Shown: positions 1 through 64,000 of the stretch, in pieces
How the letters are laid out: each line of letters starts with the position of its first letter
How positions within the stretch are numbered: the stretch's first letter is position 1
Sequence record: SRR31156797_2215
Length of the DNA stretch: 64,000 bases
Reading direction: 5' to 3' (one strand)
The notes under the pieces: generated by a model
What the model saw: the letters and a program-made list of their open reading frames with translations, nothing else
Told to the model about the DNA's origin: nothing
Database searches by the model: none
Translations under genes and position numbers: made by a program

Positions 1-30
1 CGCACGTTTTCATTTAAGGAAGCATTCATT

Positions 31-546
31 TCAGGTCAGGTCGATCCAATAATGACAGATTACAGCGCCATCTTCAGGATCAATGGCTTTTTCGGTTAGT
101 TTACCGCCGTTATTTTCAATGACTTTGGCGGAGGCGCGATTGGCTTCTTCACAGGTTACTAACACGTTGTTCAAGCCAAATTGTTTGGCCTTTACCAATG
201 ACTGTGCCAGCATTGCCGAGCCGATGCCTTGCTTTCGATGATCTGGGTGCACCGAATACCCGATGTGTCCGCCAATTTGGCGCAAGTATGCATTAAGTGT
301 CAGACGCAGATTCAAGAGACCGACCACTTTTTGATCTTGGATAGCCAGATAGGTACGGGCGGGAACGAATCCTTCTGGTACTGTTTCTGCTGTTTTAAAA
401 TCCGCCAATCCCTTTAACCAGTCTTTGGCTGTCGGACTTTCTACAAGTCCTGCCCCACCATGGATGACTTCTTGATTCTTCTCGAACGCTTGTCGATACG
501 CTTCGATTTGATCGCAGTCTGCGATCGTCGGTTCCCGAAACTCCAT
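31..546 (-). CDS. GNAT family acetyltransferase
   Basis: GGHIGYSVHPDHRKQGIG acetyl-CoA motif A and N..S..VIE.NGG; start MEFREP after AAGGA. Confidence 0.85.
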   Translation of the reverse strand: MEFREPTIADCDQIEAYRQAFEKNQEVIHGGAGLVESPTAKDWLKGLADFKTAETVPEGFVPARTYLAIQDQKVVGLLNLRLTLNAYLRQIGGHIGYSVHPDHRKQGIGSAMLAQSLVKAKQFGLNNVLVTCEEANRASAKVIENNGGKLTEKAIDPEDGAVICHYWIDLT

Positions 547-562
547 TTCCTTCACTCCTTTT

Positions 563-1087
563 TTATGATTCAAAAAGACGTGCCATCATCAAGACATCAA
601 CTTTTTGCCCCTCGCGGGTTTGCACTGCTTCTTTCATGCAGCCTTCTGTTAAAAAACCAAATTTTTGATACAGATGGATCGCTCGTAGATTTCTCGCTTG
701 GACGGTCAACTCGATGCGGGTCAATTCGCCAACTTCTACTACCCAGTCCAGTAATTCTTCAATCAGGAGCGAACCTAAGCCCAAGCCCCAATAGTCTTTT
801 AAAATCGAGATACCGATCTCCCCGACATGGGCTAATTGCCACTCTTCGTTGCCTTTGACTGATGCCATGGCGATCAATTGTTCTTGATCAAATGCCAACA
901 ACAGCAAATAGTCCTCCCGTTCATAGATAGCATCCAACTGTTCTGCCAATAGGGCTTCTGGCAACGCCAAGCCGCTTTCGTCCATTAAGAGAAAATCCGT
1001 TTCTTCTCCTAGCTGTTGACTGACTGCTAACACGGCTTTCGCATCAGCACCCTTGGCTTCTTTGATCTGTAATTGGATCTCACTCAT
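563..1087 (-). CDS. GNAT family N-acetyltransferase
   Basis: ISILKDYWGLGLGS and N.RAIHLYQKFGF motifs; overlaps tsaE stop. Confidence 0.85.
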   Translation of the reverse strand: MSEIQLQIKEAKGADAKAVLAVSQQLGEETDFLLMDESGLALPEALLAEQLDAIYEREDYLLLLAFDQEQLIAMASVKGNEEWQLAHVGEIGISILKDYWGLGLGSLLIEELLDWVVEVGELTRIELTVQARNLRAIHLYQKFGFLTEGCMKEAVQTREGQKVDVLMMARLFES

Positions 1088-1553
1088 GGGCTGCCTGCCA
1101 TTTGGTTGTGATCCGTTGCAAAAAGGCGGTTGCTTTGGTGCCATATGCATGACATTTCACAAGACGTTTTTGTCCATCTGTATCATCTTTTTCCAAAATC
1201 AGTTCTAAATAATCCTCTGGCAGGGAGGCTTCTAAGAGATTGCCCCACTCGATCACACACAAGCCATCCCCTTCGAAATAATCATCCAGTCCTAAATCTT
1301 CTGCACCGTATTCCACCCGATAGACATCCATATGGTACAGGGGCATCCGCCCATTGGTATATTCACGAATGATCGTATAGGTCGGACTTTTGATCAGTTG
1401 CTCGATCCCTAACCCCAAGGCGATGCCTTTCGTCAATGTTGTTTTGCCAGCACCCAAGTCGCCCGTCAATACCAGATTATCCCCTGGCTCGGCTACTTCT
1501 CCAATGATTTTTGCAAATGCTGCGGTTGCTTCTAAGTCGTTAATGGTAAACAT
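1080..1553 (-). CDS. tsaE: tRNA t6A biosynthesis ATPase TsaE
   Basis: Walker A GDLGAGKT, SPTYT, HMDVYR and IEW motifs. Confidence 0.95.
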   Translation of the reverse strand: MFTINDLEATAAFAKIIGEVAEPGDNLVLTGDLGAGKTTLTKGIALGLGIEQLIKSPTYTIIREYTNGRMPLYHMDVYRVEYGAEDLGLDDYFEGDGLCVIEWGNLLEASLPEDYLELILEKDDTDGQKRLVKCHAYGTKATAFLQRITTKWQAAHE

Positions 1554-1717
1554 AGTCCCCATCCTTTGATCAATCTAATTTACTAGTTGCTAGTATAGCT
1601 TGTTTTTCAAGGAATTGTAAAGAAGGAGCTTAAGGAAAATTTCCCGACGACCACTGGATCGTTGATTCATATGGACGCCCCCTGCTTTGCTGCCCTCAAC
1701 TTTCCAAAAGCAAAACA

Positions 1718-1747
1718 AAAAACTGACCCTCAACGGATCAGTTTTTC
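1718..1747 (-). terminator. Intrinsic terminator after pta
   Basis: aaaaactga...tcagttttt inverted repeat with flanking A/T tracts. Confidence 0.65.
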
Positions 1748-1768
1748 ATCAGTGCAGCGATTGGCTGC

Positions 1769-2752
1769 TTATTTTTCCATTAATGTTTGTGCCGCAGTAA
1801 TGATTGATAATTTGTAGACATCTTCTTCATTTGAACCACGAGACAAATCAGAGATTGGTTTGTTCAACCCTTGTAAGATTGGTCCAATCGCTTCAAAGTT
1901 ACCGAAACGTTGGGCGATCTTATAGCCAATGTTTCCTGATTGTAAATCTGGGAAAACAAAGACGGTTGCTTTACCAGCTACTTCAGATTCAGGAGCTTTC
2001 AATTGCGCAACTGCTGAGATATACGCAGCATCGAATTGCAATTCTCCATCGATTTGGTATTCTGGTGCCAATTCTTTGGCGATTTTTGTTGCTTCAACGA
2101 CTTTATCTACTTCTGGTGCTTTCGCAGAACCTTTCGTTGAGAAGCTTAACATAGCAACCTTTGGATCGATTTCAAATAATTCAGCGGTTTTCGCTGAGTC
2201 AACAGCGATTTCTGCTAATTCTTGTGCATTTGGGTTTACATTGATGGCACAGTCTGAGAACAAGTATTTTTCTTGGTCACGACCACGAACCATTAAGAAA
2301 GCACCACTTGTACGGCTCACACCTGGTTTTGTTTTGATGATTTGTAAAGCGGGTCTTACTGTATCACCCGTAGAATGGATCGCTCCTGAAACCATTCCTT
2401 CAGTAATGCCCATGTAAGTCAACATTGTACCGAAATAGTTGACATCTTTTAAGATTTCTTCTGCTTGTTCTTTCGTTGCTTTGCCGTTGCGGCGTTCCAC
2501 AAAAGCTTCAACCATTTCATCCCAACGATCATAATTTTCAGGATCTAAAATTTCAAAGTTTGATACGTTGATTCCGCGAGCTTCTGCTGCTTTTTCGATT
2601 TCAACCGGGTTACCGATCAAAACGGGTTCAATCAATTCTTCTGAACGTAAACGGCTAGCAGCACCTAGGATACGAGGATCTGTTGCTTCTGGAAAAACGA
2701 TTTTGATATGACGACGCACGATTTTAAATTTTAAACTTTCGAATAATTCCAC
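1769..2752 (-). CDS. pta: Phosphate acetyltransferase
   Basis: IVFPE, DGELQFDAA, FPDLQSGNIGYK, GPILQGLNKPISDLSRG; GTG start with GGAGG. Confidence 0.97.
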   Translation of the reverse strand: MELFESLKFKIVRRHIKIVFPEATDPRILGAASRLRSEELIEPVLIGNPVEIEKAAEARGINVSNFEILDPENYDRWDEMVEAFVERRNGKATKEQAEEILKDVNYFGTMLTYMGITEGMVSGAIHSTGDTVRPALQIIKTKPGVSRTSGAFLMVRGRDQEKYLFSDCAINVNPNAQELAEIAVDSAKTAELFEIDPKVAMLSFSTKGSAKAPEVDKVVEATKIAKELAPEYQIDGELQFDAAYISAVAQLKAPESEVAGKATVFVFPDLQSGNIGYKIAQRFGNFEAIGPILQGLNKPISDLSRGSNEEDVYKLSIITAAQTLMEK

Positions 2753-2893
2753 GGGTAAAGACCTCCAGTTTTTTTATACCCTTCCATTGTACAATAACTA
2801 TGAAAAAAAGAACAGATAAAAATCCTGTATTAGTCGATTATTTTAAATATCGTTACCTTTTTCACAAATCCACTCATTCTAAATAACACAGTT

Positions 2894-3583
2894 TTACAAC
2901 TGTGTTATTTTTTCCGGTAACGCCCAAGAAATCGGTTCTTCCCCTAATGCCAGCAACGCTTGATTGATCTTAGAAAAAGGCTTTGAACCAAAGAATCCTC
3001 GATGTGCCGACAACGGACTTGGATGAGGCGCTGTTATAATAATATGTTTGCTGGTATCTAGTAAAGCGGCTTTCTTTTGAGCGGGTTTGCCCCAAAGCAC
3101 AAAAATGACCGGTTTTTCTCGTTGATTCAATTTTTCGATAATCGTATCTGTCAGCTGCTCCCAGCCATGCCCGTGATGTGAATAGGCTTGTCCCTCACGT
3201 ACCGTCAATACGGTATTCAACAATAAGACCCCTTGCTGCGCCCATGGCACAAGATAGCCATGGGACACAGGTGCAATCCCTAAGTCATCGGCTAATTCCT
3301 TGTAAATATTGCGTAAGGAAGGCGGTATTTTGACCCCCGGCTGCACGGAAAACGACAGTCCGTGGGCTTGGTGAGGGCCATGATAAGGATCTTGACCTAA
3401 GATGACAACTTTTACGTCATGGTATGGTGTCAGTTTAAGTGCTTCATAAATATGATCCATCGCTGGATGGATCTTTTGCTGGGCATATTCTTGTTTCAAG
3501 AAAGCCCGTAGTTGTTGGTAATAGGGTTGCTCAAATGATTCCTGCAATTGTTCTTGCCAATCATTGTCCAATAGTCGTTTCAT
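2894..3583 (-). CDS. ung: Uracil-DNA glycosylase
   Basis: GQDPYH, VLLLN and HPSPLS motifs; start MKRLLD after AGGAG. Confidence 0.97.
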
Positions 3584-3714
3584 GGCGAATCTCCTTTGTT
3601 TTCTTCTAGGATAACAAATCCCTCCCCTTAGAAACAAGAATTACTCTTCGAAAGAAAAAAATCCGTGATTTATGGTACACTATTTGTAGAAACGATTAAG
3701 AAAGGACGCTGACA

Positions 3715-4584
3715 ATGATCAAATTAATTGCTTCTGATATGGATGGTACGCTTTTAAATGCCAGTATGCAGATTTCAGAAGAAAATATCCAAGCAATCAA
3801 ATATGCCCAATCCAAAGGAATCGAATTTATGGTCGCAACTGGCCGTAACCGTAAAGAGGCATTGCCGCCGCTGCAAGAAGCCGGGATCGACTGTGCAATG
3901 ATCACCTTGAATGGGGCCCAAGTCTATGACGAAGCGGGTAATTCATTATTTACTGTGCCGATCAGCCATGAACAAACTCGTTCGTTGATCGACCTACTAA
4001 AAGAAAACGACATCTATTTTGAGATCTCAACGAGCAATGGGATCTATTCGGAAAGTCAGACACGTCGGATCGAAAATTTTGCGATCCATACGGCAGAAGC
4101 AATGCCCCATTTAACCCATAAGATGGCGATTGCTATGACAGCTGCCCGTTTAGAATTTTTACCGATCAATTATGTCGATGATTTCAGTGAGTTGTTTTCG
4201 ATCGAAGAATTAGAATTTTTGAAAGTGATCTGCTTCCACCAAGACGGTGCCCGGGTATTGGGTCCTATCACGAAAATCATCGATGGGTACGGCGATCTAG
4301 TGGTGACTTCTTCTGGACAAAACAATATTGAGATCAACCACCGAAACGCGCAAAAAGGAATCGCAGTGGCACATGTCGCCAAAGATCGGATGATCTCACT
4401 GGCGGAAGTGATGACGATCGGTGACAACTTAAATGATGTAAGTATGCTGCAACTGGCAGGCGTTAGTTTTGCAATGGGAAATGGCGAGTTAGAGGTAAAA
4501 GAAGTCGCGAAGTATTTGACGGACACCAATATTGAGGCTGGTGTCGGCAAAGCAATCGTTCGGGCAATTGATGAAAATCTTTAA
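3715..4584 (+). CDS. Cof-type HAD-IIB hydrolase
   Basis: DMDGTLL, ATGR, KG and GDNLND motifs. Confidence 0.92.
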   Translation: MIKLIASDMDGTLLNASMQISEENIQAIKYAQSKGIEFMVATGRNRKEALPPLQEAGIDCAMITLNGAQVYDEAGNSLFTVPISHEQTRSLIDLLKENDIYFEISTSNGIYSESQTRRIENFAIHTAEAMPHLTHKMAIAMTAARLEFLPINYVDDFSELFSIEELEFLKVICFHQDGARVLGPITKIIDGYGDLVVTSSGQNNIEINHRNAQKGIAVAHVAKDRMISLAEVMTIGDNLNDVSMLQLAGVSFAMGNGELEVKEVAKYLTDTNIEAGVGKAIVRAIDENL

Positions 4585-4623
4585 ACCACGCAGCTTTTTG
4601 GGGATACATGAGGAGGCGTAAGT

Positions 4624-5145
4624 ATGTCAGAATTTTTCATCCAAGATAGGCAACTTAGCAGAGTCACACGAACCATTGTCAAAGATGAAACAGGCAAATC
4701 ACTATTTTTGATGGTGGGACGTTGGGGAACCAAGGGCGATGCCCTCTCCCTTTACCGTTTAAATGGGCAAATGGTCGCTAGTATCAAACAAATCAGCTTT
4801 ACTTTTGGTACACGCTTTGAGATCTACAAAGACTTTGAGAAAGTCGGTACACTGCAAAAAATCTTTAACTGGCCAGGTGATTTCTACTATATCCAGCAGC
4901 TTCACTGGGCGGTCCACGGCGATATCTATAATCATCGCTATGGGATCCATCATTTCAATAAAAAGATTATGGAGATGGACAAAGCGACCTTGTTGACGGG
5001 GGATTATTATGTACTGGATGTTGTCGATGACCGGGATGCGCCGGTCTGCATCTGTATTGCGGCCGTCATGGATTACTGGCTGTACAATCGGCACCGCAAA
5101 AAAGACCATCCTCTTGAGCTTCGACTAACAAATGGAACCAGCTGA
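4624..5145 (+). CDS. LURP-one/Tubby-C-like (YxjI-like) protein
   Basis: Typical length and pattern (W.V.GD.....Y.I ... GD.Y.LDV ... IA.V.D); GAGGAGG RBS. Confidence 0.7.
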   Translation: MSEFFIQDRQLSRVTRTIVKDETGKSLFLMVGRWGTKGDALSLYRLNGQMVASIKQISFTFGTRFEIYKDFEKVGTLQKIFNWPGDFYYIQQLHWAVHGDIYNHRYGIHHFNKKIMEMDKATLLTGDYYVLDVVDDRDAPVCICIAAVMDYWLYNRHRKKDHPLELRLTNGTS

Positions 5146-5167
5146 AAAATCAGCTGGTTCTTTTTTG
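5135..5167. terminator. Hairpin at convergent gene junction (terminator)
   Basis: gaaccagctga-aaaa-tcagctggttc followed by T tract. Confidence 0.7.
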
Positions 5168-5716
5168 CATATGGTCGTAAAGATGGCCACTGATCTCTCT
5201 TTGGGCCACGACTTCAAATCCGTGCTTTTCATAGAGCCGCTTCGCATGGGGATTTGCTCGGTCAACACTCAAGCCGATCACCTCATAACCATCTCTAGAA
5301 GCAATTTTCGGCAATGCTTCTAACAAGGCTGAGCCGACGCCTTTGCCCCGAAATTTCTCAGCCACACAGATGGTATCTAAGTACCATTCATTTGGTAAAG
5401 TCTCTTCATCGATAAACAGCTTCATGTCTTTACTCAAACCGTACTGTTCCAGCACTTTATCTAGAGGCTGATCGATCGTCGCCTCTTCTTTGTCTGGATA
5501 TCCAAAGGCGACGCCAGCAACTTCTCCGTCGATCTCATTGACTAGCGCACGGCGAAAGCCGTAACGATAATCGGGTTCTAGCATGGCATCTGCCAAGATC
5601 TCTAAGGTCTTGGCTTCTCCGATCTCTTTGACAAACGGCAATTCCATGTCCTTTAAAATGACTAAAACGAGTTCAGCCATGACAAAACGATCTTCTTCTT
5701 TTGCAAATCTTATCAC
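5150..5716 (-). CDS. GNAT family N-acetyltransferase
   Basis: EWYLDTICVAEKFRGKGVGS, NPHAKRLYEKHGF. Confidence 0.88.
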   Translation of the reverse strand: MIRFAKEEDRFVMAELVLVILKDMELPFVKEIGEAKTLEILADAMLEPDYRYGFRRALVNEIDGEVAGVAFGYPDKEEATIDQPLDKVLEQYGLSKDMKLFIDEETLPNEWYLDTICVAEKFRGKGVGSALLEALPKIASRDGYEVIGLSVDRANPHAKRLYEKHGFEVVAQREISGHLYDHMQKRTS

Positions 5717-5809
5717 GTTTTTTCCTCCTTGCTTCTATACATAGAATAACAATTCTCTCAAGAAAAACCAAGTTGAATCGACAAAGGATCAACACAAAGT
5801 CTTCCTTGT

Positions 5810-6187
5810 TTATTCATGTAATTCCAACGGCAAGCCGTCTGGATCTTGGAAAAAGGTCATCTTCTTATTGGTGAAGGTATCAAAACGAATCGGTTCGCAC
5901 ACAATCCCTTTAGTGGCTAACTCCGCTACGACTGCTTCAATATTTTCCACCGCAAAGGCCAAATGTCGCAAGCCGGCTGCTTCGGGAAAACTTGGTCTTG
6001 CTGGTGGGTTTTCCACCACAAACAGTTCTATTTCTGATTCCCCAAAGCGCAAGTCGATTTTTACATCTTTCTTTTCTGGGCGCGCATGTTCACGAATCAC
6101 TTCAAAGCCTAATTTTTCTACATAAAACTCTTTGGTCTGTTGGTAATTACTAGCGATGATCGCCACATGATGCATTTTTGAAAACAT
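5810..6187 (-). CDS. VOC/glyoxalase family protein (YaeR/YwkD-like)
   Basis: HHVAII, GLRHLAF, FFQDPDGLPLELHE. Confidence 0.9.
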   Translation of the reverse strand: MFSKMHHVAIIASNYQQTKEFYVEKLGFEVIREHARPEKKDVKIDLRFGESEIELFVVENPPARPSFPEAAGLRHLAFAVENIEAVVAELATKGIVCEPIRFDTFTNKKMTFFQDPDGLPLELHE

Positions 6188-6322
6188 TATTGCCACTCCT
6201 TTGTATTGGACTCCTCTCTCAGTTTAAAGCCTTTGGCTGCATTTTACTAGAAAAGACTGCCGAAGTTCTCCTCTTTTCATAAATGGTTTCTGTTATACTA
6301 GAAAGCGGAAGGTGATGAAAAA

Positions 6323-6772
6323 ATGAAACTACTTTATATTTCAATCTCTGGAAATACCCGTGCATTCGTCAACCGCTTGTTGGCCTATGCAGATCAGCAA
6401 GACACACCGAGCACTTGGGAAGCCAAAGAAATTCATGACAATAGTGTCTTTGAACAAGAAGACGAACCTTATGTGGTTTTTGTCCCTACCTATTTAGAAG
6501 GTGGAAACGGCGTCGATAACGGCGATCAGGAGATCCTCACAGAAACCATGCGGGAATACATTGACTATGAAAACAACGCCGCTCTTTGCTTAGGCGTGAT
6601 CGGCAGCGGCAACAAAAACTTTAATTATCAATATTGCTTGACCGCAAAGCAATATGCGGAACAATTTTCGATCCCGTTCTTAGCGGATTTCGAGCTGCGA
6701 GGCACGACACAAGATATTGAACGGATCTATGCTTGTTTAAAAGAAATCGATCCTGCCCACAGCAACACTTAG
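6323..6772 (+). CDS. nrdI: Class Ib ribonucleotide reductase flavodoxin NrdI (streptococcal type)
   Basis: YISISGNT, PTYLEGGNG, GSGNKNF, FELRG. Confidence 0.88.
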   Translation: MKLLYISISGNTRAFVNRLLAYADQQDTPSTWEAKEIHDNSVFEQEDEPYVVFVPTYLEGGNGVDNGDQEILTETMREYIDYENNAALCLGVIGSGNKNFNYQYCLTAKQYAEQFSIPFLADFELRGTTQDIERIYACLKEIDPAHSNT

Positions 6773-6813
6773 CTTTAGCCAGCATTCATTAGCCATTAGG
6801 AGGACTTTTGCAT

Positions 6814-8463
6814 ATGGAACCACAAACGATGGTCATTTTGATCATACTCGCCAGCATTCTCATCTTGACCGCACTAGATATCTGGAATCGATACAAAGTA
6901 CGCCGTTACGTTCGGCTTGCTTGGGGAAAACTTCCCCGTCAGCCCCGCTTTGATAAAGAAGCGAGTTTGAAAAAAGCTTGGCTGACTGAGAAGAAGTTTC
7001 ACGATTTTGATAGCGAGGTCGATGACATCACTTGGTATGACTTGGATGGCTTTTCGTTGTTTGAGTCCATTAATCTGACGTTTTCCAGTGTTGGTTCAGA
7101 AGCGTTGTACCAGCAATTACGCAATTTCCACTTCAAGCCGGACAAACAGCTGACCAAATTGATCGACTTTTTTGCTGCTGACAGTGCCGCACGCGAACAA
7201 TCCCAATATACGTTTGCTCGTTTAGGAAAACAAGATGATAATTTTTCGAAAGCCTACTTGGCCAATGAAGCGGCGCAATCGATCGGTTCTCTGCCGTTCT
7301 TTGTCTTTTTAGGTGTGCTGCCATTAGTCGGCATCTTGCTGCTCCTGCTGGGGATTGTCCAAGGTCTCCTGTTGACGTTGATTAGTGTCGTTTTCAATAC
7401 GATCTATTACTCCATCAAAAAAGCCAAGCTGGAAACAGAACTGAACAGCATGCGCTATTTGGTTCAAACGATTGCCTGTGGCAGTCAGATCGCTAAAATC
7501 AACACGCCCCTCCAAGATGAGATCAAACAATCTTTGTCACCATTAAAGAAGATCACTCGTTTCGCTTTCTCGTTTCGTGCCAAAAACGGCAGCGAAGGAG
7601 ACATGTTGTTTGAATACATCAATATCATTTTTATGCTGCCGTTTATTTCCTATCAAACGGTCACCACTACTCTGGCCAAACACCAACAAGCAGCCATCGA
7701 TCTGTGGAATTTGCTGGGAAAATTGGAAGTCGCAGCCGCCATTTTAAATTTTCGCACGTATATGCCCATCACTTGCCTACCGACCTTCCAAACAAGCGGA
7801 GGTGTAGAAGCAACGGGTACGTATCATCCCCTTCTGAGTGAAGCAGTCATGAATGATGTCACTTGGAACCACAATACCCTTGTAACTGGCTCCAATGCCT
7901 CAGGCAAATCGACATATGTCAAAAGTGTCGCCATCAACTGTATTTTGGCACAAACCATCCAGACAGCAGTAGCTGAAACCTTTACGATGGTTCCTGGTCA
8001 CGTCATTACCTCGATGGCTGTCGAAGATGATCTATTTGAAGGCGACAGCTATTTCGTGGCGGAGATCAAATCCATCAAACGCCTGCTAGATACCGTTGCC
8101 ACGAAACAGCGCTGCTACTGTTTTGTTGATGAGATTTTAAAAGGAACCAATACGGTGGAACGAATCGCTTCTTCTGCTAGCATCATCCATTGGTTGCGAG
8201 CCTACCCATCATTGGCCTTTGTCGCTACCCATGATATTGAGCTGACTGAAATTTTGAAAAATGATTGCCGCAACATTCATTTTTCTGAACAAGTCACGGA
8301 AGATGACGGCATCTCCTTTGATTATAAGGTCAAATCCGGTCCTGCCTTGAGCCGCAACGCGATCGCCCTCTTAAAAGTCATGGGCTACCCTGAAACGATC
8401 GTTCAAGACGCCTATGCCGCCGCCAATGATTTTGATCAAAATCGTAAATGGCAGGAATTATAA
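6814..8463 (+). CDS. Membrane-anchored MutS-domain-V ATPase (MutS-related protein)
   Basis: TGSNASGKST, SYFVAE, DEILKGTN, ATHD; N-terminal and internal hydrophobic helices; no mismatch-binding domain. Confidence 0.85.
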   Translation: MEPQTMVILIILASILILTALDIWNRYKVRRYVRLAWGKLPRQPRFDKEASLKKAWLTEKKFHDFDSEVDDITWYDLDGFSLFESINLTFSSVGSEALYQQLRNFHFKPDKQLTKLIDFFAADSAAREQSQYTFARLGKQDDNFSKAYLANEAAQSIGSLPFFVFLGVLPLVGILLLLLGIVQGLLLTLISVVFNTIYYSIKKAKLETELNSMRYLVQTIACGSQIAKINTPLQDEIKQSLSPLKKITRFAFSFRAKNGSEGDMLFEYINIIFMLPFISYQTVTTTLAKHQQAAIDLWNLLGKLEVAAAILNFRTYMPITCLPTFQTSGGVEATGTYHPLLSEAVMNDVTWNHNTLVTGSNASGKSTYVKSVAINCILAQTIQTAVAETFTMVPGHVITSMAVEDDLFEGDSYFVAEIKSIKRLLDTVATKQRCYCFVDEILKGTNTVERIASSASIIHWLRAYPSLAFVATHDIELTEILKNDCRNIHFSEQVTEDDGISFDYKVKSGPALSRNAIALLKVMGYPETIVQDAYAAANDFDQNRKWQEL

Positions 8464-8475
8464 CTTCACACAAAC

Positions 8476-8521
8476 AAAAGCGCCTTATCCCAGTGTCAGT
8501 CACAGGATAAGGCGCTATTTT
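8476..8521. terminator. Bidirectional intrinsic terminator
   Basis: agcgccttatcc...ggataaggcgct 12-bp stem between convergent genes. Confidence 0.8.
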
Positions 8522-8530
8522 ATGTTTCAT

Positions 8531-10351
8531 TTAGTCAAACAAACCAGTCGTTAAACTGTATTGCTCTCCTTGTAGCACATCATATTGGATCAAATTGTAG
8601 GCATCATAGATTTCTTGGGCTTCTTTATCCAACGCAAGAGTCGTCTGCCATTGTCCCTCTTGATAATACTGACCCAGTTCAAAAGCCGGCAACTCATCTT
8701 GCAAGGCCAACAACAACTGGTAAAACCCGCTGGTTGGTTGATCACTGGCTTCTAATAGGTTCGGCGCAAAATAAAAAGGACTTGTTACTGGTACATCTTC
8801 TGGCGCAAAATTCCCTTGCGAATCAACCATCAAAAATTCGGTTTCATGCAGGGCAGCCGTTTCATTTTGATCCTTGATCTCATCGTCATAAATGCCTGGT
8901 AAATGATCTCCCCAAAAGACGACCAGCGTTCGCCGATCCAGCTGCTCTAATTCAGCCACAAAGTTTTTCAACGCTGTACTGCTATAAGAGATATCCTGCA
9001 GGTAGTTTTCCAAAGAAGCCATATTGCCCGGACCGCTCGCTTGGTAATTCAACGTATCGTATTTGCCAGCATAAGGCATATGGGTCTGCATCGTCACTAA
9101 ATGGACAAATTGCGGTTGCTGATCGTTTTCCAACAAAGCCAGCACTTCTTTGTAGGCCGCCTCATCAGAGATATAAGGATTATTTTCGATTTTGTCGGTA
9201 TAGGTCATCGTATCTTGATCGATAAACTGTTCAAACCCCATCACCCCATAGACATCCTTGCGTTTGTACATCGATGTATCGTAAGGATGGATCGCCGTTG
9301 CCGTATACCCTGATTGTTCCAAGAAAGAAACCAAGGATGGCAGTTGCGTCAATTTCGGCACTAGCATCGTGTAAGGCGTTGTCATCTGTGGATTCAATAG
9401 GCCCATAGCAAAACCAGTCAACGCTTCAAACTCGATGTTTGCCGTACCGCCTCCATAATTTTGCGAAAGCATTTTTCCACTGATGGTTTGATCGGCGACG
9501 TGGTAATAGTCTTTCAACGGATCGCCGGTGATCGATAAGCCATTTAAATGGCTCGGGTCGGAAAAACTCTCGCTCATCACATAGACGATATTTGGTGCTT
9601 CACTTTCACGGTCTTGATTTTTCTCCGCCGCCTGTGCATTGTAGGTGTCCGCAATCGCTTGGATCGCTTCTTTTGAATACCCCTCAGGCTTCGTCATGGC
9701 ATCTACCCGCAGGTTGTACAAAAAACCACCGATAAATCCCGTATTGTAGTAGTTCATTTTTTGTGAATACGGAATCCAGAGCGCCGTCTGATTGTAGGCT
9801 TTGCGTAAAAGGTTGTTGCTGTCGTTGAAGTGTGAAACATAGACTAAGCCCAGCGAGCATACGACCAGCACCGCTCCTCGCATCACTTGCAAACGCCGGT
9901 TTAATTTGCGGCTGCGATAGATACTCCAGCCGATCGCTCCGATCGCCACCAGAGCGAAGAGGATGGCTAAGAAAAAGGCGCCATTGCCGATCATAGTTCG
10001 TAGAAGGTCGAATTGAGTGACCATCTTTAAATCATCGGGATAGATTGGTTCTTGGCGATAGACCATCTTCGTGTGATTGGCATACCCTAAGATTCCGATG
10101 ACGACACTATAAAAGATGCCCCCAATCAGTACCGAACCTGCCAAGCTGGCAAACACCCCATACACCAGCAGTAGCACCCCACAAGCCAAGAAAAACTTTG
10201 CTGTATGCCACGAAAAGGCAAATTTCAAGGCTAATTCAACGGAAAGATTGTTTTGACACCATTGCAAATATAAATTACTGAAAATGATCAACAGGACGAT
10301 GGCGATGCCTTTTAATGCGATCTTCAGATAAGGATGGCTATTTATTTTCAC
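8531..10351 (-). CDS. LTA synthase family sulfatase/phosphoglycerol transferase
   Basis: N-terminal TM helices; MSESF, GGTANIEFE (catalytic Thr), TMQTH, WGDH. Confidence 0.88.
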   Translation of the reverse strand: MKINSHPYLKIALKGIAIVLLIIFSNLYLQWCQNNLSVELALKFAFSWHTAKFFLACGVLLLVYGVFASLAGSVLIGGIFYSVVIGILGYANHTKMVYRQEPIYPDDLKMVTQFDLLRTMIGNGAFFLAILFALVAIGAIGWSIYRSRKLNRRLQVMRGAVLVVCSLGLVYVSHFNDSNNLLRKAYNQTALWIPYSQKMNYYNTGFIGGFLYNLRVDAMTKPEGYSKEAIQAIADTYNAQAAEKNQDRESEAPNIVYVMSESFSDPSHLNGLSITGDPLKDYYHVADQTISGKMLSQNYGGGTANIEFEALTGFAMGLLNPQMTTPYTMLVPKLTQLPSLVSFLEQSGYTATAIHPYDTSMYKRKDVYGVMGFEQFIDQDTMTYTDKIENNPYISDEAAYKEVLALLENDQQPQFVHLVTMQTHMPYAGKYDTLNYQASGPGNMASLENYLQDISYSSTALKNFVAELEQLDRRTLVVFWGDHLPGIYDDEIKDQNETAALHETEFLMVDSQGNFAPEDVPVTSPFYFAPNLLEASDQPTSGFYQLLLALQDELPAFELGQYYQEGQWQTTLALDKEAQEIYDAYNLIQYDVLQGEQYSLTTGLFD

Positions 10352-10469
10352 GAAGGAACATTCCTCCTTTTCTACACGTTCTAGGTACCCTCGTATTTTA
10401 TGCTTTCAAGACAAGAAAGTAAAGCCAGGGCAAGAAGCTTTTGTTATTTTTAAAGAAAGCAACCCTCAT

Positions 10470-10510
10470 AAAAAAGAGTCTAAGGTTTCTTGCCCCCTAG
10501 ACTCTTCTTT
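10470..10510 (-). terminator. Terminator of pncB-nadE
   Basis: aagagtcta...tagactctt stem with A tract on the + strand. Confidence 0.65.
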
Positions 10511-10542
10511 CTATCCGAATGGAACTCAATCACTGGTTTCGT

Positions 10543-11367
10543 TTATTTCCAAAAATCGTCAAAAATCGTGACCGGCAAGTGGCGTTTATGTTGCGTTTTG
10601 TTCCACCAGTTTTCAATGGTTTGTTGGGCTTCAGCCGCAATTTCCTTGCCTTCTAAATAGTCATCGATGTCGTTGTAGGTCACTCCTAAAGCTGCTTCAT
10701 CTGCAACTAAAGGTTTGCCGTCTTCCAAGTCCGCAGTTGGGACTTTTGTATACAATGCTTCTGGTGCGCCTAAGTATTGCAAGAGTTGGCGGCCTTGGCG
10801 TTTGTTTAAACGAAACAGTGGTAAGATATCGGCACCGCCATCGCCGTATTTCGTAAAGAAGCCGGTGATATTTTCAGCAGCGTGATCCGTACCCAGAACA
10901 GCTCCTGCTTTTTCACCCGCAATGGCATATTGCGTAATCATCCGTTGACGGGCTTTGATATTGCCTTTATTAAAGTCAGAAACCGCTAAGCCTGCTTCTT
11001 CCACCGCTTGCACTTGGGCATCGACGGCGGCTTTGATGTTTACCCGCAGCTCAATATCTGGTTTGATAAATTCAATGGCTTTTTTTGCATCTTCTTCATC
11101 TGCTTGTTCCCCATAAGGTAAGCGTACCCCTATGAACTGATAGTTGGGATTCCCGGTTTCACTGCGCATTTCCTCCATCGTCAATTGCGCGATCCGGCCA
11201 GCTAATGTCGAATCTTGCCCACCACTGATCCCCAAGACAAACGTATGCAAGAACGAATTCTTTTGCAGATACGCCTTTAAAAAATCAATACTCTTACGAA
11301 CTTCTTCTTTCGGGTCGATGGTCGGTAAGACTCCTAATTCTTTGATAATTTCTTGTTGCATGGTCAT
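10543..11367 (-). CDS. nadE: Ammonia-dependent NAD+ synthetase
   Basis: [32 protein letters not shown]. Confidence 0.97.
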
Positions 11368-11429
11368 AGAAACGCCTCCTCTTATTTTTTGAAGCAGCTG
11401 ACTGATCCTAGGACCAGCGCAGTTGCGGA

Positions 11430-12896
11430 TTACAAAATCGCGCCATTGGTTTGTTTACGTACTTTTTCAATCGTCCGCATTTTATGATCCCAACATTCTT
11501 GCGAGAGATCAACTGGGTACTTCTGTGGATTCAAATCACGTTTGTACTCATCCCAAAGGGAATCCAAGCAATTCGTCGCATAGGCTTTGACGTGTTCTAA
11601 GTCAGGTACTTGATACACTTGCTGGCCATCTACAAAGATATCTTGCAACAATGGTCGCGCATCAAAGTTCGTCACTGTTTTGTTGATAAAAGTGTGAACA
11701 GGATGGAACATGAACAGTTCGTCTGCTGCTTGCGGATTTTCTTCCCATAGCGTGACATAATCGCCTTCTGACTTGCCGTCCGATTTACGGGTGATCCGCC
11801 AGACTTGTTTTTTCCCAGGGGTCGAAACCTTTTCGGCATTGCTGGATAATTTGATGGTGTCGATCATTTCTCCCTGCTCATTTTCGATGGCAACCAGTTT
11901 ATAAACCGCACCTAATGCCGGTTGATCGTAAGCGGTGATCAGCTTGGTGCCGACACCCCATACATCGATTTTCGCCTTTTGCATTTTCAAGCTTAGAATC
12001 GTATTTTCGTCTAGATCATTGGAAGCATAGACTTTGGCTTCCGTGAATCCCGCTTCATCCAACTGTTCACGGACTTTTTTCGAGATATAGGCCATATCGC
12101 CGCTGTCGATCCGCACACCTAAGAAATTGATCTTATCCCCCATCTCTTTGGCCACACGAATCGCATTTGGCACACCTAAACGCAAGGTATCATAGGTATC
12201 GACTAAGAATACGCAATCTTTGTGGGTTTGGGCATACGCCATAAATGCATCATAGTCATTGCCGTAGGATTGCACGAGGGAATGGGCGTGGGTTCCGCTG
12301 GCTGGGATGCCAAAAATCTTCCCTGCCCGCACATTACTCGTCGCATCCGCTCCGCCAATATAAGCCGCTCGGGTCCCCCAAATGGCTGCATCCAATTCTT
12401 GTGCCCGACGTGAACCAAATTCCAACAAGGGATCCGTGCCGATCACGGATTTGATGCGGGCAGCTTTCGTGGCGATCAAGGTTTGGAAATTGACCATATT
12501 CAGTAGCGCTGTTTCGATCAGCTGCGCTTGTGCTAACGGCCCTTCTACTTGAATGATTGGTTCATTGTTGAAGACTAAATCGCCTTCTAACGCTGAACGA
12601 ACGGTACAAGCAAACTTGAACTCCTTTAGATACTCTAAAAAGGCTTCTGGGTAGCCGCCGATTTCTCGCAAGTAGGCAATATCCGTTTCTGAAAAGGATA
12701 AATCGTTCAAATAATCGATCAAACGTTCCAGACCGGCAAAGATCGCATAGCCATTTTCAAAAGGCATGTCACGGAAATAGCATTCAAACACCGCATTACG
12801 ATCGGCTCTGCCTAACTCCCAATAGGTTTGCATCATGTTGATTTGGTAGAGATCGGTGTGCAGCGTCAAGCTGTCATCTTTAAATAATTTCTGCAT
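11430..12896 (-). CDS. pncB: Nicotinate phosphoribosyltransferase
   Basis: TDLYQ, EFGSRR, GTHAHS, RIDSGD, GVGT; adjacent to nadE. Confidence 0.96.
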
Positions 12897-12972
12897 GTTC
12901 TTACTCCCTCTAGCTTACTTCTTCTCATTATAGCAAAAAAAACACAAAAGACAGAAAAACTTGTTTTTTCAA

Positions 12973-13137
12973 AAAAAAGTTGGGCTTTTGCCAGTACAAG
13001 GCAATCCATCTGAGAACAAATTGCTCCAAAGCATGGGTCAGCCTCCTACTTATTGCGCATTATTTGCGCGCTCGTATAAGGTCGCCCCTTTGTTCAACGT
13101 TTGATTGCTCTTGCAACGTGCATGTCCCAACTTCTTT
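12973..13137. repeat. ~165-bp intergenic element bounded by terminal inverted repeats
   Basis: aaaaaagttggg (12973-12984) versus cccaacttcttt (13126-13137), one mismatch; internal gcgca-ttatt-tgcgc hairpin. Confidence 0.4.
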
Positions 13138-13140
13138 CAA

Positions 13141-13497
13141 CTAGTGTTCTTTCACAGGCAATTGAACAAGAATGACATCTTTTCTCGGTTTAGAAAAGGT
13201 GATGCCTCTTGCTTCCATTTCTTTACGAATATTGATATTGACGGTCACGTCTTTGCGATCGACCTTCAGCAAACGATGAATCGCTGTATCGACTTCTTCC
13301 CGACTGATTTTCTTTTTATTGTTGATCAATACTAAAGAAATCGTATCAAAACTATCCACATAGAGAATCTGCGTCCGATCAAGCGAATACAATTTATAGT
13401 ATTTGATCGCTATTTTGTCGAATAGATACTTGGAGATGTTCGGGTAAAAAGTTTCCATATTTAGATTTTGGTTTACTGGGGTTTCAATCAACTTCAT
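13141..13497 (-). CDS. Conserved hypothetical protein (DUF1827-like)
   Basis: Y.L.RT.ILY ... I.R.EVD..I..L pattern; RBS GAGAGGA; overlaps upstream HAD gene. Confidence 0.6.
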   Translation of the reverse strand: MKLIETPVNQNLNMETFYPNISKYLFDKIAIKYYKLYSLDRTQILYVDSFDTISLVLINNKKKISREEVDTAIHRLLKVDRKDVTVNINIRKEMEARGITFSKPRKDVILVQLPVKEH

Positions 13498-14365
13498 GCA
13501 CAACATCCTCTCTCGAAACTAATTCTGTTAAAATAAAGCGGCCAACACCGCCGTCTTCCGCGCGCTCAATGGTTCGATCACAAACTGCTTTGATCGCTGG
13601 GCTGGCATTTGCTACAGCCAAAGAAACATCCACCGCTTCAAACATCGCAAGGTCATTTTCACCATCACCGATCCCGTAGCTTTTGGCAGCGGGAAAAGCT
13701 TCTAAAAAGCTACGGATCGCCGCACCTTTGGTCGCCAATGGATCAACGATTTCCAGTGTTTGGACAAAGGATTGAAAAATCGCTGCCGTTTCTGACTGGA
13801 TCATCGCCCGCAGCCGTTCTCTTTTTTCGTCTGACGCTTCCATCAGTTCGATTTTGATGACCTTTATCTCTGGATGTTCCTTCATAAACTGCAACACGTC
13901 GTCTTTATGAAGGCATTCGTTGTAGAAGAACTCGTATTTGTAGTCAGCGATGATTTGCCCTCGCTCCCCTAACTCCGCGAGTAGCTGCTTACGGCTTTCT
14001 TGAAATTGCGCTTCATACAAATGCGCTTGTGGGGAAATGATGCCATGGTCAGTATGTAAGAAATAAAAAACCGCTTCTGTCTCTAAGATACCAATCACTT
14101 GTGCCAATGTCTTATAGGGTAAGGTATGCGTCAAAACAGGCGCTTCTCCTTTTATCATCAGACCGGCGCCGTTTCCGAAAATCACATCGCAGGAAAGGCC
14201 TTCTTCCGCCATCATATCTTGAACAAGCTCAAATCCTCGCCCTGTGACAAACACAAAGTGATCCCCTTGGGCTTGCAAACAACGGATGGCTTCTTTATTG
14301 ATCTCATGAATCGGGTGCCCCATTTCTTGAAACGTCCCATCAATATCAGAAAAAACTATTTGCAT
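13484..14365 (-). CDS. Cof-type HAD-IIB hydrolase
   Basis: DIDGT, VTGR, TKG, GDGENDLAM. Confidence 0.9.
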   Translation of the reverse strand: MQIVFSDIDGTFQEMGHPIHEINKEAIRCLQAQGDHFVFVTGRGFELVQDMMAEEGLSCDVIFGNGAGLMIKGEAPVLTHTLPYKTLAQVIGILETEAVFYFLHTDHGIISPQAHLYEAQFQESRKQLLAELGERGQIIADYKYEFFYNECLHKDDVLQFMKEHPEIKVIKIELMEASDEKRERLRAMIQSETAAIFQSFVQTLEIVDPLATKGAAIRSFLEAFPAAKSYGIGDGENDLAMFEAVDVSLAVANASPAIKAVCDRTIERAEDGGVGRFILTELVSREDVVHEVD

Positions 14366-14424
14366 CTTATCTTCCTTTCTTTGTTATAATTATAGCACAT
14401 TTAAAAAAACGCAAAAAAATTTTC

Positions 14425-14455
14425 TTGACTTTGTCGTTACGTCAACCTTTAGGAT
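14425..14455 (+). promoter_or_regulatory. MerR-type promoter with 19-bp spacer and dyad operator
   Basis: -35 TTGACT (14425-30), 19-nt spacer, -10 TAGGAT (14450-55); dyad TTGAC-N11-GTCAA resembling Mta/TipA operators. Confidence 0.8.
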
Positions 14456-14479
14456 ACAGGTGTAAGGAGGGAAAAGCCG

Positions 14480-15253
14480 ATGGAATATACGATCAGTGCC
14501 TTAGCCAAACTGTCAGGAGTCAGCAGCCGTACCCTGCGGTATTATGATCAGATCAAGTTGTTACAACCGCAACGCACCAACTCAGCTGGTTACCGTATCT
14601 ACGGGAGACAGGAAGTCGATCGCCTACAGCAGATTTTGTATTTTAAGTCTTTTGGGCTGTCATTAGAAACGATCCGCGGGATCTTGGATGAGCCGCAAGC
14701 ATCGATCCAAACGGTCTTGTTGCAGCATTACCAACAGCTTTTACAAGAGCGAGCAGCCCTGGACAGTCTTTTGACCACCTTAGCGCAAACAATTGATTAT
14801 TATGAAGGAGAAAAGACGATGACCGATCAAGAGAAATTCAGTTATTTTAAGAAACAAAAAATTCGTGAAAACGAAGCAAACTACGGTGCCGAGTTACGAG
14901 AAACCTACGGTGAGGAGATCATCGAAAAAAGCAACCAAAAGTGGCAGCAGATGACCCAAGTCGATTATCAAGCACTGACCGACAACGAAAACCGCTTATT
15001 GCAGCTGTTAAAAGAGCTATTGACTGAAAAGGAAGGGAAACGAATCCCTTCTGACAAAGCCCAAATGGCTTTTGCTGCACATCAAGCATGGCTCAAACAA
15101 GCAGCACCCTTTTACTCAGCAAAATATCACCGATCTTTAGGGGAAATGTACGTTCAAGACGAGCGTTTTACCGCCTATTACGATCAAAAAGCGGGCGTCG
15201 GCAGCGCCCAGCTGTTGAAACAGATCATTGACCATTACACCGAATCCCATTAA
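14480..15253 (+). CDS. MerR family regulator, Mta/TipA type with TipAS domain
   Basis: N-terminal GVSSRTLRYYD...GYRIY HTH; C-terminal E....YG and LGEMYVQDERF..YYD TipAS signature. Confidence 0.92.
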   Translation: MEYTISALAKLSGVSSRTLRYYDQIKLLQPQRTNSAGYRIYGRQEVDRLQQILYFKSFGLSLETIRGILDEPQASIQTVLLQHYQQLLQERAALDSLLTTLAQTIDYYEGEKTMTDQEKFSYFKKQKIRENEANYGAELRETYGEEIIEKSNQKWQQMTQVDYQALTDNENRLLQLLKELLTEKEGKRIPSDKAQMAFAAHQAWLKQAAPFYSAKYHRSLGEMYVQDERFTAYYDQKAGVGSAQLLKQIIDHYTESH

Positions 15254-15307
15254 AAAAACGATGCGCAAGCACTGCCCGCTCAGGGGCTTTGTTTGCGCAT
15301 CGTTTCG
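15253..15307. terminator. Bidirectional terminator between MerR and LacI genes
   Basis: aaacgatgcgcaa...ttgcgcatcgttt long stem. Confidence 0.8.
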
Positions 15308-15313
15308 TCTATG

Positions 15314-16231
15314 CTATCGTTTGATGAACTCATAGGGCATGCGATAGTTGCCGCTTTTTTCCATTATCGCCAATTGGACGGCAGTCTCCCCGCAAGCTTG
15401 CAAGTGATGATCGATCGTTGAAAGCTGTAGCAGCTCACTGATGTATAAATTGTCCCGTCCAATCACGAGCCATTCTCCCGGCGCCTGTGACTGGATCCCA
15501 GCAGCAACATGATCCCCATTGGTGAAAATCGCTTCGACCCCTTTATCTGCAAAATAAGCAGCTGCTTCTTTGCCATCTTCTTCCGTCAAACAATCCCAAA
15601 AGATCAAGTCTTCGGAAAAAGTCGAAAAATAGTCATGAGCCAAACGGACCGTGATTTTTGAATTGCTGCTGAGCTTGCGGCTACGTCCCAATGTCACGCC
15701 GATTTTCTGGATGCCTTGTTCCTTAAAATACGTGAAGACCTCCTTGATCGATTCCTCTCGATCGATATAGGTGCAGCCGTCAGTCAAATACGAGATATTT
15801 TCACAAAAGACGATGCGTCCGTATGAACGATAAGGCAATAATGTTTCGATCGGATTCGCCCGCGAGGCAATGATCAAAGCATCAAAGCTTTTCGCCGCAA
15901 ATTCTTGCAAATATGCTTCCTCTACTTGCGGATCATAGTTCGTGGCTAAAAGCGTCACCTTATAGCCACGAGCAAACGCTGCTGTCGTGATGCCGCTCAA
16001 TAATCGATCAAAATAGGGATGATTGACAAACGGCAGGATCACGCCGATGTTTTTGGTTTTGCCGACACTTAATGCCCGCGCCGTGTAATTCGGAATATAG
16101 TTGACCTCTTCCATGACAGCCAGGATCTTACGACGCTTTTCTTCACTGACATAAGGATTGTTATTAATGACTCGTGAAACCGTTGAGACCGAATAGCCGG
16201 TCAAGCGTGCAATATCCCGAATGTTTGCCAT
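15314..16231 (-). CDS. LacI family transcriptional regulator
   Basis: NIRDIARLTGYSVSTVSRVIN HTH, PN..AR.L hinge, STIDH. Confidence 0.92.
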   Translation of the reverse strand: MANIRDIARLTGYSVSTVSRVINNNPYVSEEKRRKILAVMEEVNYIPNYTARALSVGKTKNIGVILPFVNHPYFDRLLSGITTAAFARGYKVTLLATNYDPQVEEAYLQEFAAKSFDALIIASRANPIETLLPYRSYGRIVFCENISYLTDGCTYIDREESIKEVFTYFKEQGIQKIGVTLGRSRKLSSNSKITVRLAHDYFSTFSEDLIFWDCLTEEDGKEAAAYFADKGVEAIFTNGDHVAAGIQSQAPGEWLVIGRDNLYISELLQLSTIDHHLQACGETAVQLAIMEKSGNYRMPYEFIKR

Positions 16232-16244
16232 GACTCACTGCTCC

Positions 16245-16508
16245 TTAAACGAATAATTGTTCTTTCATATAGTCTATCACACTTAACCCACATGTATAAA
16301 ATTCATAGTAATCGTTGTGATGGATAAATCCGATGCGCTGAGACCCGAAGTGTTCATCACACGTCAAGTGACTGATCTCATCCACAGGAATTTCTACTAA
16401 CCGTTCTTGAAAGAACCCTTTTGGCTTCGTCAATACCAGTTGTTGTCCATCAAATGCCAACGTCACATAACAACATTCCGCACCATTTTTTTTCATGTAT
16501 GTATTCAT
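16245..16508 (-). CDS. Small hypothetical protein (possible bacterial PH-like fold)
   Basis: 87-aa ORF with AAGGAAGG RBS, 13 nt upstream of LacI gene; beta-rich L....KGFF......IP..EI pattern. Confidence 0.6.
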   Translation of the reverse strand: MNTYMKKNGAECCYVTLAFDGQQLVLTKPKGFFQERLVEIPVDEISHLTCDEHFGSQRIGFIHHNDYYEFYTCGLSVIDYMKEQLFV

Positions 16509-16550
16509 GTTTCCATCCCGCCTTCCTTTTTATAAATCAAGCATACTGTA

Positions 16551-16564
16551 TGAAACGCGTCTCA
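16551..16564. promoter_or_regulatory. LacI/cre-like operator
   Basis: TGAAACGCGTCTCA, near-perfect CG-centred dyad upstream of the small-protein/LacI operon. Confidence 0.55.
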
Positions 16565-16702
16565 GAGCAAGTCATTTGTTTCACTTTTTAACAAAAACCG
16601 ATCGACTTTCATGTGAATTACTTCGCATATTTTGCTTTTGTTGGTACAATAAAAAGAGAACAGTGCGAAAGGAAGCGCGATTTTTTTAAGGAGGACCGCA
16701 AA

Positions 16703-16951
16703 GTGACATTAGAAGAAGCTTTTTTATTAGACACCTTGCGATGCCGCTTCAAATTTTTAAGAGAAGAACGCGGATTGAGCCCAAAAGAAGTATGCCAGCA
16801 TCTCGATGTGCCTTACCCCGATTACACCTTATACGAAGCAGGCGATCGCTTACCCGATGTATTGACGCTGTTACACGCAGCTTCCCTCTATAATGTCTCT
16901 GTCGATTACTTACTAGGACAGACAGAACGACCAGAACGGTATTTATGCTAA
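16703..16951 (+). CDS. XRE-family helix-turn-helix regulator
   Basis: LREERGLS..EV...L...Y..YE.G.R.P ... A.LYNVSVDYLLG; GTG after AAGGAGG; TGGTACAAT extended -10 near 16642. Confidence 0.85.
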   Translation: MTLEEAFLLDTLRCRFKFLREERGLSPKEVCQHLDVPYPDYTLYEAGDRLPDVLTLLHAASLYNVSVDYLLGQTERPERYLC

Positions 16952-17126
16952 CAATCGACTTTATCGAAAAAACGATCAAACGGTCGTTTTTTCTTTTGTC
17001 TCTTTCCCACTTTTAATCAATTAGCAACAATCGTTATCTAATCGAATGAAAAAATCAAAACATGCGGTTCTTCTTGAAAAAAAATGATAGAATAAACCAT
17101 CATACATAGAAGGAGTTCAAATAAAC

Positions 17127-18062
17127 ATGACCTATGCACTAGAACTAACCGATTTACGCAAAGTCTATGCTACCGGCGTTGAAGCGTTGCGGGGCATAAA
17201 TTTGACGGTGGAAGAAGGCGACTTTTATGCCTTGTTAGGCCCAAACGGCGCTGGAAAGTCCACCACCATCGGCATTATCACCTCTCTTGTCAATAAATCT
17301 TCCGGAAGCGTCAAAGTCTTCGGCTACGATTTAGACAAAGAATTGGTCCAAGTCAAACAACAGATTGGTCTGGTTCCCCAAGAATTCAATTTCAATCCCT
17401 TTGAAACGGTCCAGCAGATCGTCGTCAATCAAGCTGGGTATTATGGTGTCCCCCGCAACGAAGCCATCAAGCGCAGCGAAAAATACTTGAAGCAGTCGAA
17501 TTTGTGGGAAAAACGCAATGTTCGTGCGCGGATGCTGTCGGGCGGGATGAAACGCCGTTTGATGATTGCTCGTGCCCTGATGCATGAACCACGGCTATTG
17601 ATTTTGGATGAACCGACGGCAGGTGTCGATATCGAATTGCGTCGGGAAATGTGGAGCTTTTTGCGGGAGCTGAACCAAAATGGCACAACGATCATTTTGA
17701 CGACCCATTATTTAGAAGAGGCGGAAATGCTTTGCCGCAACATCGGGATCATTCAATCTGGTGAACTGATCGAAAACACCAGCATGAAATCCTTGTTGGC
17801 AAAACTGCAATTTGAAACCTTTCTTTTTGATATCGCACCGATCAAACAAGCACCAACGATCACTGGATATCCGATCCAAATGGAAGATGAACAGACCATC
17901 GCCGTTGAAGTCGCTCGAGACCAAGGCGTCAACGATCTTTTTGCTCAATTCAGCCAGCAAGGGATCAATGTCCTCTCCATGCGCAACAAATCCAATCGCT
18001 TGGAAGAACTATTTTTGAAAATCACCGAAGAAGCACACGAAGCGGAGGAAAACCATGTTTAG
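17127..18062 (+). CDS. ABC-2 type transporter ATP-binding protein (YadG-like)
   Basis: GPNGAGKST, LSGGMKRR, LDEPTAGVD, TTHY. Confidence 0.93.
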   Translation: MTYALELTDLRKVYATGVEALRGINLTVEEGDFYALLGPNGAGKSTTIGIITSLVNKSSGSVKVFGYDLDKELVQVKQQIGLVPQEFNFNPFETVQQIVVNQAGYYGVPRNEAIKRSEKYLKQSNLWEKRNVRARMLSGGMKRRLMIARALMHEPRLLILDEPTAGVDIELRREMWSFLRELNQNGTTIILTTHYLEEAEMLCRNIGIIQSGELIENTSMKSLLAKLQFETFLFDIAPIKQAPTITGYPIQMEDEQTIAVEVARDQGVNDLFAQFSQQGINVLSMRNKSNRLEELFLKITEEAHEAEENHV

Positions 18063-18825
18063 TCTTTATTTTACAGCCTTAAAAAGTTTAGCGGTCAAAG
18101 AGACCAACCGCTATCTACGGATTTGGGTGCAGACCCTCGTCCCACCCGTCATCACTACTTCCTTATACTTCATTATCTTTGGGAAAATGATTGGCAGCCG
18201 CATCGGCGAAATGGGCGGCTTTTCTTATATGGAATTTATCGTTCCTGGGCTGATCATGATGTCGACGATCACCAGCTCTTACTCCAATGTGTCTTCTTCC
18301 TTCTTTTCACAGAAGTTTCAAAAAAACATTGAGGAACTCTTAGTGGCGCCGGTTCCTACTCACGTCATCATTTGGGGCTTTGTCTTTGGCGGACTTGGCC
18401 GTAGTATCTTGGTGGGCACATTGGTGACCATCATTTCCCTTTTCTTCGTGCCATTACATGTGTATTCTTGGGTCATCGTTGTCTTAACCCTAGTCATGAC
18501 CGCCATCTTATTTTCATTAGCAGGGTTGCTAAATGGGATCTTCGCCCAATCCTTTGACGATGTTTCCATCGTGCCAACCTTTGTTTTACAACCATTGACC
18601 TATCTTGGAGGCGTCTTTTACTCCATCAGCATGCTGCCGCCGATTTGGCAAACGATCTCCAAAGTCAACCCGATCGTGTATATGATCTCTGGTTTCCGCT
18701 ACGGCTTTTTAGGCACCATCGATGTCCCAATTTTCCTATCCATCGGTATTTTGGTCTTGTTCATTGTTGTCTTATACAGCGTATGCTGGTACTTGATCCA
18801 AAAAGGCCGCGGGCTGCGTAGTTAA
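18055..18825 (+). CDS. ABC-2 type transporter permease (YadH-like)
   Basis: W.QTL.PP, FIVPGLIMM, LGGVFYS, NPIVY; about 6 TM. Confidence 0.92.
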   Translation: MFSLYFTALKSLAVKETNRYLRIWVQTLVPPVITTSLYFIIFGKMIGSRIGEMGGFSYMEFIVPGLIMMSTITSSYSNVSSSFFSQKFQKNIEELLVAPVPTHVIIWGFVFGGLGRSILVGTLVTIISLFFVPLHVYSWVIVVLTLVMTAILFSLAGLLNGIFAQSFDDVSIVPTFVLQPLTYLGGVFYSISMLPPIWQTISKVNPIVYMISGFRYGFLGTIDVPIFLSIGILVLFIVVLYSVCWYLIQKGRGLRS

Positions 18826-18832
18826 TTGCAAT

Positions 18833-18875
18833 AAAAAAAAGATGAACTTCATTAATGAAGCTCATCTTTTTTTTT
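18833..18875. terminator. Bidirectional intrinsic terminator
   Basis: aaaaaaaagatga...tcatctttttttt. Confidence 0.85.
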
Positions 18876-18876
18876 A

Positions 18877-20706
18877 TTAGGCATTCAAAACGACTTTTTC
18901 CAGCAATGCACCGGCTTGGTGTCTGCCTTCTAAATCAGTACTTCCAGAAAATTGCTGCACGCGATCCATGTTGGTGATCAAAACGATCACCATGGTTTCT
19001 TTGCCTTGCTGCTTGATATAAGGTAGATCCATTTGTGCCAGTTTGGTTTGCGGAGTGACTTGCTCCCCAGCTTTGACAAAGACATCAAAGCCTTGTCCGC
19101 CAAGTGAGACTGTATCGATCCCCATATGCACAAGAACTTCAACGCCGTTTTGGGTTTTGATCCCGACGGCATGTTTTGAAGGGAACACAGTGGTGACTTC
19201 GCCACTGACCGGTGCAAAGATTTGCCCATCTTGTGACTCGATGGCATAGCCTTCTCCCATCATTTTCGTTGAAAAAACTTCATCTGGTACATCTTCTAAT
19301 GGGACATATTCTCCATGGGTCACGGCATGCAGATCCACTTCGTTGGTGTAACGATCGCCTTCGGCTGCTTGATTTGGTACCAAGAACCAGCTCATTGCAA
19401 AGGATAAGCCGATTGCCAAGATGATCCCTAAAACGGCATAGACAAAGTATTCCCCAATATAGGCTGGCAAACTAAAGATACTTGAAAGAATATATCCATA
19501 AATCCGAACACCGAAGAAACTGATGAAGGCAGACGCCACAGAACTACCAACTGTTGCTGCGATGAAGGCTTTTTTATACTTCGACAAAATCCCGAATAAC
19601 GCAGGTTCTGTGATCCCTAACAAGCCCGAAACAGCCGAAGATAGAATGATCGATTTTTCTTCTTTGGTTTTGACTTTGAAATAAATAGCTGCTGTTGCGC
19701 CGGTGATTGCCATATTTGCCATAAACATCATTGGCATCAGCATATCATATCCTTGATTGGCAAAGTTTTGCAAAGCGATCGGGGTCATGGCATGATGCAG
19801 TCCCGTGAAGATTGCGATTGGTCGAATCGCCCCTACCACGATTCCTGCTAAGACAGGCGAGATAGTGAATAATCCAGCCACGCCAGCAGCCAATAAGTTT
19901 CCTAGATGGATACTGATTGGGCCAATGACCGTTAATGTCAAGATACCAGCGACAAACAACGAAACCGTCGGTGTAAACACGGTACGCAGCACTTGTGGTA
20001 AGAGTTTATCGACCCAACGGTAAATATAACTGAGCGCCAGCACGGCAAAGATAATGGGAATCACTGTCCCTGCATAGTTAAAGACGGGTACTGGCAATAC
20101 GCCGAACAAACGAAAGGCGGAAATGCTCCCTTCGGCTACCGCATTGGTCATCGTTGGAAATTGCAGCGTTGCCGCGATTGCGATCGCTAAATATTGATTG
20201 GTTTTAAAAATCCGAGCGGCAGAAGCAGCAACAAAAAATGGCAAGAATGTGAATACGCCGCTCGCGATCATGTCGATCACTAAATAGGTATCTGTTTGAT
20301 TAGAGATGACATTCAATGCCACCAATCCAGCCATCAATCCTTTGATCATTCCTGCGCCAGCGATAGCTGGAACGATCGGACCAAAAACGCCAGAAACGGT
20401 ATCCATAAATAAGGAAACGGCTCCTTTTTTCTCTGATGTTTCCCCTTGATTCGCTTCATCAAGACCTAATTCTTTGGCTAAAGGTGCATAATAATCAGCA
20501 ACATCCGTTCCTATCACTACTTGCAGCTGATTGCTTTGATATTTTGTTCCTACGACTTTGGGTGTTTTTTCTAACGCCGCATAGTCGACTTTTTTCTCAT
20601 CCTTTAAATCAAAACGCAAGCGAGTCATACAGTGCCATGCATTGTTGATATTGTCTGATCCGCCAACATCTTTAATGATCTGTTTTACGATGTCTTCTTT
20701 GGTCAT
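18877..20706 (-). CDS. PTS transporter EIIBCA, Glc/beta-glucoside (BglF-like) family
   Basis: EIIB HCMTRLRF, EIIC GLHH and GITEPA, EIIA KHAVG and VHMGIDTV; start MTKEDIV after GGGGG. Confidence 0.92.
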   Translation of the reverse strand: MTKEDIVKQIIKDVGGSDNINNAWHCMTRLRFDLKDEKKVDYAALEKTPKVVGTKYQSNQLQVVIGTDVADYYAPLAKELGLDEANQGETSEKKGAVSLFMDTVSGVFGPIVPAIAGAGMIKGLMAGLVALNVISNQTDTYLVIDMIASGVFTFLPFFVAASAARIFKTNQYLAIAIAATLQFPTMTNAVAEGSISAFRLFGVLPVPVFNYAGTVIPIIFAVLALSYIYRWVDKLLPQVLRTVFTPTVSLFVAGILTLTVIGPISIHLGNLLAAGVAGLFTISPVLAGIVVGAIRPIAIFTGLHHAMTPIALQNFANQGYDMLMPMMFMANMAITGATAAIYFKVKTKEEKSIILSSAVSGLLGITEPALFGILSKYKKAFIAATVGSSVASAFISFFGVRIYGYILSSIFSLPAYIGEYFVYAVLGIILAIGLSFAMSWFLVPNQAAEGDRYTNEVDLHAVTHGEYVPLEDVPDEVFSTKMMGEGYAIESQDGQIFAPVSGEVTTVFPSKHAVGIKTQNGVEVLVHMGIDTVSLGGQGFDVFVKAGEQVTPQTKLAQMDLPYIKQQGKETMVIVLITNMDRVQQFSGSTDLEGRHQAGALLEKVVLNA

Positions 20707-20766
20707 CTTTTTTTCCCCCTGTTGTTTGCTAACGGTCCTGATCCTTTTGACGGGCGCCCTTTCAGG

Positions 20767-20814
20767 TGTTTCCGTTTTCACACACATAGTAGCATGCTCA
20801 CACAGACTTGTAAA
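20767..20814 (-). promoter_or_regulatory. PTS promoter with downstream cre site
   Basis: Minus strand TTTACA-17-TACTAT (TG-extended); TGAAAACGGAAACA cre-like box at 20767-20780. Confidence 0.6.
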
Positions 20815-20929
20815 ACCAGTCCTTTTTTGATAAAACCAGAATAAAAACGCTATATATCAACGTTTTATTATAAAATAGGCAAAAATTGGACTGGTTTTAT
20901 GGTGTATATCCAGTTTTTATTAGACCAAA

Positions 20930-20958
20930 TTGACAGCGGTTGCCAAGCATGTTTCAAT
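20930..20958 (+). promoter_or_regulatory. Promoter of the ManD/RspA-like gene with cre-like overlap
   Basis: TTGACA-17-TTCAAT; TGACAGCGGTTGCC overlaps the -35. Confidence 0.55.
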
Positions 20959-20987
20959 GGCTATAGCAACTAGAGACAAAAATTGGA

Positions 20988-22196
20988 GTGAATGAAATGA
21001 CACCAACGATCATCACCGACGTCAAAGCCTTTGCGATCAAACCTGATCGTCATAACCTTGTTGTCGTTAAAGTAGAAACGAACAAAGGCGTATCTGGGTT
21101 AGGTTGTGCAACCTTCCAGTTTCGCCCACTAGCCGTAAAAACCGTCGTTGACGAGTATTTACGCCCCCTCTTACTTGGCCGCGATGCCAATCAAATCGAA
21201 GATCTTTGGCAAGTGATGAATGTCAATTCTTACTGGCGGAATGGTCCGATCACCAACAATGCCATCTCAGGAGTCGACATGGCTTTATGGGACATCAAGG
21301 GACAATTAGCCGATATGCCATTGTATCAACTGTTAGGTGGAAAAGCGCGTACGGCGATTCCCGCCTATACCCATGCCGTGGCAGATAATCTCGAAGACCT
21401 TTATCAAGAAATCGATCGCTTCTTGGCTGAGGGCTATCGCTATATCCGTTGCCAATTAGGCTTTTATGGTGGAAATCCTAGCCAACTGCAAACACCCGAT
21501 CAGCCCATCGCTGGTTCCTATTTTGATCAAACAGACTACATGGACACAACACTGAAAATGTTTGCTGCGATCCAAGAACGATACGGCAATCAATTTCAAA
21601 TGCTGCATGACGTGCATGAACGGCTGCATCCAAACCAAGCGATTCAATTTGCAAAAGCCGCTGAGCCTTTCAATCTCTTTTTCCTAGAAGATATTTTGCC
21701 GCCGGATCAAAACAAGTGGTTGCAGCAACTCCGCAGCCAGTCGGCGACCCCGATCGCGACCGGCGAATTGTTCAATAATCCGATGGAATGGCAAGAGCTA
21801 GTCAAAAATCAACAGATTGACTTTATGCGTGCCCATGTCTCACAAATCGGTGGGATCACGCCAGCATTGAAATTGGCTCACTTCTGCGATGCGATGGGCA
21901 TTCGGATCGCTTGGCATACGCCGTCTGATATCAGCCCTGTCGGCTTAGCCGTCAACACCCATCTAAATATCCATCTCCACAATGCCGCGATCCAAGAAAC
22001 GATTGCGATCCCAGCAAATACCCAGTCGGTCTTTGGTGGTAGTCCACAACCTGAAAACGGCTATTTTTATCCCATCGAGAAAAGTGGGATTGGGATCACG
22101 TTCGATGAAGTAGCAGCTGCGGAATTTCCCGTGGTTTACCGTCCTCACGAATGGACCCAGAGCCGTACACCAGACGGCACTTTGATCACTCCTTAA
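20988..22196 (+). CDS. Enolase-superfamily acid-sugar dehydratase, ManD/RspA subgroup
   Basis: [18 protein letters not shown]...YG, LHDVHER, FLED, GELF, GGITP, WHTP.D. Confidence 0.9.
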
Positions 22197-22204
22197 ACAC
22201 AACA

Positions 22205-22241
22205 AAAGACATCCCCTGTCCAATCGACAGGGGATGTCTTT
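22205..22241. terminator. Bidirectional intrinsic terminator
   Basis: aaagacatcccctgtc...gacaggggatgtcttt. Confidence 0.85.
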
Positions 22242-22291
22242 GTTCTCTCTGGGTAAAGACGACGCAACTGGCACATTTGCTTTCCTAAAAA

Positions 22292-22999
22292 TCAATCGAT
22301 GCGTGAGCGATGGATCTCACGGTCAAAGGGACGGATGTAGGTCACGGCATAATCAATGGCAACGATATTGCTGAACTCATACACGCGGCCGTCTTCTAAA
22401 ATCGCCCGATTGCTGATCTGCATTGCCGGCGTCCCCCGCTTGCACAATAAAATACCCGATTGCGCGGTCGATGTGGTGATGGGGGTATAGCTTGTGATGT
22501 AGTGGGAAATGCGGTACCCGCAGCTTTCGACATAGCGTTGGATCGAGTGCTCCACGATTTCTTGTGTCAATTCGGGAAATAGGCTGACGGGCAATTTAGA
22601 CGTTTCCAGCTGTTCGATTTTGTAATTGACGATCCGCACTCGTTCAAAGGTCCAGACTTCCTCGTCCGGGCCTATTTGGAAAATCTGCTGTTCATCCAAC
22701 GTTGCTGCCGCCTTATTCAAGGAAATCATTGTGGAATGGATGCGGTCATAAGGGGTGCGGGTCAAGGAATTAAAGATCATTGGGTTTTTGACCCATTTTT
22801 CATGGATAAAAATCCCTGAACCTTGTACCACTTTGACGATCCCGATCTCTTCAAGGTTTTTAATTGCTTGCTGGATCGTAAACCGAGAAACGCCATAGGT
22901 TTGCGCAAGGGTTCTTTGGTTGGGTAATTTGCCAGCAGAAAATTCTTCCTGATAGATTTTACTCAACAGATCTTGCACGATAAATTCACGTTTTTTCAT
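22292..22999 (-). CDS. GntR family regulator, HutC/UTRA subfamily
   Basis: LPNQRTLAQTYGVSRFTI wHTH, QGSGIFI; C-terminal UTRA-like domain; start MKKREF after AAGGAG. Confidence 0.88.
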   Translation of the reverse strand: MKKREFIVQDLLSKIYQEEFSAGKLPNQRTLAQTYGVSRFTIQQAIKNLEEIGIVKVVQGSGIFIHEKWVKNPMIFNSLTRTPYDRIHSTMISLNKAAATLDEQQIFQIGPDEEVWTFERVRIVNYKIEQLETSKLPVSLFPELTQEIVEHSIQRYVESCGYRISHYITSYTPITTSTAQSGILLCKRGTPAMQISNRAILEDGRVYEFSNIVAIDYAVTYIRPFDREIHRSRID

Positions 23000-23322
23000 A
23001 ATGGCTCCTTCATTTGAGCGGGAGCGATCTCGCTCATGGACCAACTGCAAGCCTTCATATCGATACGTCCACTGGCTTTGAAGACCACCCCTTCATCGAC
23101 GAGTGCTGCTTTTCGCACATTGGCGGAGGGACCAACTAAGACGCCATCTGCCCGCACGACTCGATGAGCAGGGACATCCTGAGGGCTCAAGCGCATCGCT
23201 CGACCGACTGCCCGTGCGCCGTTGATTTGTCCCAATTTCCACGCAATCTGACTATAGGAGACGACTTTACCAAAAGGGATCTGCCGCGCCAACGCATAGA
23301 CTTCTTCATAGAATGGATTCAT
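22996..23322 (-). CDS. Alkyltransferase-like (ATL, MGMT family) protein
   Basis: IPFGKVVSYSQIA, ARAVG and PAHRV (Ala replaces the catalytic Cys of PCHRV). Confidence 0.85.
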   Translation of the reverse strand: MNPFYEEVYALARQIPFGKVVSYSQIAWKLGQINGARAVGRAMRLSPQDVPAHRVVRADGVLVGPSANVRKAALVDEGVVFKASGRIDMKACSWSMSEIAPAQMKEPL

Positions 23323-23461
23323 ACTACTCGCTCCTTCTTTGATTCTTTCTATCATAGTACTGGATTCCCTGCCAATAGTAAATGACCAGACGCAACTTTA
23401 GCAATAGCCATCCAAACACTCGATTCCTTCTCTAGCAAGCCAAGAACGAATCGAGTAGTCA

Positions 23462-24850
23462 TTAGTTTGGAAAATCAAAGTAGGTTTTCGCATTGTGATA
23501 GGAGATGTCTGCGACGATCTGCCCTAAATACATTTCATCTGCTGGCAGTTGTCCGTCTTCCACCCATTCACTGATCACCTGACACAAAATCCGCCGGAAA
23601 TACTCGTGGCGTGGGTAAGACAAAAAGCTGCGAGAATCCGTCAGCATGCCGACGAAGTTTCCGAGAATCCCGCCTTCTGCTAGGGTCGTCAACTGATGCC
23701 GCATGCCAGAATACGTATCATTGAACCACCAAGCAGAGCCTAATTGCAGCTTACCTTTGCTTTCTTCTTGGAACGCCCCCATCAGCGCAGTCAACACCGG
23801 ATAATCTTTGGGATTCAGTGAATACAAAATTGTCTTCGGCAGTAAGCTTTCCGCCTGAAGCTGCGCCAATGTCCGACTTAAGCCGTTCGCTAGACGGTCG
23901 TCCCCCATCGCATCACCGCCGCTATCAGGTCCTCGTTGTTGGAAAAGTTTTTGACTGTTGTTGCGAGTCGCCATCAGATGCAATTGCGCGGTCCAGCCTT
24001 GTTTCGCATATTGGCGCATCAAGTCAATCAGCAAGCCGGTTTGAAACTGTCTGATTTCTTCATCAGTCAGTGTCTCAGTGGTCAAACGCTTTTGAAAAAT
24101 CGCTTCAAGTGCAGCGCCATCATAAGCTTCCTCTCCAAGACGTGACAGACTGTGATCTGCTAAACGACAACCTTGTTGCTGGAAGTAGGAAATACGCACG
24201 GTCAATGCTTCAACCAGCGTTTGATAGCTAGTGATCTCTTTGCTCGCAGCTGCAGCCAATTGCTTAAGGTACGCTGGAAATTCTGGATTCTGCAGATTGA
24301 TTGCTTTGTCAGGACGAAAGGTAGGATACACGGCAAAGGATTCTTCTGCCAGCTTTTGATGATACGTCAACGAATCAATGGGATCATCCGTCGTACAGAT
24401 CACCTCAACAACCATCTTTTTGATCAGCCCTCGTGGTGAAAATTCCTTCGTTTGCAGCTGTTGATTGGCTTTTTCCCAAATGCTTGCTGCATTGGCTAGT
24501 GTCAACCGCTCATCAATACCAAAGATTCGCTTCAATTCCAAATTGGTCCAGACATATAATGGATTGCCAATGCAAGCCTCCAAGGTCTGCGCCCAAGCAC
24601 AGAATTTTTCGTAGTCATCAGCATCGCCAGTGATTAAAGATTCTGCAACACCATTGGCACGCATCAAGCGCCATTTGTAATGGTCCCCCGCCAGCCACGC
24701 TTGGGTGAGATTGGTGAAGTTTTGGTTTTCGAAAATCTCTTTCGGCTCTAAATGGCAATGGTAATCAATGATCGGCTGCTTTTTTGCATACTCATGGTAC
24801 AACTGTTTGGCAAAGCTGTTTTTCAAAATAAAATCGTCAGTTAAAAACAT
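23462..24850 (-). CDS. uxaC: Glucuronate isomerase
   Basis: IIDYHCHL, GDHYKWR, CTTDDP, G.AWWFND, GMLTDSRSFLSYPRHEYFRR. Confidence 0.96.
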   Translation of the reverse strand: MFLTDDFILKNSFAKQLYHEYAKKQPIIDYHCHLEPKEIFENQNFTNLTQAWLAGDHYKWRLMRANGVAESLITGDADDYEKFCAWAQTLEACIGNPLYVWTNLELKRIFGIDERLTLANAASIWEKANQQLQTKEFSPRGLIKKMVVEVICTTDDPIDSLTYHQKLAEESFAVYPTFRPDKAINLQNPEFPAYLKQLAAAASKEITSYQTLVEALTVRISYFQQQGCRLADHSLSRLGEEAYDGAALEAIFQKRLTTETLTDEEIRQFQTGLLIDLMRQYAKQGWTAQLHLMATRNNSQKLFQQRGPDSGGDAMGDDRLANGLSRTLAQLQAESLLPKTILYSLNPKDYPVLTALMGAFQEESKGKLQLGSAWWFNDTYSGMRHQLTTLAEGGILGNFVGMLTDSRSFLSYPRHEYFRRILCQVISEWVEDGQLPADEMYLGQIVADISYHNAKTYFDFPN

Positions 24851-24866
24851 TTCTTCGCTCCTTTTC

Positions 24867-25943
24867 TTAACGCCCCACGCTCTTGTCGATGGCTTCCCAC
24901 AACCCTAATAAGTAGGAAGCGCCGATCGCCCGATCATATAAGCCATAGCCTGGACGTCCCGTTTCTCCCCAGATCATTCGCCCATGATCTGGTCGAATAT
25001 AGCCGTCAAAGCCATTTTTGTACATCGCTTCTAGGATCTGATATATGTCTAACGAGCCTTCAGAGGAGAGATGCGGTGCTTCATAAAAGTCTTTGTCATT
25101 GCCCAAGTATTGAATGTTACGAACATGGGCAAAAGGAATCCGATCCCGGCGACAAAACTCAGCCAAAATCTCATAGACATTATTGGCTGGGTCTTCGGCG
25201 ATACTGCCAGTACAAAGTGTGATGCCATTTGACGGACTGTCGACCACGTTACAGACCCAATCCAGATCATCACGGTTTTTAACGATACGAGGCAGACCAA
25301 AAATCGAATAGGGAGGATCATCTGGATGAACAGCCATCTTGATGCCGACCTCTTCGCAGATGGGAATGATGGCCTTTAGGAAATAAGCAAAGTTTTCTCT
25401 TAATTTGTCATCATCGACATCCTTATACGCAGCAAACAATTCTTTGACATGTGCCAAACGTTCTGGTTCCCAGCCTGGCAAGGTATAGCCAGAGCTTGAC
25501 TCCTCAACTTCTTTGACGATCTCTTCTGGGTCTTTGTCGATCCCTGCTTTTTCAAATGCCATCGTAGAAGAACCATCGGCTAAGCGATAATCGAGATCCG
25601 TTTTGATCCAATCAAAAATCGGCATAAAATTATAGCAGATCACTTCGATCCCGTATGCTGCCAAATTACGAATCGTTTCTTTGTAGTTTTCGATATACAG
25701 GTCTCTCGAAGGCAAGCCAATCTTGATGTCATCATGAATATTGACACTTTCGATCACCTTCAGAGAAAGTCCAGCTGCTTCGACTTCTTCCACGAGCGCC
25801 TTGATCCGTTCTTTGGGCCAAACTGCCCCAGCAGGCAAATCAAAAAGTGTGCCGACGATGCCTTTCATCCCAGGAATTTGACGGATATCTGCTAACTTGA
25901 TTTTATCGTATTCTTTTCCATACCAACGAAATGTCATTTCCAT
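24867..25943 (-). CDS. uxuA: Mannonate dehydratase
   Basis: MEMTFRWYG, CYNFMP, LPGW, HPDDPP, RPDHG, PGYGLYDRA. Confidence 0.96.
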   Translation of the reverse strand: MEMTFRWYGKEYDKIKLADIRQIPGMKGIVGTLFDLPAGAVWPKERIKALVEEVEAAGLSLKVIESVNIHDDIKIGLPSRDLYIENYKETIRNLAAYGIEVICYNFMPIFDWIKTDLDYRLADGSSTMAFEKAGIDKDPEEIVKEVEESSSGYTLPGWEPERLAHVKELFAAYKDVDDDKLRENFAYFLKAIIPICEEVGIKMAVHPDDPPYSIFGLPRIVKNRDDLDWVCNVVDSPSNGITLCTGSIAEDPANNVYEILAEFCRRDRIPFAHVRNIQYLGNDKDFYEAPHLSSEGSLDIYQILEAMYKNGFDGYIRPDHGRMIWGETGRPGYGLYDRAIGASYLLGLWEAIDKSVGR

Positions 25944-25946
25944 TTT

Positions 25947-27542
25947 TTATTCGATCCCTTCTACTGTTTCATGTAATGTTTTACGAACTGCGCCGGTTCC
26001 TGTTAGCATCTTAGCGAACAAGTGACCCACGTTTTCAGCGATTCCTGCTTGATAGAGATCCAAACCAAAAATCTGCGGATTTGCTAAGATTGGTCGAATG
26101 ATCTCTTGAACATCGGCGGCTGACCCCAACTGACACTCATGTAAAATCTCTTGCAATTCTGCTAAGAGGGGATCAGGACTTGGGACAAATGGATGGCCTT
26201 CATCATCGATCGCTAAGAGATAACGCAACCAGCCAGCAATCGCTAAGGGAATGAAAGTCAGCTCAGAAGCCGAGCCTTCTTTCTCCACATACTTTTTGAT
26301 GGTTTCGCCAAAACGGATGGCGATTTTCTGTGAGGTGTCTGCGGCGATGCGCTGTGGGGTGTCAGGAATCAGCGGATTCGGTAAACGAAGACCGACCACC
26401 TCATCGATAAATTTCTTTGGCTGAATGATCTCAGGATCTTCCACTACCGGCAAGCCTTCACGATAGCCGATTCCTTTGATCAAAGCGACAATATCTGGAT
26501 CGGTCATTTCCGCAGCAATGGATGTATAGCCGAGTAAACAGCCGAACAAACTCATTGCCGTATGCAGTGGATTCAAACAAGTTGTGACTTTCATACTATC
26601 GGTTTTGTCTACGATCTCTCGACTCGTCAAGATCACCCCCGCTTTATCCAAATTCGGGCGGCCATTTGGAAAATCATCTTCAATCACTAAGTAATGAGTC
26701 GCCTCTGTATTAGCAAACGGAGCGATCGTCGTTCCTTTATCGGTTCGGATGACTGGCAACTGCTGAATGCCAGCTGCTGCTAATTCTTCTGCAACTGCTG
26801 TTGAAGGATTTGGCGTAATCCGATCGATCATTGACCACGGAAACGTCACTTGCGCGTTGTTTTCTAAGTATCGGACAAACGCTTCTGAAACATGCCCCAG
26901 CTTTTGCCACTCTTTTGCGATGGTGACCATCGCCGTTTGGAAACGGAGCCCATTTTGCGAGAAATTATCGGTGGAGACCATAGCGATCGGAAGAGCCCCT
27001 AATTGAAAACGATCCCATAAAAAGCTAGCCAAAATGCTCATTGTATGGTTGACCTGATGGGGACCCGCAGCGAGATCCGCTTGTACGACAGGTAAAAAAT
27101 TCCCCTGACTGTCTTTTAAGCCATAGCCTTTTTCTGTGATTGTTACGGTAACCAATTGTAGTGACGGCTCACGAAATACTTTGCGTATTTGCTCATAACT
27201 CGCAATGCGGGAAGGATGGCAATAATGACTAGCCGCCGTTGACTGGAGCAATTTTTTCTCCAACCGTCCCCCTTCATGCATGACCACTTCTAAAATATCA
27301 TTCTCGTAAGGGGCATATACTTGATCAATCACCTGTTCATCAAAGGTTTCACAAACTACGATTCCTTTTGTCAGCGCTTGTTGATCGATCAACGTTTGGG
27401 CTACTTCTGCGTGAAATGCCCGATACAAATTTCCCCCACCAAAGTGTAACCATTGAAACTGAGTATCTGATTGATCCGTCACTTCTTTGGGAACGATCGG
27501 CATCGTAACTCCTGCCTGCTTCAAGGCAGCAAAATCAAACAT
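25947..27542 (-). CDS. uxuB: Mannitol-dehydrogenase-family fructuronate reductase (D-mannonate oxidoreductase)
   Basis: HFGGGN..RA, TITEKGY, S.DN, MIDRITP, KV..CLN..H, DTSQK; first gene of uxuA-uxaC operon. Confidence 0.8.
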   Translation of the reverse strand: MFDFAALKQAGVTMPIVPKEVTDQSDTQFQWLHFGGGNLYRAFHAEVAQTLIDQQALTKGIVVCETFDEQVIDQVYAPYENDILEVVMHEGGRLEKKLLQSTAASHYCHPSRIASYEQIRKVFREPSLQLVTVTITEKGYGLKDSQGNFLPVVQADLAAGPHQVNHTMSILASFLWDRFQLGALPIAMVSTDNFSQNGLRFQTAMVTIAKEWQKLGHVSEAFVRYLENNAQVTFPWSMIDRITPNPSTAVAEELAAAGIQQLPVIRTDKGTTIAPFANTEATHYLVIEDDFPNGRPNLDKAGVILTSREIVDKTDSMKVTTCLNPLHTAMSLFGCLLGYTSIAAEMTDPDIVALIKGIGYREGLPVVEDPEIIQPKKFIDEVVGLRLPNPLIPDTPQRIAADTSQKIAIRFGETIKKYVEKEGSASELTFIPLAIAGWLRYLLAIDDEGHPFVPSPDPLLAELQEILHECQLGSAADVQEIIRPILANPQIFGLDLYQAGIAENVGHLFAKMLTGTGAVRKTLHETVEGIE

Positions 27543-27564
27543 CCTACTTCCTCCTTTCTCTCAA

Positions 27565-27644
27565 AACTGATATATTAGTATTCTAGTTCATTCTATGCTG
27601 AATTGCAAGCCTTTACAAAAGGTTATTCAACTTATATACTAGTT
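27565..27644. promoter_or_regulatory. Putative GntR/UxuR operators and cre between uxu operon and regulator
   Basis: Related AT dyads AACTGATATATTAGT, ATTAGTATTCTAGTT and AACTTATATACTAGTT; TGCAAGCCTTTACA cre-like at 27604-27617. Confidence 0.5.
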
Positions 27645-27730
27645 TTATTACTCAAAACTATCCCTAGGCACCTTCCTTCAGAGTTTTTCTTTAGAAGGTA
27701 ATTGAATGCCTGATACAGAAAGAAGCGTTT

Positions 27731-28399
27731 ATGTTGAACCCTACAAATTTTCAATCACAAGCTTATGAATCAATCAAAGAGTTGATCTTAACCGCCAAAC
27801 TGATTCCCGGTCAAAAAATATCTGAAAAGGAATTGGAGCAACGGCTAACCATTGGCAGAACGCCGATCCGTGAAGCAATTATTCGTCTGCGCCGTGAAGC
27901 ACTGATCCATGTCGTTCCCCAAAGCGGCACCTATATTTCTAAAATCAGTATCAAACAAATTGAAGAAGCTCGTTTTGTCAGAGAGACGCTTGAAAAAGAA
28001 GTATTCGTAGCGGCTTGCCAAGCCATTACAGAAGAGCAGCTGAAAAAACTAGAAAAACTCGTTATTTTGCAGCGGACCTATGCCCAATTGAAGGATGAAA
28101 TCGAGTTTTTCCAACTCGACGAGGCCTTCCATCAGTTGATCTATAAGATTGCCGACAAAGAAAATGTCTGGAATTGGCTACAAACGATCAATCTGCCTTT
28201 AAATCGCTTCCGCTTCTTACGTTTAGAGGTGGAGGAATTGTCTTGGGAAATTATTTTGCGGGATCACGAAGAAATCTTAGCCACTTTAAAAGAAAAAGAC
28301 CAAGCCAAAATTGCTCCCTTGGTCGGACAACACATTGATGTCATTGATAACGATTTGATTTTTGTGGAAAAGGCCTTTCCCGATTACTTTACGGAGTAA
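27731..28399 (+). CDS. GntR/FadR (FCD) regulator, probable hexuronate repressor
   Basis: GRTPIREA wHTH, DEAFH, H.EI; divergent from uxu operon. Confidence 0.88.
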   Translation: MLNPTNFQSQAYESIKELILTAKLIPGQKISEKELEQRLTIGRTPIREAIIRLRREALIHVVPQSGTYISKISIKQIEEARFVRETLEKEVFVAACQAITEEQLKKLEKLVILQRTYAQLKDEIEFFQLDEAFHQLIYKIADKENVWNWLQTINLPLNRFRFLRLEVEELSWEIILRDHEEILATLKEKDQAKIAPLVGQHIDVIDNDLIFVEKAFPDYFTE

Positions 28400-28424
28400 A
28401 GCTATTTGAAAATCATGGACCTTA

Positions 28425-28471
28425 AAAACCACCCTCGTCGAGTAGATTGCCTACTTGACGAGGGTGGTTTC
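28425..28471. terminator. Bidirectional intrinsic terminator
   Basis: aaaccaccctcgtc...gacgagggtggttt. Confidence 0.8.
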
Positions 28472-28496
28472 ATACGCTGAACAAGCGAGAATACGC

Positions 28497-29333
28497 TCAT
28501 TCGATTGGGTGATAACTAAAGCCTTGGCCCAGTACTTCTGAGACATTATTGACGATCACAAACGCTTTTGGGTCAATGGTCTCAATGATTTGTCTGATCT
28601 GCATAAATTCTTGGTCGCTGGCCACGATCAACAGTACTTGTTTGTCTGCTTGCTGGTAGCCGCCTTGGGCAGCCAATAGTGTGGCACCACGAGCTGTTTT
28701 ATCAAAGACTGCTTCTCGAATCTCGTTCACGTGGTTCTCACTTAAGATCATGATGGATTTCTTCCGGTTAAAGCCCGTTTCAATGTAGGTCATCACACCA
28801 GAGGTGATCACGATCGATAATATCGCAAACAAGAACTCTTCAAACCCGAAAACGAACAAGTTCATGGAGACCACGATCGCATCGGTCGCCAGCAAGCCAA
28901 TCGCTGGATTCAAATTAAAGTATTTCTTGAAAATCAGCGGTGGAATCGTTGTACCACCGCTAGAAGATTGATTTTTGTACAAAATCGCTACTCCTAAAGC
29001 AAAAATCGCACTGCCAAATATCACGGAAAGCAGCCGATCTTCAGCCACCATATATTCTGGGACTAAAGCAATTGCTATTGGAAAAGCAAAACTACCATAG
29101 AGGACTTTCAAAAAAGGCCCCTTCCCTAAAAAGGCATAGGCAAGAATAAGCATGAGAATATTCAAGACCATGATCACAGCCGCTCGATCCCAACCGAGGG
29201 CTGACTCTAATAAAATACCGATTCCGCTGACACCGCCAGCTGCCACATGATGCGGGCCTAAAAATAAATTGATGCTTGCCGCTAACAAGAAAAGTGCTGC
29301 GGTGATTTTTCCATAGGTTTTCAGAATTGTCAT
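28497..29333 (-). CDS. YitT family membrane protein (DUF2179 C-terminus)
   Basis: AGGVSGI, SSGGT, RGAT, G.Y, IDPKAFV...V.EVLG.GF. Confidence 0.9.
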   Translation of the reverse strand: MTILKTYGKITAALFLLAASINLFLGPHHVAAGGVSGIGILLESALGWDRAAVIMVLNILMLILAYAFLGKGPFLKVLYGSFAFPIAIALVPEYMVAEDRLLSVIFGSAIFALGVAILYKNQSSSGGTTIPPLIFKKYFNLNPAIGLLATDAIVVSMNLFVFGFEEFLFAILSIVITSGVMTYIETGFNRKKSIMILSENHVNEIREAVFDKTARGATLLAAQGGYQQADKQVLLIVASDQEFMQIRQIIETIDPKAFVIVNNVSEVLGQGFSYHPIE

Positions 29334-29391
29334 TTGTTTCCTCTTTTCTCTGTCATTTTCACGGTTTATTCAAGCCGCTTTGCAGCCATTC

Positions 29392-30312
29392 TTACTCCTC
29401 ACTATACGCCCATTTGATGTCACCGACAAAATTTATGTTTAGCCAGAGGGAATAACCGGAAATCTGTTGGCTGATTGCTTGATTCAATCGTTCTCGCAAG
29501 GGATCTTGCCGCCCAACTGTATCGAGAGGTGTTGCAGGTAAAATCACCACATCTAATTCCACAATGACTTGATTGCCGACTTTGGCGGTACGTAACACAA
29601 AGTCCACCACTTCTTCTGCGCGCAGTTCTTTTTCAACGATCGTCATGATGGACTCTCGTAGTTCTTCTTTCGGAGTTGAAGAAGTCAATTCCAGAATGGC
29701 CGCTTTCAACTCTTTAATCGAAAGCTGAATAAAGAACAAGGTGATCCCGATGGAGATGATTGGGTCGACATACATCGCGAAATTTCCATAGGGACTGGCT
29801 TGAATCAGCCATGACACAAGAAATGAACCGACGACACCCAGACTAAAGAAAAAGCCGAAACGCCATTGTTCTAGTTCTACCCAGTAAAAGGGATGAGTCA
29901 GTGGTTTCTTTTTTAAGTACAAGTAAAAAGAGAAACAGTAGATCGTACCAATCAGCGAGAAATACAAACCGATTGGATCAATCATGCCATCACTGACGTG
30001 TAATAAACTAAAAGCAGATTCAATGATTCCATAAATTGAGATCAGCAAGATGATACTATATTGAATAAAAACAACCAACGGCATCAACGCTTCTTTGCCG
30101 AATGGGAAACGTTCAAAGTCTTGGGCTTGGATATATTTTGCCACATACAAAGCAATCAGTGACATCACTGCACCAATCAATGTATAAACACCATCTAACA
30201 AGAGGACGTTATAACTGACCAGTAACCCAAAAAGCAAGGCACCGCCGCCATAGATACTCCCAGCGACAATCGATGCCAGCAAAAGCTTGCGTATTTTTTT
30301 CTTTTCACTCAT
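29392..30312 (-). CDS. Cation diffusion facilitator-like transporter (atypical)
   Basis: S..LLLDG, RFPFG, YVDP, K.G...VELD CDF pattern; start MSEKKK after AGGAG. Confidence 0.75.
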   Translation of the reverse strand: MSEKKKIRKLLLASIVAGSIYGGGALLFGLLVSYNVLLLDGVYTLIGAVMSLIALYVAKYIQAQDFERFPFGKEALMPLVVFIQYSIILLISIYGIIESAFSLLHVSDGMIDPIGLYFSLIGTIYCFSFYLYLKKKPLTHPFYWVELEQWRFGFFFSLGVVGSFLVSWLIQASPYGNFAMYVDPIISIGITLFFIQLSIKELKAAILELTSSTPKEELRESIMTIVEKELRAEEVVDFVLRTAKVGNQVIVELDVVILPATPLDTVGRQDPLRERLNQAISQQISGYSLWLNINFVGDIKWAYSEE

Positions 30313-30646
30313 AATACTCCTCTTTCTTTTTTTCAAAGAAACTATCAATTTGATTGCATTCTTCTATCTATAAGCCTATCTTCCCATATAAATAACATAA
30401 AAAACAGTCAATTTTTTCATACAAAGCGGAAAAAAATAGTATTGCTGTCAATCATTCACTCTATTCTCTAGTGATGCATATTCGATCTTTCTATTCCACT
30501 CTTTTTACATTCTGGTGTAAATCCCCTTGACTACGCGGATTGATTCCCTTATCATCAAGGGTAACCATATTCAATCAGAATTTTCAGAATATTCCGTTAT
30601 ATTTTTCATAACGGCGATTCATTGGAAGACAGGGAGGATGAAGAGA

Positions 30647-31429
30647 GTGAATGAAGCAAAACAAGTCCCATGGACAGGAGAACCAAACCAACGAGCGATC
30701 AACTATTTGAATGAAGAAGGCAAAGTGATCGTCTGCCCAACCAAAGTCGGCTATATCATTGCCGTCTCTGATAAAAAAGGGCTGGAACGCAAGTTTTCAG
30801 CAAAGAATCGCAAGCGTAACAAACCAGGCGTCGTTCTTTGCAGCTCATTGGAGCAGCTACATGAATTAGCCGAATTAAATGCGGAAACCGCCGCCGTTTA
30901 TGAAACGTGTTGGAACAATGACGTGTTATTCGGTGCGATTTTGCCTTGGAAAGAATCAGGAAAAGCCTATATCCCAAAAGATGGTTCAGAAGAATTGATG
31001 ACGGACGTTCGGGGAACCAGCTGTTTCGTGATCAAATTCGGTGTCCCTGGTGAGCAGATCTCAAAAGAACTTTGGGATCAAAAAAAGAAATTGCTTTTCG
31101 CCAGCTCAGCGAACCCTTCAGGCAAAGGAAACCGCGGACTTGTTGAAGGGATCGGCGAACAAATCGCGCAAGAAGCCGATCTAATCATTGAAGGCAACGA
31201 CTATGTTGCATCGATCCAACCAGACAAAACGCTGGAAACCCGCTACGAACAAGGAGTCATGGTTTCTTTCGTTGATAAAGACGGTAACTTGATTCCAGAG
31301 CAAGGAGACCAACGCTCCATCACTCCCGCACCTGTCTTGATCCGTAAAGGACTCGATGTTGAAAAAATCCAAATGTACCTTTCTGATCACTTCAACTCAT
31401 GGGACTATCGCCACGGGGAGTATTATTAA
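30647..31429 (+). CDS. YrdC/Sua5 (TsaC)-like threonylcarbamoyl-AMP synthase paralog
   Basis: IVCPTKVGY (canonical PTETVYG), KNRKRNKP (KxR...KP), SSANPSG; GTG 9 nt after GGAGG (ATG 30638 also in frame). Confidence 0.8.
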   Translation: MNEAKQVPWTGEPNQRAINYLNEEGKVIVCPTKVGYIIAVSDKKGLERKFSAKNRKRNKPGVVLCSSLEQLHELAELNAETAAVYETCWNNDVLFGAILPWKESGKAYIPKDGSEELMTDVRGTSCFVIKFGVPGEQISKELWDQKKKLLFASSANPSGKGNRGLVEGIGEQIAQEADLIIEGNDYVASIQPDKTLETRYEQGVMVSFVDKDGNLIPEQGDQRSITPAPVLIRKGLDVEKIQMYLSDHFNSWDYRHGEYY

Positions 31430-31448
31430 TCTTTCATCGTCAACAAAG

Positions 31449-31514
31449 AACCGAAGAACCAGCTAACGGCCCTCCTTTTCAAGGAAAAACGCTCAGCTCG
31501 TTCTTCGGTTTTTC
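31449..31514. terminator. Long hairpin terminator at convergent junction
   Basis: aaccgaagaac-cagct...agct-cgttcttcggtt followed by T tract. Confidence 0.65.
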
Positions 31515-31536
31515 AATAGAAAAAAATACTTTTCTT

Positions 31537-31854
31537 CTATCGTGTTTCTTTCAAAAGCTGAATGATCTGTGCCTGTTGTTTGATGATCGTATCTTGTTGC
31601 TTGATTTTAATCCAGTTTTGGTCGATTTGGATAGCTGCTCCGAGATTTTTGTAACTAAGGTTGGGGATCTCCATGAAATGTATTCGGTGTGCAGATAAGT
31701 CATTAAAGATCTGAACAGACAGTCCCTCACTCAATTCATGAACCTCTTTTTCTACAATATACTGGTTGATCAGGTCTTCTACAGTCAAACGCTTTTTTCG
31801 TTTCTTGCCTTGTGTGCCATTCGAATTTTCAGATTTCTTGTTCGTACCAAACAT
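31537..31854 (-). CDS. Hypothetical protein with basic N-terminus and C-terminal coiled coil
   Basis: 105-aa ORF with strong AAAGGAG RBS. Confidence 0.65.
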   Translation of the reverse strand: MFGTNKKSENSNGTQGKKRKKRLTVEDLINQYIVEKEVHELSEGLSVQIFNDLSAHRIHFMEIPNLSYKNLGAAIQIDQNWIKIKQQDTIIKQQAQIIQLLKETR

Positions 31855-32061
31855 TTTTGTTCTCCTTTCGTTAGGTCATCCTTCCTCCATTTTGTGATTC
31901 CGTGTCTCTTCTTCAGTGACCAAAATAAAATTGAGCGAAACCTACATACGAACATTTTTTCATAAAATAGCATTATAATCTACATTTTGTTGTTTTTAAA
32001 GATAAAAAAGGAGATAAATTACGATCAGGTTTTCTCTGTCATAGAATTCCAACTCTATTTC

Positions 32062-32070
32062 TGCTATAAT
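32062..32070 (+). promoter_or_regulatory. Extended -10 promoter driving the RNHCP leader
   Basis: TGCTATAAT perfect TGn-TATAAT. Confidence 0.7.
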
Positions 32071-32098
32071 CCCCTCATAAACACATAGGAGGGACTCT

Positions 32099-32128
32099 AT
32101 GAAAAAGCATTCCTCAATTGCTTTCTAG
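32099..32128 (+). CDS. Putative leader peptide 1 (MKKHSSIAF)
   Basis: ATG...TAG directly after a strong AGGAGG SD, just downstream of the promoter. Confidence 0.55.
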   Translation: MKKHSSIAF

Positions 32129-32140
32129 GGGACGACGCCA

Positions 32141-32221
32141 ATGACAGTGACTTTGGACTACACTTACTGCTGGGTTGTGGGCTGCCGCAACACAGTGCTT
32201 AGCACAAAACGAAAAAACTAA
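32141..32221 (+). CDS. Putative leader peptide 2 (MTVTLDYTYCWVVGCRNTVLSTKRKN)
   Basis: AGGGGA SD overlaps the uORF1 stop, 8 nt before ATG. Confidence 0.4.
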   Translation: MTVTLDYTYCWVVGCRNTVLSTKRKN

Positions 32222-32368
32222 GCGTGGTACGGATTGCGAAATCGCATGAAGCTGGAAGCAGAAGTAATCGTTACGGACGGTGAATGTGTCCCTAGCCAAA
32301 GAAGCCTGATGAAGAACGAACGGAACCCTTTTCTCTCAAAAGAAATCATTCTTTTGGAGGAAAGCAAA

Positions 32369-32686
32369 ATGAGAAAAGGTGAAAATACGACCTTTGTTTG
32401 TAAAAACTGCAGTACGCCTGTGGCACCCTTGACCAATGGTTCTTACCGCAACCATTGTCCCCAGTGTCTCTACTCGTTACACGTGGATATTCGCCCAGGT
32501 GATCGTCAAAATACTTGCCATGGCCTGATGCGACCCATCGATTATCGCCAACATTCCAAAAAAGGCTATCAGCTGCTGCATCAATGCACTCGCTGCAAAA
32601 ACCAGCAGTGGAATATCGTGGCACAGGATACGCAACAGCCTGACCATTTTATTGAGTGGTTAGCTCAAACCGCTGCGTATCACTAA
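32369..32686 (+). CDS. RNHCP domain zinc-finger-like protein
   Basis: F.CKNC, RNHCPQCLYSLHVD..PGDR...C.G.M.P, H.CTRC; ATG after GGAGG. Confidence 0.9.
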   Translation: MRKGENTTFVCKNCSTPVAPLTNGSYRNHCPQCLYSLHVDIRPGDRQNTCHGLMRPIDYRQHSKKGYQLLHQCTRCKNQQWNIVAQDTQQPDHFIEWLAQTAAYH

Positions 32687-32694
32687 ACAGCCAA

Positions 32695-32724
32695 AGAAGA
32701 CCATGCTTCAGGCTGGTCTTTTTT
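32695..32724 (+). terminator. Terminator after RNHCP gene
   Basis: aagacca...tggtctt followed by T tract. Confidence 0.7.
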
Positions 32725-32802
32725 GGTAATCAGAACAACGGCCCCCTTATACCACTAACTGCTCATAGACATTGTCGTCATAAGAAGTGCTTACTTTAAC
32801 CT

Positions 32803-32855
32803 AAAAAAAACAGCTCGCTGTCTCGTCGATTGGTTGACGAAATCAGCGGGCTGTC
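32803..32855 (-). terminator. Terminator of efrCD-like operon
   Basis: A8 tract then acagctcgctg...cagcgggctgt stem. Confidence 0.65.
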
Positions 32856-32894
32856 CTGCTAGTGTCTTCTTGATGATTTTACGTTGGTTTGCGC

Positions 32895-34664
32895 TTATTC
32901 AAAAACGAATTGATTGTGATACAGTTCCGCATAAAAGCCGTCAGCCGCCACCAATTGATGGTGATTGCCTTCTTCAATGACTTCGCCGTCCTTTAAGACA
33001 ACGATGCGATCGGCATTCAAAATCGTCTTCAAGCGATGGGCGATCACAAAACTGGTTCGTCCTTTGATTGCTTCATCCATTGCTCGTTGAATTTTCGCTT
33101 CGGTCACGGTATCAACATTACTGGTGGCTTCATCCAAAATCAACAATTCTGGATTGGTCAAAATCGTTCGGGCAATACTCATCAATTGTTTTTGACCAGT
33201 ACTGAAAAGATTGTTCTCTTCGGTGATCTCCGTGTCATAGCCTTTTTCCAACGTCATAACAAACTCATGGATATTGGCTTGTTTCGCTGCTGCAATGACT
33301 TCTGCTTCGGTCGCTTCTGGTTTCCCAAAAGCAATGTTTTCACGAATCGTCCCTGAGAACAGCACGGATTCTTGCAAAACGATTCCCACTTGAGAACGCA
33401 GCAGATCCAAGTCTAGCTCCCGGATGTCGATGCCGTCAAAGGTCACAGAACCACCATTCACATCATAGAAGCGATTCAACAAGTTCATGATGGTCGTTTT
33501 TCCTGAACCAGTCGGTCCGACCAATGCGACCATTTCGCCTTTGTTGACCGTGATCGACACATCTTTTAGGACCAATTTTTGACTGTCATACCCAAAGTCC
33601 ACATGATTCAAAGCAACCGCCTCTTTGATGCCCTTCACTTTGATCCCGTCTTTTGGTTTGACCTCATCAGGTTCATCAAACATTTCATTGATTCTGCGCG
33701 CACCGGTGATCGCCAACTGAATCATGCTGTAACCAGAAGAGATCTGCATCAATGGTTGGTAATACTGCTGCGAATACTGGACAAAGGTCACAACTAATCC
33801 TAAAGCAACGGAACGTTCTAAGTCACCGTTCAATGCTAACCAGCCACCAAAGAAAATCACGATTGCCGTGTTCAACAAGGACATCCCTTGCATCAAGGGG
33901 AAAAGCAGCCCAGAGTAGACTTGCCCTTTGTAGGTAGCTTCCCGGACTTGTTGGTTGTGGACCAGAAAACCATCGATGGTTTCTTCTTGCAGTCCATTGG
34001 TGATGATGATTCGTTGACCACTGATTTTTTCATCGATATAGCCGTTTAATTTTCCGACTTCATCTTGCTGCAGATCGACATATTTGCGGGCTTTTTGGAT
34101 CACGATCACCGCGATCAACACCGCAATCGGGGTAGAAGCAATCGTTGCCCATGCCAATTCAACGTTTTGACGGAACATCATGATCAAGATCCCCACCATT
34201 AAGACTACATTGGTCAGCACTTGCAACAATGCTTGGTTCAGACTGTTTTGGATGTTATCCAAGTCACTGGTGAAACGGCTCAAAATATCACCGTCTTGAT
34301 GAGAATCAAAGAATTTGATCGTCAATTTTTCCAGTTTATTAAATAAACCGATCCGCATTCTGTTGGTTGATTTCCCCACCACTTGCGTGAACAAGATACT
34401 ATAGACAAAATTAGCTGCACTGGCTAAGACATAAAAAATCAACAGTTTCCAAATGATCGATAGAAAAGCCGATTTATCATCGACCCCTTGCATCAAACCG
34501 CCAACATAATTCGCCAATTCCTGGAACGCTTCTCCGATAAAGACTGGCGCTTGTACTTGCAGATACGTTGCCAGAATCACCGTCACAAAAATGAATAGAA
34601 ACGACCACTTGTATTGTTTTAAGTAATGGTAGAAAAATTTACTCGCTTTGAACAAATCTGTCAT
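32895..34664 (-). CDS. efrD: Heterodimeric multidrug ABC exporter, consensus-site subunit (EfrD/LmrD/PatB-like)
   Basis: N-terminus [41 protein letters not shown]. Confidence 0.8.
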
Positions 34665-34666
34665 GG

Positions 34667-36376
34667 TTACTCCTCTCCTTTCTGTGTTGCGAAGATTTCT
34701 TGATAGATGGCATTGTTATTGGCTAAAAATTCATGGCTTCCTTCACCAACCAAACGTCCATTATCTAAAACGAAGATGCGGTCGGCTTTCACAACAGAGG
34801 CAATCTTTTGCGCGATAATGATTGTTGTCGTGTCTTTTAATTGTTTTTCAAACGCTTCGCGAACCAATTTTTCCGAACGAGCATCTAATGCACTCGTACT
34901 ATCATCCAAAATCAAAATTTTCGGTTCACCGATCACGCCTCGAGAAATCGATAAGCGTTGCTTTTGTCCTCCAGAAAAATTGCTGCTGCGCTCGGAGACC
35001 GGCGCTTCAAAACCCGCTGTCAATTTTTGAATAAATTCGCTGGCTTGAGCGATTTCTGTTGCGCGAGACATCTCAGACTCTGAGGCATCTTTTTTCCCTT
35101 GCCGTAAGTTTTGGGCAATCGTTCCTGAAAAGAGGATCGCTTTTTGCAAGACAAAAGCGACCGTTTTACGCAAGCTTTGTTCATTGACTTCTTTCAAGTC
35201 AACACCGCCAACCCGCACGACACCTTCTGTTGGGTCAAACAAACGGGGAATCAGTTGCGCCAGTGTTGATTTGCCGGCACCAGTCGCTCCTACGATCCCA
35301 ATCATTTCGCCAGGTTTGATGGTAAAACTGATAGCCGTTAGGGCATTTTTTTCATCCCCAGGGTAACGGAAGCTGACGTTTTCAAAAGCGACACTTCCAG
35401 ACAATTCTTGTTCTGGGACATCTTGGTATTGCAGATCCGGTTCGGTATCTAGAATCTCTTTGATCCGTTTTAGCGAAACTGCAGCCCGTGAAGTCATCAT
35501 CATCATCATGCCGCCGATAATGATCGCCATCATAATTTGCATCAAATAATTCATGAATGAGGCAATTCCCCCAATCAAAGTTGGGTCATCTTTCGCTAGA
35601 TCACTGACAAAGAAAATCGCGCCGACCACTGCTAAGTTGGCCGCCAGCATAAAGGAGGGGATCATTACAGAGAACAGGGTTCCTACAATAATATTATGCT
35701 TCGTTAACGTTTCACTGACTTTAGAAAAGCCTTGCAGTTGGTTGTCTTCTTGAACAAAAGATTTCACCACACGAATCCCCATCAAATTTTCTTTGGCAAT
35801 CCCATTGATTTTGTCGATCAAGTTCTGGATGATCATAAAGTGTTTGCCCATCCGTGTAAAGGATAGTGCCGTAATCACTAGGACAGCGATAATCAGTAAG
35901 ACGATGATCCACCACAGTTGCGGCATGGTTGTCATCGCCAAAATGAAGGCACCGATAAATAAGAACGGGATCCGAAACAACGATTGTAGCGAGATCATCA
36001 CTAAGTTTTGAATTTGCGTGATGTCATTGGTCAAGCGCACCACAAGATTTCCCGCTGAGAAGGTTTCGATATTTCCAAATGAGAATGTCTGGATTTTCCG
36101 AAACATCTCTTCCCGAATATCGGCACTAACGCCTTGCGCCACTTTCGCAGAAAAAACCGTGTTGATGATCCCTGCAACAAGGCCTAGCAATGCTAGCCCA
36201 ATCAACTGCACACCAATTTTTTTCATTTCATCATTGTTTTCGGTAATAATTGATTCTAGCACTTGCTGCAAGAGCTTTGGCTGCCATAATGCAGCAACGA
36301 CCATTAAAATGACCGATAATAAGGCAATGCTGGTTGCCGCTTTGTACTTTTTGACATGGCGTAAGACCAGATCCAT
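34667..36376 (-). CDS. efrC: Heterodimeric multidrug ABC exporter, degenerate-site subunit (EfrC/LmrC/PatA-like)
   Basis: [16 protein letters not shown], degenerate Walker B LDDSTS and switch IAQK. Confidence 0.8.
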
Positions 36377-36475
36377 ATACGTACCACTCCTTTGTGTTTA
36401 GCAGAAAAGACTGCCAAAAAATTTCGGTTGCACAACAATTTACCATGGATCACGACTAGAAACAAGCGAACAAAT

Positions 36476-36506
36476 AAAACAAAAAGAGCTTTCATGAAAG
36501 CTCTTT
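36476..36506 (-). terminator. Terminator-like perfect palindrome upstream of efrC
   Basis: aaagagctttcatgaaagctcttt (24-bp perfect dyad) followed by a U-rich tract on the minus strand. Confidence 0.65.
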
Positions 36507-36620
36507 GAAAATATTGCATAAATGTTGGCGAAAATAACGAATAATAAAGGGATTATGATGATCCTCAAGAGGGTCTTCCTTATTTTCTGGCGCTAAATCT
36601 TTGACTTACGATTCGCTGTT

Positions 36621-37007
36621 TTACAGCTCACTTTTTTGTTTTTTTGTCAGTTTTTGTTTGACTAGATCGTAGGAAACCAAAATCATTTGTTCGATGTTTT
36701 CTTCCATCAAGGCATCAGATGCCAACTTGATGGTATTCCAATGGGTCTTATTGGCATAATACCCCGGAATGATGACGTCAGGAAATTGCTCTCGCAGCGT
36801 TTCGTTGACCTCGGGCAGATTTTTCAAAGTCAAAAATGCTGTTTCTTCTGCTTGCGGACTCATGATCCCAAACTGTTTTCCTACTAAATCAAAGTAGATT
36901 GCATCCCAATCTTCGCGGTAATAGACTTTGGCTCCCGGCAAGCCTTCCCCAAATGCTTGAAATCGCTGCATTTTTTGTGCAATTTTTTCTTCAATCGATG
37001 TACTCAT
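36621..37007 (-). CDS. MmcQ/YjbR family protein
   Basis: GK.F, LTLK, LR..FP..I.PGYY.NK.HWNTI, SYDLV...LTKK. Confidence 0.88.
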   Translation of the reverse strand: MSTSIEEKIAQKMQRFQAFGEGLPGAKVYYREDWDAIYFDLVGKQFGIMSPQAEETAFLTLKNLPEVNETLREQFPDVIIPGYYANKTHWNTIKLASDALMEENIEQMILVSYDLVKQKLTKKQKSEL

Positions 37008-37207
37008 TGTGTTTCCCTCACTTTCTACTATCAAAACCGTCATTTTCTGTCTCAATTTTGACAGATTGAATCGCTTTCTGCTCTATTTCCTACTATTATA
37101 CATGGTTGCCGTGTAAAAAGGGATTTTTTATCAATGGCATGTTGCCTGAAAATGACTCTTGAGAGTTGCATGCGGCGTTACATTCATTCATCTCTCTCAG
37201 AAGATAC

Positions 37208-37251
37208 AAAAAAACCCTTATCAGCGAGTAAGATGTACTCGCCAATAAGGG
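37208..37251 (-). terminator. Terminator of LysM gene
   Basis: cccttat..gcgagta..tactcgc..ataaggg with U tract on the minus strand. Confidence 0.75.
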
Positions 37252-37294
37252 CAATTGATTACTAGATGTCATGGACAAGATTCATTTTAGAATC

Positions 37295-37912
37295 TTAGTA
37301 CCAACCATTTGCTTCCCAGAATGCTTTGGCAGCAGACCAAGAACCATAACGTGATGCAACATATTCATCGGCAACCTTTTCTTGGTTAGCAGCTGAATAG
37401 TCACCATTTAAGTAAGAGTTGGTTAATTGGTAACGGCCGTAGTATTGTCCGTTTGTCGCTGTGTAAGAACCACCAGATTCTTTGTTTGCGATCCATTCTT
37501 TTGCTGAAGCTTCTGAGCCGCTAGCTGAAGAGCTGTAGCTTGAGCTGCTTTGTGTGCTTGCAGCAGCAGATTGTGTGTTGCTTGATTGTGAAGCTGCTGG
37601 TTCACTTGGTTGTTGTACACTTGCTGCAGCAGTCGTGTTTGCAGATTCTGTATAAGTGGCAGTGCCATCTGTAGGGATGATCAATGCTTCCCCAACAAAA
37701 ATCAAGTTTTTATCAGCAATCTCGTTTGCTTCAACGATCGCATTGATCGTATCATCAGAGCTATAACCGTAAAAGTTAGTAGCGATTGTTGATAATGTAT
37801 CACCAGATTGAACAGTGTATTGTTCGTCTGCAAAGGCGTCTTTCCCACCTAAGAAAAGGCCGAAACCGGCAAGGACAGCTGTACTAAGTAAAACAGTTTT
37901 TAAAGACTTCAT
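37295..37912 (-). CDS. Secreted LysM protein with Apf-like (aggregation-promoting factor) C-terminal domain
   Basis: Signal peptide (..AFA|D), LysM YTVQSGDTLS..IA, Ser/Ala/Gln linker, AKEWIA.KESGGSY.A.NG.YYGRYQL...FW..NGWY. Confidence 0.92.
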   Translation of the reverse strand: MKSLKTVLLSTAVLAGFGLFLGGKDAFADEQYTVQSGDTLSTIATNFYGYSSDDTINAIVEANEIADKNLIFVGEALIIPTDGTATYTESANTTAAASVQQPSEPAASQSSNTQSAAASTQSSSSYSSSASGSEASAKEWIANKESGGSYTATNGQYYGRYQLTNSYLNGDYSAANQEKVADEYVASRYGSWSAAKAFWEANGWY

Positions 37913-38240
37913 ATAATTAAATCTCCTTCTTTGAAACTCATTTTGCGTCATTTGAGATGACTCAAGCGCATAAACAAGTCTAACACCGAAGAATATTTCA
38001 TAGGTAAAGAAATCATTACAGATGATTACGAAAACGACAGTTGCCTTACGTTTCGTAAGAATTGAAAAAGACTATCATATCAAGCTTTTCTCTGCTGTAA
38101 TTTTTAACATTACAGTTATTTTGTTTCTAGGTAAACCAGTTAACCTTAGAAAACCTTTCCTATATTACAAAAAACCCTCTTTTTACACAGATTTGTAACA
38201 AAAGAAGGAACGAGACTAGGTCTCATTCCTCATTTACTTC

Positions 38241-39560
38241 CTATTTTTTCTTCACTGGGATCAATTTATTCATGACGATCGCCGCAATAGCGCTTAAAGC
38301 AATCGGTGAATCTAATAAATATTGTAAGAATTGAGGCGCAGATTCTTTGATTTCTGCTGGCATAAACAACAAGCCGATGGCAATAATCAATGGTACCCCG
38401 ATAATATACAACTCACGCTCGGAAAACTCTTCATTCTTAATGACCCGAAAGCCGCTCAACAAAATAATGACACAGACGACCGCGAACACGCCGCCGATGA
38501 CAGCAGAAGGTACTGCGTGAATCAAGGCTGAAAGTTTTCCCATGAAGGACAATAGGATAAACCAGACGGACGCCATCACAAAGACTTTTTTACTAGCAAC
38601 CCCGGTGATCGAAATGATCCCTGCATTGGTAGAATAACCAGTTACAGGTGTCGTTCCAACTAAGGCGGCAACCAAGCAGCCTAACCCTTCACCGATCACG
38701 CCTTTATTGATCTGTTCATCCGTAACAGGTTCTTCTGTCACAGAACTGACCGCGTACCAAGTTCCTGTTGTTTCTGCTAGGAGAACCATATAGATCACTA
38801 GCATCGTTAAGATCGCTGAAACATCAAAATGCAGGCCATAGTTTAGAAATACCAGTTTTGGCAGGCTAAAGAAAGAAGCATCCGCCACCGACTGAAAATC
38901 AACGCCTCCCATAAAGGAAGCAATCACGGTACCGATAACCAAAGCAATAATGACCGAACTGATTCGGAAGTATTTTCCCATTCCTGGAAAATAATCGCCT
39001 AACATGGAAAACAAGATCAAAATCGCCGCAGTAATCGCAGCTAACAACATGTTTTGATTGGCACTTAGTGTTTCAGTGGCAGGATAGATATTGCTAGTAA
39101 AGGCCGTTGGCAACAGCGTCAAACCAACGATCATGATGATCGTTCCACTGACGATCGTAGGAATAAAATGACGAACGATATACTTATAGATTCCAGTAAA
39201 ACCTAGTAAAATGACTGCTGCGGCACCAACAATGCTGGCACCTAACACCGTGTCCATGCCGTCGGCACCAAAATAAATACCGATGATCGCTCCAACGGGT
39301 ACAAAGGATGGTCCTTGACATACGGGTAATTTCAAGAAAAAGAGGACTTGGATCAAAGAAGCGATCCCTGCTCCTAAAAAGGTCGATTGGATCAAACCTG
39401 ATGCGTCTGAAGAGGACATCGCCACCGCGGTTGCGATAATAAATGGCGGCACATACACGTCCATTGCCAACACATGCTGTAATCCTAAAAGTACTGCTTG
39501 ACCAAAGGGAATGTCTTCGTTCATTCCGATCGTTAAATGTTTGTTTTTCGTTGATTCCAC
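38241..39560 (-). CDS. NCS2 family uracil/xanthine/guanine permease
   Basis: LGLQHVLAM, GPSF, NAT signature YSTNAGIISITG, P.AVIGG. Confidence 0.92.
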   Translation of the reverse strand: MESTKNKHLTIGMNEDIPFGQAVLLGLQHVLAMDVYVPPFIIATAVAMSSSDASGLIQSTFLGAGIASLIQVLFFLKLPVCQGPSFVPVGAIIGIYFGADGMDTVLGASIVGAAAVILLGFTGIYKYIVRHFIPTIVSGTIIMIVGLTLLPTAFTSNIYPATETLSANQNMLLAAITAAILILFSMLGDYFPGMGKYFRISSVIIALVIGTVIASFMGGVDFQSVADASFFSLPKLVFLNYGLHFDVSAILTMLVIYMVLLAETTGTWYAVSSVTEEPVTDEQINKGVIGEGLGCLVAALVGTTPVTGYSTNAGIISITGVASKKVFVMASVWFILLSFMGKLSALIHAVPSAVIGGVFAVVCVIILLSGFRVIKNEEFSERELYIIGVPLIIAIGLLFMPAEIKESAPQFLQYLLDSPIALSAIAAIVMNKLIPVKKK

Positions 39561-39573
39561 TGTCTCATTCTCC

Positions 39574-40929
39574 TCATTTTTCGTGTACTTTTTTTCCTTG
39601 GACCCAGACTTGGCGAATATTTTGCATCGTTGCTAAGTACAGGATTTTTTGTAATCTTGCTTCGGGTGAAGTAAACACACCGAAGTCAGGCAAAGGATTT
39701 TCTTTTTGTCGCGTATCGATCACTTGCACATCAAACGCATACCCTTCTTTGATGACACCTACTGGTAATCTCAGTGCCTCACCGCCGCCTTTTGTCGCCA
39801 ATGAGAACGCATCGATCACGGATATACGAGAATCAGCTACTCCTCGTGTGTTTTGAGGAAGCGTGACATCCACGCCATCTTCTAACATTCTCGAAGACAT
39901 CACAGCTTGTTTGATGTTGTCATACAAACTCGGTGAAAAACCGCCGGAGATATCCGTTCCTAAACCAATCGTGACCCCTTGTTCTTTCAAGCGCTTGATT
40001 GGGATCACGCCATTGGCAAAGTAGGCATTTGAGATGGGACAGTGCGCAACTGCGGCGCCGGTTTCGACAAAACGGGCGCCGTCAGCTGGGCTGATGAAAT
40101 TGCCATGAGCCATCACTGCTTTTTCTCGCAACAAGCCGAAATCTTGCAGCACTTCGGTATCCGTTTTGCCAAATCGCTCTTGAACAAAGTCATGTTCCCA
40201 TTGCCCTTCACTGCAGTGGGTCTGAACATGGACATCATATTTTTCAGCCAATGCGCCTAACCCTGCCAAGCCTTCATCGGTACAGCTCGGGACAAATCGC
40301 GGAGTAACCACAGGATAAACGCCTTGAGGTGCGGTCTTTGCGATTGCTTGTACTTCTTGAATAAAACGTTCTGTATCCGCTAATGCCTCTTCTGTTGATG
40401 CGTCCCGATAAAAAGCAGGATTGGCTTGAGGATCGTCCATAACGACTTTTCCGACTAATCCCCGTTGACCAAGAGTGGCACAAGTCTTCGCCAATTGAAG
40501 ACTCGCTTCTAGATGGATCGTTGCAAAATAAAGAACCGTTGTCGTTCCTCTTGCCAATAGCTGTGCCACCAAATCTTGATAGACAGCTTTGGCAAATGCT
40601 GGATCGGCATATTTTGCCTCCAGCGGAAACGTGCATTCATCTAACCAGACATTTAACGGTTCATCTAACGCGATCCCTGCTTGCGGCCATTGCGGTGCAT
40701 GGACATGCAGATCGACAAACCCTGGTAAAAAGCACTGGCCTTCAGATAAAGCCTGAAGATTCTCTGATGCTTTTGCCAGCTCTGCCTCATACCCTTGATC
40801 TGTTTTGGCAGTGACTTTCGTGATGATCCCTGCGTCATCGACTTGAATCAAAGCTTCTTCTATATATTCTAGTTTTCCATCAGTTGGCGTATGGAAAACA
40901 TCTCCTTTAAAATAGTGAATGGTTGCCAT
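39574..40929 (-). CDS. guaD: Guanine deaminase
   Basis: PGFVDLHVHAPQ, TPRF, QTHCSE, HCPISN, GLGTDISGG. Confidence 0.93.
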   Translation of the reverse strand: MATIHYFKGDVFHTPTDGKLEYIEEALIQVDDAGIITKVTAKTDQGYEAELAKASENLQALSEGQCFLPGFVDLHVHAPQWPQAGIALDEPLNVWLDECTFPLEAKYADPAFAKAVYQDLVAQLLARGTTTVLYFATIHLEASLQLAKTCATLGQRGLVGKVVMDDPQANPAFYRDASTEEALADTERFIQEVQAIAKTAPQGVYPVVTPRFVPSCTDEGLAGLGALAEKYDVHVQTHCSEGQWEHDFVQERFGKTDTEVLQDFGLLREKAVMAHGNFISPADGARFVETGAAVAHCPISNAYFANGVIPIKRLKEQGVTIGLGTDISGGFSPSLYDNIKQAVMSSRMLEDGVDVTLPQNTRGVADSRISVIDAFSLATKGGGEALRLPVGVIKEGYAFDVQVIDTRQKENPLPDFGVFTSPEARLQKILYLATMQNIRQVWVQGKKVHEK

Positions 40930-41076
40930 TTGTTTGATTTCCCCCGTTCTCTAAGACATTGTCAGGAAAAAGCCGTTCATTTAATGTTCCTTTTTCACTA
41001 ACACGATGTTCTTATTTTAACGCTATTCGAAAATAGTGCAATAAAATTCACTATCATAAAGAAAGATAAAACGATA

Positions 41077-41089
41077 AATGTTCGGTTTT
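41077..41089 (-). promoter_or_regulatory. PurBox (PurR site) upstream of guaD
   Basis: AAAACCGAACATT on the minus strand matches AWWWCCGAACWWT. Confidence 0.75.
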
Positions 41090-41146
41090 TATGCGATTTC
41101 AAAAAAAGACACCGTCTAGAAATAAGACAGTGTCAGTTAACGACGC

Positions 41147-42487
41147 TTATACTTTTGTTTTCTTTAGTTGCCGATAAAATACCACCAGTCCACCTACTAG
41201 CAAACAGAGTACTCCTGCAATCGAGCCCCATTTTGCTGGCTCTAAAAAGCTTTGGATCCTTGAGGTCTGATTCGTTGCCGTCGTTCCTGATAGCTGAAAC
41301 AAGAAAGCCAGCGGCTGATGTTCAAAACGAAGAATAACAAATAGGAGTGTCATCAAAAGAAATTGATGTACCAGACTCCCTTTGCTTTGTGTGGCATACT
41401 TGGCTAAGCTCTGCTGTTCAATTGCTTCCGGTTTTGCCGCCAAATACTGTTTCGTGAGCCATTGATTCAATCCCGCATTAAAGAAACTAATGACAAATAA
41501 ACTTATTGGGATCAAAAGATCGCTGCTAAATAGAAGAACACCAACCATCAATCCAAGCAAATACGCCGGTACTAACTGTTTTTCTAGCAAGCGTGCGAGT
41601 TTTCCTCCGAGAAACATTGCGCCAAAAAGGCCCAGTGCATAAGGCAAGTAAACGTGAGTACTAAGCGCTTGTGCCCCAAATCGACCGGTAACATAGACCG
41701 AGCCGAAAAGAAAAAGAAAGTTACCGATCACTCCCCGAATAAAGGTGAGGATGTTCAAGTGAAGCGGCTGTTTCCACGAGCGGCTGCGTTTCGTTAAAGT
41801 GATCAGCAGCAAAGCAAAGAGAAACAAGAAGCCAGTAATCGCCCACTCAAACAGGGCATTCGACTTGATCAGCCTGGCTGCTCGCAAGCCAAACAGTAAG
41901 AGAAAGAAAAAGAAATACAACAAAAACTGCTTGTTGAATAACTGGTTGCGCTGCATCAACGGTCTTTTTGGGAGGTTGTTGAAGGTTTGACTACTCTTAG
42001 CTGCCAGCACAAAGAGTGCAAAATAACTGCCAAATAGGCCAACGCCTTGAAGGTCATCAGGCAACCGTAAGGCAAACAGTAAAACAAAAAGAAAGAACAG
42101 CGCCTCCTTCCAATCATTTTTCAGCGGCTGTTCAGTGAGCTTGGCTTTTTGTCGTACCATCAGATCAGCTGGCGGCAGCCAAGAAGCACTGATCCCCAAC
42201 AAACCAGCAGCTGGCAAGAGTGCCACGCTCCACCAAGTGCTCAAGATACCTACCAATGCGCCGGCGCCGCCGATCAAGACACTTGCTGCTAACAATGATG
42301 GTGCAAAAAGCGCCGTAAGCGTCTGTAAGAAAAAGACCCCTGTCATGCGAAAGGTATAAAAGAGCGCAAAGGCTAATGCTGCACTTAGCGACTGCTCTTT
42401 GCTCAAAGATAAGAAATATAGATACGGGATGATCGTGATCGTATTGCTGATGATCAAAAGTGCGGTATGGGATTTTAAAACTTTCAT
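41147..42487 (-). CDS. Polytopic membrane protein, MFS-like
   Basis: About 12 hydrophobic segments; F..FYTFRMTG motif; no clear family signature. Confidence 0.6.
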   Translation of the reverse strand: MKVLKSHTALLIISNTITIIPYLYFLSLSKEQSLSAALAFALFYTFRMTGVFFLQTLTALFAPSLLAASVLIGGAGALVGILSTWWSVALLPAAGLLGISASWLPPADLMVRQKAKLTEQPLKNDWKEALFFLFVLLFALRLPDDLQGVGLFGSYFALFVLAAKSSQTFNNLPKRPLMQRNQLFNKQFLLYFFFFLLLFGLRAARLIKSNALFEWAITGFLFLFALLLITLTKRSRSWKQPLHLNILTFIRGVIGNFLFLFGSVYVTGRFGAQALSTHVYLPYALGLFGAMFLGGKLARLLEKQLVPAYLLGLMVGVLLFSSDLLIPISLFVISFFNAGLNQWLTKQYLAAKPEAIEQQSLAKYATQSKGSLVHQFLLMTLLFVILRFEHQPLAFLFQLSGTTATNQTSRIQSFLEPAKWGSIAGVLCLLVGGLVVFYRQLKKTKV

Positions 42488-42643
42488 CGTCCGACTCCTT
42501 GCCTTGATTTAAAGTTCCATCTTTCTTCTATCCTACACTTTCAAGCAATCCTGTCAACTTGCGTGCCAAATTTAAGCAAAAAGAAACCAAGTGTATTGTC
42601 AAAAGACTGACACTTCGTTTCTTTTTCTTATTGCGATTTTCGG

Positions 42644-42985
42644 CTAGGAGCCAGTAGACTGAATCGTTTGCTTAATTGCCTGAATTTCTTCATACAACCC
42701 TTGAAACTCTTTTGCAAGCTCACTCATGATGTCTGCGCTCATCAAAAGATCTTCCGCATGACTTAATAGTAAGGACATCCAAACTTTGTCCCCTTGAGCT
42801 TCTTGTTGAACTAACTTCCGATGTGCCAAATGGGCTTCATGATAGTGTTCTTTTCCTTTTTCGATTGCTTGCAGTGCAGCCAGATTCTGGGCTTCTCTTC
42901 CTTTTTGAATACTTTCAAAAAAGCAACTTCTTGCCATACCCGCTTGCGAGATAATCTGAAAACAAATTTGTTCTTTTTCTTCCAT
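42644..42985 (-). CDS. PTS lactose/cellobiose family EIIA
   Basis: FQII..AG.ARS, AH..H..L.Q.EA.G, HAED.LM. Confidence 0.92.
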   Translation of the reverse strand: MEEKEQICFQIISQAGMARSCFFESIQKGREAQNLAALQAIEKGKEHYHEAHLAHRKLVQQEAQGDKVWMSLLLSHAEDLLMSADIMSELAKEFQGLYEEIQAIKQTIQSTGS

Positions 42986-42986
42986 T

Positions 42987-43289
42987 CTACTCTCCTATTA
43001 GTTCAAGTGCTTGTTCCAATGCTTTTTTTCCATCCATCATGCCATAGGTGCGCATGTCGATACTGGCTGCTGGACAAGCAACTAAGCCTTGGACTTCATT
43101 TAATCGGTAAGAAACTTGCGGTCCTAACAGTACGCAATCAGCATCTTTTGCTGCAGTCGTGACAGATTCAATGGAGAACGCATCGATCGCCACCGCTTCT
43201 CCTTTTTCTTGCGCTGCTTTCTTCATATTATTTACTAAGACGCCAGTAGACATGCCGCCAGCGCAAACCAACACTATTTTTTTCATCAT
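42987..43289 (-). CDS. PTS lactose/cellobiose family EIIB
   Basis: VCAGGMSTG, LLGPQV, YGMMDG. Confidence 0.93.
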   Translation of the reverse strand: MMKKIVLVCAGGMSTGVLVNNMKKAAQEKGEAVAIDAFSIESVTTAAKDADCVLLGPQVSYRLNEVQGLVACPAASIDMRTYGMMDGKKALEQALELIGE

Positions 43290-43314
43290 TGTTCCTCCAT
43301 TTTCTCGTTATTTG

Positions 43315-44580
43315 TTACTCAACGACTGCCGCTTGGGTTTGCAGATTCTTTTCTTCAGCTAGTGCTGCTTTGTCTTGCAGACGCATAAAAGGGATGTAGA
43401 TGATGACACATAAGACAAATTGAATCAATTGTGCAATGATCCCTTGCCAGCCATTCACTAAGAAGCCACCGAAAATAATCGGAAAGCCAGTCGGGATATT
43501 GACTCCATTGTGATAAGGCAAAAAGCCGACAATTGTTAAGAGATATGCTGACAACACGGAAACAGCCGGTGTTAACATCAAGGGAAGCAGCATTCTGATA
43601 TTCATCACCTGAGGAATCCCAAATTTGATTGGCTCAGAAATACCAAACATGGAAGGGATCAATCCAATTTTACCAACAGCTTTTAGTTGCTCTGATTTGC
43701 AGCCAAAAATAGCCAGTAAAGCGACTGCAAATGAACGAGCCCCGCGATTGTTCAAAATAAACCCAATCGTAAACAGATGTGGTAATGCTTGGCCGGCACT
43801 GTACGCCGCCAGATTATCAAGCCCTGGTTGGTAAAAGACCAACATCAAGATCGGATAAACAGCCAACACTCCGTGAATGCCAAAGAACCAAAGAAATTCG
43901 ATAAACGCCACAATGATCATACAAGCAAAAATATTCGCTCCTAATAAGGTCAATGGAGCTTGTACCCAAGTATAGATCATATCTGTCAGTGTGCCGTAAG
44001 GAGTTGCCGCCATACCCACGTAAATGATGCCCATAATGGCTGAAACAATAATTGCTGGCACGATCGCTGCAAAGGATTTGTTGACGATCGGCGGTACCGA
44101 ATCCGGCATTTTGATCATCAAATTCTTCTGTACACATAAAATGTAAATTCTGGCACCCAACAATCCGCCAAACATGGCGACAAACATCCCACCGGAGCCA
44201 AGGGTCGACAACTCCATCGTACGGGTTTCTTCTAAAGTCGAAATCGGACTCAAGATCAAAAATGATACCAAACTCATGATACCGGCATTTAGTTGATCCG
44301 CATTTAAATGCTCGGCTAATTTATAGCCAACTAGAAAGGCGACATAAACGGAAACGACATCGATCGTCATCGCGTTGACTTGGGTTAATAATGCTTTCAC
44401 ACCAATTTGTTCCATTATCTGTTGCGTTGCCCCAATGTCGATCGCATTGATCAAGGAAGCAATGGAACTGATCATCATGACGGGCATTAAGCCCATCATT
44501 GCATTGGCAATGGCTTTCATATAAATATTGTTTTGTACTTGAACGGCTGCAGCTAGTATTTTATCTTTCAGTGTATTCAT
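43315..44580 (-). CDS. PTS lactose/cellobiose family EIIC (divergent)
   Basis: MPDSVPP.V..SF, LWFFGIHG, FGISEP..FG.P, IYIPF; ATG after AAGGAGG. Confidence 0.9.
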   Translation of the reverse strand: MNTLKDKILAAAVQVQNNIYMKAIANAMMGLMPVMMISSIASLINAIDIGATQQIMEQIGVKALLTQVNAMTIDVVSVYVAFLVGYKLAEHLNADQLNAGIMSLVSFLILSPISTLEETRTMELSTLGSGGMFVAMFGGLLGARIYILCVQKNLMIKMPDSVPPIVNKSFAAIVPAIIVSAIMGIIYVGMAATPYGTLTDMIYTWVQAPLTLLGANIFACMIIVAFIEFLWFFGIHGVLAVYPILMLVFYQPGLDNLAAYSAGQALPHLFTIGFILNNRGARSFAVALLAIFGCKSEQLKAVGKIGLIPSMFGISEPIKFGIPQVMNIRMLLPLMLTPAVSVLSAYLLTIVGFLPYHNGVNIPTGFPIIFGGFLVNGWQGIIAQLIQFVLCVIIYIPFMRLQDKAALAEEKNLQTQAAVVE

Positions 44581-44595
44581 AAGGTCCTCCTTCAC

Positions 44596-45381
44596 TTAAT
44601 CCCGCAAGTATTTATCTTTAAGCAGCTGGATTTTCTGCTGTGAAAAACCCAGTTCTTCTTTTACATACGTTTCAATCCCCCCATGAGCCTCAATCAAATC
44701 CAAAGCGGTTTGTAAAAAACACGGATCAGCTTCTTTGAAGTATCGCATTGCTGCCACAAAATCGGGGTTGTTCGTTTCTTCTTGTATCTGCTTGAGACTC
44801 TTGGTATTTTTCTCCCTTTTGTACTCGTTGGTCAGCAGGTAATCTTCCATGACCTCTTCATAACTGACACCCAACAGTAACTGAATCAGGGCAACCCCAT
44901 ACCCGGTGCGGTCTTTGCCACCACGACAGTGCTGAACCACTGCACCTTCAGCTTCCAAATGAATGGCCAATACTTCTTTAAAAACGGTCTTGCATTGACT
45001 GTTTTCAACAAATTCATAATTTTGCCGAATCATCAATTCTTTTGCAACTTCGGCGGTGATTTTTTCTGCAGAAAGCGCCATTGGCTCCCCATCTTCTGAA
45101 GAAGCTAAAGCAGCAATATCAGCAATTGGCGTCAAATAAAGTATCTGAGCATTCCCAATGGGTTTGTCTTCATTGTCTGCTCTTTCTTGGGCATTGCGGT
45201 AGTCAATAATTTTCTCAATTCCCAGAGCTGCTAATTTTTTCTGATCAGCTTCTGTCAATTTGCTCAATTCGTCTGAGCGGTATAGTTTTCCAGTCACTAC
45301 GTATTTGCCCTCTTTGGTCCGATAGCCGCCAAAATCGCGAAAATTATACGCACCTTCTAAGGTTACTTTTTCATTTGTCAT
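44596..45381 (-). CDS. Tyrosine-phosphatase-fold (IphP/LipA-like, Y_phosphatase3) phosphatase
   Basis: NFRDFGGY, LYRSD.L, IID.R...E, P-loop HCRGGKDRTG, DYLLTN; no signal peptide. Confidence 0.9.
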   Translation of the reverse strand: MTNEKVTLEGAYNFRDFGGYRTKEGKYVVTGKLYRSDELSKLTEADQKKLAALGIEKIIDYRNAQERADNEDKPIGNAQILYLTPIADIAALASSEDGEPMALSAEKITAEVAKELMIRQNYEFVENSQCKTVFKEVLAIHLEAEGAVVQHCRGGKDRTGYGVALIQLLLGVSYEEVMEDYLLTNEYKREKNTKSLKQIQEETNNPDFVAAMRYFKEADPCFLQTALDLIEAHGGIETYVKEELGFSQQKIQLLKDKYLRD

Positions 45382-45384
45382 ATA

Positions 45385-47265
45385 CTACTCCTTTAAATAA
45401 TTAATGAACGTCATAAAGTCCGTTGTCGCAGCTAGTTTGTTTACTTTATCCAACGAAGAACATTGTTTGATCAAATGATCATTCAGCGGTTTCACTTTTA
45501 AGTGATCTTGTTCAGCAATCACTAATAAGAAAACGAGACGAACCGTCTGTTTGTACCAGAACACTGGCTTTTTCAAGTTTGCAACGGCAATCACCGTTTC
45601 TGCACCAATCAGCGCATTGGGATGAGGGAAAGCGACTGACGGTAAGAAATCGGTTCCAAAAAAGGCTTCTCGTTCAAAAACCAACGTTTCAAAATTCTCA
45701 GGCATTGAATACTGTTCTTTGATTTGTTGGCATAAAAAATGCAACACCGCTTCTTTTGTTTCAAATTCTTGTTCACAGATGAATAACGATTCCTTAAAGT
45801 AGTTCAAAAGCACTTCTTCTGTGAAGACAGCGGCCAATGCGGCTTCGATCTTTTTGATCATATCCGGTTGCATAAAATAATCAACACTCATAACAGGAAT
45901 CGTTCCTTCGTAAGGAAGTGGAATCGAAGAAAAGATAAAATCGAACTCCTGCTCTTCGATCATTTGCAAAAATTCATATTGATTGCATACCGTGACTTTC
46001 TTGATATAATTGCGAAAATAAAACTCAAATTTCTCTTTAAGGAAGGTATTGGCCGCTCGGCCTAGGTCATTGACCACTAAAATATACTTGCGCTGTGTTT
46101 GCGAATTTTTCTTATTTAAAGCCACATCAAAGTGCATCGCCAAATAGCTGAGTTCATGATCACTGATGGTCTTTTCAAATTGCTTTGCAATGACTTGACC
46201 GGCAATGATGGCTAAATCATAAGCGACATTACAGTGTACCTTCACCTCATTCAACAAAGGATTTTTCAGCTCGATCCCCAATTCGATCCGATCGATCAGC
46301 GGAGCAAAGTGCAACATCAACATCGTTTGCAGATCCAAGTCTTTGCTGAAATCGATTTGGCGGCTTTCCTTGATCGCTTTTAAAATTTTGCTGACCAATT
46401 CTGCTGCTTCATCTGAAACAGTCATCTTTTCATTTCTAGGGACTACTCGTTTGCCAACGATTTGCCCTAAAACATAATTTCGCTCGTATTCGGTAAAATG
46501 TACAGCACACTCTTTTTCAATTCTGGCGATGATTCGCTCTCCTAGTAATGTCTGCTCATCATTGGTCCTGCCGCTGATCGGTAGGTTTCGATCTAAGTAG
46601 CGGCCGCTTTGCATGCGTAAGACAGCGATCGCTAAATGATTCACCAGATTGTTCAAAATAGCCTCCGACATGGGGTAGGCTTTTTGCGAAAACTCCGTCG
46701 AAACGATCGCTTTTATCTGCTGGTGAAGAAGCGACGGTGTATCTTCGCTGATTGTGCCCTCTTCTAACTGCTTGATATGGGTTCTTTGCAAATAATTACT
46801 AGCCATAAACCGTCTCAAGTCAAATTCGCTACCGCTAAGTTTCATTCCGTAATACGGCTTCGTTTGAATGGAGAGCTGGTAATGGCTTAGTATCCGTCGC
46901 AGCTTTTTCAATTCTTGAGATAGCTTACTCTGAGAAATGAATAAGCGTTCGCAAAGCATTTCGGATTTAATATACGTTTCTTCTTGAATAAAGAATTCAA
47001 TAATTCTAGAAACAAAGTCGTCATTGTGGGACGCTTGTTCTTTCCTTCGCTGAAAAGCTTCTTCGTTCGTTATTTGTAAATACAACCCACTCCCTTTTTT
47101 CGCTTGAATCATACAACCGTATCGTTCTTGATGCTGGTTGATTTCTTCTGCATAACGGCGAACGGTTTTTCTGCTAACACCCAACTCGGCAGCAGCCGCT
47201 TTACTCGTCATAAAACCGTCATGCTCCGAAAGTGTTCTTAACAACAATAGGCTTAATTTTTCCAT
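45385..47265 (-). CDS. PRD-containing transcriptional activator (LicR/MtlR/ManR type)
   Basis: HTH (LGVSRKTV), Mga-like HTH, PRD His (NHL..A..R, LHF, MHF), EIIB-like segment, EIIA AFPHP. Confidence 0.88.
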   Translation of the reverse strand: MEKLSLLLLRTLSEHDGFMTSKAAAAELGVSRKTVRRYAEEINQHQERYGCMIQAKKGSGLYLQITNEEAFQRRKEQASHNDDFVSRIIEFFIQEETYIKSEMLCERLFISQSKLSQELKKLRRILSHYQLSIQTKPYYGMKLSGSEFDLRRFMASNYLQRTHIKQLEEGTISEDTPSLLHQQIKAIVSTEFSQKAYPMSEAILNNLVNHLAIAVLRMQSGRYLDRNLPISGRTNDEQTLLGERIIARIEKECAVHFTEYERNYVLGQIVGKRVVPRNEKMTVSDEAAELVSKILKAIKESRQIDFSKDLDLQTMLMLHFAPLIDRIELGIELKNPLLNEVKVHCNVAYDLAIIAGQVIAKQFEKTISDHELSYLAMHFDVALNKKNSQTQRKYILVVNDLGRAANTFLKEKFEFYFRNYIKKVTVCNQYEFLQMIEEQEFDFIFSSIPLPYEGTIPVMSVDYFMQPDMIKKIEAALAAVFTEEVLLNYFKESLFICEQEFETKEAVLHFLCQQIKEQYSMPENFETLVFEREAFFGTDFLPSVAFPHPNALIGAETVIAVANLKKPVFWYKQTVRLVFLLVIAEQDHLKVKPLNDHLIKQCSSLDKVNKLAATTDFMTFINYLKE

Positions 47266-47323
47266 CTCTCTCTCCCTCGCTTACTAGTTTAGAGTCAAAC
47301 CCAAGCAACCTCCATAGGTATAT

Positions 47324-47342
47324 CTTCCCTTTCATTAAGGGA
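47324..47342. promoter_or_regulatory. Dyad upstream of PRD-activator operon (putative activator site)
   Basis: TTCCCTT-tcatt-AAGGGAA. Confidence 0.45.
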
Positions 47343-47463
47343 AATTTCTACAAGAAGTTGCTTGCCTTGTGCTTTGCTTCTTATCAAAAAAACGAATGGT
47401 CGTGACTTTCACTTTGTTGTTGCCACATATGACCGACCAATTTGTTTGAGTTTTCTTCTCCAC

Positions 47464-47508
47464 AAAAAAAGACATGATCTTCACTCAATGAAGGTCATGT
47501 CTTTTTTA
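47464..47508 (-). terminator. Terminator of GH65/ABC/LacI operon
   Basis: aaaaaagacatga...tcatgtctttttt. Confidence 0.8.
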
Positions 47509-47509
47509 T

Positions 47510-48535
47510 TTAGCGAACCTCGCTGATTTTCTCTACCGACTGTCGCACTTTTAATTGATGGGGACTAATTTTTCGATGGCTCGTTTCTGCTTGATTGGTG
47601 ATGATGTCTGCTAGTAATTCAGCTGCTTCATAACCGATTCGTTCCATATCTTGGGCAACGGTTGTTAATTCAGGCGTTACGTAGCTAGCCAAAATAATAT
47701 CATCGAACCCGATGACCGAAATATCTTCAGGAACCCGCAAGCCCATGTCTTTGATTCCTCGTATCGCTCCGATTGCCATAATATCACTAGCACAGAACAG
47801 TGCAGTGATTTCTTGATTGTTTTCTAACAGATTTTTACAAATCAAATAGGCAATTTCTTCTTCATAGTTGGCGTACTGGATATACGACTCATTCACTAAC
47901 AAGCCATGCGCTGCCAAAGAAGCGCGGTAGCCTTTTTCTCTAAGTTCACTGACATTGGCATCACGACTCCCGTTGATCATGCCAATTTGTCGATGATTAT
48001 TGGCAATCAAAAAATCCACAGCTTCTTGCGCCGCTTTTTCATTGTCAATCGAAACCAAGCCGATCTTAGGATTGTCGATTTCCATATCAATCAGAACTGT
48101 CGGCAAAGAGGTTTGCTGTACTTCCTGGTAGTAAGGATCGGTGGTTTTTAACCCTTGGATCACTACACCAGTGATATTGTGCTCATTGCAGAACTGACTA
48201 AACGTCTTTTGCTTTTGTTTCTCAGTACTTGTCCCATAAAAGACAAACTCAAAATCTGACTGATCCGTATAACGATAGACCCCATTCAACACTTCCAAAG
48301 GCATCGTTGATTTTCGGTTGAAATTCAACTCATTTAAAATCAAGGCGATGGTTTGTTGTTTCTTCGAAGACAGTGTCCTTGCTGCCATGTTTGGGGAATA
48401 GTCTAATTCTTTCGCTATTTTTAAAATTTCTTGCTTGGTTTGTTGGTTGATATCACTATACCCGTTAAAAACTTTGGATACAGTCGCTATTGATACACCG
48501 GCTGCCTTTGCCACATCGCGAATCGTTGTTCGCAT
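47510..48535 (-). CDS. LacI family transcriptional regulator
   Basis: TIRDVAKAAGVSIATVS, YSPN.AAR.L, VPEDISVIGFDD, LTTVAQ. Confidence 0.95.
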   Translation of the reverse strand: MRTTIRDVAKAAGVSIATVSKVFNGYSDINQQTKQEILKIAKELDYSPNMAARTLSSKKQQTIALILNELNFNRKSTMPLEVLNGVYRYTDQSDFEFVFYGTSTEKQKQKTFSQFCNEHNITGVVIQGLKTTDPYYQEVQQTSLPTVLIDMEIDNPKIGLVSIDNEKAAQEAVDFLIANNHRQIGMINGSRDANVSELREKGYRASLAAHGLLVNESYIQYANYEEEIAYLICKNLLENNQEITALFCASDIMAIGAIRGIKDMGLRVPEDISVIGFDDIILASYVTPELTTVAQDMERIGYEAAELLADIITNQAETSHRKISPHQLKVRQSVEKISEVR

Positions 48536-48538
48536 TTG

Positions 48539-50665
48539 CTATCTCTCCTTTATCCAAATACCACCATCAGCCTTCATAGCGAGCAATTGGGTTGTCTCCG
48601 CTAACTGACAGTCAATATCGCGATCCTTTAAACTGATTTTAACAGGTTCTCCTTGATAAAAGAGCGTAAATTTTAGTTCTTTTATTTTCTGTGGCAAATG
48701 ATTCGCTAATCGCAGGCCTTGATCGTAATACAACCCTGCAAAACCGTAAATCAAGCTCAGCCAGCTTCCCCCCATATTTGCTGCGTGAATGCCATCGACA
48801 ACATTTTTTTGGAGATCCGTTAAATCCATCAAAGCCGTATCCATAAAATAACGATAGGCTTTTTCAGAATCCCCAATTCGACTCGCCATCACGCTAAAAA
48901 TAGAACGAGACAAGGAGGAATCATGCGTCGTCACTTGTTCGTAATAGTCATAATCTTTTTTTAATTGCTCAAGACTGAAGTCTCCTGTATAGAGCATTTG
49001 GGCTAAAACCGTATCGGCTTGCTTACAGACTTGATGTTTGTAGATGACCATTGGATGATAATGCAGCAGGAGAGGATACTTTTCAGCAGGTGTAGTTTCA
49101 AATGGCCAGACTGCTTGTTCTAAGAATCCATCGTCTTGCTTCGTAATCCCTCGCTGTTCATCGTAACCAAAGTACATTAAGTCGGCTGCTTGCTGCCAAG
49201 CACTAATTGTTTCTTGGTATTTACCATACCGCTGTGCTAACTCAATGGCATAATATAGATTATTTTGAACCATTTTATTCGTATAAAAATTATTATTAAC
49301 AAGGGCACTGTACTCATCAGGTCCAGTCACTCCATTGATGCAAAAGGCAAGTTTGCCCTCTTTTTCTACTAGATCGCCATAGCTCAACCAGAATTTCGCC
49401 GTTTCAAAAACAACTTCACTGCCAACCGTTTCGATGAATGCCTGGTCGCCAGTCACTCGTTCATACAATTGGAATGCATAAACGATATCCGCATTGATAT
49501 GGACTTGGGCAGTTCCCGCTGGATAATAAGCACTCGTCTCATTTCCATCAATTGTTCGCCAAGCAAACAAAGCACCCTCTTGGCTTAGCTCCTGCGCCCG
49601 TTGTTTGGCTTGCGGCAAGATCTTCCCGCGATAGGAAAGCAATGCCTTGGCTATTTCAGGGTTCGTGAAAATAAAAAACGGCAACAGATACATTTCCGTA
49701 TCCCAGAAGTAATGCCCTTCATATCCCTCGCCAGTCAATCCTTTGGCTGCGAAATTTGTTCTGCCGTCTCGCCCCGCACCTTGATTCAAATGAAACAAAT
49801 TGAACCGAATGCCTTTTTGAAGAACTGGATCTCCTTCGATTTGAATATCACTTGCCGCCCAAAATTGCTGATAACTTTGTTGCTGCTCTTGCAAGAGAAC
49901 TTCAAAATCGGCTAACTCTTGGTTAAAAGGTGTTTCGTGATTTTGATTATCTTCAAGTAGTTTCATTTGGAAAACCGTCGTAAGCGTTTCCTCTGCTTGT
50001 ACTTGCTTTTCGCCATTGATCACTCGAATTGCTATACTTCGTTGACTATTTTCAGCAGTCCAAATCGCATAATCCTGATAATCAGCTTTTCGTAAGTGAT
50101 GTGCTTTACTGGCAACCCGAGGATCATCTGTTTGAACAATTGCTGCTTTTTGTTCTAACGGATGTGTCATGGAAATTAGCTCTGAGAAATTGGTGTTCTT
50201 AATTTGATACTGACAGACGTAGAGTTCACTTCGTGTCACAGAGGCAAACGACTGCATCACCAATTCAAAAGTTTTACCTAGTGGCGTTACTACTTTATAG
50301 GATTCATCCAACACGCCTTTTTCCAAATCCAAAGTCATTTGTATAGGCTTTACTTGCCATTCTGAAGCACTAGAGTCCTCGTCACCAATCTGTAAACGTA
50401 CGCCTCTTAGATTCGGCAGCTTGATGATCGTCTGATGCTCTTTGGCATAGCCGTATGCCCATTCACCATATTGGATCGGCTCACTATCAAAAAAGCCATT
50501 AACAAAGGAGCCTGGGTTTCCCTCGTAAAGCTCATTAACTTTTAAAGGATGCCCTGCCCGCACGCCAATTTGACCATTGCCAACTGCAAACAATGTTTCT
50601 AAGTATTCAGGGGTTTGATGAGAAAGTTCCTGTGCTCTTACTTTAAATGAATCATTTTTCGCCAT
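48539..50665 (-). CDS. GH65 phosphorylase, trehalose-phosphorylase-like
   Basis: AKGLTGEGYEGHYFWDTE, WRTIDG.E.SAYYPAGTAQ.HINAD, GPDEY, KQAD, HDSSLS. Confidence 0.85.
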   Translation of the reverse strand: MAKNDSFKVRAQELSHQTPEYLETLFAVGNGQIGVRAGHPLKVNELYEGNPGSFVNGFFDSEPIQYGEWAYGYAKEHQTIIKLPNLRGVRLQIGDEDSSASEWQVKPIQMTLDLEKGVLDESYKVVTPLGKTFELVMQSFASVTRSELYVCQYQIKNTNFSELISMTHPLEQKAAIVQTDDPRVASKAHHLRKADYQDYAIWTAENSQRSIAIRVINGEKQVQAEETLTTVFQMKLLEDNQNHETPFNQELADFEVLLQEQQQSYQQFWAASDIQIEGDPVLQKGIRFNLFHLNQGAGRDGRTNFAAKGLTGEGYEGHYFWDTEMYLLPFFIFTNPEIAKALLSYRGKILPQAKQRAQELSQEGALFAWRTIDGNETSAYYPAGTAQVHINADIVYAFQLYERVTGDQAFIETVGSEVVFETAKFWLSYGDLVEKEGKLAFCINGVTGPDEYSALVNNNFYTNKMVQNNLYYAIELAQRYGKYQETISAWQQAADLMYFGYDEQRGITKQDDGFLEQAVWPFETTPAEKYPLLLHYHPMVIYKHQVCKQADTVLAQMLYTGDFSLEQLKKDYDYYEQVTTHDSSLSRSIFSVMASRIGDSEKAYRYFMDTALMDLTDLQKNVVDGIHAANMGGSWLSLIYGFAGLYYDQGLRLANHLPQKIKELKFTLFYQGEPVKISLKDRDIDCQLAETTQLLAMKADGGIWIKER

Positions 50666-51488
50666 CCATTCGCACTCCTTGTAAGAAATATTTGTTGAAC
50701 AGCAAGTAAATGATCACAATGGGAATGATCGTGATCACACTTGCCGCCATCGTCTGATCCCATCGTACACCACCATTTCGACTTTGGAAAGTCTGCAACC
50801 CTAGAGTCAAAGTATATTTACTTGGCGTGGTCAAATAGAGCATTGGTTTCATGAATTCATTCCAAAAGCCCATAAAAATAAAGACAGCTTGTGTTGCGAT
50901 GGATGGTTTTGCTAATGGCATCACGATACGAAAGAATGTTTGAAATCTGCCGAGACCATCGATTGCCGCAGCTTCTTCCACATCTTTTGGAAAAGATAAA
51001 AAGAATTGACGCATCATAAAGATATTCCCGATGTTGATCGCAGCTGGTAAAATCAACGCTGAAAAACTATCTAACATTCCTAGATTCATCAAGATTAAGT
51101 AATTTGGAATCAACAAAACCTGAGCTGGCACCATCATCAATGCCAAAAACCCATAGTAAATTCGTTCACGCCCTGGAAAATTTAATCTTGCTAAGGCATA
51201 ACCTGCCATCGTATTTAATAAAATATTGATGGTCGTTCCAATAACGGATATAATCACGGAGTTTAGAAACCAACGCATAAACAAAGAAGAGCGCCCCAAG
51301 ACATATCGAAAATTGTCTAAAGTAAACTCATTGGGGATCAAACTCATATCCCCAGAAACAATTTCTCTATAGGGTTTGAAAGATGCAGCAATTGCCCAGA
51401 CAAAAGGATAAAAGGTCAGTACTGCATAAAGAATCAAGATCGTATAGAGCAAGATCTTTAAAATTTTTGTTTTCTCTTTTCCTCTCAC
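50652..51488 (-). CDS. Carbohydrate ABC transporter permease (MalG-like)
   Basis: EEAAAIDG EAA loop, P.AKP, WNEF. Confidence 0.92.
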   Translation of the reverse strand: MRGKEKTKILKILLYTILILYAVLTFYPFVWAIAASFKPYREIVSGDMSLIPNEFTLDNFRYVLGRSSLFMRWFLNSVIISVIGTTINILLNTMAGYALARLNFPGRERIYYGFLALMMVPAQVLLIPNYLILMNLGMLDSFSALILPAAINIGNIFMMRQFFLSFPKDVEEAAAIDGLGRFQTFFRIVMPLAKPSIATQAVFIFMGFWNEFMKPMLYLTTPSKYTLTLGLQTFQSRNGGVRWDQTMAASVITIIPIVIIYLLFNKYFLQGVRMDGEK

Positions 51489-51493
51489 GTACG

Positions 51494-52405
51494 TTACCCT
51501 CTTTCTTTGTTCAATTTTTCTGCTAAAAGTGACGTGATAAAGATAATAATTGCTAAAACGATCGCTAATGCTGCCGCATACCCCATCGTGTTCATTTGTC
51601 CAAAGGCGTATTGGTAAATCATTAGTGACAAGGTCAGAGTCGAATTGTTGGGTCCCCCTGATCCGTTCGAGAAGATATACGCCTGGTCAAACATCTGAAA
51701 GGTACCAATGATCCCCGTCAGCAGTACATAGGTAGTGATTGGGCGTAGATAGGGAATCGTGATATACCGTAATTTATCCACGGTTGTCGCACCATCGATC
51801 TCTGCTGCTTCGTACAAAGAATGAGGCAGATCAACTAAAGAAGCCAAATAGATCGTCATATAATAAGGCACGGTCGACCAGATATTCATTACCATAATCA
51901 CTTTCAACGCATAGGCCGGTTCTTGTAAAAAATTGATTGGTTCTGAGTAAAATCCTAAATTCATAAATAAGTCATTGACTGGACCGTAAATATTAAAAAT
52001 AAACATAAAGATGATCGTCAATGCTGAACTAGAAGTTAAAGTTGGCAAAAAATAAACCATCCGAAACAGTTTCTTCCCCTTGATTCCTTTGCTGCTTAAA
52101 ATATACGCGATAATCAAAGCAAAAATCGTTTGTAACGGAACGACGACCAAGGCAAACGTGGCCGTATTTCTAAGAGCGATTCGCGCTTTTTGATCGGTGA
52201 AGATACGTAAATAGTTTTCTATCCCTTTAAAAGAAAATGTATTGGTAAACAAATTGACGTCGTTGAAAGATAGATAAAAAGCAAAGAGAACAGCTAAGAC
52301 GAAAAAGATTCCTACGACAATGATTGCTGGAGCCAGAAAGAGCCACGCTTGTCGGATTTCTTGCCATTGGCTTTTTGTATAGTTAGTTTTTTTTCGTTCC
52401 ATCAT
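51494..52405 (-). CDS. Carbohydrate ABC transporter permease (MalF/UgpA-like)
   Basis: LYEAAEIDGA, ITIP.LRP, FQMFD. Confidence 0.92.
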   Translation of the reverse strand: MMERKKTNYTKSQWQEIRQAWLFLAPAIIVVGIFFVLAVLFAFYLSFNDVNLFTNTFSFKGIENYLRIFTDQKARIALRNTATFALVVVPLQTIFALIIAYILSSKGIKGKKLFRMVYFLPTLTSSSALTIIFMFIFNIYGPVNDLFMNLGFYSEPINFLQEPAYALKVIMVMNIWSTVPYYMTIYLASLVDLPHSLYEAAEIDGATTVDKLRYITIPYLRPITTYVLLTGIIGTFQMFDQAYIFSNGSGGPNNSTLTLSLMIYQYAFGQMNTMGYAAALAIVLAIIIFITSLLAEKLNKERG

Positions 52406-52429
52406 GTTGTCACCTTTCCCAAAAGAAAA

Positions 52430-52452
52430 GAGAGAGGAGTTCCTCTCCCTCG
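52430..52452 (-). other. Intercistronic hairpin after SBP gene (mRNA stabiliser or partial terminator)
   Basis: gagagagga-gt-tcctctccctc. Confidence 0.5.
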
Positions 52453-52464
52453 TTCAAATTCAGA

Positions 52465-53742
52465 CTAGTTTGCTGTAATATCTGCGTTCGCTTGTTCATC
52501 AGCAGCTTCCATTGCTTCTTCAAAGGTCATGTTTCCATTTAAAGCATTCGGTAAAAAGTTTTGATAGGCTTTGTTGATCGTATCTAAAGTGGTGCCCTTT
52601 TGCCAAATCGTTGCATAATCCCAAGCCTCTAGGTGAACATTCAAGTCACTGTTTTCTGTGATTTTGGCCGCATCTGCTACATCTTGACGACTAGGTAATG
52701 TCCCGGTTCCTTCAACCCATGCTTGCATACCGCTTTGACCAGTAGCGTGTTGAATCCATTTATCTGCCAAGGCACTTTTTTCAGTCCCAACATATTTTCC
52801 CCAACCGACAGAAAACATCATTGACCCTTCCGTTCCTTTATACGTTGGCATTTCTTTTACAACAAAAGGAATATCAGGAAATTCTGTCTTAAGTGTCTCA
52901 TACACCCAGTTTCCTTCATCCATGATCGCAATTTTTCCAGAACCAAAAGCTTCGCCGTTCCAACCTGTTCCGATATCTTGCGGTGTAACAGCTGCTTTCG
53001 TATCGACCAACTCTTTTAAAATCGAAAGATTATCAACTACTGCTGGATCAGCCAAATTAGCCGTCCCATCTTCATTGATTGGTTGAGCATTTTCACGCGT
53101 TGCAAGATGATAGTTGCGAGCCATATCTTGGTTATAGCTCATGGCAAAAACATTTCCGTCACCATACGCCTCATTGATTTTTTCTTGGAACGACGGCAGC
53201 CACTCAACATACGCTTCAAGTGTGTCTGGCACTTCATCGATCGACACACCCGCTTCTTCAAAAATCGCTGTATTGAAATAGAGTGCTAAAGTTGACATAT
53301 CTTTGGGAACAGCCTGCAGTTGTCCATCCGAAGTCGTAAAAGCATCGATCAAGCTATCATAAAACTGCTCACTTTCAAAATTAGCCGGATCCAGCTCTGC
53401 AAGTGTGCCATTCTCTGAGAACCATGGGAACATATAGGCATCCACGTAAAAGACATCTGGTGCCGTTCTACCAGCCATGTCAGCTTGAATTTGGGTATTA
53501 TAATCGGTATATACTTTCTTTTCAACTGTTGCACCCGTTGCTTCTTCAAAAGATTGGATCATCTCATCCAACGATTTTTCTTCTGCCTCGTTGCCACCCC
53601 AAACACCGATCGTTAACGAATCCCCTGTGAAATCCGTCTGATCTGTCGAACTACTGGTGTCTTCGTTTCCCCCACAAGCTGCCAGCACCACTGCTGCAGA
53701 CAATAGAAGCCCTGTTCCTACTACTTTTTTCCATCCAGTCAT
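52465..53742 (-). CDS. Carbohydrate ABC transporter solute-binding lipoprotein
   Basis: Lipobox LAAC; APDVFYVD, LYFN, F..GK.A....G.W. Confidence 0.93.
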   Translation of the reverse strand: MTGWKKVVGTGLLLSAAVVLAACGGNEDTSSSTDQTDFTGDSLTIGVWGGNEAEEKSLDEMIQSFEEATGATVEKKVYTDYNTQIQADMAGRTAPDVFYVDAYMFPWFSENGTLAELDPANFESEQFYDSLIDAFTTSDGQLQAVPKDMSTLALYFNTAIFEEAGVSIDEVPDTLEAYVEWLPSFQEKINEAYGDGNVFAMSYNQDMARNYHLATRENAQPINEDGTANLADPAVVDNLSILKELVDTKAAVTPQDIGTGWNGEAFGSGKIAIMDEGNWVYETLKTEFPDIPFVVKEMPTYKGTEGSMMFSVGWGKYVGTEKSALADKWIQHATGQSGMQAWVEGTGTLPSRQDVADAAKITENSDLNVHLEAWDYATIWQKGTTLDTINKAYQNFLPNALNGNMTFEEAMEAADEQANADITAN

Positions 53743-53753
53743 TTTATTTCCCC

Positions 53754-56081
53754 CTAAAAAGTGATTTTGATTTGTTCTTCAAGCAGATAAACCTTATCAA
53801 AAGCGATAAACTCAATCGCTTGCTCCCCATGGTTGGTGACCGTAAAACCTTCCTGTGTGACCTCAATCTTTAATGGCTGTTGGTGCCACATAATACCAAA
53901 TTCAAGTGCTTCCCAAGCCTTTGGTAAATGTGGTTCGATTCTTAACTGGCCGTCTAAACAACGGACACCACCATAGCCGAAGACCGTCATTTGCCAAATA
54001 CCGCCGAGTGATGCTGCATGAATCCCTTCATTGGAAGACAGCATATTTTCTCCCATATCAATGTTGATTGCTTGTTGAAACAAATCATAAGAAAGTGCTA
54101 TTTCCCCTAAATCAGCAGCGAGGATGGCATGTGTCGATAAGGATAAGGAAGAATCATGCAACGTTTTCGGCTCATAGTAATCCCAATTCAACCGTTTCTC
54201 TTCTTTTGGAAAAAGGTTCTCAAATAAGAACAAGAGCAAAAGAACATCCGCTTGTTTCGAAACTTGCATCTCGTTGACCTGTTCTAAGTTATACTCATGG
54301 AACAGTATGCCTACTTGCGAATCATTTTTATATTTCGTGAGATCGATCTCTTTTTTCGTCAAATAGGTATCATCTTGCGGGATGATTCCCGCTTCATTCG
54401 GTTGCGGTAAATAAATAGCAGCTACTTTTGCTTGCCATTCTTGATAAGCTTCATTTAATGGTAATTTTTCAGCTAGTTTCGTAAATTGTTCTGGCTGGTT
54501 CTTTTTCAACTCTTCATACAATGAAATAGCTAATTGAATGTTCCAGTGCGCAGTATGATTCGTGAAAGCATTATTATCGACATGCTCCTTATATTCATCT
54601 GGTCCGACTACGTCTAAAATTTCAAAGCGCTGGTTTTCTTCGGACCACTCTAAACGACTCGCCCAGAAGATCGCCGTATCAAAAATCACTTCATAGCCTT
54701 TTTCCCATGCAAATTGTTGATCATTCGTTACATCAATAAATTGTTTGATGCCGTAGGTGACATCACTGGTAATATGCTGTTCAATAAATCCTGACCAAAT
54801 TTTCGTTGGTAAGCCCGTAAGGATATCCGCAGCGCCCCAAACTGGCGTAGTCTCACCATCTTCAGGCCAAGCAGCTTCCCACGGAAATTGGGCGCCTTGA
54901 TAGCCGTTCTCAGTAGCTTTTTTATGGGCACCATCCAAACCTAAATAGCGATAAGTCACTAATTTTTTGGCGATTTCTGGGTGTGTGAAGGTAAAATATG
55001 GCAGCATAAAAATCTCTGTATCCCAAAAGGTATGTCCTTTGTACCCTTCCCCAGATAGGCCTTTGGCACCTATGTTCATGCGTTCGTCATGGGCTGGTGT
55101 CATCACATGTAGATGATATTTTGCAAAATGAATCGCTAATTGATCTAGTGTGTTCTCTGTCTTGATTTTGATTGGAAAGACGGACCAGACTTCTTTGTCC
55201 CATGCCGCTGCTGAAGCTTTTGCTAATTCCTGATAGCCGTTTTTGCGAATCTCTTTCAGCTCTTCAAGGGCAATCTTCTTCAAATCTTGTGGTGTCTTTC
55301 CTAAATGCTCTTTATCGATCGTGGTATAGACAGAAGAAAACTTCTCAAGCTTCAACGTCTCATTAGGTGCCAAGGTTTGCCAGTAACGATTGTAGATTTT
55401 CCGTCTTCCCATCTCGATCCGCTTCTTGGTTCCATCATAGCAATCTTCTGTTTTTTCTAGATTATGTGCTGTCGAAAGAACAAAGGCGATCTTAGATTGA
55501 GTGGTCTTTGGCATCATTTGTAAGAAACGATTTTCTGTTAATGATTTGTCACCTTCAGTAAAATGCTGTGAGCCGCTATTTGTCTTTTGTCCGTCAATAC
55601 CAGAAATAATTTCCAACGTGACTTCTTTTCCTAAATTTTCGACCAGCACTTGTTGCGTAAACACATGCTTTTGGGCAAAGGAAACACATCGCTTAAAGGT
55701 CAGTTCGACATTAATCTGACCATGTTTCCATTGAAAGGAGCGCGTGAGTTCCCCAGTTCTCAAATTTAAGACACGTGAATAGTTTGAATATTTGCCTTTT
55801 GATAAATCTAATCGTTCGCCATCAAAAAGGAGCTCCATTCCAATCATATCCGGCACATTAGGAAGCTCAGTCACTTCATTTTCGTCGAATTTATTAAAGG
55901 TTCCTGCAACAAAAAGATTACGCGTTTCGCCAACATATTTCTCTTCTGTCACAGAGCGCATCCCCAGATACCCGTTGCCCAAACACATGATGGCTTCTGC
56001 TTTGCCTAACCATTTTGTATCAAAGGTCTTTTCCGTAATTTTCCAAGGGTCTTCTTTTAAATACTGCATCGCTGTCTCCAT
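53754..56081 (-). CDS. GH65 phosphorylase, kojibiose-phosphorylase-like
   Basis: LGNGYLGMR, AKGLSGEGYKGHTFWDTE, FPWEAA..DGE.TP.W...EQHITSD, GPDEY, KQAD, HDSSLS. Confidence 0.85.
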   Translation of the reverse strand: METAMQYLKEDPWKITEKTFDTKWLGKAEAIMCLGNGYLGMRSVTEEKYVGETRNLFVAGTFNKFDENEVTELPNVPDMIGMELLFDGERLDLSKGKYSNYSRVLNLRTGELTRSFQWKHGQINVELTFKRCVSFAQKHVFTQQVLVENLGKEVTLEIISGIDGQKTNSGSQHFTEGDKSLTENRFLQMMPKTTQSKIAFVLSTAHNLEKTEDCYDGTKKRIEMGRRKIYNRYWQTLAPNETLKLEKFSSVYTTIDKEHLGKTPQDLKKIALEELKEIRKNGYQELAKASAAAWDKEVWSVFPIKIKTENTLDQLAIHFAKYHLHVMTPAHDERMNIGAKGLSGEGYKGHTFWDTEIFMLPYFTFTHPEIAKKLVTYRYLGLDGAHKKATENGYQGAQFPWEAAWPEDGETTPVWGAADILTGLPTKIWSGFIEQHITSDVTYGIKQFIDVTNDQQFAWEKGYEVIFDTAIFWASRLEWSEENQRFEILDVVGPDEYKEHVDNNAFTNHTAHWNIQLAISLYEELKKNQPEQFTKLAEKLPLNEAYQEWQAKVAAIYLPQPNEAGIIPQDDTYLTKKEIDLTKYKNDSQVGILFHEYNLEQVNEMQVSKQADVLLLLFLFENLFPKEEKRLNWDYYEPKTLHDSSLSLSTHAILAADLGEIALSYDLFQQAINIDMGENMLSSNEGIHAASLGGIWQMTVFGYGGVRCLDGQLRIEPHLPKAWEALEFGIMWHQQPLKIEVTQEGFTVTNHGEQAIEFIAFDKVYLLEEQIKITF

Positions 56082-56131
56082 TTTTTCCTCCTATTTCTTC
56101 AGAAAACGTTTTAGTTTCTTTCAAAAATTTT

Positions 56132-56425
56132 TTATTTATAAAAATAGTTATTGGACCGAAACAAAAGTACAATCAAGCCCATGAAATAACTACCAATTAC
56201 TAGGACAATTGCTGCGTTAAGAAACACCCATCCTACGATCAAGTGGAGTGGCGCATAGTAAGCATAATCTCTAATTATTTTTGCGGCTTGGTATTCGTTT
56301 CGCCACTTCCAAGCAATAAGACTAGCACTAGCCCAAGCAAAAATAACTAACAAAAGTAGCGCTTGTGTATTGATCTCCAATAAAGGATTCCCTGTTAACA
56401 ACTCATCGAAGGAGGTTTCGTTCAT
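56132..56425 (-). CDS. Small membrane protein (about 3 TM)
   Basis: Hydrophobic ORF overlapping the RDD gene; start 56425 or 56434. Confidence 0.6.
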   Translation of the reverse strand: MNETSFDELLTGNPLLEINTQALLLLVIFAWASASLIAWKWRNEYQAAKIIRDYAYYAPLHLIVGWVFLNAAIVLVIGSYFMGLIVLLFRSNNYFYK

Positions 56426-56816
56426 ACTGATCATTCCCCTGTTTCTTATTGAACCCCACTACACTTTGTCCTAAAATGTCGTGTAACGTTTTTTTCGTAC
56501 CTAGATAGAGGAAGAAAGAACCAGTGAAAAACAACCAACCGATCATTGGTAAAAAGTAGAGCAATTTTGCTACTTCCCTCATTCCTACAGTTAATAAATT
56601 ACGTTGATTCGTAAAAACAACGAGTTTCGCAAAATGTTTGCCAATCGTTTTCCCCTCAAAACTACTCAAACAAATCATGTTGTAGACCACAAAGAGAAGT
56701 TGTGGCAAGACAATCGTTACTCCAGCAGGTACCATTAGGAGATAGCTAAGCATGGTACTTGGTAAAAAAATGATCATGCAATCAATCAAAAATGCTAGCA
56801 ATCTTAGTAACAGCAT
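56403..56816 (-). CDS. RDD family membrane protein
   Basis: RLLAFLID, G.TIGK, RE, LHD.L..S.V. Confidence 0.85.
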   Translation of the reverse strand: MLLLRLLAFLIDCMIIFLPSTMLSYLLMVPAGVTIVLPQLLFVVYNMICLSSFEGKTIGKHFAKLVVFTNQRNLLTVGMREVAKLLYFLPMIGWLFFTGSFFLYLGTKKTLHDILGQSVVGFNKKQGNDQYERNLLR

Positions 56817-56833
56817 ATTTGTCCCCCTTTTTT

Positions 56834-56962
56834 CGAAAACCTTTTCGTTACATCCACATATTACCAGACATCTTTCCTCTATTCAAGCGTTTTCATAAAA
56901 AATAATTTTTATTTTTTTCCGATTCCCTAATGGAAAATCGCGTAAATACTAAAACGTTTTAG
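56834..56962. promoter_or_regulatory. LacI operators, cre and promoter of the RDD-GH65 operon
   Basis: CGAAAACCTTTTCG (56834-47), CTAAAACGTTTTAG (56949-62), cre-like TGAAAACGCTTGAA on minus (56882-95), TTGAAT-17-TAATAT on minus; another AAAACGTTTT at 56103-12. Confidence 0.65.
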
Positions 56963-57046
56963 ATTGTCTGTTTTTTTGCAAGCGATTTGGTTGGGAACCA
57001 GCTTTACTTGTGATACCATGAAGCAAATACGAAAGAAGGCGATTTC

Positions 57047-58261
57047 TTGGATTTATGGCTTACAAATGTACAACTTGAGACGAGTTATTTAAAAGAAGGC
57101 GATTGGTCTTATGGAACCAAAACAGAAAATACAGCAATCGGGATCAATGATGGAAAAATAGCGGAGATCGTGCCGATGACCGAATGGCAGGCATCAAGCG
57201 AAGCGACGATCATTGATGGGGGAAATCAGTTATTGTTGCCAGGATTGATCGAAAAACATTGTCATTTGGACAAAAGTAAATTAGGTACTCCTTGGCGTCC
57301 AGTAACGCCGGCAGCTAGCTTGGTGGAACGATTTGAAACTGAGATTCCCCAATTAGATGCCTTGCCGTTATCGATCAAAGAACGCGGACAAGCGCTGATC
57401 GATTTAGAACTGCCTCATGGTGCGGTGATGTTCCGCTCACATATTGATATTGAACCAATGACTCAGCTGCGTTATTTTGATGCGATTACCGAATTAGTTG
57501 CCGAACAACCTTTTGGCTCGGAGTTGGTCTTATTCCCACAACATGGCTTATTGCGCTCAAATGCTGCTTCTTTGATTGAAGAAGCCTTAGCAACGGGCAA
57601 AGCATCTTTTATTGGCGGTGTTGATCCTTATACACTCGATCAAGATTACCAGGCTTCCTTACGGACAACTTTTGAACTTGCTCAAAAAGGACATGTCGGG
57701 ATTGACCTCCATCTTCACGATCGGCAAGAAGCTGGTAGAGCGACCGTCAAAGAAATGATTCGTTTGACGAAGGAATTCAATATGCAAGGAAATGTGGCGA
57801 TCAGTCACGCCTTTGGTCTAAATGACTTTGAAGGCACAGAACGCAAAGAAGTCTTTCAAGCCTTAGCAGATTTAGAGATCCACATCATTTCAAGTATTCC
57901 CATCAGCCCTGGCACGATTCCACCGCTTAAGGAATTGCAAAGCTATGGCGTTGCTGTTCATATTGGTTGCGACAACGTCTATGATTCTTGGTCTTCTCTA
58001 GGAGATGGTTCTTTACAAGAAAAACTGGCCCGCTATTTAGAGATTTTTGCCGTCAAAAGTCAGGAAGACTTGACGCAAGCATTAGGTTTAGTCACGGATG
58101 GCAAAGTCCCGTTGGATAAAAACGGTGCGCAGCAATGGCCTAAGGTTGGTGATTCGGCTGATTTCTTACTGACACCAGCTACTTGTACGGCAGAATTCGT
58201 TGCCCGTAAAGGCTTCGTCAGCAAAAGCTTTTATCAAGGAACAGTTGTTTTCACCGCATAA
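57047..58261 (+). CDS. Amidohydrolase, cytosine-deaminase (CodA)-like family
   Basis: HCHLDK, RSHID, FPQ.G, HLHD, SHA, GCDNV.D.W; TTG start after GAAGG. Confidence 0.82.
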   Translation: MDLWLTNVQLETSYLKEGDWSYGTKTENTAIGINDGKIAEIVPMTEWQASSEATIIDGGNQLLLPGLIEKHCHLDKSKLGTPWRPVTPAASLVERFETEIPQLDALPLSIKERGQALIDLELPHGAVMFRSHIDIEPMTQLRYFDAITELVAEQPFGSELVLFPQHGLLRSNAASLIEEALATGKASFIGGVDPYTLDQDYQASLRTTFELAQKGHVGIDLHLHDRQEAGRATVKEMIRLTKEFNMQGNVAISHAFGLNDFEGTERKEVFQALADLEIHIISSIPISPGTIPPLKELQSYGVAVHIGCDNVYDSWSSLGDGSLQEKLARYLEIFAVKSQEDLTQALGLVTDGKVPLDKNGAQQWPKVGDSADFLLTPATCTAEFVARKGFVSKSFYQGTVVFTA

Positions 58262-58274
58262 ATCTTACCTATAT

Positions 58275-58318
58275 AAAAGGCATCTGCGCTTCTTTTTAGA
58301 GGCGCAGATGCCTTTTTT
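58275..58318. terminator. Bidirectional intrinsic terminator
   Basis: aaaaggcatctgcgc...gcgcagatgcctttt. Confidence 0.88.
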
Positions 58319-58352
58319 CAGGAATAGTCGTTTGCTAATTGTACATAGTCTT

Positions 58353-59282
58353 TCAGGTAAATGAATCAACCTGCTGCTTCATAAACTCTTCTATTTCACT
58401 TTTTAGTGGCATTCCTGTTTGAGCCCCCAGCTTTTGAACGGACAGACTAGCTCCATTATTCGCCATACAAACGGCTTCATAAAAATCGGCTCCTTCCCCT
58501 AAAGCTGCTGCCAAGATGCCATTAAAGGTATCCCCCGCACCGGTAGTGTCTACAACTGAAACTTTGTTCGATGGAATCGTCACAACTTGTGACTTTTCTA
58601 CAAATGTTACCCCTTTGCTTCCTCGTGTGACAACGATTCGCGTGTCATATTTTTTTTGCCAATCAGCCATGACCTGCTCAATTTCGTCTTCCAAAATGGC
58701 CTCTTTACCGATCAAAGCGGCAAATTCCGTTTCATTTGGTGTCAAAATATCAATATACGGCAGGAGTTCCGGTACGATTTCATTGTAAGGAGCAGGATTC
58801 AAAATCGTTAGAACTCCTTTTTTTTTGGCAAGAATCAATGCTTGTTTGATTGTTTCCACAGGAATTTCCAGTTGAGTAAGTAAGATATCCCCTTGTGAAA
58901 GTTCACTGATTGTTTGCTGAACGTAGGCTTCATCGATCAGTCCATTCGCACCGGGGACGACAGTGATACAATTATCCTCTGCTAATTTAAAAATACTCGC
59001 AATTCCTGTGAACATATTTTTTTCACGGGAAACAGCCGATAAATCGAGAGCTTCTCTGCTGAGGTGCTGAAAAACCTTTTCCCCAAAAGTATCTTCCCCG
59101 ATTTTCCCTAAAAATTTTGTTGATGCACCGTAACGAGAAGCTGCCACTGCTTGATTTGCTCCTTTGCCCCCGACAAAATAATCAATTTGCTCCCCAATGA
59201 TCGTTTCGCCGATCCTCGGCATTCGTGTTGTCGTGATCACGATATCCATGTTCACACTACCTAAAATCGTTATCTTACTCAA
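58353..59282 (-). CDS. rbsK: Ribokinase
   Basis: GSVNMD, GGKGANQAVA, QLEIP, NPAP, PNETE, DTTGAGDTF; TTG start after AGGTGA. Confidence 0.9.
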   Translation of the reverse strand: MSKITILGSVNMDIVITTTRMPRIGETIIGEQIDYFVGGKGANQAVAASRYGASTKFLGKIGEDTFGEKVFQHLSREALDLSAVSREKNMFTGIASIFKLAEDNCITVVPGANGLIDEAYVQQTISELSQGDILLTQLEIPVETIKQALILAKKKGVLTILNPAPYNEIVPELLPYIDILTPNETEFAALIGKEAILEDEIEQVMADWQKKYDTRIVVTRGSKGVTFVEKSQVVTIPSNKVSVVDTTGAGDTFNGILAAALGEGADFYEAVCMANNGASLSVQKLGAQTGMPLKSEIEEFMKQQVDSFT

Positions 59283-59286
59283 AAAA

Positions 59287-59781
59287 TCACCTATTTCTCT
59301 TGAATATATAAAAAGGACCAAAGGCTTCCCGACCCTCAATGGTCGTTTCACCAACCTTTAAAAACCCTGTTTTTACAAATAATCGTTGCATGGGCAGATT
59401 GGTATGATTTGTGATTGAAAGAAGTGTTTCCCCTTCATCACACTGTTGTTCCAAACAGCTTCTGATCCACTGGCGGCCAAAGCCTTGCCCCGCTTGAGAT
59501 GGTCTCGCAACGAGTCGCTGAATCGTTCTTATCCCATGATATTCTTTGCTACAATTTGACAATGAGTCAACTGACAAAACACCGGCACTTACAATGTTTT
59601 TATTTTCATCCTTCAACACAAACAGTTCCTTTTTCTCGATATCCTTCGCTAAGATTTCTAGGGAGGGATAAGTATCAGTCCACTGGTAGATTTTCCTTCT
59701 ATTCATCTGCTGCTTTGCTTCGATGAACATTTGAAAAATCTCTGCTAATTCTTGTCGTGACGCCCTTTGAAGTTCATTCAT
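59287..59781 (-). CDS. GNAT family acetyltransferase
   Basis: QW...YP, IQRLV......GQGFG, T...N.PM..LF.K.GF..VG. Confidence 0.75.
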   Translation of the reverse strand: MNELQRASRQELAEIFQMFIEAKQQMNRRKIYQWTDTYPSLEILAKDIEKKELFVLKDENKNIVSAGVLSVDSLSNCSKEYHGIRTIQRLVARPSQAGQGFGRQWIRSCLEQQCDEGETLLSITNHTNLPMQRLFVKTGFLKVGETTIEGREAFGPFYIFKRNR

Positions 59782-59785
59782 GACT

Positions 59786-61156
59786 CTAGTAAGGGAGCAA
59801 TACCAACGACAAAATGACCACTGCTATAATCCCAACGATCGTTGGAACGCTGGTTCGTTTCAGTAACCGAACAGGGCTGACGTCGATTGAAGAAGACACA
59901 ATCATAATTACAGCGGCAACTGGTGAGATCGTTCTGCCAAGATTGGCGATCATCTGCATTGGCAAGGCGATCAAAATCCCGTCAATTCCCGCTTTAGCGG
60001 CAATATCGGGAATCAGTTCAATCACAGCGTAAAACATCGCCAATCCTCCGCCACTCAAAATACCGAACAATGCGGTTGCGCCGCTGAATATCAATGCCGT
60101 TAACACGCCAGCAGATTGAGAATTTTCTACCGCACTCATTAGTGAATCAATCACTCCTAAGCTTTGGATAGCTGTGGTAAATAATGATCCACCCACAACC
60201 AACATGACTACTTGACTAAACCCTTGTCCCATTCCTTTGAATAGTTCCACTGCACTTTCTTGCGCGATTTTGAAAGATTTCTTTCTCAAACATTCAATCA
60301 GTAATGCGACAAAAAAGGAAATCATCGTTAGGACGAAAATATCCATTGTTACACCTTCTTTGAATATACCGATTATACCAACGATAATGATCAACACCAA
60401 AGGAAGTAGTGGTAAAATTGCATAAAATCCAGGAACAGCCGTTTCTTCTGACTTACTTTCAATTTCTTTTAGTTCTACAAAGGCATCTTTGCCTTCTTTT
60501 TTATCACAATACGTTTGCCAAAAGTAATGAACAATGGCCATGATCAGCAATGTTGGGATGGAAATTTTCGCATGGTACAGAACATAAGTTAAGATGTTGT
60601 AATTCAATGTCTGAGCCGCAATCACATTATCCGCACCTAATGGCGTCGGCATGATCGTGGCAGTCATTGCGATAACTCCGGCTGCTGTTAAGGAAGAGAT
60701 ACCAATCCCTTGAAGCAGTGGATAAAGGATTGCCATCAAAATTATTGCCAAACTAGATGCACTTGGGACGACTAACGACATCAAATTCCCTAATAAGAAA
60801 ACGATCGGAATAAATAATGCCTTAGACTTGATTTTGGTCATTGGCTGAACCAGGATATTGACAGCTTTTTGATTGGCACCAATGAGATTCATATAACCTG
60901 AATATCCGAATAAGATCATGATCACTAGACCAGCAGAACTTACTTGAGAGATGATCGTATCTTTAAGCTTTAAAAAAATATCGAATAAGGCCAAGCCAGT
61001 CCCTTCGCCTTCTGGGTAAAGCGGATTTCCTAAAGCAACGGATGCACAAAGCAAGACAAGTGCCCCAATAATCAAAATCAATGCTGGATTATAACTCTTA
61101 ATAATAAAATATCCGACGATCCCCAAAACAACGAGTACTAAAATCGCTTCTATCAT
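59786..61156 (-). CDS. DcuC/DcuD-family (ion transporter superfamily) permease
   Basis: GL.IM..GY..YM..IGA, SASSL, P.FYAILP.LP, GMG, GR.ISPV, KRTSVP. Confidence 0.85.
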   Translation of the reverse strand: MIEAILVLVVLGIVGYFIIKSYNPALILIIGALVLLCASVALGNPLYPEGEGTGLALFDIFLKLKDTIISQVSSAGLVIMILFGYSGYMNLIGANQKAVNILVQPMTKIKSKALFIPIVFLLGNLMSLVVPSASSLAIILMAILYPLLQGIGISSLTAAGVIAMTATIMPTPLGADNVIAAQTLNYNILTYVLYHAKISIPTLLIMAIVHYFWQTYCDKKEGKDAFVELKEIESKSEETAVPGFYAILPLLPLVLIIIVGIIGIFKEGVTMDIFVLTMISFFVALLIECLRKKSFKIAQESAVELFKGMGQGFSQVVMLVVGGSLFTTAIQSLGVIDSLMSAVENSQSAGVLTALIFSGATALFGILSGGGLAMFYAVIELIPDIAAKAGIDGILIALPMQMIANLGRTISPVAAVIMIVSSSIDVSPVRLLKRTSVPTIVGIIAVVILSLVLLPY

Positions 61157-61168
61157 TTCTTTCCCCTC

Positions 61169-62089
61169 CTATTTACACTTGCTGATTGCCTGTAAAAACC
61201 ATTCTTTAAAGAGCGCTTCATCGATATCGACACAAACACGGCAATTGTTTTTCTGCTTCAGACGATTGTTGAGATCGACAATTGTCGCACCTGCTGTGTA
61301 GGCTCCTTGTGTTTCGATCGCAACAAAAGTCTCTTGAACAGTGAACATCTCTGGACACAAAAGATAAGCGATCGCGCAACTGTCATACATTTTCAGTCCC
61401 GTGCCAAAACTGCCACCACGGTATTTTTTGAATAATTGAACCATCATATCTCCGGTTTGATTCATTTCTTTGATTTTTGCACTGTCTTCTGGGTAAACAA
61501 GCGCTTTGGCGCCCACATCTAATGGTGCTACAGAAAGTGGTAAGCCGCTCTCAAAAACAATCGTTGCAGCCTCGGGGTCAATCGCAATATTGAACTCTGA
61601 CAATACACCAAAGTTTCCTCTGCCTAAGGCTCCGCCCATTAAAACGATCTCATCGATTTTTTCTTTGACTTCTGGATAAATCTTAAGTAAAAGAGCAATA
61701 TTCGTTAGAGGACCTAATGCGACAATTGTGATTTTTTCTTTATTCTTTTTGATCGTTTGATACATCGCTTCCACAGCTGAAGTTTCCAGCAGCAATGAAC
61801 GATCTGGTTCTGGAAATGAATAGCCGGCCATTCCTGTGACCCCATGAACATCGCTGGCATCTTTGACTGCTCGCGTTAGTGGCTGAGATGCACCTTGTGC
61901 TGCTGGAATCGACAAATCCCAAAAGGAAAGCAGTTTCAGTAAATTATTGGTGACATGTTCAATACCGACATTTCCGGCCACTGTCGTGATCAACTTGACC
62001 TCCAAGACTTCACTAAATAGAGCAATTCCCAACGCAACTGCATCATCGATCCCCGGATCCGTATCAATAATGACTTCTTTTTTTGACAT
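61169..62089 (-). CDS. rihC: Ribonucleoside hydrolase, RihC-like
   Basis: IIDTDPGIDD, GNV, HG..G, GPLTN, MGG, EFNI..DPEAA, GL.MYD. Confidence 0.8.
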   Translation of the reverse strand: MSKKEVIIDTDPGIDDAVALGIALFSEVLEVKLITTVAGNVGIEHVTNNLLKLLSFWDLSIPAAQGASQPLTRAVKDASDVHGVTGMAGYSFPEPDRSLLLETSAVEAMYQTIKKNKEKITIVALGPLTNIALLLKIYPEVKEKIDEIVLMGGALGRGNFGVLSEFNIAIDPEAATIVFESGLPLSVAPLDVGAKALVYPEDSAKIKEMNQTGDMMVQLFKKYRGGSFGTGLKMYDSCAIAYLLCPEMFTVQETFVAIETQGAYTAGATIVDLNNRLKQKNNCRVCVDIDEALFKEWFLQAISKCK

Positions 62090-62109
62090 ACGTATTCTCC
62101 TCTCACCTT

Positions 62110-62211
62110 TGATAAAACGTTTTATCATTTTTCTAAAAAAAAGCGAACATCTGATAAAGCGTTTTATCTAATGTTCACACAAAGAATAGCATCGTTTTAA
62201 AGCGCTGTCAA
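62110..62211 (-). promoter_or_regulatory. Promoter and tandem LacI (RbsR-type) operators of the nucleoside operon
   Basis: Perfect 18-bp TGATAAAACGTTTTATCA (62110-27), TGATAAAGCGTTTTATC (62152-68), TTGACA-17-TATTCT on minus with cre-like TGACAGCGCTTTAA over the -35. Confidence 0.8.
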
Positions 62212-62230
62212 TAGTAAAAAAAGAGTTTCG

Positions 62231-63244
62231 CTAGGAAACTCTTTCAGTCACACTGTTCTTTTTTATCAATCTAGGTGTCAATTGGACGTAACGTGGCTTC
62301 TGTCCGCTGATTGCATTCATCAAGGCAAGAACCGTTTTTTCACCTAAATCATTTACATCTTGTTCCACAGACGTTAGAGATACTTCTAAAAGATCATTCA
62401 AAACAAGATTGTCGTATCCTACGATCGAAACATCCTCTGGAACCTTGATTCCTAGTTCTTTGGCACGCTTCATAATTCCCAATGCAATCAAGTCGTTGCC
62501 AGCAACAATGCCGGTTACATCTCGGTTTTTTAGGAGAATGTCTGCTTTTTCATAGGCGTCTTCAAATTGGAACTTTGTTACCACATGCCAACTGTCTTTT
62601 CGTTGGAGATTGAATTCCTTCAGCGCATCTAAATAGCCTTGGTATCGATACACACAATTGATATTTTTATCAGGGTTCATCATCGTGCCGATCTTTTTGT
62701 GTCCTTTTTTTATTAGCTCACTGGTAGCAATATATCCCCCATGCCGATTATTATAAAAGACTTGATCGACCTCAAAGTTATCTATTCCTCTATCAACCAA
62801 AACGATTGGAACCGAAAGATTCTTCAATCGTTCTTTGGTTTGTACCTCATCCGCGTAGGATTCGGTTGAAAGGGCGATGATCAACGCATCAACGTTGCGG
62901 TCAATCAGGAGCTGAATCAATTCCTTCTCAACGTCAACTTTATCATCTGAGTTGACCAAAATCAGCAGATACCCCTGTTTTCGCAGCAAATCTTCTAAGA
63001 CCTTGGCCAAGTTGGCAAAAAAAGGATTGTTGATATCTGGGATGATCAGTCCGATCGTATTGGTTTTTTTCAAAACCAGGCTTTTAGCCGCAGCATTCGG
63101 CGTATAATTGTTTTCTGCCGCCAAGCGCTTGATTTGCTGTTTTTTTTCTTCTGTGATCCGAATCGGTTTGTCATTTAACACTTGAGAAACGGCTGCGATC
63201 GATACACCTACTTCTTTTGCAATGTCTTTTAATCTGACTTTCAC
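62231..63244 (-). CDS. LacI family regulator (RbsR/PurR-like)
   Basis: LKDIAKEVGVSIAAVS, YTPN..A.SL, IIPDINNPFF, VPEDVSIVGYD; GTG start. Confidence 0.92.
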   Translation of the reverse strand: MKVRLKDIAKEVGVSIAAVSQVLNDKPIRITEEKKQQIKRLAAENNYTPNAAAKSLVLKKTNTIGLIIPDINNPFFANLAKVLEDLLRKQGYLLILVNSDDKVDVEKELIQLLIDRNVDALIIALSTESYADEVQTKERLKNLSVPIVLVDRGIDNFEVDQVFYNNRHGGYIATSELIKKGHKKIGTMMNPDKNINCVYRYQGYLDALKEFNLQRKDSWHVVTKFQFEDAYEKADILLKNRDVTGIVAGNDLIALGIMKRAKELGIKVPEDVSIVGYDNLVLNDLLEVSLTSVEQDVNDLGEKTVLALMNAISGQKPRYVQLTPRLIKKNSVTERVS

Positions 63245-63395
63245 TGAATACCCCTTTCGCTTTCCTAATTTTGTAAATGAACCAAGCACTCAATCTTATG
63301 TTTTCAGTAAATCCTTTTTATACTGCTGAAAAAACGGATTTGAGAATTAGACAAAGATGATTGATTAAAGATTATACTGTTTTTTTGAATTCCTC

Positions 63396-64000
63396 TTAGA
63401 TGTTCCACCTCACCCAATCAGCAAACAATTCTGGCCAACGGACAACCGATGCTTCGATCCCGTGTTGATTGCCGTTGGCGGTTTCCGGTGTTCCTAAACT
63501 TAGTCCATGACCACCGCGAGGGAAAATGTGCAGCTCATAAGGTATATTAAATTTGCGCAGCTGTTCGGCAAAAAGGAGGCTGTTTTCCGCCAAGACTAAT
63601 CCATCTTCTAACGTATGCCAAAGAAACGTCGGAGGTGTCTGTTCATTGACTAAAGTCTCTAAAGACAAAGCCGCTTTTTCTGTTTCATAGCGATCTGCTA
63701 ATAATGAACGGAAGGAATCTTGGTGCCCAAGTTCACCACTAGATAAGACCGGATAACTCAACAGTAACCCGTTAGGTCGCCATTCTTCATTGGCTCCTTG
63801 TAAAGCCTCTGCTAGAAAAGGTTGCTGCCAAGACACACCCAGATTAGCAGCTAAGTGACCACCAGCTGAAAAACCGGCAACAATGATTTTTTCAGGATCG
63901 ACGTGCCAGACCTCATGATTGGTGCGCACAAGACGAACGGCAGCCGCCAATTCCTTTAAGGCTAACGGATAGACAGCCGGTTTGATACTATAATGCAACA
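63396..64000 (-). CDS. Alpha/beta hydrolase (acetyl-esterase/lipase, BD-FAE-like), 5' end outside window
   Basis: GFSAGG nucleophile elbow, PPTFLWHT.ED, HIFP.G.HG. Confidence 0.85.
   Translation of the reverse strand, partial: LHYSIKPAVYPLALKELAAAVRLVRTNHEVWHVDPEKIIVAGFSAGGHLAANLGVSWQQPFLAEALQGANEEWRPNGLLLSYPVLSSGELGHQDSFRSLLADRYETEKAALSLETLVNEQTPPTFLWHTLEDGLVLAENSLLFAEQLRKFNIPYELHIFPRGGHGLSLGTPETANGNQHGIEASVVRWPELFADWVRWNI

Follow-up and report, generated by a model that had tools for sequence, protein, structure and literature searches.

Ribosomal-protein leaders that imitate rRNA (L20, S15, S4, S8 and S7/str) place a structured, rRNA-like 5' leader beside an occluded start and control the translation of the downstream gene, with excess protein feeding back on its own mRNA; according to Eckert and Weinberg (2020; PMC7247131), every known ribosomal leader has as its ligand the product of a gene under its control, and the likeness of the mimics described there to rRNA rests on a few shared nucleotides. 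Attenuators of the ermC/cat/cmlA type carry a short SD-led leader ORF, and the downstream start is hidden by pairing until a ribosome occupies the leader and exposes it. In the RNA phage MS2, translation of the coat gene opens the replicase start via a long-distance helix.

The locus analysed here, the RNHCP gene and its leader at positions 32062-32724 of SRR31156797_2215 (a stretch of 64,000 nt, hereafter the window; one strand, 5' to 3'), resembles each of these systems in part. As in the ribosomal-protein leaders, a conserved, covarying leader RNA resembles a defined region of rRNA and stands beside an occluded start, and the feedback that we propose is the same; the product, however, is an orphan zinc-ribbon domain instead of a known ribosomal protein, the likeness to rRNA extends over six helices and approximately 200 nt, the fold incorporates a conserved uORF, and, unlike the mimics as described in PMC7247131, a relative of the leader scores above the Rfam SSU cut-off. 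With the ermC/cat/cmlA attenuators the locus shares an SD-led leader ORF and a pairing that hides the start, but this pairing joins the uORF directly to the start region, whereas erm leaders use a four-segment alternative fold; moreover, neither a conserved arrest peptide nor a resistance gene is found, and a large rRNA-like domain separates the uORF from the start region. The likeness to MS2 lies in the proposed melting, by upstream translation, of a long-range helix that masks a downstream start; instead of a coat gene, the RNHCP leader has a uORF of 7-15 codons with no conserved product, and its helix closes a conserved domain of the protein-binding type. The features are as follows.

32062-32070, + strand: extended -10 promoter element TGCTATAAT, read in the sequence
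32087-32092, + strand: AGGAGG SD of uORF1, 6 nt 5' of its ATG
32099-32128, + strand: uORF1, MKKHSSIAF, nine codons, with ATG at 32099 and TAG at 32126-32128
32118-32125, + strand: 5' strand of P0, the final uORF1 codons; partner 32360-32367
32126-32130, + strand: 5' strand of H0, overlapping the uORF1 stop codon; partner 32326-32330
32126-32139, + strand: stretch holding the nearly invariant GGGGACGACGCC block of the leader alignment together with the H0 5' strand
32141-32221, + strand: uORF2, a chance ORF and not a real feature
32144-32309, + strand: core of the 16S 3'-domain mimic (covariation, RNAalifold, 16S likeness)
32144-47 with 32306-09, + strand: mimic helix Hx
32151-56 and 32158-60 with 32293-301, + strand: mimic helix h28m
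32167-70 with 32258-61, + strand: mimic helix h29m
32174-80 with 32185-91, + strand: mimic helix h30m
32198-202 with 32218-22, + strand: mimic helix h41m
32230 with 32251, and 32235-38 with 32243-46, + strand: mimic helix h42m
32267-71 with 32277-81, + strand: mimic helix h43m
32319-32330, + strand: 3' block AACGGAACCC, (nearly) invariant in the leader alignment, with the H0 3' strand (32326-32330)
32328-32364, + strand: SD-sequestering hairpin; anti-SD arm 32328-32344, SD arm 32349-32364
32356-32360, + strand: GGAGG SD of the RNHCP gene, paired inside the SD hairpin
32360-32367, + strand: 3' strand of P0 (spacer), pairing with the uORF1 end
32369-32371, + strand: RNHCP start codon, next to the P0 3' strand region (32360-32367)
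32369-32686, + strand: RNHCP coding sequence, 105 codons and stop; Pfam PF12647
32690-32727, + strand: intrinsic terminator hairpin, then a T run; folding, -23 kcal/mol

The extended -10 element is perfect, as the first-pass annotation of this DNA had read it, and the leader of approximately 290 nt is probably transcribed from this promoter, with a start near 32077. In three public RNA runs the stretch occurs only within contigs of 2.8-19 kb that span genes of both strands and are uninformative on the start and level of transcription, and a raw-read run gave no aligned reads. A consensus promoter scan did not list this + strand promoter because its -35 is weak, and the same rule-based scan passed over the RNHCP terminator hairpin, whose loop exceeds the length that the rule allows. 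The terminator predicted earlier 3' of the RNHCP gene is nevertheless evident from folding (z -6.3; none of 200 shuffles is as stable); the SD hairpin folds at -16.3 kcal/mol (z -2.75), and the whole leader at only z -1.8, which by itself says little. The unit is monocistronic and contains no ribosomal protein gene. uORF1 with its AGGAGG SD, and the hairpin that buries the GGAGG SD, are also present as first read, each listed feature lying at the coordinates given for it, and the hairpin is kept in relatives; the part between them, by contrast, had been taken for a spacer with a second uORF, and is instead a structured, covarying and 16S-like RNA of approximately 200 nt (32126-32330).

An alignment of 16 leaders from four phyla (44 pairs, 699 pair cells) defines the fold of this RNA: 95.4% of the pair cells are paired, compared to 28-49% with the partners slid; 32 of the 44 pairs show compensatory changes on both sides; and none of 500 shuffles reaches any of these measures. 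RNAalifold, as an independent fold, returned the same helices, with 49 pairs and 34 compensatory ones. H0 covaries at its two outer pairs, and in the RNAalifold structure H0 and two further pairs join the GGGGACGACGCC region to the 3' block. As the base of the SD hairpin overlaps both H0 and P0, the three elements share one junction, and the RNHCP start region is therefore masked twice.

The covarying RNA is, as judged from sequence and pairing, a miniature of the lower half of the 3' (head) domain of 16S rRNA. It has position-equivalents of 16S helices 28, 29, 30, 41, 42 and 43, together with joining strands that are nearly identical to those of 16S; a loop stands in for helices 31-40, and of the long helices (41-43) only stubs are left. 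Unlike 16S rRNA itself (1.5 kb), this RNA of approximately 200 nt sits in an mRNA leader. A 25-nt leader pattern with at most three mismatches matched five copies in one genome (G428) and one copy in another (G372); all six copies were also matched by the leader profiles, and Rfam identified one of them (L074) as a 16S gene. The leader profiles match real 16S genes at E 4e-7 (enterococcal profile) and 7e-14 (broader profile). The Rfam model SSU_rRNA_bacteria (RF00177) matches one related leader (L016) above its cut-off of 50 bits (scores of 71.7 and 65.9), a partial match to model positions 929-1367 with approximately 263 nt deleted and the same helices marked, and the archaeal SSU model matches another (L012) at 51.5 bits. 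The leader is not itself a bacterial SSU rRNA gene, as no match that covers the RF00177 model was found above the gathering score.

For the window's own copy, the 16S likeness comes from profile, pattern and pairwise evidence and from homology to the Rfam-matched leaders: Rfam gave this leader no family match at E <= 1, SSU included, and nothing at the gathering cut-off in the whole window (no known riboswitch, T-box or leader). Positions 32245-32270 align to E. coli 16S 1328-1353, and positions 32278-32292 correspond to 1369-1384. Pairwise scores against real 16S were z 3.5-5.7 over mononucleotide shuffles, with the reversed sequence of one leader scoring nearly as high. By eye, a stub at the place of helix 44 may prolong the mimic beyond helix 28. 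Two early assignments were given up: a T-box, an impression from the word GTGGTAC, for which Rfam gave no family match; and the placement of GGGGACGACGCC at 16S 1184-1195 and of CTACAC at 1220-1228, as covariation puts the h29/h30 strands elsewhere. Our search found no Rfam family or paper that describes the leader mimic.

The leader as a whole, including uORF1 and the SD hairpin, is conserved in relatives above chance. Between the window and E. innesii, we counted 5 differences in 327 positions of promoter and leader, 17 in 318 of the coding sequence (10 codons differ synonymously) and 69 in 182 compared positions of the DNA 5' of the promoter; the stretch conserved between E. casseliflavus-type sequences and E. 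innesii begins approximately 20 nt upstream of the extended -10. Three further strains show 2 differences from the window in 32369-32686 and none in 32040-32368. Three other enterococcal-family genomes carry leader copies of 77-81% identity in front of RNHCP genes, and with the enterococcal leader profile the same RNA is also found in Actinomycetota, Chloroflexota, Oscillospiraceae and a Pseudomonadales MAG, directly 5' of RNHCP each time (E 1.7e-9 to 6.5e-19); the broader profile added one CPR bacterium. By profile search, the leader is carried by 14 of 32 RNHCP loci and was not found at E <= 1 in 18. An RNHCP gene lies behind every leader that has downstream sequence: it follows directly in all three metagenome loci with a full leader (77 of the 80 loci from the metagenome pattern scan are chance matches, with neither leader nor RNHCP), and three of four new leader loci in a sample of Actinomycetes run directly into it, the fourth ending at a contig edge. 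Across 13 leader-bearing loci no neighbour gene is conserved; scattered RNA-modification genes (RsmB/F, SpoU, an RlmN-like enzyme, TsaD, NusB) occur near them and were not counted as evidence.

These comparisons support a conserved translational device before RNHCP, made of a short SD-led upstream frame and an SD-burying hairpin. Of the 20 distinct leaders compared, 15 have an SD-led frame with a start codon, 7-15 codons long, and in the other 5 a clear one was not found; a stop codon lies -1 to +5 nt from the GGGG block, at the foot of the mimic, in all 20. In the window, the SD of uORF1 is strong and unstructured, and the P0 duplex between the end of uORF1 and the RNHCP spacer has an energy of -15.6 kcal/mol, compared to a shuffle mean of -7.4. 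The P0 of one further leader (G138) carries a compensatory change from G-C to A-U. Across the 20 leaders, the duplex of the uORF with the start region is at or below the 5% shuffle level in 13, and P0 is not significant in 4. An SD-pairing hairpin directly 3' of GAACCC was found in all 11 folded leaders with a recognisable SD. The RNHCP start region is base-paired to uORF RNA, so that it has to be opened by any ribosome that occupies the uORF. The comparison of ortholog leaders, which had been suggested along with the first reading, thus bears out the uORF1 frame, the SD hairpin and covariation, and goes against uORF2.

The RNHCP product matches Pfam PF12647 at 108.3 bits (cut-off 24; E 1.9e-31; residues 7-90), which is its sole Pfam match above cut-off and not that of a ribosomal protein; to our knowledge, RNHCP does not belong to the known ribosomal proteins. 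The family comprises 884 representative clusters at E <= 0.001, and most of the relatives among those listed have approximately 100-110 aa. The predicted structure (pLDDT 84.5) found no usable neighbour with Foldseek (best E 0.12, zinc ribbons of an RNA polymerase I subunit) and no informative one with VIA-align (best Z 3.1); a shared-word search for longer homologues returned only two proteins, both RNHCP only; and a literature search found no biology paper on RNHCP or PF12647. A C-terminal RNHCP domain is fused to RsgA, a 30S-assembly GTPase, in two genomes of the same genus, and such fusions also occur in two representative proteins elsewhere; the fusion loci L004 and L005 gave no match to the leader profiles. 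The ribosome-related role first suggested for RNHCP is backed by these fusions and by the rRNA mimicry.

We propose, as the probable though by no means certain reading, that this is an autoregulatory rRNA-mimic leader in the style of ribosomal proteins, belonging to a putative 30S-head-binding RNHCP and opened by translation of the uORF. The analysis shows the structure, its likeness to 16S, the tie to RNHCP genes, the uORF and the base pairings; the binding protein and the direction of control are inferred. The last uORF codons are paired with the spacer beside the RNHCP start (P0), with the stop codon abutting the basal mimic helix H0; in the proposed scheme, ribosomes on the uORF would melt P0 and H0 and thereby create an initiation window at RNHCP. 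RNHCP, a zinc-ribbon protein, would normally bind the copied part of 16S on the 30S head; once above the level of its ribosomal target, it would bind the mimic, lock the junction and repress its own translation, following the feedback logic of ribosomal proteins that act on their own leaders. As opening of P0 and H0 alone leaves the SD paired, the kinetic scheme is incomplete. That RNHCP may bind both the leader and rRNA is supported indirectly, by the RsgA-RNHCP fusions and by the leader's exclusive association with this gene. To a fuller version of the proposal we give slightly less than an even chance: RNHCP would be an unrecognised factor of the 30S head/neck (assembly, quality control or silencing) that gauges its own excess on an mRNA-borne, six-helix miniature of its 16S docking site, placed within the loop of a uORF-operated switch, and the output would be set by free RNHCP and by uORF initiation and termination.

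It is rather unlikely, in our judgement, that the mimic is read instead by one or more 30S-head ribosomal proteins (foremost uS7, otherwise uS9, uS13 or uS19), such that the leader reports the balance of free head proteins and 16S and switches RNHCP as an assembly helper. The copied part, 16S model positions 929-1367 minus helices 31-40, coincides with the minimal uS7 binding region and the uS9, uS13 and uS19 contacts, and these proteins are possible ligands because this is their classical binding region; the near identity of the joining strands to 16S speaks for them as well, and the RsgA fusion suits an assembly role of RNHCP. However, the gene is monocistronic, with no ribosomal protein gene in its unit, whereas, according to PMC7247131, the known ribosomal leaders all take their ligand from a regulated gene; and the most conserved blocks of the leader, GGGGACGACGCC, AAGCCTG and AACGGAACCC, all lie outside the 16S-matching part.

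We consider it more doubtful still that the leader is an erm/cat-type attenuator that opens the RNHCP start when a drug stalls a ribosome on the leader peptide, RNHCP being induced by antibiotics or ribosome stress. The short, conserved, SD-led uORF with its fixed stop position would fit, and so would the pairing of uORF RNA with the start region, which would stay open as long as a ribosome is held on the uORF; the translational attenuator of the first-pass annotation survives as a conserved SD-led uORF and an SD-burying hairpin, but not as a drug-sensing arrest peptide. The peptides of uORF1 are unrelated between lineages and vary freely in sequence and length. uORF2 does exist as an ORF, but not above chance: its ATG is AAG, ATA or absent in three diverged enterococcal-family leaders; its frame is broken in diverged leaders by indels of lengths not divisible by three; it lies across the covarying helices Hx, h28m, h29m, h30m and h41m; and its T-K-R-K-N end, once taken for a macrolide arrest motif, is not conserved, the R codon being CAA (Q) in E. 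innesii. Nor does an attenuator give a role to the covarying 16S-like RNA, and we found nothing that ties RNHCP to resistance.

Very improbable, finally, is either a riboswitch-like sensor of a small molecule or enzyme that targets the copied 16S part or a decaying, functionless rRNA fragment: the sequence-level 16S likeness and an expression platform built as in translational riboswitches would suit such readings, but one trimmed architecture in four phyla, with compensatory changes and always before RNHCP, argues against decay, the deletion of the region of helices 31-40, which holds the tetracycline and spectinomycin sites in helices 31 and 34, argues against a drug sensor, and the gene context indicates no ligand for a small-molecule sensor.

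Autoregulation by RNHCP, the reading that we favour, gives the orphan RNHCP family a testable function, namely predicted binding low on the 30S head, near helices 29, 30, 42 and 43 and beside the position of the RsgA zinc domain. If it holds, the rRNA-mimicry rule of ribosomal-protein genes would extend beyond the known ribosomal set, with a mimic far larger and more literal than those described in PMC7247131, and the RNHCP leader would join protein feedback with uORF-driven unmasking. The mimic is also a compact natural RNA that may fold alone like the 16S head junction, with possible use in structural work. At the level of annotation, public RNHCP gene calls of 146 aa begin inside the leader, and gene calls whose RNHCP start falls there can be corrected.

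The window belongs to the Enterococcus casseliflavus group, and its RNHCP protein shares 98% identity with the E. casseliflavus NBRC 100478 protein and 96% with the E. innesii one. The first-pass annotation had placed an extended -10 element, an AGGAGG, uORF1, the uORF2 reading frame, an SD hairpin, the RNHCP gene and a terminator here, and each was found at the coordinates given:

Features of the RNHCP locus
30527-31429, + strand: Sua5/YciO/YrdC-family gene, upstream neighbour
31537-31854, - strand: ORF of 105 aa without a Pfam match, upstream neighbour
32062-32070, + strand: extended -10 element TGCTATAAT, read in the sequence
32087-32092, + strand: SD of uORF1 (AGGAGG), six bases 5' of uORF1
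ATG 32099, TAG 32126-32128, + strand: uORF1, read in the sequence
32141-32221, + strand: uORF2, present as an ORF
32328-32364, + strand: SD hairpin, from folding, with GGAGG 32356-32360 paired
32369-32686, + strand: RNHCP gene (PF12647, E 1.9e-31)
32690-32727, + strand: strong terminator hairpin, from folding

Two ABC exporter genes lie downstream of RNHCP on the opposite strand.

Comparison with E. innesii revealed differences at 5 of 327 positions of the promoter and leader, at 17 of 318 positions of the RNHCP coding sequence (10 codons changed synonymously and 4 not) and at 69 of 182 positions of the DNA 5' of the promoter. Contigs from three further strains differ from the window at 0 positions in 32040-32368, 2 in the coding sequence and 5 in 31959-32029. 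Judged by these sequence comparisons, constraint is stronger on the leader than on the RNHCP gene. In a BLAST search of 134 family genomes, the leader matched strongly (E <= 1e-50) in six, three of them near-identical and three (in G101, G087 and G138, diverged enterococcal-family genomes) at 77-81% identity, each of the latter followed by an RNHCP reading frame. The uORF conservation at issue in the first-pass annotation holds in these diverged copies for the frame of uORF1, which has 9-11 codons, its own SD and a common TAG end, and fails for its peptide, which is unlike from copy to copy, and for uORF2, whose ATG has become AAG or ATA or is absent and whose frame is disrupted by indels. The arrest motif ascribed to uORF2 is likewise not kept: the sole E. 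innesii change within the transcribed leader turns the CGA codon of "K-R-K" into CAA. Because start and frame are lost in the three diverged leaders, we rejected uORF2 and its motif as chance features.

A conserved, covarying RNA of ~200 nt (32126-32330), lying between uORF1 and the SD hairpin, copies the lower head domain of 16S rRNA; we refer to it as the mimic. The structural alignment comprised 16 leaders, those of an Oscillospiraceae MAG (L017) and a CPR bacterium (L022) being excluded because of large insertions; helices were first proposed by eye and their pairs then counted. Standard pairs occupy 95.4% of 699 cells, falling to 28-49% when the 3' partners are slid by 1-3 columns; 32 of the 44 pairs show changes on both sides; and 0 of 500 shuffles reached any of the pairing measures. 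RNAalifold, without a supplied structure, returned the same helices (49 pairs, 34 with compensatory changes) and adds two pairs joining the conserved 5' and 3' blocks. Equivalence to 16S helices was set by matching the structure lines of a real 16S and the Rfam alignment, with standard helix numbers:

Helices of the mimic and their 16S equivalents (all + strand; structure match)
32151-60 with 32293-301: helix 28, by position
32167-70 with 32258-61: helix 29
32174-80 with 32185-91: helix 30
32198-202 with 32218-22: helix 41
32235-38 with 32243-46: helix 42
32267-71 with 32277-81: helix 43

Outside the 16S-matching part are the closing helices Hx (32144-47/32306-09) and H0 (basal, 32126-32130/32326-32330) and the near-invariant blocks GGGGACGACGCC, AAGCCTG and AACGGAACCC. 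The insertions in L017 and L022, each well over 100 nt, separate the h43-like hairpin from the conserved 3' block.

Profile searches bear on the same likeness. A 25-nt pattern taken from the leader block of highest conservation, allowing <=3 mismatches, occurs in two of 401 genomes of the order, five times in one and once in the other; one of these six loci is a full 16S rRNA gene (Rfam), and all six were later matched by leader profiles. An enterococcal-only leader profile, searched across 377 kb of DNA, matched known leaders, DNA 5' of other RNHCP genes and real 16S genes (E 4e-7). The matches directly 5' of RNHCP (E 6.5e-19 to 1.7e-9) were in Kribbella, Nonomuraea, Microlunatus, Streptomyces, two Chloroflexota MAGs, two Oscillospiraceae MAGs and a Pseudomonadales MAG. 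A broader profile improved the 16S matches to 7e-14, added the CPR bacterium and found the leader in 14 of 32 RNHCP loci, the other 18 having none at E <= 1. The Rfam bacterial SSU model scored 71.7 and 65.9 bits on the Pseudomonadales leader (gathering cut-off 50), the alignment covering model positions 929-1367 and lacking ~263 nt (helices 31-40) together with the greater part of helix 41, and the archaeal SSU model scored 51.5 bits on one Chloroflexota leader. On the coordinates of E. coli rrsH, window 32245-32270 is equivalent to 16S 1328-1353, and window 32278-32292 to 16S 1369-1384. In pairwise alignment with a 16S, single leaders lie just 3.5-5.7 s.d. above shuffles, and the reversed sequence of one leader scored almost equally high. 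The window's own leader had no Rfam match at E <= 1, and the whole window none at the gathering score; no Rfam family was found for the element, the Rfam matches on leaders being SSU models on two relatives only.

Among 80 metagenome loci fetched by a short pattern from a non-16S block, three carry the full leader, all three with RNHCP directly after it, and 77 carry neither leader nor RNHCP. In 301 Actinomycetes genomes the leader was present in four, the query's own included; of four new Actinomycetes leader loci, three have RNHCP next and one is interrupted by a contig end. Each of three matching genomes holds a single leader. The element is therefore rare, occurs in several phyla and is seen solely 5' of RNHCP genes. 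At the G101 locus, where the upstream gene encodes a radical-SAM/SPASM protein, the RNHCP frame after the intact leader has a gap of 14 nt when aligned with its relatives (longest ORF 79 aa) and may be frameshifted or a pseudogene.

The RNHCP start region is doubly masked, and the uORF stop abuts the mimic. Of 20 distinct leaders surveyed, all 20 have a stop codon (TAG, TGA or TAA) at -1 to +5 nt from the GGGG of H0, and 15 have an SD-led frame of 7-15 codons that terminates there; no clear SD-led uORF was seen in L077, L013, L016 (Pseudomonadales), L015 (Chloroflexota) or L022. The uORF peptides are unrelated across lineages. A 1-nt difference from L012, the other Chloroflexota leader, shifts the L015 uORF frame, and the SD-led frame of L015 continues beyond the usual stop, enters the mimic and terminates at the TGA within the conserved CAGTGA.

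The first mask is the hairpin hiding the RNHCP SD, a proposal that proved sound beyond the window: in 11 of 11 folded leaders with a recognisable SD, it is paired in a hairpin beginning directly 3' of GAACCC. In L022 neither a uORF start nor an SD hairpin could be recognised. The second, P0, pairs the last 24 nt 5' of H0 (the 3' part of the uORF) with the RNHCP spacer, start codon and first codons at -13 to -32 kcal/mol; <=5% of shuffles pair as well in 13 of the 20 leaders and 11-16% in three, and in four the pairing is no better than shuffles. Each lineage has its own P0 sequence. In the window P0 joins 32118-32125 to 32360-32367 (+ strand; duplex energy vs shuffles), and in G138 one of its G-C pairs has become A-U by compensatory change. 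Since P0, H0 and the SD hairpin share terminal bases, an arrangement visible in the unconstrained fold of the window leader, they form one junction with the mimic as third arm.

At E <= 0.001, RNHCP relatives fall into 884 representative clusters; most of the best 150 listed are 90-135 aa long. Four CxxC-type pairs and the RNHCP motif are among their invariant residues; an AlphaFold model (pLDDT 84.5) combines a small beta-barrel with zinc-knuckle strands and a C-terminal helix, and structure searches with it gave no informative neighbour. RsgA is a 30S-assembly GTPase whose C-terminal zinc domain contacts the 30S head, and RsgA GTPase-RNHCP fusions occur in two genomes of the window's genus and in two representative proteins. 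In the two genomes (L004 in G007, L005 in G004) a 447-aa RsgA GTPase bears RNHCP at its C-terminus, and leader profile searches found no mimic at either locus. Further fusions (P0201, P0269) place a GIY-YIG nuclease domain N-terminal to RNHCP or an SRP54-type GTPase fragment C-terminal to it.

No biology paper on RNHCP or PF12647 was found, nor was a description of this element in the parts of the rRNA-mimicry literature covered, including parts of PMC11109978 and PMC7247131. Because the ligand of rRNA-like leaders is encoded by a regulated gene (PMC7247131, section 7), and because of the RsgA fusion, we infer that RNHCP may bind the lower-head part of 16S on the ribosome and that surplus RNHCP would bind the mimic and keep the junction shut; uORF translation would melt P0 and H0, giving an initiation window at RNHCP. 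The main rival has the mimic bound instead by head proteins such as uS7. For uORF1 as a drug-sensing arrest device, no positive support was found. The proposed control mechanism is incomplete, because opening P0 and H0 leaves the SD unfreed.

Public gene calls of casseliflavus type (P0003-P0005) are 146 aa long and span window 32246-32686, and their start is therefore an in-frame leader ATG located in the h42/h29-like strand. The RNHCP relatives listed are mostly ~100-110 aa and the SD-led ATG is 32369; the public start is probably mis-annotated. Six actinobacterial leaders (L010, L011, L019, L112, L203 and L204) have no ATG, GTG or TTG from the SD to the conserved N-terminus, and carry ATC 6-7 nt 3' of the SD, where other lineages have their start codon. 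Actinobacterial RNHCP may be initiated at AUC, which, if true, would make it sensitive to initiation fidelity.
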